Source: Candidatus Aenigmatarchaeota archaeon
GTDB taxonomy: Archaea; Aenigmatarchaeota; Aenigmatarchaeia; CG10238-14; SCSR01
Reading direction: 5' to 3'
DNA length: 16,407 bases
Assembly (NCBI GenBank): GCA_038999725.1
Contig: JAWBWS010000007.1
Coordinates: 1 to 16,407 of the forward strand
The notes under the pieces are model-generated. The model was not told the DNA's origin and searched no databases. It worked only from the letters and a program-made list of their open reading frames with translations. Positions 1 through 16,407 of the stretch are shown one piece after another (position 1 is the stretch's first letter; the number at the start of each line of letters is the position of its first letter). The position numbers were made by a program, and so were the translations under genes.

Positions 1-217
1 CAACATCTTGTTTTTTAGCTTCACTAAAATCTTTTCCAAGCAACTCTCTGAGAGTTTTCAAGAAATAAATGTACTTGTAAATCCTTCCTTTCGAATAACT
101 GTTAGTTTCCAACTTCCTCACAAACTCTTTAACTTTTTCATAAGTTCTTTCATCTATTTGTTTAATTGCCAACAATCCCCTTTCTATTCCTTTCTCATAA
201 CCATAAAGTTCAGGCAT
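1..217 (-). CDS. Probable tyrosine recombinase/integrase, N-terminal part (truncated by window edge)
   Basis: Not in the ORF track. Manual translation from ATG at 217: MPELYGYEKGIERGLLAIKQIDERTYEKVKEFVRKLETNSYSKGRIYKYIYFLKTLRELLGKDFSEAKKQDV..., open to the edge. The 'S..RI.KY...LK.L...LGKDF..A...DV' pattern resembles the N-terminal domain of archaeal integrases. It starts ~60 nt after a tRNA 3' end. Catalytic residues lie outside the window. Confidence 0.65.
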   Translation of the reverse strand, partial: MPELYGYEKGIERGLLAIKQIDERTYEKVKEFVRKLETNSYSKGRIYKYIYFLKTLRELLGKDFSEAKKQDV

Positions 218-275
218 GATTTTAGCCTTGTTTTGATTGCTTATAAATGCCAAATGGGAATTGTAGAAATAAGCA

Positions 276-382
276 TGCCCCGCCTGGGATTTGAACCCAG
301 GTTACAGCCTTTCATCTTTTGATCAAACCTTTCGAACTTAATCGAAAGGGCCGTGTCCTTGACCGGACTAGACGAGCGGGGC
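276..382 (-). tRNA. tRNA-Glu(TTC) with a 32-nt intron at 37/38 (intron approx. 311-342)
   Basis: Reverse complement: acceptor GCCCCGC/GCGGGGC, discriminator A, anticodon stem CGGCC/GGCTG, loop CT-TTC-G[intron]A, 4-nt variable region, T-arm CTGGG-TTCAAAT-CCCAG. No CCA encoded. Confidence 0.9.
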
Positions 383-429
383 AATTAAAAAACTATTTGG
401 CTTGAAAGTTAAAAAAGTTTTTCTCAAAA

Positions 430-1056
430 TTATTTAGACTTCAATTTTTCTATTTCAGGCTCAAGAATAGACCAAATCTCTTCATGAACCTCTTTCATAC
501 TCTTACTTGCATCAATCACATACCATCTCGCTTCTTTGTTTTCTCTTGCAAGCTTGAGAAAAATTTCCCTTGTTTTCTCCAGAATTTCCCTCTCCTTTTC
601 TATTCTCTCCAGAATTTCCTTCTTGCTGAAATCTTCTAAGCTGAGTTGTCTTACCCTTGACAAAGTTGTCTCAACAGGCACATCCATCAAGAAAACTATA
701 TCTGGTTTGATGAAATATTTTTCAATTTGCATGAGCCAATCTAAAGGAACACCTTTAGCAGCCTGGTAGGCAAAATTGCTGTAGCAATAGCGATCTGTGA
801 TTAAAACCTGCCCAGCTTCAAGTAAAGCTTTGATTCTTTCTTGAGATGAGCCTCTATCAGCAGCGTAAAGCAAAGATAAAGTTAAAGCATCAAGCTGGAG
901 CCTTTTAGTTAACTTTGCTATATCATTATCAAAATCTGGAAAGCTCAATGTTGTGAAGGGAATTTTCCTTATTAATAGCTCTTCTGTTACCATTTTTATG
1001 TGGGTCTTCTTTCCCGAGCCGGTTATTCCCTCAAAAGCTATGAAAATACCCCTCAT
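430..1056 (-). CDS. tmk: Thymidylate kinase family protein with atypical P-loop
   Basis: Motifs FIAFEGITGSGKKT, LLYAADR, TDRYCYSNFAYQ and KPDIVFLMDVP are typical of dTMP kinases. ATG at 1056 preferred over the upstream TTG at 1062. Confidence 0.85.
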   Translation of the reverse strand: MRGIFIAFEGITGSGKKTHIKMVTEELLIRKIPFTTLSFPDFDNDIAKLTKRLQLDALTLSLLYAADRGSSQERIKALLEAGQVLITDRYCYSNFAYQAAKGVPLDWLMQIEKYFIKPDIVFLMDVPVETTLSRVRQLSLEDFSKKEILERIEKEREILEKTREIFLKLARENKEARWYVIDASKSMKEVHEEIWSILEPEIEKLKSK

Positions 1057-1083
1057 GGGCAATTTTTTATACTAGCCGTCTAT

Positions 1084-1632
1084 TTAAATACTTTTCCATT
1101 CCTCTTTCAGCAAACCATACATAAATTCATCATACCATTTCCTTGAAAATTTTCCTTTCCAATGCTCCCTTAACTTACCTTCCAGCTTGAAGCCAAATTT
1201 TTCAAGTAAATGAGAAGACCTCTTGTTTGGTTCACAAACTCGTGCGTAAATTTTATGCAACTTAAGCTTCTTGAAACCAAACTCCAAAATAAGTTTAACT
1301 GCTTCACTCATTAAACCTTGGCCCCAATACTTTCTAGCTAACCAATATCCCAACTCAGCGTTTTCATTTGTTTTGTTGATGTTCACTAGGGCTACACCAC
1401 CTATTATTTCCCCTGTTTCTTTCAAAAATATGGAAAATTCATAACCTTCCTTCTTCTTCATTCTTCTCCTTGCTCTCTTGATAAAATCTTTAGCATGCTC
1501 AAGTTTATATGGATAGGGAATTGTAGTGAATCTTGCTACAGCTTTGTCGTTTATGTACCTACAAAGATTTTTTACATCTTCCATCTCAGGAATTTTCAAG
1601 ACAATTCTTTCGCCATTTATTTTCAAGCTCAT
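1084..1632 (-). CDS. RimJ/RimL-type GNAT N-acetyltransferase
   Basis: Motifs ELGYWLARKYWGQGLMSEA, N..S..LLEKFGFKLEGKLREH. Confidence 0.9.
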   Translation of the reverse strand: MSLKINGERIVLKIPEMEDVKNLCRYINDKAVARFTTIPYPYKLEHAKDFIKRARRRMKKKEGYEFSIFLKETGEIIGGVALVNINKTNENAELGYWLARKYWGQGLMSEAVKLILEFGFKKLKLHKIYARVCEPNKRSSHLLEKFGFKLEGKLREHWKGKFSRKWYDEFMYGLLKEEWKSI

Positions 1633-1660
1633 AACTTCACCACAATTGAGTGAAGTGGAA

Positions 1661-1751
1661 TGGGCACGCCCGGATTTGAACCGGGGACCTACCGGTTATC
1701 AGCTTCAACAGGCATGCTTCGGTTGCTCCAACCAGGCTAAGCTACGTGCCC
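1661..1751 (-). tRNA. tRNA-Ile(GAT) with a 16-nt non-canonical intron at 30/31 (intron 1704-1719)
   Basis: Reverse complement: GGGCACG/CGTGCCC acceptor, ACCG[AAGCATGCCTGTTGAA]G-CT-GAT-AA-CCGGT anticodon arm, T-arm CCCGG-TTCAAAT-CCGGG. BHB motif: helix CAAC/GTTG with bulges CG|A and AA|G. Confidence 0.93.
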
Positions 1752-1796
1752 CTAACAGATTTTAATATTATATTATTTCTACTTATGTTTTATTGA
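1752..1796. promoter_or_regulatory. AT-rich divergent promoter region between tRNA-Ile and tRNA-Ala
   Basis: 45-nt, nearly all A/T spacer between head-to-head tRNAs. TATA-like TTTAATA lies about 30 nt upstream of tRNA-Ala. Confidence 0.55.
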
Positions 1797-1892
1797 GGGC
1801 CGGTAGATCAATGGTAGAATTAAGCCAAAATCGTCTCCTTCGCAAGGGAATTTTTGCAGAGAAGGCTCCGGGTTCGAATCCCGGCCGGTCCA
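1797..1892 (+). tRNA. tRNA-Ala(CGC) with two 12-nt non-canonical introns at 22/23 (1818-1829) and 40/41 (1848-1859)
   Basis: Acceptor GGGCCGG/CCGGTCC with the G3:U70 Ala determinant. Removing AATTAAGCCAAA restores D-stem GATC/GATC. Removing GAATTTTTGCAG restores anticodon stem TCTCC/GGAGA. Anticodon CGC at 1841-1843. T-arm CCGGG-TTCGAAT-CCCGG. Confidence 0.92.
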
Positions 1893-1953
1893 TTCTTTAC
1901 CATTTGGAGGAAAAAACAGTAATAAAATCTCGTGGATGCTCAGCTTTTAACTT

Positions 1954-2292
1954 TTAAAACCTCATCAAGCTTTCCACTAACTTTTTGGTTGCTTCTTCCT
2001 GTTCTGGCTCTGGTCTCAAGATTTCTCTGACCATCCTCTCTATTGTCTTCCTTTTCTCTATTTCACCCATCTCAACTATTGCCTTGAATGGTTCGGCAAC
2101 TTTCCCAATCAACTTCTCAAGCTCTGTCATTTGCTTCCTCATCTCAATCAAGGCACACCAGAGCTGAGCAGCTTTCACATCTTCGGCCTGCATGAAAGCA
2201 CATTTATGCTTCTTAGTAGAATCAAGAAGCTGGGCAAGTATCTCTTTATCACTTTCATTCAAACAATCTTTCCAATCTTTTTCTTCCATCAT
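1954..2292 (-). CDS. Hypothetical protein (helical, coiled-coil-like)
   Basis: 112-aa charged ORF with plausible composition; no motif recognised. Confidence 0.75.
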   Translation of the reverse strand: MMEEKDWKDCLNESDKEILAQLLDSTKKHKCAFMQAEDVKAAQLWCALIEMRKQMTELEKLIGKVAEPFKAIVEMGEIEKRKTIERMVREILRPEPEQEEATKKLVESLMRF

Positions 2293-2401
2293 ACTATTTT
2301 AAATGAACAATAAGCTTTAAATTCTTTACCACTGTTAGGTTAGTAATTTTGTAGTTTTTTGAAATACTATTGATTTATATTCTGAAAACCAACTATATTT
2401 A

Positions 2402-2686
2402 ATGATAGGTCTAGCTGAAACAATTCACTTCGATTTTCTCATCTTTAGCTTAGGCTTTATGGCAACAAAACTTGTAACTAGAAGGCTTCCTAAACTCGGA
2501 CTTTTTATTGTTGGGGGAAAAAAGAAAATAAAAATTCACCATGCTTACTTAGGAGCAATTGCTGCTTTTTTCTCAGCCATCACAGGTCAAGCCATTTTAC
2601 TAAACATAAGCCTTGGAACCATGTTCGATGATATTTTGTATCATTTGAGAAACTGGATATCAAAAATTTTTAGGAAAACTAAATGA
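2402..2686 (+). CDS. Small membrane protein
   Basis: 94 aa with hydrophobic segments and a KIHHAYLG motif; AT-rich TATA-like stretch upstream. Confidence 0.7.
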   Translation: MIGLAETIHFDFLIFSLGFMATKLVTRRLPKLGLFIVGGKKKIKIHHAYLGAIAAFFSAITGQAILLNISLGTMFDDILYHLRNWISKIFRKTK

Positions 2687-3389
2687 ACTTGGTTATTCCA
2701 GGCTTCAGATCTTTCTCCGTGTCTATTACAACTATCTCTTTATTTAAAGGCAAGGCAACATTAAAAATCGGTACAGTATCAACCCATGCACGCTTTAAGC
2801 CCTTGTGAGAATGCCCTGTTAAAACTAGAGTTGGCTTTCTGTTTATCAAAACTTGCTCATAAGCTATTGAACCCATATTTTTGTAAAAATTTGGATTTTC
2901 CCCTTCTAGAATCTTGTAAGTTGGTGCATAGTGCGTCATGAGGATTGAGATGTTCGTTTTCACCCTTTGGAGCAAGGTATCAACAAGAGTAACCCTAGAG
3001 CGATAAATGTTTTCTATGTTTGGCACATTTGCTTTTTGCCATCTCGTTGGTTCATCCAAGCTTCCAGTAGTTCCAACAATTCCCACTGTTAAAGAGCCGA
3101 TTTGCAACACAGTAGCTTCATCGTCCAAAAACTTTATATCTTTATATTTTTGCTTCAATTGCTCTCTCAAATCTTGATATTCATTATTTCCAAAACATGC
3201 AACTATAGGACAAGTTATCTTGCCGAAGAAAACATTATAAACTCTTTCATACTCTTCTATTTGACCTCTCTCCACCATATCTCCCAACAAAAGCATGAGC
3301 TGAGGTTTTACTTTTAATTCATCAACAGCTCTAACAAAATCTTCAAAATAGCGAGGTGAATGTACATCGCTTGTGGCTGCTATTATCAT
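2679..3389 (-). CDS. Calcineurin-like metallophosphoesterase
   Basis: Motifs SDVH, LGDMV, FGNNE, THY and GHSH. Confidence 0.9.
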   Translation of the reverse strand: MIIAATSDVHSPRYFEDFVRAVDELKVKPQLMLLLGDMVERGQIEEYERVYNVFFGKITCPIVACFGNNEYQDLREQLKQKYKDIKFLDDEATVLQIGSLTVGIVGTTGSLDEPTRWQKANVPNIENIYRSRVTLVDTLLQRVKTNISILMTHYAPTYKILEGENPNFYKNMGSIAYEQVLINRKPTLVLTGHSHKGLKRAWVDTVPIFNVALPLNKEIVVIDTEKDLKPGITKFI

Positions 3390-3493
3390 TTTTCCCTAAT
3401 AATTAATTGGGTTGTTGTAAGAAAAACTCTTTTGATAAAGTTTATAACCCTATGGTAGTAAAATATTTAAAGTTTTCTAACAATAGGAAAATT

Positions 3494-5410
3494 ATGAATA
3501 TCAAGATTTTGATTATAAGTTTAGCTATTCTTTTAATTTTACCAGAGGTTACACGAGCTATTTGTGATGCTTATGACCAAACATACAGACACAAATCTGC
3601 TATTTTCTACGTTACCAATGCAAGAAAAATTAGAGTAACTGTCTACAATTCAATGCAAGATGTATATTCAAGATATTTCAGTGCCTGGATAAAGGTTGAT
3701 GGAAAATATATAAATTTGGATGGTGCTCCTTTTTCACCAGATGAATGGGAGAAGGGATGGATTTTTCCAAGTCCTTCATATAGGTATAGATTGACTTCAG
3801 GTTATTTGACTGAGGCAGAATACGACTTGACACCTTATGCATCAAATGGTTATACTGGTGAGGTTGAAGTGAGGGTAAGTAGTGATTGCTATGAGGTTTA
3901 TCAAAGAGATCCTTGTTTCTGTTGGACTGCAAAAGTTGAAGTTATTGAATATCAGCCCTATCCCCCTATCCAATATTGCTATCTTGACATTCATATTAAT
4001 GATAACTATGGCAATCCTCTGAAAGCTCACATTTATGTTGATGGAAGTTACTTAGATTATGCCTCTAATGCAATAATAAATGTTCAAGTAGGAACTCATG
4101 TTGTCGTAGCAAATAAGAATGGTTACAACTCTGTTAGCAAAAGTGTAAGTTGTTCTTGTAGCGAAACCAAAAAAGTTGAGATAGTTTTAACTCCAGTTCA
4201 AGTTTGCATTCCAGGGGAAATTAGGAATAGATATTGTGCTTGCTCCACCCAAATCGCTTATGAAAGATGTAAAGCAGATGGCTCAGGCTGGGAAACAGTA
4301 ATAGAAAATTGTGATTTTGGCTATGTTTGTGAAAATGGTTATTGTGTATTGGAAAAAGATGGTTGGTATGATACTGGTAGAGAAAGATGTAATCTTTTTG
4401 GAGTAGAGTGTGGGAGTGGCACAAGAGAGAAAGAGCAAGAATATAGGGATTACACTTGCATCGGAGCGACATGCACTTATATTGTTAAGGAAAGAAGATG
4501 GATTAGTGTGGGCTCTTGCTATCAAGGTTGTGATCCTGGATATACTTGCCAAGCAGGATATTGCATGAAAATCTCAACACCACCAACTTGTGAAGCAAGA
4601 TACCTTAATGAATTCAAGTGTTTTGGAAATTGGGTACAAAGAAAATACATTTATTCTGACTGCTCAATTAGCTGGAGGAATTGGGAATATTGTAGCTACG
4701 GATGTTCAGATGGAACATGCTTACCAAGACTAGAAGAGCCTTGTAAGATTAGCATAAACGTTGAGACACCTAGCGATGCTTCAGTTGGGGAGCTTATAGC
4801 AACTACTCTAAAACTGAGAAATTATGGAGATGTTGATGGGTATGTAAGCTTTGATGCCTATGTTTGTAATACAGATGCTTACTGCATACCAATGGATTGT
4901 GAGGTCGACCCAACAGTTTATCTTCCAGCTCACAGCACGAGAAGTTTAACTTGTACTGCAAGAGTTCAAGAAGCTGGAAGATATGAAGTGAAAGTTTCTT
5001 ACGGGGGATGTGAAAAAAGTGGCACAATTTACTCTGGAGTTTTCTCGATAAAAGAAAAGAAAACAAGATGTTTTGCTGATTATTTGGATGAATTTAAATG
5101 TTCAGGCAACTGGAGACTTCAGCTCTACAAGTATTCTGATTGCTCAACAGGTTGGGTTTATGTTGAATATTGCTCAAACGGTTGTGAGAATGGTTATTGC
5201 TTGCCCAAACCAACAACCACAACATTACCTGTTCAAGAAAAATTTGAAGAAGCTGCACCTTCAACAGGGTTGATTGTTTGGAGCAATGAACTTACAATTG
5301 CTTCATTACTTTTAGCTTTATTCATAGCAATTTTGGTAACAAGTTGGTTGTGGAAAGATGGAAAATTCAGAAGAAGACAAAAGCCTGAGTGGTTTAGAAA
5401 ATGTTTTTGA
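3494..5410 (+). CDS. Secreted, membrane-anchored cysteine-rich surface protein (PEGA-like segment, repeated Cys modules, Ig-like segment)
   Basis: ATG at 3494 gives a signal peptide (MNIKILIISLAILLILPEVTRA). PEGA-like segment HIYVDGSYLD...VQVGTHVVVANKNGY. Many Cys residues, a PTTTT linker, and a C-terminal TM helix followed by a basic tail. Confidence 0.85.
   Translation: MNIKILIISLAILLILPEVTRAICDAYDQTYRHKSAIFYVTNARKIRVTVYNSMQDVYSRYFSAWIKVDGKYINLDGAPFSPDEWEKGWIFPSPSYRYRLTSGYLTEAEYDLTPYASNGYTGEVEVRVSSDCYEVYQRDPCFCWTAKVEVIEYQPYPPIQYCYLDIHINDNYGNPLKAHIYVDGSYLDYASNAIINVQVGTHVVVANKNGYNSVSKSVSCSCSETKKVEIVLTPVQVCIPGEIRNRYCACSTQIAYERCKADGSGWETVIENCDFGYVCENGYCVLEKDGWYDTGRERCNLFGVECGSGTREKEQEYRDYTCIGATCTYIVKERRWISVGSCYQGCDPGYTCQAGYCMKISTPPTCEARYLNEFKCFGNWVQRKYIYSDCSISWRNWEYCSYGCSDGTCLPRLEEPCKISINVETPSDASVGELIATTLKLRNYGDVDGYVSFDAYVCNTDAYCIPMDCEVDPTVYLPAHSTRSLTCTARVQEAGRYEVKVSYGGCEKSGTIYSGVFSIKEKKTRCFADYLDEFKCSGNWRLQLYKYSDCSTGWVYVEYCSNGCENGYCLPKPTTTTLPVQEKFEEAAPSTGLIVWSNELTIASLLLALFIAILVTSWLWKDGKFRRRQKPEWFRKCF
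4589..5206 (+). repeat. Two copies of a 46-aa six-Cys module (4589-4726 and 5069-5206)
   Basis: CEARYLNEFKCFGNWVQRKYIYSDCSISWRNWEYCSYGCSDGTCLP vs CFADYLDEFKCSGNWRLQLYKYSDCSTGWVYVEYCSNGCENGYCLP; same length and Cys spacing. Confidence 0.9.
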
Positions 5411-5413
5411 ATG

Positions 5414-5486
5414 TGGCCTTGCCTCGTGCATCTGTCTCCTTGCTTGCTTGACTCATCGCTTAACAGAGGCGTCAAAAGCAAGGCTA
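5414..5486. other. GC-enriched structured intergenic element between convergent genes
   Basis: Terminal stem TGGCCTTGC/GCAAGGCTA, plus internal complementary pairs TTGAC/GTCAA and TCTGT/ACAGA. Confidence 0.4.
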
Positions 5487-6545
5487 TTTATCTCTTAGTT
5501 TTTCTTCAATAAAAAATTTAATCAAGAGCTTTAGCTTACCTGCATAAGCCTGCCCTCTCTCCATTATGAATTTTGAAATTGCTCCATTATAGCCATAGTT
5601 CTTCCCACCAATCCCCCTGAGGAAAGTATGTTCAATTTTTGTTTGAGTGAAGCCATATCTCGGGGTTCTATAGAAGAGTATGGTCTTTTCTTCACAACCA
5701 AGTTGTTTGCTTAACTCTTCAAGCTCCTCTTTTTCTATGGACAAGTATAAATCACACCGCCTATGATCAAGCTCCTCTATTAATGTCTCGAGAAGTTTAC
5801 GGCTGTGGAGGAATGATCCCTTCCATTTCATGAGACCAAACTCTAATAACTGAATGGATAGTTCTGTTGCAATCCTCCCCACACCCAAAGAGTACTCAGC
5901 ATACTCTACTTCACTGTAATTTTCTAGCTCCTCTTCTCTTGGAAAGCTCTCATTACATAATTCTTTCCTCAAGCCTCTTGCCGAATAATCAACACCCACT
6001 AAAACTATTGGTGGTACAGGATCTCTCAATAAATTAGGGTTTTCATGTTGGGATTCTATCACTCTTTTAATTTCCTTGAAATTGTTTTTGTGAAATTCGT
6101 CTATTAGATTTGGTGGGAAAACTCTACTACCCTCAATCTTTTTGACTTTAAATAAATTTTCCCTTAATTTGCTTATTCTTATCATCTCAAGATAAGCTTT
6201 TCTTCTTTCAAGGACTGTGTAAATTTCTTCTCCCACAGGAACAACTGGATAATAATTGTTGAAGTGCTCATAAAAAGGATCGGAGAGTTGGGTTGAGACA
6301 TCTGCCATTAGGATTTTGGTGTAGGTTATTATTGTTTTGTAAGTTTCTTTTAAATTTTCTTCATTAACTTTATACTTCAATTTTTTCAAGACTTCTCTCA
6401 CCATTTCCTTAAATTCTCGGGTAGAAAGACAAAAGTTAAGGTCTACTTGATTCTCCAATTTGTACCATTTTGGATGAATTTCTGGTATTTCTTGAAGACT
6501 CCAATCGTTGTTATATAAAACTTTCGCTTCTTCCATTTCTAACAC
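5484..6545 (-). CDS. Hypothetical protein (orphan); start may be ATG at 6536
   Basis: 353-aa ORF with normal composition; no family recognised. Confidence 0.75.
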   Translation of the reverse strand: MLEMEEAKVLYNNDWSLQEIPEIHPKWYKLENQVDLNFCLSTREFKEMVREVLKKLKYKVNEENLKETYKTIITYTKILMADVSTQLSDPFYEHFNNYYPVVPVGEEIYTVLERRKAYLEMIRISKLRENLFKVKKIEGSRVFPPNLIDEFHKNNFKEIKRVIESQHENPNLLRDPVPPIVLVGVDYSARGLRKELCNESFPREEELENYSEVEYAEYSLGVGRIATELSIQLLEFGLMKWKGSFLHSRKLLETLIEELDHRRCDLYLSIEKEELEELSKQLGCEEKTILFYRTPRYGFTQTKIEHTFLRGIGGKNYGYNGAISKFIMERGQAYAGKLKLLIKFFIEEKLRDK

Positions 6546-6577
6546 TTAACTTAGGTAAATTTTTAAAAGATTTAAGT

Positions 6578-7054
6578 TTAACCAAAAGTCAAGCTAACCC
6601 AATCACCAATATAGTGGGTTATTGCCACAACAGCCAAAGCAATAATCAAATGCTCGGCCACAACTTTCCAAGTCTTCTTCTTCTGTTTTTTTGCCATGTG
6701 ATAGCTGAGCAGGCTTAGCAAAGATAGCCCCCACACCACACTTATTAAAATTGCGGTTTTGAGCTCGAAAAGCAGTATTGGTAGTATAAAACTCATGGCA
6801 AAAATGAATTTGGAAAGGAAGGTTGAAAGAGTTGACTGCCACACTTCTTTTTCTGTATGTTTATTTTCAGATTCTTCTGAGATGTGGATGCCCAAAGCAT
6901 CGGAGAAAGCATCAGCTATTGCTATTGTTAGGATTCCTCCAATTATCGCTAAAGTAGAATGGGTTCCAGAGTGGAGACCAACTATTAAGCCCAAAGTCGT
7001 GATTATGCCTGAGGTTGAACCAAAGCTGAATCCTATTTTTATAGGATGCTTCAT
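6578..7054 (-). CDS. VIT1/CCC1 family transporter (short form)
   Basis: FGSTSGIITTLGLIVG and IAIADAFSDALGIHISEESE motifs; about 5 TM segments. Confidence 0.8.
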   Translation of the reverse strand: MKHPIKIGFSFGSTSGIITTLGLIVGLHSGTHSTLAIIGGILTIAIADAFSDALGIHISEESENKHTEKEVWQSTLSTFLSKFIFAMSFILPILLFELKTAILISVVWGLSLLSLLSYHMAKKQKKKTWKVVAEHLIIALAVVAITHYIGDWVSLTFG

Positions 7055-7089
7055 ATCATTAATTTTTTAATTCAGAATTTAAATGATAA

Positions 7090-7503
7090 TCATGCAAGCA
7101 AAGTTGAAAGCTCTTTCAAAACACTTTGAACTGATGTTGCCAAATTCTTAATTCTCTTTATTTCATTCAAACCAAACCATCTATATTCAATATGATCCCT
7201 TTCCCCAAGTTTTACCTTAAGAGTTTTGGGTCTACATAAAAAAGATAGGACAAGTTCGTGCTCTTTATCAGATCTTATAGTTGAGCCTATTCCAAGGAGC
7301 TTTTCTACTTTTACATCCAGGTTCGTCTCTTCCTTAACTTCCCTTTCAGCAGTTTCAGATGGGTGTTCGCCATATTCTATCTTCCCAGATGGGAATTCCC
7401 ACACATCTGGCTTTTTTCTGTGAAGCAAAAGCACCTTCTTACCTTTTATCACAACACCCGAAACAAATATCTTAATAAATCCTTTAGGCGTTTTAAATCT
7501 CAT
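7090..7503 (-). CDS. Nudix hydrolase
   Basis: Nudix box GKIEYGEHPSETAEREVKEETNL. Confidence 0.92.
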   Translation of the reverse strand: MRFKTPKGFIKIFVSGVVIKGKKVLLLHRKKPDVWEFPSGKIEYGEHPSETAEREVKEETNLDVKVEKLLGIGSTIRSDKEHELVLSFLCRPKTLKVKLGERDHIEYRWFGLNEIKRIKNLATSVQSVLKELSTLLA

Positions 7504-7621
7504 AAGAAAAATTTATTTTCACATTTAAAAAACCTAAATAGAAAGTGTTTTTTAATTTAAATCATTCAACAATTTCTCAAAAAGATTAAAGATTTAAATT
7601 AAAAACACGAAAACTATTTTT

Positions 7622-7678
7622 GAGGTAAATGAAAGGTGACCATCGGGTACAAGCTTGACCTTTATCTACTTCTACCTC
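7622..7678 (+). promoter_or_regulatory. Putative structured 5' leader of valS
   Basis: TATA-like TTTAAAT at 7593-7599, followed by complementary arms AAAGGT/ACCTTT and GAGGTA/TACCTC upstream of the valS start. Confidence 0.35.
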
Positions 7679-7711
7679 TAAAATTAATTTTGATTGGAAG
7701 GAAGTGGTTAA

Positions 7712-10042
7712 ATGGCATTTAAACCAAAAATAAAAGAAAAAAGATGGGATATCAAAATTGAGAAGACTTTATTTGAGCAGTGGAGGAAAAAGAAAATTTA
7801 CTCTTTCAACATCAATACCAAGAAAAAGATTTTTTCAATAGATACTCCACCTCCATATCCTTCAGGCAGGCCTTGGCACATCGGGGCTGCGGCCCACTAC
7901 TCACAAATAGACATGATAGCAAGAACTGCAAGAATGTTTGGATTCGAGGTTTTCTTCCCTATTGGGATAGATAGAAATGGAGTGCCGGTTGAAAGGTATA
8001 CCGAGAAAAAGTACAACATAAAAATGCATGAAACTCCTAGAGAAAAATTCATTGAACTAGCAAAAACTGCTCTAGATGATTTGGAAGCTGAGTTAATAGA
8101 GATAATGAAGATGATGGGATTGAGTGGAGATTTTGAAAATTACTACAGGACAGATTCGAAAGAATATAGAAAACTCACACAAGAGACTTTTTTAATGTTA
8201 TGGAAAAAGGGCTTGATATACCAAGCAACAAGACCAAACAACTATTGCCCAGACTGTAGGACAACAATAGCTGATGCTGATGTTGTTTATGAAGAGTTGC
8301 CAACCCAACTTGTTTACATCAAATTCAAGCTTGTTGGTGAGGATAAGTATATAACAATAGCAACGACAAGACCAGAACTAATTTGTTCTTGCCAAGCAAT
8401 TCTTGTACATCCTGAAGATGAGAGATATAAAGACTTGCCTGGAAAGAAAGCTTTGTTGCCTCTATATAACAGGGAAGTTCCTATTCTTGCAAATCCTGCT
8501 GCAAACCCCGAATTTGGTTCTGGAATAGTGATGGTTTGTAGCTATGGTGACACCACAGATGTAAGGCTTTTCAGGGAGCTTGGCCTAAAAGAGATAATAG
8601 CAATTAATTTAGATGGAAAGATGAATGAAAATACTGGTAAGTATGTTGGGCTCGAGGTTAGGGAAGCTAGGAAAAAAATTGTTGAAGATTTGGAAGCTTT
8701 GGGTTTAATTGAAAAGAAAGAAATGATAATGCATCGCACTCCAGTTTGTGAGAGAAGCAAGACTCCAATAGAAATTATTTCCCTGGATGAATTTTATCTC
8801 AAACAACTACCTTTCTTGGAAGATGTGAAGAAAATTGCTGAAAAAATAATCTTTCATCCGGAGCGACACAGGCAAATCTTGTACAATTGGATTAATTCTG
8901 TCTCAATAGACTGGCCAATTTCAAGAAGAAGATATTATGGGACAGAAGTTCCTGTCTGGTATTGTAAGAAATGTGGTAAGCCAAATTTGCCAAAGCCTGG
9001 AAAATATTATCAGCCTTGGAAAGAGAAACATCCTTTCGAGAAATGTAAATATTGTGGTGGTGAAGAATTTGAAGGAGAGACTAGAACTTTCGACACATGG
9101 TTTGACTCAAGCATTACTCCCTTATTCATTTCAAAATTCCTAAGAGATGAGAAATTCTTCAAGAAAACTTTCCCGAATAGCTTGAGGCCACAAGCAAAAG
9201 ACATAGTCAGGACATGGCTCTATTACACTTTGTTAAGGTGCTATCAGTTGACAAAAAAGCCTGCTTGGAGGCATGCTTGGATAATGGGATATGGTGTGGA
9301 TGAAAAAGGTGAAAGGATGAGCAAGAGCAAGGGTAATGTTATTGATCCAATACCAATATTGAAGAAGTATGGTGCTGATAGTTTTAGGTTTTGGAACGCC
9401 TCAGAAGTTAGCCTGGGGTTCGATTTCAGGTGCTCTGAGGAAAGAATCGCCTCGGCTTCAAAATTCTTGACGAAGCTTTGGAATATTGCTAGGTTTATTT
9501 CCTCTTTCCCAAAACCAAAGAAGGTTAAGTTAACTAAAACAGACGAGTGGATTTTGGCTGAATTGAGTAAACTTGTAAAAGAGTGTTTGAAGGGATATGA
9601 AGACTTCAATTTCTTTATTCCAGCAACAAAAATTAGGGAATTCACATGGAATCTTTTTGCTTCCCATTATATGGAGATGGTTAAGCCCAGGGCTTATGGC
9701 CAAGGGTTTAACAAAAAAGAACAGCTTGCTGCTTGGTTCACTTTACACACTTGTTTGAAAAATATTTTACTTCTCCTCGCTCCAATAACCCCATTTATCA
9801 CAGAAAAGATATGGTTAGAGTTATATGGTAAAGAATCGATTCATACACAAACCTTCCCAAAGGCTGAATGGAAAATCGAGCTATCAAAATTCACTAAAAA
9901 TATTGTGGAGTTCAACTCCAATGTTTGGAACTTGAAGAAGGAAAAGAACCTTTCTCTTAAAGATGGAATTGAGATTGAAATTCCAAAAAATCTTAAGATT
10001 TTTGAGAAAGATTTGAAAGCAATGCACAATATTAAACATTGA
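7712..10042 (+). CDS. valS: Valyl-tRNA synthetase (archaeal type)
   Basis: IDTPPPYPSG, HIGH-equivalent HIGA, editing domain ATTRPE...VCSYGD, DWPISRRRYYG, DTWFDSS, KMSKS-equivalent RMSKS, YGADSFRFW. Confidence 0.95.
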   Translation: MAFKPKIKEKRWDIKIEKTLFEQWRKKKIYSFNINTKKKIFSIDTPPPYPSGRPWHIGAAAHYSQIDMIARTARMFGFEVFFPIGIDRNGVPVERYTEKKYNIKMHETPREKFIELAKTALDDLEAELIEIMKMMGLSGDFENYYRTDSKEYRKLTQETFLMLWKKGLIYQATRPNNYCPDCRTTIADADVVYEELPTQLVYIKFKLVGEDKYITIATTRPELICSCQAILVHPEDERYKDLPGKKALLPLYNREVPILANPAANPEFGSGIVMVCSYGDTTDVRLFRELGLKEIIAINLDGKMNENTGKYVGLEVREARKKIVEDLEALGLIEKKEMIMHRTPVCERSKTPIEIISLDEFYLKQLPFLEDVKKIAEKIIFHPERHRQILYNWINSVSIDWPISRRRYYGTEVPVWYCKKCGKPNLPKPGKYYQPWKEKHPFEKCKYCGGEEFEGETRTFDTWFDSSITPLFISKFLRDEKFFKKTFPNSLRPQAKDIVRTWLYYTLLRCYQLTKKPAWRHAWIMGYGVDEKGERMSKSKGNVIDPIPILKKYGADSFRFWNASEVSLGFDFRCSEERIASASKFLTKLWNIARFISSFPKPKKVKLTKTDEWILAELSKLVKECLKGYEDFNFFIPATKIREFTWNLFASHYMEMVKPRAYGQGFNKKEQLAAWFTLHTCLKNILLLLAPITPFITEKIWLELYGKESIHTQTFPKAEWKIELSKFTKNIVEFNSNVWNLKKEKNLSLKDGIEIEIPKNLKIFEKDLKAMHNIKH

Positions 10043-10101
10043 CTTATCTCACCATAAGTTTTTATTTGAACATTTAGAATTTTTATTGAAAGGTGCTTGA
10101 G

Positions 10102-11319
10102 ATGGTTGAAATAAAAGAGGAAGAAAAGCTGAAACTTAAGAAACTGATAAAAGAATTGGAAAAAATAAAGGGGAGACACACAGAATTGATTAGTGTTTAT
10201 ATTCCAGCAGGCTACAATTTAACCGAAGCTGCAAACCAGCTTTTCCAAGAGAAGGGTACAGCTTCAAACATAAAGAGCAAGACGACGAGAAAAAATGTTA
10301 TGACTGCCCTTGAAAAGATTCTCCAGTATTTGAAGCTCTTCAGGAAAACTCCTGATAATGGACTTGTTATATTTTGTGGGAATGTTTCTGAAGTTGAAGG
10401 TAAAGAAGATATAAGGCTTTGGAGCTATGAGCCACCCATCCCAATTTCACAGAAAATCTATTGGTGTGATCAAACTTTTGTTCTTGATCCTTTAAGAGAG
10501 TTGATTTCTGAGAAAGAGGTTTATGGTTTAATAGTTTTGGACGCAAGAGAAGCAACAATAGGCTTGTTGAAGGGAAAGAGAATTGAAAAATTGAAGAGCA
10601 TGGAGTCTACAGTACCAAGCAAAACAGTTAAAGGTGGTATGAGCCAGAAAAGATATGATAGACTTAGAGATGATGCCTTGAATGAGTTTTTGGTTAAGGT
10701 TGGTGAAGAAGCTTCCAATATATTTCTCAAGCAAGAAAATTTGAAGGGTGTGATAATTGGTGGTCCAGGCCCTGTAAAAGAAACTTTTTATGATAAAAAC
10801 TACTTACATTACCAGCTTCAAAAGAAAGTTTTGGGTGTCAAGGACATAGGATCAACTGATGAATATGGCTTGGAAGAGCTCGTTTTCAAATCCCAAGACC
10901 TGTTGAAAGAGGCCATGATTTCCAAGGAGAAAGCTCTCATGCAAAAATTTTTCATCGAGCTTAAAAACAATGGAAATGTGATATATGGACTTGAAGAAAC
11001 AAGAAAGGCCTTGGAAGCAGGAGCTGTTGATGTTTTGCTTATATCAGAAGAGTTTAACTGGCTTCATGTTAAGTTTAGGTGTGTGTGTGGTTTTTTTGAA
11101 GAAAGGGATTTACCAAAGTTTTTGGTTGAAAAACAAAAATGTCCAAATTGTGGGCAAAAGCTGATTGTAGAAGAAAGCCATGAACTTTTGGATGAACTTG
11201 TGGAAAAGGCTTCCTCTTTGGGGACAAGAGTTGAATACATCTCAACCGAAACAAATGAAGGAATTCAGTTCAAAGAGCTTGGTGGTGTTGGGGCTCTTCT
11301 AAGGTATAAGCTTCAATAA
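10102..11319 (+). CDS. prf1: Peptide chain release factor aRF1 (GGQ replaced by GGM)
   Basis: GRHTELISVYIP, TASNIKSK, YWCDQTF, GGPG, C-domain Zn-ribbon insertion (CVCG...CPNCG), GGVGALLRY. SD-like AGGTG precedes ATG 10102. Confidence 0.95.
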   Translation: MVEIKEEEKLKLKKLIKELEKIKGRHTELISVYIPAGYNLTEAANQLFQEKGTASNIKSKTTRKNVMTALEKILQYLKLFRKTPDNGLVIFCGNVSEVEGKEDIRLWSYEPPIPISQKIYWCDQTFVLDPLRELISEKEVYGLIVLDAREATIGLLKGKRIEKLKSMESTVPSKTVKGGMSQKRYDRLRDDALNEFLVKVGEEASNIFLKQENLKGVIIGGPGPVKETFYDKNYLHYQLQKKVLGVKDIGSTDEYGLEELVFKSQDLLKEAMISKEKALMQKFFIELKNNGNVIYGLEETRKALEAGAVDVLLISEEFNWLHVKFRCVCGFFEERDLPKFLVEKQKCPNCGQKLIVEESHELLDELVEKASSLGTRVEYISTETNEGIQFKELGGVGALLRYKLQ

Positions 11320-11341
11320 ATGGGGAAAATTGAACTTTGAA

Positions 11342-12091
11342 TCAGACTTTTATACCAAAAAACTTGATAGCATTTTCTGTGGTCAGTTTGTCTATTTTCT
11401 CTTCTCCAACTTTTTTTATTTCGGCAATTTTTCGGATGACAAGTTTTATTGAGGATGGATCATTCCTTCCTTCTAGCCCAAGCCAAGGCGAATCTGTCTC
11501 TGTCAGAATTCTTTCTAAAGGCATATCCCTCACAATCTTCTTTATCTTCTTGCTCGTGAGAAGTGTTGTGTTCACTGAAATATACCAACCGTTCTCTATA
11601 ACTTTTTTCAAAAGTTCTTTTGCAGAGAAGAAATGCATCAAAACATTTTTTGCTTTTTGAGCTTCAAGAATCTCAATGGCTTCGGCAAAAGCCTTTCTCG
11701 CATGGATTACCAAAGGTTTTTTTAGTTCATTTGCCAGAGATATGAAGTCGTAAAACAATTCCTTCTGTTTTTCCCTCCATTCTTGCTCTTCTATTAGAAA
11801 GTCAAGACCAATCTCACCTATGCCAACCAATTTATCTTCATTTTTCCTCAACAAATCAAAAAATTCTGCTTTTTCTCTCTCACTTATTTCTTTTATGTAC
11901 TCTGGATGAATTCCAGCAGTAGCGAAAACAAACCCTTTGTGTTTTTCAACAAGCTGCATGGTCAGCTCAAAATCTTTAGGATGGGCACAAGATGTGATGA
12001 TAGCTTTGAGCTCTCGCTTACATTTCTCTATAACCTCATCTCTATCAGAATTGTAATCTGGCTGTTCTAGATGGCAATGAACATCGATCAT
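11342..12091 (-). CDS. tatD: TatD family hydrolase/DNase
   Basis: Motifs DVHCHL, GIHP, GIGEIGLD, IHAR, HFF and ETDSPWL. Confidence 0.93.
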   Translation of the reverse strand: MIDVHCHLEQPDYNSDRDEVIEKCKRELKAIITSCAHPKDFELTMQLVEKHKGFVFATAGIHPEYIKEISEREKAEFFDLLRKNEDKLVGIGEIGLDFLIEEQEWREKQKELFYDFISLANELKKPLVIHARKAFAEAIEILEAQKAKNVLMHFFSAKELLKKVIENGWYISVNTTLLTSKKIKKIVRDMPLERILTETDSPWLGLEGRNDPSSIKLVIRKIAEIKKVGEEKIDKLTTENAIKFFGIKV

Positions 12092-12123
12092 CAAGATTAT
12101 TTGGAGTTAGGAGAATAAAACCT

Positions 12124-12426
12124 TTATGTAGTCTCAAGCCAAGAGGATAATCCTATCAAGAGAAAAATCCAGCCAATCAAGTAGGTGAAAAAATAACCTG
12201 TTAGAATTCTTGGAATTATCGTTCTCATTCTCTTGTTCTTCCCCAAAACCTCCACGAATTTCTCCACACCAGGAACTTTTCTCACAATTTTGTCTATTGG
12301 AGTTATTATGAAATCTGGGAGCAAGAGTCCTATGAAAAGTGAAGCCAAAAACTGCAAGCCCCAATCTGGAATTATTGGGTTTGAGAACAGTAGCCCTATT
12401 AAAAACAAAACTCGCTTTATACTCAT
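12124..12426 (-). CDS. Small hypothetical membrane protein
   Basis: 100 aa with hydrophobic segments; ATG start; fills the gap upstream of tatD on the same strand. Confidence 0.65.
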   Translation of the reverse strand: MSIKRVLFLIGLLFSNPIIPDWGLQFLASLFIGLLLPDFIITPIDKIVRKVPGVEKFVEVLGKNKRMRTIIPRILTGYFFTYLIGWIFLLIGLSSWLETT

Positions 12427-12560
12427 AGAATAAAATTTATCCCCTTAAGAAATAAATTTTAACTATCGATATTTACTCTAGTTATTTGAAATCTTCTTGT
12501 GAAGAAAAATCTTAACTTTTCTTCAAACACTAGGGAAACAAATATTGTCTTCAGTTTAAA

Positions 12561-12938
12561 TTATATCAAAATGGCATTAACCACACCATTTTGGCCGGGT
12601 CTTGAAGTAACTTTTGCCTTTCCTAATTCTGTATCGATTATCGCACCCTTTGTCACTATTTTCCTTCTCACGAAGTGTGGATTGGCAGGGTTTTCCAACA
12701 CATCCAGTATCTTAACTTTTTTCGTGGTATTTGTTTTTGGATCTAGAACATTCGCAAACTCCACACTAAAAGCCTTGATTTTTTCTCCTCCACCCTTGGT
12801 TCTGTATTTTTTCCTCTCTTCTTTTCCTATCTTAGTAAAAGTTGGGGGATTACCGAGCTCCCTTTTCCTCTTTTTTCTAGCCAAAATAATTTTCCCCCCT
12901 GTCTCTTTTCTCCCCTTTTCACCATGCCAAATCGACAT
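12561..12938 (-). CDS. rps8e: 30S ribosomal protein S8e
   Basis: [44 protein letters not shown]. Confidence 0.97.
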
Positions 12939-12980
12939 AAAACCACTTAAATTAATTCTTTTGGAAGAAATTTAAAACTT

Positions 12981-13424
12981 TCAGTATAAGAATTTTGGTA
13001 AGCTTAAGTAAGAATAACGAACAACAAAAGCTATCGCCAGGAACATGAGAAGCTTTCCCATCAAGCAAGCTATGAAGAATTTTGACCGATTATAGTCCGC
13101 TGCCCCTGCTATTATTCCAACAACATCGTCTGGCAAAGGTGTGGCTGCAAAAAAGAAAATGGTTAGAGCTCCATTCTTTTTAAACCACCTCTTTGCGAAC
13201 TTAAAGTACTTGTTTTTCTTCAGAAAGCTACTACCAGCGTATCCTACAGTATAGCCAACAAACTCCCCCAGAGCTGCACCAAAAGCAGAAACCAATGCCA
13301 GTAATATGGGGTTGAGAAATGTTGCCAGGTAAGCGTAAACTATAAAGAAAGGTATGGGGAAGAATATTGTGGAAGATGCTACCATGTTGCCAAGGAAGGC
13401 TAAGATGTAGCTTAAATATTCCAT
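12981..13424 (-). CDS. VTT/DedA (SNARE-associated, YqaA-like) membrane protein
   Basis: GAALGEFVGYTVG, FAATPLPDDVVGIIAG and FFIACLMGK motifs. Confidence 0.85.
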   Translation of the reverse strand: MEYLSYILAFLGNMVASSTIFFPIPFFIVYAYLATFLNPILLALVSAFGAALGEFVGYTVGYAGSSFLKKNKYFKFAKRWFKKNGALTIFFFAATPLPDDVVGIIAGAADYNRSKFFIACLMGKLLMFLAIAFVVRYSYLSLPKFLY

Positions 13425-13457
13425 TTAATAGAATTGATAAAATAAGCTTAAAAAGTT

Positions 13458-13470
13458 AAACCTTTATATT
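13458..13470 (+). promoter_or_regulatory. Putative BRE/TATA promoter of lsm
   Basis: AAACC-TTTATATT about 30 nt upstream of ATG 13500; GAGGA SD-like sequence at 13490. Confidence 0.5.
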
Positions 13471-13499
13471 AATTTAAGATAATTAAAAAGAGGAAGAAA

Positions 13500-13718
13500 A
13501 TGGCAGAAAGGCCGATAGATGCTTTGGACAAGGCAAAGGGAAAGAAAGTTATCATCAAACTGAAGAATGGGGAAGAAATAACGGGCATACTAAGAGCTTT
13601 AGACTTACATTTAAACCTCTGGTTGGATGAGGCAGAAGTAAACAAGAACGAAACGAAAGTTAGGCTTGGTACTGTGTTGGTGAGGGGAGACACAATAGTT
13701 TACGCTTCACCAGTATAA
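13500..13718 (+). CDS. Sm-like archaeal protein (Lsm/SmAP1)
   Basis: RPIDAL, Sm1 motif G.LRALDLHLNLWLDEA, Sm2 motif LGTVLVRGDTIVYASP. Confidence 0.95.
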   Translation: MAERPIDALDKAKGKKVIIKLKNGEEITGILRALDLHLNLWLDEAEVNKNETKVRLGTVLVRGDTIVYASPV

Positions 13719-13822
13719 GCAGCTAAATTTAAAGTGATGGTTGAGAAATCGCAGAAAATGATTTCGATTTCTTTCTCAAATCTTAAGGAATTTAAATTTT
13801 AATTGCTTATTAAAAAGTGATT

Positions 13823-14521
13823 ATGGTGCGCTCTAAAGAAGAAATAGAAATGGTAAAGAGAATGTATGAAAATGGTTTAAGTAGTAATGAAATTCGTAAT
13901 ATTATAGAAAAAACGCGAAAGTTGAAGTATATTTTGAAAAAAACTACCATCACCCAGAACTATGGAAAGGATGTTTGGAGAAAGATTATAGATAAATATA
14001 ATTCCTTGGAAAGTAGGTTAAAAGATAAGTTTCGTCATACAACAGTTAAACTTATACCATCAACATATATGGTTTTAAGGGAAATGGGAGTAGATGTGAG
14101 TTTGTATGATGTTGCAATCTCATTTAAAAATGATATTGTGGTTGCTAACAAGCTGTGTAGAAAAATTTATCCTATAATGCCCGAAATTTTTCTTCAAGAC
14201 ACCGAAACCTGGGTAAAAAGATGTGTTAATTGGTTAAAACTTCCAAAAGGAGTGGAAAAAAGTGCGTTGAAGTTTTTGGAGGAAAATGGGGAGGTATTAA
14301 AAAAATTTAGCCCACTCATAGCAGCCGCCACATGTGTATACTTACAAGCTGAAAAATATGGGAAGAAAATGGATTTGAAAGAAATGGCAAAAACTCTTAA
14401 AATAAATAAAAAAAAGAGCTTCGAAAGAGTTATCAGTTTTGTGAGAAATAACTGTAGAATGCCTGATTATTCAGTTGAACCTTTTGAGGAGATAGAGAAA
14501 CCAAGCCTTGAACAAATTTAA
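13823..14521 (+). CDS. Divergent TFIIB/TFB-like cyclin-repeat protein lacking a Zn-ribbon
   Basis: WVKRCVNWLKLP...SALKFL...SPLIAAATCVYL....GKKMDLKEMAKTL resembles TFB repeat 2. STYMVLREMGVDVSLYDVA...NKLCRKI resembles the end of repeat 1. No N-terminal CxxC pairs. Confidence 0.6.
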   Translation: MVRSKEEIEMVKRMYENGLSSNEIRNIIEKTRKLKYILKKTTITQNYGKDVWRKIIDKYNSLESRLKDKFRHTTVKLIPSTYMVLREMGVDVSLYDVAISFKNDIVVANKLCRKIYPIMPEIFLQDTETWVKRCVNWLKLPKGVEKSALKFLEENGEVLKKFSPLIAAATCVYLQAEKYGKKMDLKEMAKTLKINKKKSFERVISFVRNNCRMPDYSVEPFEEIEKPSLEQI

Positions 14522-14551
14522 ATCTCAACCCCCAAATTCTTTAGTGAGATT

Positions 14552-14740
14552 ATGACAAAAGGTACACCCTCTATGGGGAAAAAACACAAGGTTACTCACA
14601 TAAGATGCAGACGCTGTGGAAGGGTAGCTTATAACTTGAAGACAAAGGTTTGTGCTGCTTGTGGCTATGGAAGAAGTAGCAAGATTAAAAGCTATTCTTG
14701 GAAGACCCATGATGTTACAAGGAGAAGAAGGGTAGTTTAA
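14552..14740 (+). CDS. rpl37e: 50S ribosomal protein L37e
   Basis: [19 protein letters not shown]...CAACGYGRS...YSW. Confidence 0.97.
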
Positions 14741-14901
14741 TGGTTTTTGAAAAATTTCCTTGCTATCATTGGTTAAATTTAAGCTAGATAGAATCTTGGA
14801 TTCAGCTAAAAATTCCTCCAATCACAAAAAATTATGGAAGATGTCCTAAAGGGGTTAAACATATAAAATTAGAAGGGATAAAAAAATTTGTAAGGATAAG
14901 T

Positions 14902-15375
14902 ATGAGAGGTTATAAAAAAATTTTGGTTGGGGTTATAGCTTTGGTTGTTCTTGCCATTGCGCTCTTACAACTTTCTATTCGATTCAGAGGGACTTCTCCT
15001 CAATTTGGTGGAGAGGAGCCCAAAATAATCTTACATGAAACAAGAACGAATTTCACCAATTATTTTGTTGATATAAAGCCAATAAAGGAAGAAAGTTATT
15101 GGATAAAATTTAAGAATCAAACAGTTTATTTGACGAAGTTCTTAGTTAAATTGGAAGATGTTAATGAATTTTTAAACAAATTCTTAAAAGTTGGGGCAGA
15201 TATCATCCTAAAGGAAAATACATATTCCATTAACAATTATAATGGAAAAGAATTGATTACAAAGCGCGGATATAATATCATTATAAGGAAAGGTGATGTG
15301 ATACTCGCGGCCGGCAACCATGAAAGTGAAACAGTTAAAGATGTGATAAAATGGTTCATAACAAAGTTTGGTTAA
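14902..15375 (+). CDS. Hypothetical protein with N-terminal membrane anchor/signal
   Basis: MRGYKK followed by a hydrophobic helix, then a soluble domain. Confidence 0.75.
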   Translation: MRGYKKILVGVIALVVLAIALLQLSIRFRGTSPQFGGEEPKIILHETRTNFTNYFVDIKPIKEESYWIKFKNQTVYLTKFLVKLEDVNEFLNKFLKVGADIILKENTYSINNYNGKELITKRGYNIIIRKGDVILAAGNHESETVKDVIKWFITKFG

Positions 15376-16407
15376 AATTGGGATTTGTAGCAATTGTAAT
15401 TTTTGCATTTATCTTTTTAGTTGAAAGTGTAAAGGCTTGTTACTTAAGTAATCCTTCTACCTTTTATCAATTTTGTTATGGTAATACATACTGTGAAAAT
15501 GATTCTGATTGTGGTGCTGGAAGTGTTGAGGCATCTGATTGGGGTGTAGATTTGGGAGGATGTGATATGGGATGTGAAGCCGGTCAACTTTATTCTCCTA
15601 CCTGTACTTCTACAGGCTGCTCCTGTGGCTTACCAGAAGCTAAGTGGAAGAAAACTTGCTATAATGGTGAAACATGTAAAGTAAGATGGAATTGGGACTG
15701 TAGCGGTACATTTGAAGGAAAATGGGATGCAAGTGAGGGAAAATGTGTACAATGTAATGAGCAGGCACAAATAAAAGCAATGAAATGTGGTGAAGAAATT
15801 GAAGAGAGTAATAGATGTGAATCTGCTTGTGGTGCTGATGAAGAATGTGATGAGATATCTCCACTCCATTCTCCTTCTTTACCTGATTTTTGTGGAGGAA
15901 GTACACTGGAAGTAAACAGAAAGTGTGCTACTTGGGATTGCAAATATTCTTCTGATAAGTATGTTTGTGAGCCTGCTAACTGTGGTGTTTCTCAATCATG
16001 TGGTGGCACAACTTATTACTGTGTTTATGATGGTGAAAAATGGGTATGGAGCACTACTAAGCCACCCGATTTTTGCTGCTCAGATGCTAATTGTTCTGGT
16101 TATGATCCAAATACCCATCTTAAGTTAGTTTGTGATTGTCCTGATATTACCAAATGTAGTTTACAACAGGATAATAATTATCAGTGTAAACCTTTGCGTA
16201 AATGTGAGAAAAATTCCGATTGTGCTCCTGGTTGGTGCTGTACTGCTGATCCGGCCTTATCGGCCGAGTGCAAAGATGTCATAGGAAGTTGTGTAAATGA
16301 GGGTAATATGAGATGTAATAATAGATATCTCTGTGACCCACCTGGGTGGAGTAATGAAAAAACTGTTGATGAAAAACAAGCCAATAATTTTCTTGATTTG
16401 ATTTTTA
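15351..16407 (+). CDS. Secreted cysteine-rich protein (truncated by window edge)
   Basis: Not in the ORF track because there is no stop in the window. Manual translation from ATG 15351: MVHNKVWLKLGFVAIVIFAFIFLVESVKA-CYLSNPSTFYQFCYGNTYCENDSDCG..., open for 352 codons and Cys-rich (CESACGADEECDE, CCSDANC, CEKNSDCAPGWCC). Overlaps the upstream gene by 25 nt. Confidence 0.88.
   Translation, partial: MVHNKVWLKLGFVAIVIFAFIFLVESVKACYLSNPSTFYQFCYGNTYCENDSDCGAGSVEASDWGVDLGGCDMGCEAGQLYSPTCTSTGCSCGLPEAKWKKTCYNGETCKVRWNWDCSGTFEGKWDASEGKCVQCNEQAQIKAMKCGEEIEESNRCESACGADEECDEISPLHSPSLPDFCGGSTLEVNRKCATWDCKYSSDKYVCEPANCGVSQSCGGTTYYCVYDGEKWVWSTTKPPDFCCSDANCSGYDPNTHLKLVCDCPDITKCSLQQDNNYQCKPLRKCEKNSDCAPGWCCTADPALSAECKDVIGSCVNEGNMRCNNRYLCDPPGWSNEKTVDEKQANNFLDLIF

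What the first reader, a model, noticed from the sequence alone, without database searches (positions are those of the whole stretch)
10633..10647. Full-length aRF1 with GGM instead of the near-universal catalytic GGQ (GGMSQ)
Seen: DNA GGT GGT ATG AGC CAG encodes ...PSKTVK-GGMSQ-KRYDRLR, while NIKS, YxCxxxF and the rest of the protein are intact. ATG differs from CAG/CAA at 2-3 positions, so a single base-call error cannot explain it. Known: GGQ is essentially invariant in class-1 release factors (RF1/RF2, eRF1/aRF1); its Gln positions the hydrolytic water and is the target of HemK/Mtq2 methylation. Divergent eRF1-superfamily branches (Vms1-like VLRF1, baeRF) carry GGxSQ-like loops. Inference: this lineage may terminate translation with a non-canonical catalytic loop, using backbone-only catalysis or the Gln at +2, and may not need GGQ methylation. 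Alternatively it is a repurposed paralog. Genes in the window end in TAA, TAG and TGA, so a working omnipotent factor is needed.
Basis: partly seen in the sequence, partly recalled or inferred. Interest (0 to 1): 0.8.

Follow-up and report, generated by a model that had tools for sequence, protein, structure and literature searches.

The report
Archaeal release factor without catalytic glutamine
The only translation-termination factor of this tiny hot-spring archaeon, and of a whole branch of its phylum, has replaced the supposedly universal catalytic glutamine (GGQ) with methionine or tryptophan and has lost the enzyme that methylates that glutamine, a natural experiment on how protein release really works.

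Summary
Window 10102..11319(+) encodes a full-length aRF1 (TIGR03676, 480 bits against a cut-off of 234.7). NIKS and YxCxxxF are intact, and GGM aligns without gaps to GGQ of solved aRF1/eRF1 structures.

- **Sole copy.** It is the only eRF1-superfamily gene found in a 93%-complete Aenigmatarchaeota genome. No bacterial-type RF, pelota or ABCE1 was found.
- **Clade-wide.** Of 201 genomes sampled in the phylum, 188 could be typed: 103 carry GG[W/M/Y/F/A] and 85 carry GGQ. On an aRF1 tree the non-Q factors form one group, sister to GGQ families.
- **Mtq2 tracks GGQ.** Mtq2 reaches its cut-off in 71 of 85 GGQ genomes and in 1 of 103 non-Q genomes; that one hit lacks NPPY.
- **Downstream glutamine.** Gln sits two residues later (GGxSQ) in 72 of 81 non-Q alleles and 5 of 74 GGQ alleles. 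A second DPANN lineage reached GGWSQ independently.
- **Controls.** All three stop codons are used, and core peptidyl-transferase nucleotides do not differ between the groups.

Best reading: this is a working omnipotent release factor with a remodelled catalytic loop, in which hydrophobic packing replaces methyl-glutamine and Gln(+2) helps. The mechanism is inferred, not shown. My paper searches found no description of it. This scan had earlier noted, on other DNA, the intein that many relatives carry exactly at this site.

The parts
10102..11319 (+). aRF1 (class-1 peptide chain release factor) coding sequence. The ORF opens at GTG 10093. The likely start is ATG 10102, which lies behind GGTG and gives 405 aa, as in the closest homologues. 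The stop is TAA.
   Evidence: TIGR03676 at 480 bits against a cut-off of 234.7. Best solved relative is 4af1, E 7.9e-85. Homologue lengths are 404-405 aa.
10138..10503 (+). N domain (eRF1_1), which recognises stop codons. It holds TASNIKS (NIKS at 10267-10278) and YWCDQTF (10459-10479).
   Evidence: Pfam PF03463 over residues 16-137; motif coordinates.
10522..10911 (+). M domain (eRF1_2), which carries the catalytic loop.
   Evidence: Pfam PF03464 over residues 144-273, 142 bits.
10633..10641 (+). GGM tripeptide at the position of the universal GGQ. Met183 (ATG 10639-10641) replaces the catalytic, normally N5-methylated Gln.
   Evidence: Gap-free alignment to GGQ of 4af1, 3j5y and 1dt9; sequence.
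10642..10647 (+). Ser184-Gln185. Together with GGM they make the GGxSQ motif. In many relatives an intein sits exactly between codons 183 and 184 (window 10641|10642), with Ser as the +1 splice nucleophile. This copy has no intein.
   Evidence: for the intein junction GGx|C...HN|S. Gln(+2) is present in 72 of 81 non-Q and 5 of 74 GGQ intein-free alleles.
10918..11313 (+). C domain (eRF1_3) with a Cys4 insert (CVCG at 11080-11091, CPNCG at 11140-11154).
   Evidence: Pfam PF03465 over residues 276-407.
7712..10042 (+). Valine-tRNA ligase gene directly upstream on the same strand, showing a housekeeping context.
   Evidence: NF009687 at 925 bits against a cut-off of 738.

Best explanation
This is the organism's single, working, omnipotent class-1 release factor, an aRF1 orthologue by descent. 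Its catalytic loop has been remodelled from GGQ-S-[A/S] to GG-[hydrophobic]-S-Q.

Stop codons are read by the intact N domain, and aEF1-alpha delivers the factor. The two glycines still let the loop enter the peptidyl-transferase centre.

Inferred steps:
1. The backbone NH of residue 183 does the chemistry.
2. The Met side chain (Trp, Phe or Tyr in relatives) fills the rRNA pocket that N5-methyl-Gln normally packs.
3. The Gln two residues downstream supplies a helpful, though not strictly required, amide.
4. Because no Gln is left to methylate, the Mtq2 methyltransferase became useless and was lost. This fits the genome reduction typical of these archaea.
For: **Shown**
- Full-length aRF1 equivalog with NIKS and YxCxxxF.
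- It is the only match to the aRF1 model in a 93%-complete genome. No RF-1 domain was found. No pelota was found; the only hit is this gene itself. aEF1-alpha is present at 691 bits.
- All three stop codons are in use.
- Of 201 phylum genomes, 188 were typed: 103 non-Q (W 62, M 37, Y 2, F 1, A 1) and 85 GGQ.
- Non-Q factors score 375-508 bits against TIGR03676, as high as GGQ ones. No long branches appear in the tree.
- Same-genus codons differ synonymously around a fixed GGMSQ.
- Mtq2 (TIGR00537) reaches its cut-off in 71 of 85 GGQ genomes and 1 of 103 non-Q genomes. That one hit and the other 74-87-bit hits checked in non-Q genomes lack NPPY (two carry NPPF or DPPF instead). The two sub-cut-off hits in GGQ genomes G128 and G062 have NPPY.
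- Within family f20, all 5 GGQ genomes have an NPPY Mtq2, and none of the GGW genomes reaches the cut-off.
- Gln(+2) occurs in 72 of 81 non-Q and 5 of 74 GGQ alleles.
- A separate lineage of 8 proteins, whose next relatives are GGQSS factors (one named Diapherotrites), also has GGWSQ.
- Intein-bearing alleles stay open and splice-competent at GGx|C...HN|SQ.

**From papers**
- The Gln side chain has a 'packing role', and methylation adds van der Waals contacts with PTC nucleotides (PMC5799190, passages read).
Against: - No biochemical or expression data exist. No RNA run was listed.
- Changing the Gln is harmful in model organisms. Yeast cells expressing Q182E eRF1 could not be propagated (PMC12440015, passages read).
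- The Mtq2 association rests on few independent events: 2 independent pairs on starred branches and 3 on all branches, so the sign test cannot reach significance.
- 14 of 85 GGQ genomes also show no Mtq2 at its cut-off. For at least 3 of them the cause is score or contig ends.
- Nothing found in the rRNA accommodates a bulkier residue. The nucleotides I take to be A2451, U2506, U2585, A2602 and G2553 are the same in 10 non-Q and 10 GGQ genomes.
- The own genome's 23S copy breaks off before the PTC.
Confidence: 0.78

Rival explanations
1. Register shift. Gln185 at +2 is the true catalytic glutamine, as proposed for the GGxSQ loops of archaeal and actinobacterial VLRF-1. Met or Trp at the old position is only a spacer. 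This overlaps with the best explanation and differs on which residue is essential.
For: - Gln(+2) occurs in 72 of 81 non-Q and 5 of 74 GGQ intein-free alleles.
- All 17 determinable intein-bearing GG[M/W/F] alleles resume with SQ, against 2 of 26 GGQ ones.
- GGWSQ arose independently in a second lineage from a GGQSS background.
- Other scattered non-Q representatives read GGWSQ, GGASQ, GGESQ and GGFSQ.
- aVLRF-1 and acVLRF-1 carry GGxSQ with that Gln taken as catalytic (PMC6514570, passages read).
- The M domain also hits the acVLRF1 Pfam model at 45.5 bits.
Against: - 9 of 81 non-Q genomes have Ala or Ser at +2: GGWSA, GGMSA, GGWSS. They sit at several places on the tree: f10, f14, f20, f1. 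These lineages survive without Gln(+2). By my hand-reading, 7 of the 9 have Asn at +3.
- Loop length is unchanged, so a Gln two residues further on would start the following helix rather than sit at the loop tip (inference).
- According to that paper, VLRF-1 has a longer loop.
Confidence: 0.3
2. Catalytically dead factor. The protein binds stop codons but, like pelota/Dom34, does not hydrolyse, and another enzyme or ribosome splitting frees the peptide.
For: - Loss of the canonical Gln is the hallmark of inactive family members such as Dom34 (PMC6514570).
- The genome lacks pelota, so one protein might have taken over rescue.
Against: - No other release factor was found: no RF-1 domain and no second eRF1-family gene.
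- Both glycines, the loop length and the downstream Arg-rich helix are strictly kept, unlike the 'poor conservation' of inactive loops described in PMC6514570.
- NIKS and YxCxxxF are kept.
- ABCE1, the splitting partner, is also missing in this genus.
Confidence: 0.05
3. The GGx|SQ allele owes its spread to the intein, not only to selection on catalysis. The residues that changed (-1 and +2) flank the intein insertion site. They could have been co-converted during homing, or selected because they block re-invasion. This rival concerns origin, not mechanism.
For: - An intein sits exactly at GGx|S in 32 of the 188 typed genomes, in GGQ, GGM and GGW alleles alike, and in 45 fetched proteins.
- The same GGWSQ appears in two distant lineages.
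Against: - GGQ alleles carry the intein too, with SA or SS behind it, so the intein does not need the change.
- The co-loss of Mtq2 is not explained.
- I made no intein phylogeny and mapped no co-conversion tract.
Confidence: 0.12
4. Sequencing, assembly or binning artefact, or a decaying pseudogene.
For: The sequence comes from a metagenome-assembled genome.
Against: - The same state is found in 103 separately assembled genomes and 121 database proteins.
- The frame is intact and the model match is full length.
- Contigs from two studies cover the site.
Confidence: 0.01

Closest known systems
Canonical archaeal/eukaryotic class-1 release factor aRF1/eRF1 (TIGR03676; structures 4af1, 3agk, 1dt9)
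   Same: Three-domain architecture. 480-bit equivalog match over the whole model. NIKS and YxCxxxF present. GG dipeptide present, with identical loop length and the following Arg-rich helix. One copy per genome. aEF1-alpha partner present.
   Different: The catalytic, methylated Gln is Met here and Trp, Phe, Tyr or Ala in relatives. Gln is fixed at +2 and Tyr mostly replaces Phe at +5. The modifying enzyme Mtq2 is missing. In this genus ABCE1 and pelota are also not found.
[quoted passage not shown]
   Same: They carry the same GGxSQ catalytic-loop motif. There is a weak Pfam hit to acVLRF1, 45.5 bits.
   Different: By that paper, aVLRF-1 lacks the C-terminal pelota-type domain and has a long N-terminal coiled coil, and acVLRF-1 lacks the stop-codon domain. 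This protein has all three classical domains and is orthologous to aRF1. The paper also says VLRF-1 loops are longer, whereas here the length is canonical.
Pelota/Dom34 (TIGR00111)
   Same: Same superfamily, and no Gln at the GGQ position.
   Different: Pelota has an Sm-like N domain and a poorly conserved loop without GG. This protein scores 88 bits against a cut-off of 177.65 and keeps NIKS, YxCxxxF and GG.
Laboratory GGQ mutants of RF1/RF2/eRF1
   Same: Replacement of the Gln with retention of the two glycines. The reviewed literature assigns the side chain a packing role (PMC5799190).
   Different: Those are engineered and generally harmful in vivo (PMC12440015). Here the replacement is the wild type of a large natural clade.

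Membership tests
aRF1/eRF1 class-1 release factor | eRF1_1 + eRF1_2 + eRF1_3 domain architecture and a score above the curated equivalog cut-off | tested here: met
   PF03463, PF03464 and PF03465 are all above their cut-offs. TIGR03676 scores 480 bits against 234.7, over model positions 1-402 of 403.
aRF1/eRF1 class-1 release factor | Stop-codon recognition motifs NIKS and YxCxxxF in the N domain | tested here: met
   TASNIKS at residues 56-62 and YWCDQTF at residues 123-129.
aRF1/eRF1 class-1 release factor | Invariant GGQ tripeptide at the tip of the M domain | tested here: not met
   GGM aligns without gaps to GGQ. As a control, 119 of 119 other archaeal aRF1 hits carry GGQ. It is therefore an orthologue by descent but departs from the defining catalytic motif, so I file it as a variant.
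aRF1/eRF1 class-1 release factor | Single orthologous copy serving all three stop codons | tested here: met
   One match in the own genome. TAA, TGA and TAG are all used. That it serves all three is inferred.
aRF1/eRF1 class-1 release factor | Peptidyl-tRNA hydrolysis activity on the ribosome | not testable with these tools
   Needs a release assay.
aRF1/eRF1 class-1 release factor | N5-methylation of the loop Gln by Mtq2(-Trm112) | tested here: not met
   The best TIGR00537 hit in the own genome scores 32 bits against a cut-off of 87. Trm112 was not found above its cut-off. Only 1 of 103 non-Q genomes reaches the Mtq2 cut-off, and that hit lacks NPPY.
aVLRF-1 / acVLRF-1 (GGxSQ release-factor-like families) | GGxSQ loop motif | tested here: met
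   GGMSQ; motif definition from PMC6514570.
aVLRF-1 / acVLRF-1 (GGxSQ release-factor-like families) | Loss of the C-terminal pelota-type domain with an N-terminal coiled coil (aVLRF-1), or loss of the stop-codon domain (acVLRF-1) | tested here: not met
   All three classical domains are present. The acVLRF1_NCBI model scores 36.9 bits against a cut-off of 125.
Pelota/Dom34 | Score above the pelota equivalog cut-off; Sm-like N domain in place of the NIKS domain | tested here: not met
   TIGR00111 scores 88.4 bits against 177.65, and only over the M and C domains.

The most novel reading that the evidence does not exclude
The GGxSQ loop may not hydrolyse the ester at all. These aRF1s might free the finished protein as the GGxSQ/GSQ-type Vms1/ANKZF1 relatives have been reported to do (recalled, not checked here), by cutting the 3' CCA end of the P-site tRNA, with the CCA-adding enzyme then repairing every tRNA after each round of termination. 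Nothing in my data excludes this, and nothing specifically supports it beyond the shared motif.
Probability: 0.04. Interest if true: 0.95.

Novelty: new variant of a known kind. Interest (0 to 1): 0.85.

Why it matters
GGQ is the textbook example of a universally conserved catalytic motif. It was reached independently by the unrelated bacterial and archaeo-eukaryotic release factors, and in all three domains its Gln is methylated by dedicated enzymes.

Here a large natural clade does without both the Gln and the methyltransferase, while still using all three stop codons with a single factor. That bears on three points.
- The old dispute over what the Gln does (water positioning, nucleophile exclusion or packing) becomes testable with natural proteins rather than sick mutants.
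- It suggests that a genetically encoded hydrophobic residue can stand in for a post-translational methylation.
- It gives designers of release-factor variants a set of evolution-tested loop sequences: GGWSQ, GGMSQ, GGFSQ, GGYSQ.

It also warns annotators and motif-based screens that 'no GGQ' does not mean 'not a release factor'.

Tried and rejected
- **RNA evidence.** No RNA holder was listed, so nothing can be said on expression.
- **Read support.** Only Logan contigs could be laid. They cover the site in three runs from two studies, but 129 difference rows were not shown, so this is weak support. The cross-genome conservation carries the argument.
- **Compensating rRNA changes.**
  - The own 23S copy stops at model position 2196 of 2987, at a contig end.
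  - In 10 non-Q and 10 GGQ relatives, the only columns with disjoint states lie in a variable 3'-terminal helix.
  - The five near-fixed differences are outside the core PTC, except one in the A loop that tracks the order rather than the non-Q state.
- **Single origin of the non-Q state.** The AU test does not reject one clade of all 44 non-Q rows (p 0.227). The free tree needs 3 changes. The number of origins is unresolved.
- **Independent-contrast test of Mtq2 against GGQ.** Only 2-3 pairs were available, so it is underpowered. The Fisher p of 3e-36 ignores relatedness and should not be quoted as evidence.
- **Other non-Q lineages.**
  - P0254 (GGASQ) turned out to be an isolated sequence. 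Its next relative is 42% identical, and all 119 other hits are GGQ.
  - The cluster look-up gave no organism names.
- **Literature.**
  - Eight full-text searches found no report of GGQ loss in aRF1, of GGWSQ/GGMSQ, or of an aRF1 intein.
  - Shaw & Green 2007 (PMC2175178) is not held, so its data are cited only from recall.
  - Subscription journals are largely outside the library.
- **Technical and earlier notes.**
  - One RNA-family genome search failed technically and was repeated with fewer genomes.
  - The word search of earlier notes found nothing.
- **Not attempted.** Structure prediction, because a monomer model cannot place the loop in the ribosome.
Full report
**1. What is in the window**

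Positions 10633-10647 read GGT GGT ATG AGC CAG. They lie in an ORF at 10093..11319(+), whose likely start is ATG 10102 behind a GGTG.

The product has the three eRF1 domains. It matches the NCBIfam aRF1 equivalog TIGR03676 at 480 bits against a cut-off of 234.7, over model positions 1-402 of 403.

Its best solved relative is the Halobacterium aRF1 4af1 (E 7.9e-85). HMMER places GGM on GGQ of 4af1 and of human eRF1 without any gap in the loop. TASNIKS and YWCDQTF are present. The gene follows valS on the same strand.

**2. It is the only candidate release factor**

The window belongs to a 730-kb, 9-contig assembly rated 93% complete. Names carried by the nearest database proteins, and by the MAG records found, place it in Aenigmatarchaeota.

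| Search in the own genome | Result |
|---|---|
| aRF1 model (six frames) | this gene only |
| Bacterial RF-1 domain | no match |
| Pelota model | this gene only, 86 bits |
| aEF1-alpha | present, 691 bits |
| Stop codons closing frames of 200+ codons | TAA 204, TGA 167, TAG 70 |

A 'second, canonical copy' does not exist in what is assembled.

**3. The variant is clade-wide**

- All 30 loci from 40 order-level relatives are non-Q: M 20, W 8, F 1, Y 1.
- The query and its 120 nearest homologues among 5.8 billion proteins all carry GG[M/F/W].
- I then typed a 201-genome sample of the phylum with two degenerate DNA patterns whose matches are printed, plus one locus. Of the 201, 188 could be typed: 103 non-Q (W 62, M 37, Y 2, F 1, A 1) and 85 GGQ. 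I decoded the codons by hand from the printed matches. Thirteen genomes remained untyped.
- As a control for the motif's usual invariance, 119 of 119 aRF1 proteins of other archaea carry GGQ. By the names shown they include Thermoplasmata, Bathyarchaeia, halophiles, methanogens, Micrarchaeia and Nanoarchaeota.

**4. Phylogeny**

I built a maximum-likelihood aRF1 tree of 89 rows (quick search, LG+G4). Near-identical same-genus rows, partial rows and intein-bearing rows were left out.

- The 44 non-Q rows fall in one group of 46, with SH-aLRT support 87. The other two rows are GGQ members of family f20.
- This group is sister to a clade of 32 GGQ Aenigmatarchaeota (95).
- The window's order forms an all-non-Q clade of 24 rows (99).
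- The fewest Q/non-Q changes is 3. A tree holding all non-Q rows together is not rejected (AU p 0.227).

The likely history is GGQ to GGW once or a few times, then W to M, F, Y or A inside the window's order. Each of these steps needs two base changes.

No branch is unusually long. Non-Q factors score as high against the aRF1 model as GGQ ones. The four same-genus genomes keep G-G-M-S-Q through synonymous codon differences. The gene is therefore under purifying selection.

**5. The methyltransferase goes with the glutamine**

In the own genome the best hit to archaeal Mtq2 (TIGR00537) scores 32 bits against a cut-off of 87. Trm112 is not found above its cut-off.

Across the phylum sample, 75 of 201 genomes reach the Mtq2 cut-off. 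By motif state:

| aRF1 state | Genomes with Mtq2 at cut-off |
|---|---|
| GGQ | 71 of 85 |
| non-Q | 1 of 103 |
| untyped | 3 |

I fetched 16 borderline and clear hits.
- The clear Mtq2 proteins share NPPY and group together by BLAST. So do the 79-80-bit hits of GGQ genomes G128 and G062.
- The 74-87-bit hits in non-Q genomes, including the single 'positive' G038, lack NPPY. Two of them carry NPPF or DPPF.
- These hits appear to be one or more paralogues, some of which also occur beside true Mtq2 in G123 and G143.

Within family f20, the five GGQ genomes (G101, G128, G062, G168, G185) all have an NPPY Mtq2, and no GGW genome of f20 reaches the cut-off.

The caveat is relatedness. The tree offers only 2-3 independent contrasts. 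Mtq2 goes the same way in about 1.9 of 2, and the sign test cannot reach significance.

**6. What else changed in the loop**

- Gln two residues after the old Gln position is present in 72 of 81 non-Q intein-free alleles (8 have Ala, 1 has Ser). It is present in only 5 of 74 GGQ alleles.
- By my hand count, the aromatic residue at +5 is Tyr in 70 of 81 non-Q and 12 of 74 GGQ alleles. The pattern admits only Phe or Tyr there.
- Seven of the nine non-Q alleles without Gln(+2) have Asn at +3.
[quoted passage not shown] Those families have other domain architectures and, by that paper, longer loops. The paper does not mention a classical aRF1 with this motif.

A second lineage shows the same solution. 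P0174 and its seven nearest relatives (60-66% identical to it) all read PSKHTK-GGWSQ. The next relatives (48-50% identical) read GGQSS, and one of them is named Candidatus Diapherotrites.

A FastTree of 101 representatives places P0174 and several single non-Q sequences outside the Aenigmatarchaeota group. These read GGWSQ, GGASQ, GGESQ, GGFSQ and GGESA. Starred branches force at least 9 changes. Most of these are single metagenomic sequences and should be treated as leads.

**7. The ribosome side**

The own 23S gene is cut by a contig end before domain V. I therefore aligned the 3' parts of 23S from 10 non-Q and 10 GGQ genomes.

- The nucleotides I take to correspond to E. coli A2451, U2506, U2585, A2602 and G2553 are the same in both groups. 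The numbering is from my recall.
- No column of the core PTC separates the groups.
- Both groups mostly read ATAATGG where one genome (G099) reads ATAACAG. This difference beside A2451 is thus phylum-wide and not tied to GGQ loss.

**8. Mechanism**

Shown:
- The factor is the sole, conserved, full-length aRF1.
- The glycines, the loop length and the following basic helix are kept.
- The Gln is gone.
- Mtq2 is gone.

From the literature:
- The Gln side chain is assigned a packing role in the PTC.
- Its methylation increases van der Waals contact with PTC nucleotides.
- The main-chain amide helps hold the water (PMC5799190, passages read).
- From recall, not checked here: Shaw & Green 2007 found that most Gln substitutions in RF1 retain hydrolysis. 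Santos et al. 2013 found that GGP is dead because the backbone NH is lost.

Inference: a bulky hydrophobic side chain (Met resembles a shortened methyl-Gln) fills the pocket without modification. The backbone NH of residue 183 acts as in canonical factors. Gln185 adds a useful amide. The lineages with Ala at +2 show that this amide is not indispensable.

The stricter rival is that Gln185 is the catalytic residue by register shift. The repeated coupling of the two changes favours it. The GGWSA, GGMSA and GGWSS lineages and the unchanged loop length weaken it.

A dead, pelota-like factor is unlikely, because the loop is conserved rather than decayed and no other hydrolase was found.

**9. The intein**

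In 32 of the 188 typed genomes the gene is interrupted exactly between residue 183 and Ser184. The intein begins with Cys and ends with His-Asn, and comes in mini (about 130-160 aa) and endonuclease-bearing (about 270-570 aa) forms. It occurs in GGQ, GGM and GGW alleles. Pfam intein and Hint domains are recorded for such proteins.

Its presence marks the site as one the host cannot afford to lose. It also raises the possibility that homing helped spread the flanking residues. I did not test this.

**10. Novelty**

Eight full-text searches found no report of GGQ loss in aRF1, of these motifs, or of the aRF1 intein. A paper on archaeal Mtq2 states that Mtq2 orthologues occur in all archaea and proposes general methylation of aRF1 (PMC6144793, passages read). 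The data here contradict that generalisation for a large part of one phylum.

I class the finding as a new variant of a known kind, of high interest.

Noticed in passing
Relatives: L029 and L030. Equivalent window site: 10641|10642.: A class-1 intein (Cys...His-Asn|Ser) is inserted exactly between the third loop residue and Ser. It occurs in 32 of 188 typed Aenigmatarchaeota genomes (GGQ 11, GGM 15, GGW 6) and in 45 fetched proteins, in mini and endonuclease-bearing forms. The window's copy has no intein.
   Followed up: partly
Whole genome G000; phylum sample: ABCE1/RLI, usually regarded as universal in archaea, is not found in the own genome (best hit 77 bits against a cut-off of 469). It reaches the cut-off in only 122 of 201 phylum genomes. 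Whole genera lack it (g1 0/3, g6 0/9, g26 0/6, g20 0/4). The pattern does not follow the GGQ state: f14 17/17 and f15 7/7 have it.
   Followed up: partly
Whole genome G000; phylum sample: Pelota is not found in the own genome. In family f1, 1 of 41 genomes has a hit, and that hit is the aRF1 gene itself. Pelota is present in 101 of 201 genomes overall. This genus therefore appears to run termination, rescue and recycling with aRF1 and aEF1-alpha alone.
   Followed up: partly
L130-L137, 23S rRNA of relatives in the window's order: The A-loop reads GGTG[C/T]CCAC in 8 of 8 genomes of the window's order, against GGTGTTCAC in all 10 GGQ genomes and in 2 GGW genomes of family f14. By my recalled E. 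coli numbering this is U2555C, with U2554C in 5 of the 8. These nucleotides are normally near-invariant and contact the tRNA CCA end.
   Followed up: partly
L130-L149: Beside the nucleotide equivalent to A2451, 18 of 20 Aenigmatarchaeota 23S genes read ATAATGG. G099 reads ATAACAG and G051 reads ATAACCG. This unusual PTC sequence is shared by GGQ and non-Q genomes.
   Followed up: partly
L130, L137, L145, L146 and others: Many 23S genes of the phylum carry insertions, probably introns, at or near functional sites: the P-loop in G002, and the regions of U2585 and A2602 in G070, G092 and G099. Gene lengths range from 2.8 kb to over 6 kb.
   Followed up: no
G000:C4:72103-74243 (L129): The own genome's 23S rRNA gene is cut off by the contig end at model position 2196 of 2987. 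Its peptidyl-transferase region is therefore not in the assembly.
   Followed up: yes
Proteins P0174 and P0392-P0398: A second, separate archaeal lineage carries PSKHTK-GGWSQ. Its nearest GGQ relatives read GGQSS, and one of those is named Candidatus Diapherotrites. Further single non-Q aRF1 sequences (GGASQ, GGESQ, GGFSQ, GGESA, GGWSQ) are scattered in the representative set.
   Followed up: partly
Window 10648-10659 and homologues: The aromatic residue five positions after the old Gln is Tyr in 70 of 81 non-Q alleles and in 12 of 74 GGQ alleles (hand count). This change is coupled to the loss of Gln.
   Followed up: partly
Window 430-1062(-), 1084-1632(-), 7090-7503(-), 11342-12094(-): The neighbouring genes are ordinary: dTMP kinase, a GNAT acetyltransferase, a Nudix hydrolase and a TatD-family nuclease. 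Ten of the 18 ORFs scanned have no NCBIfam match at E 1e-5 or better.
   Followed up: no
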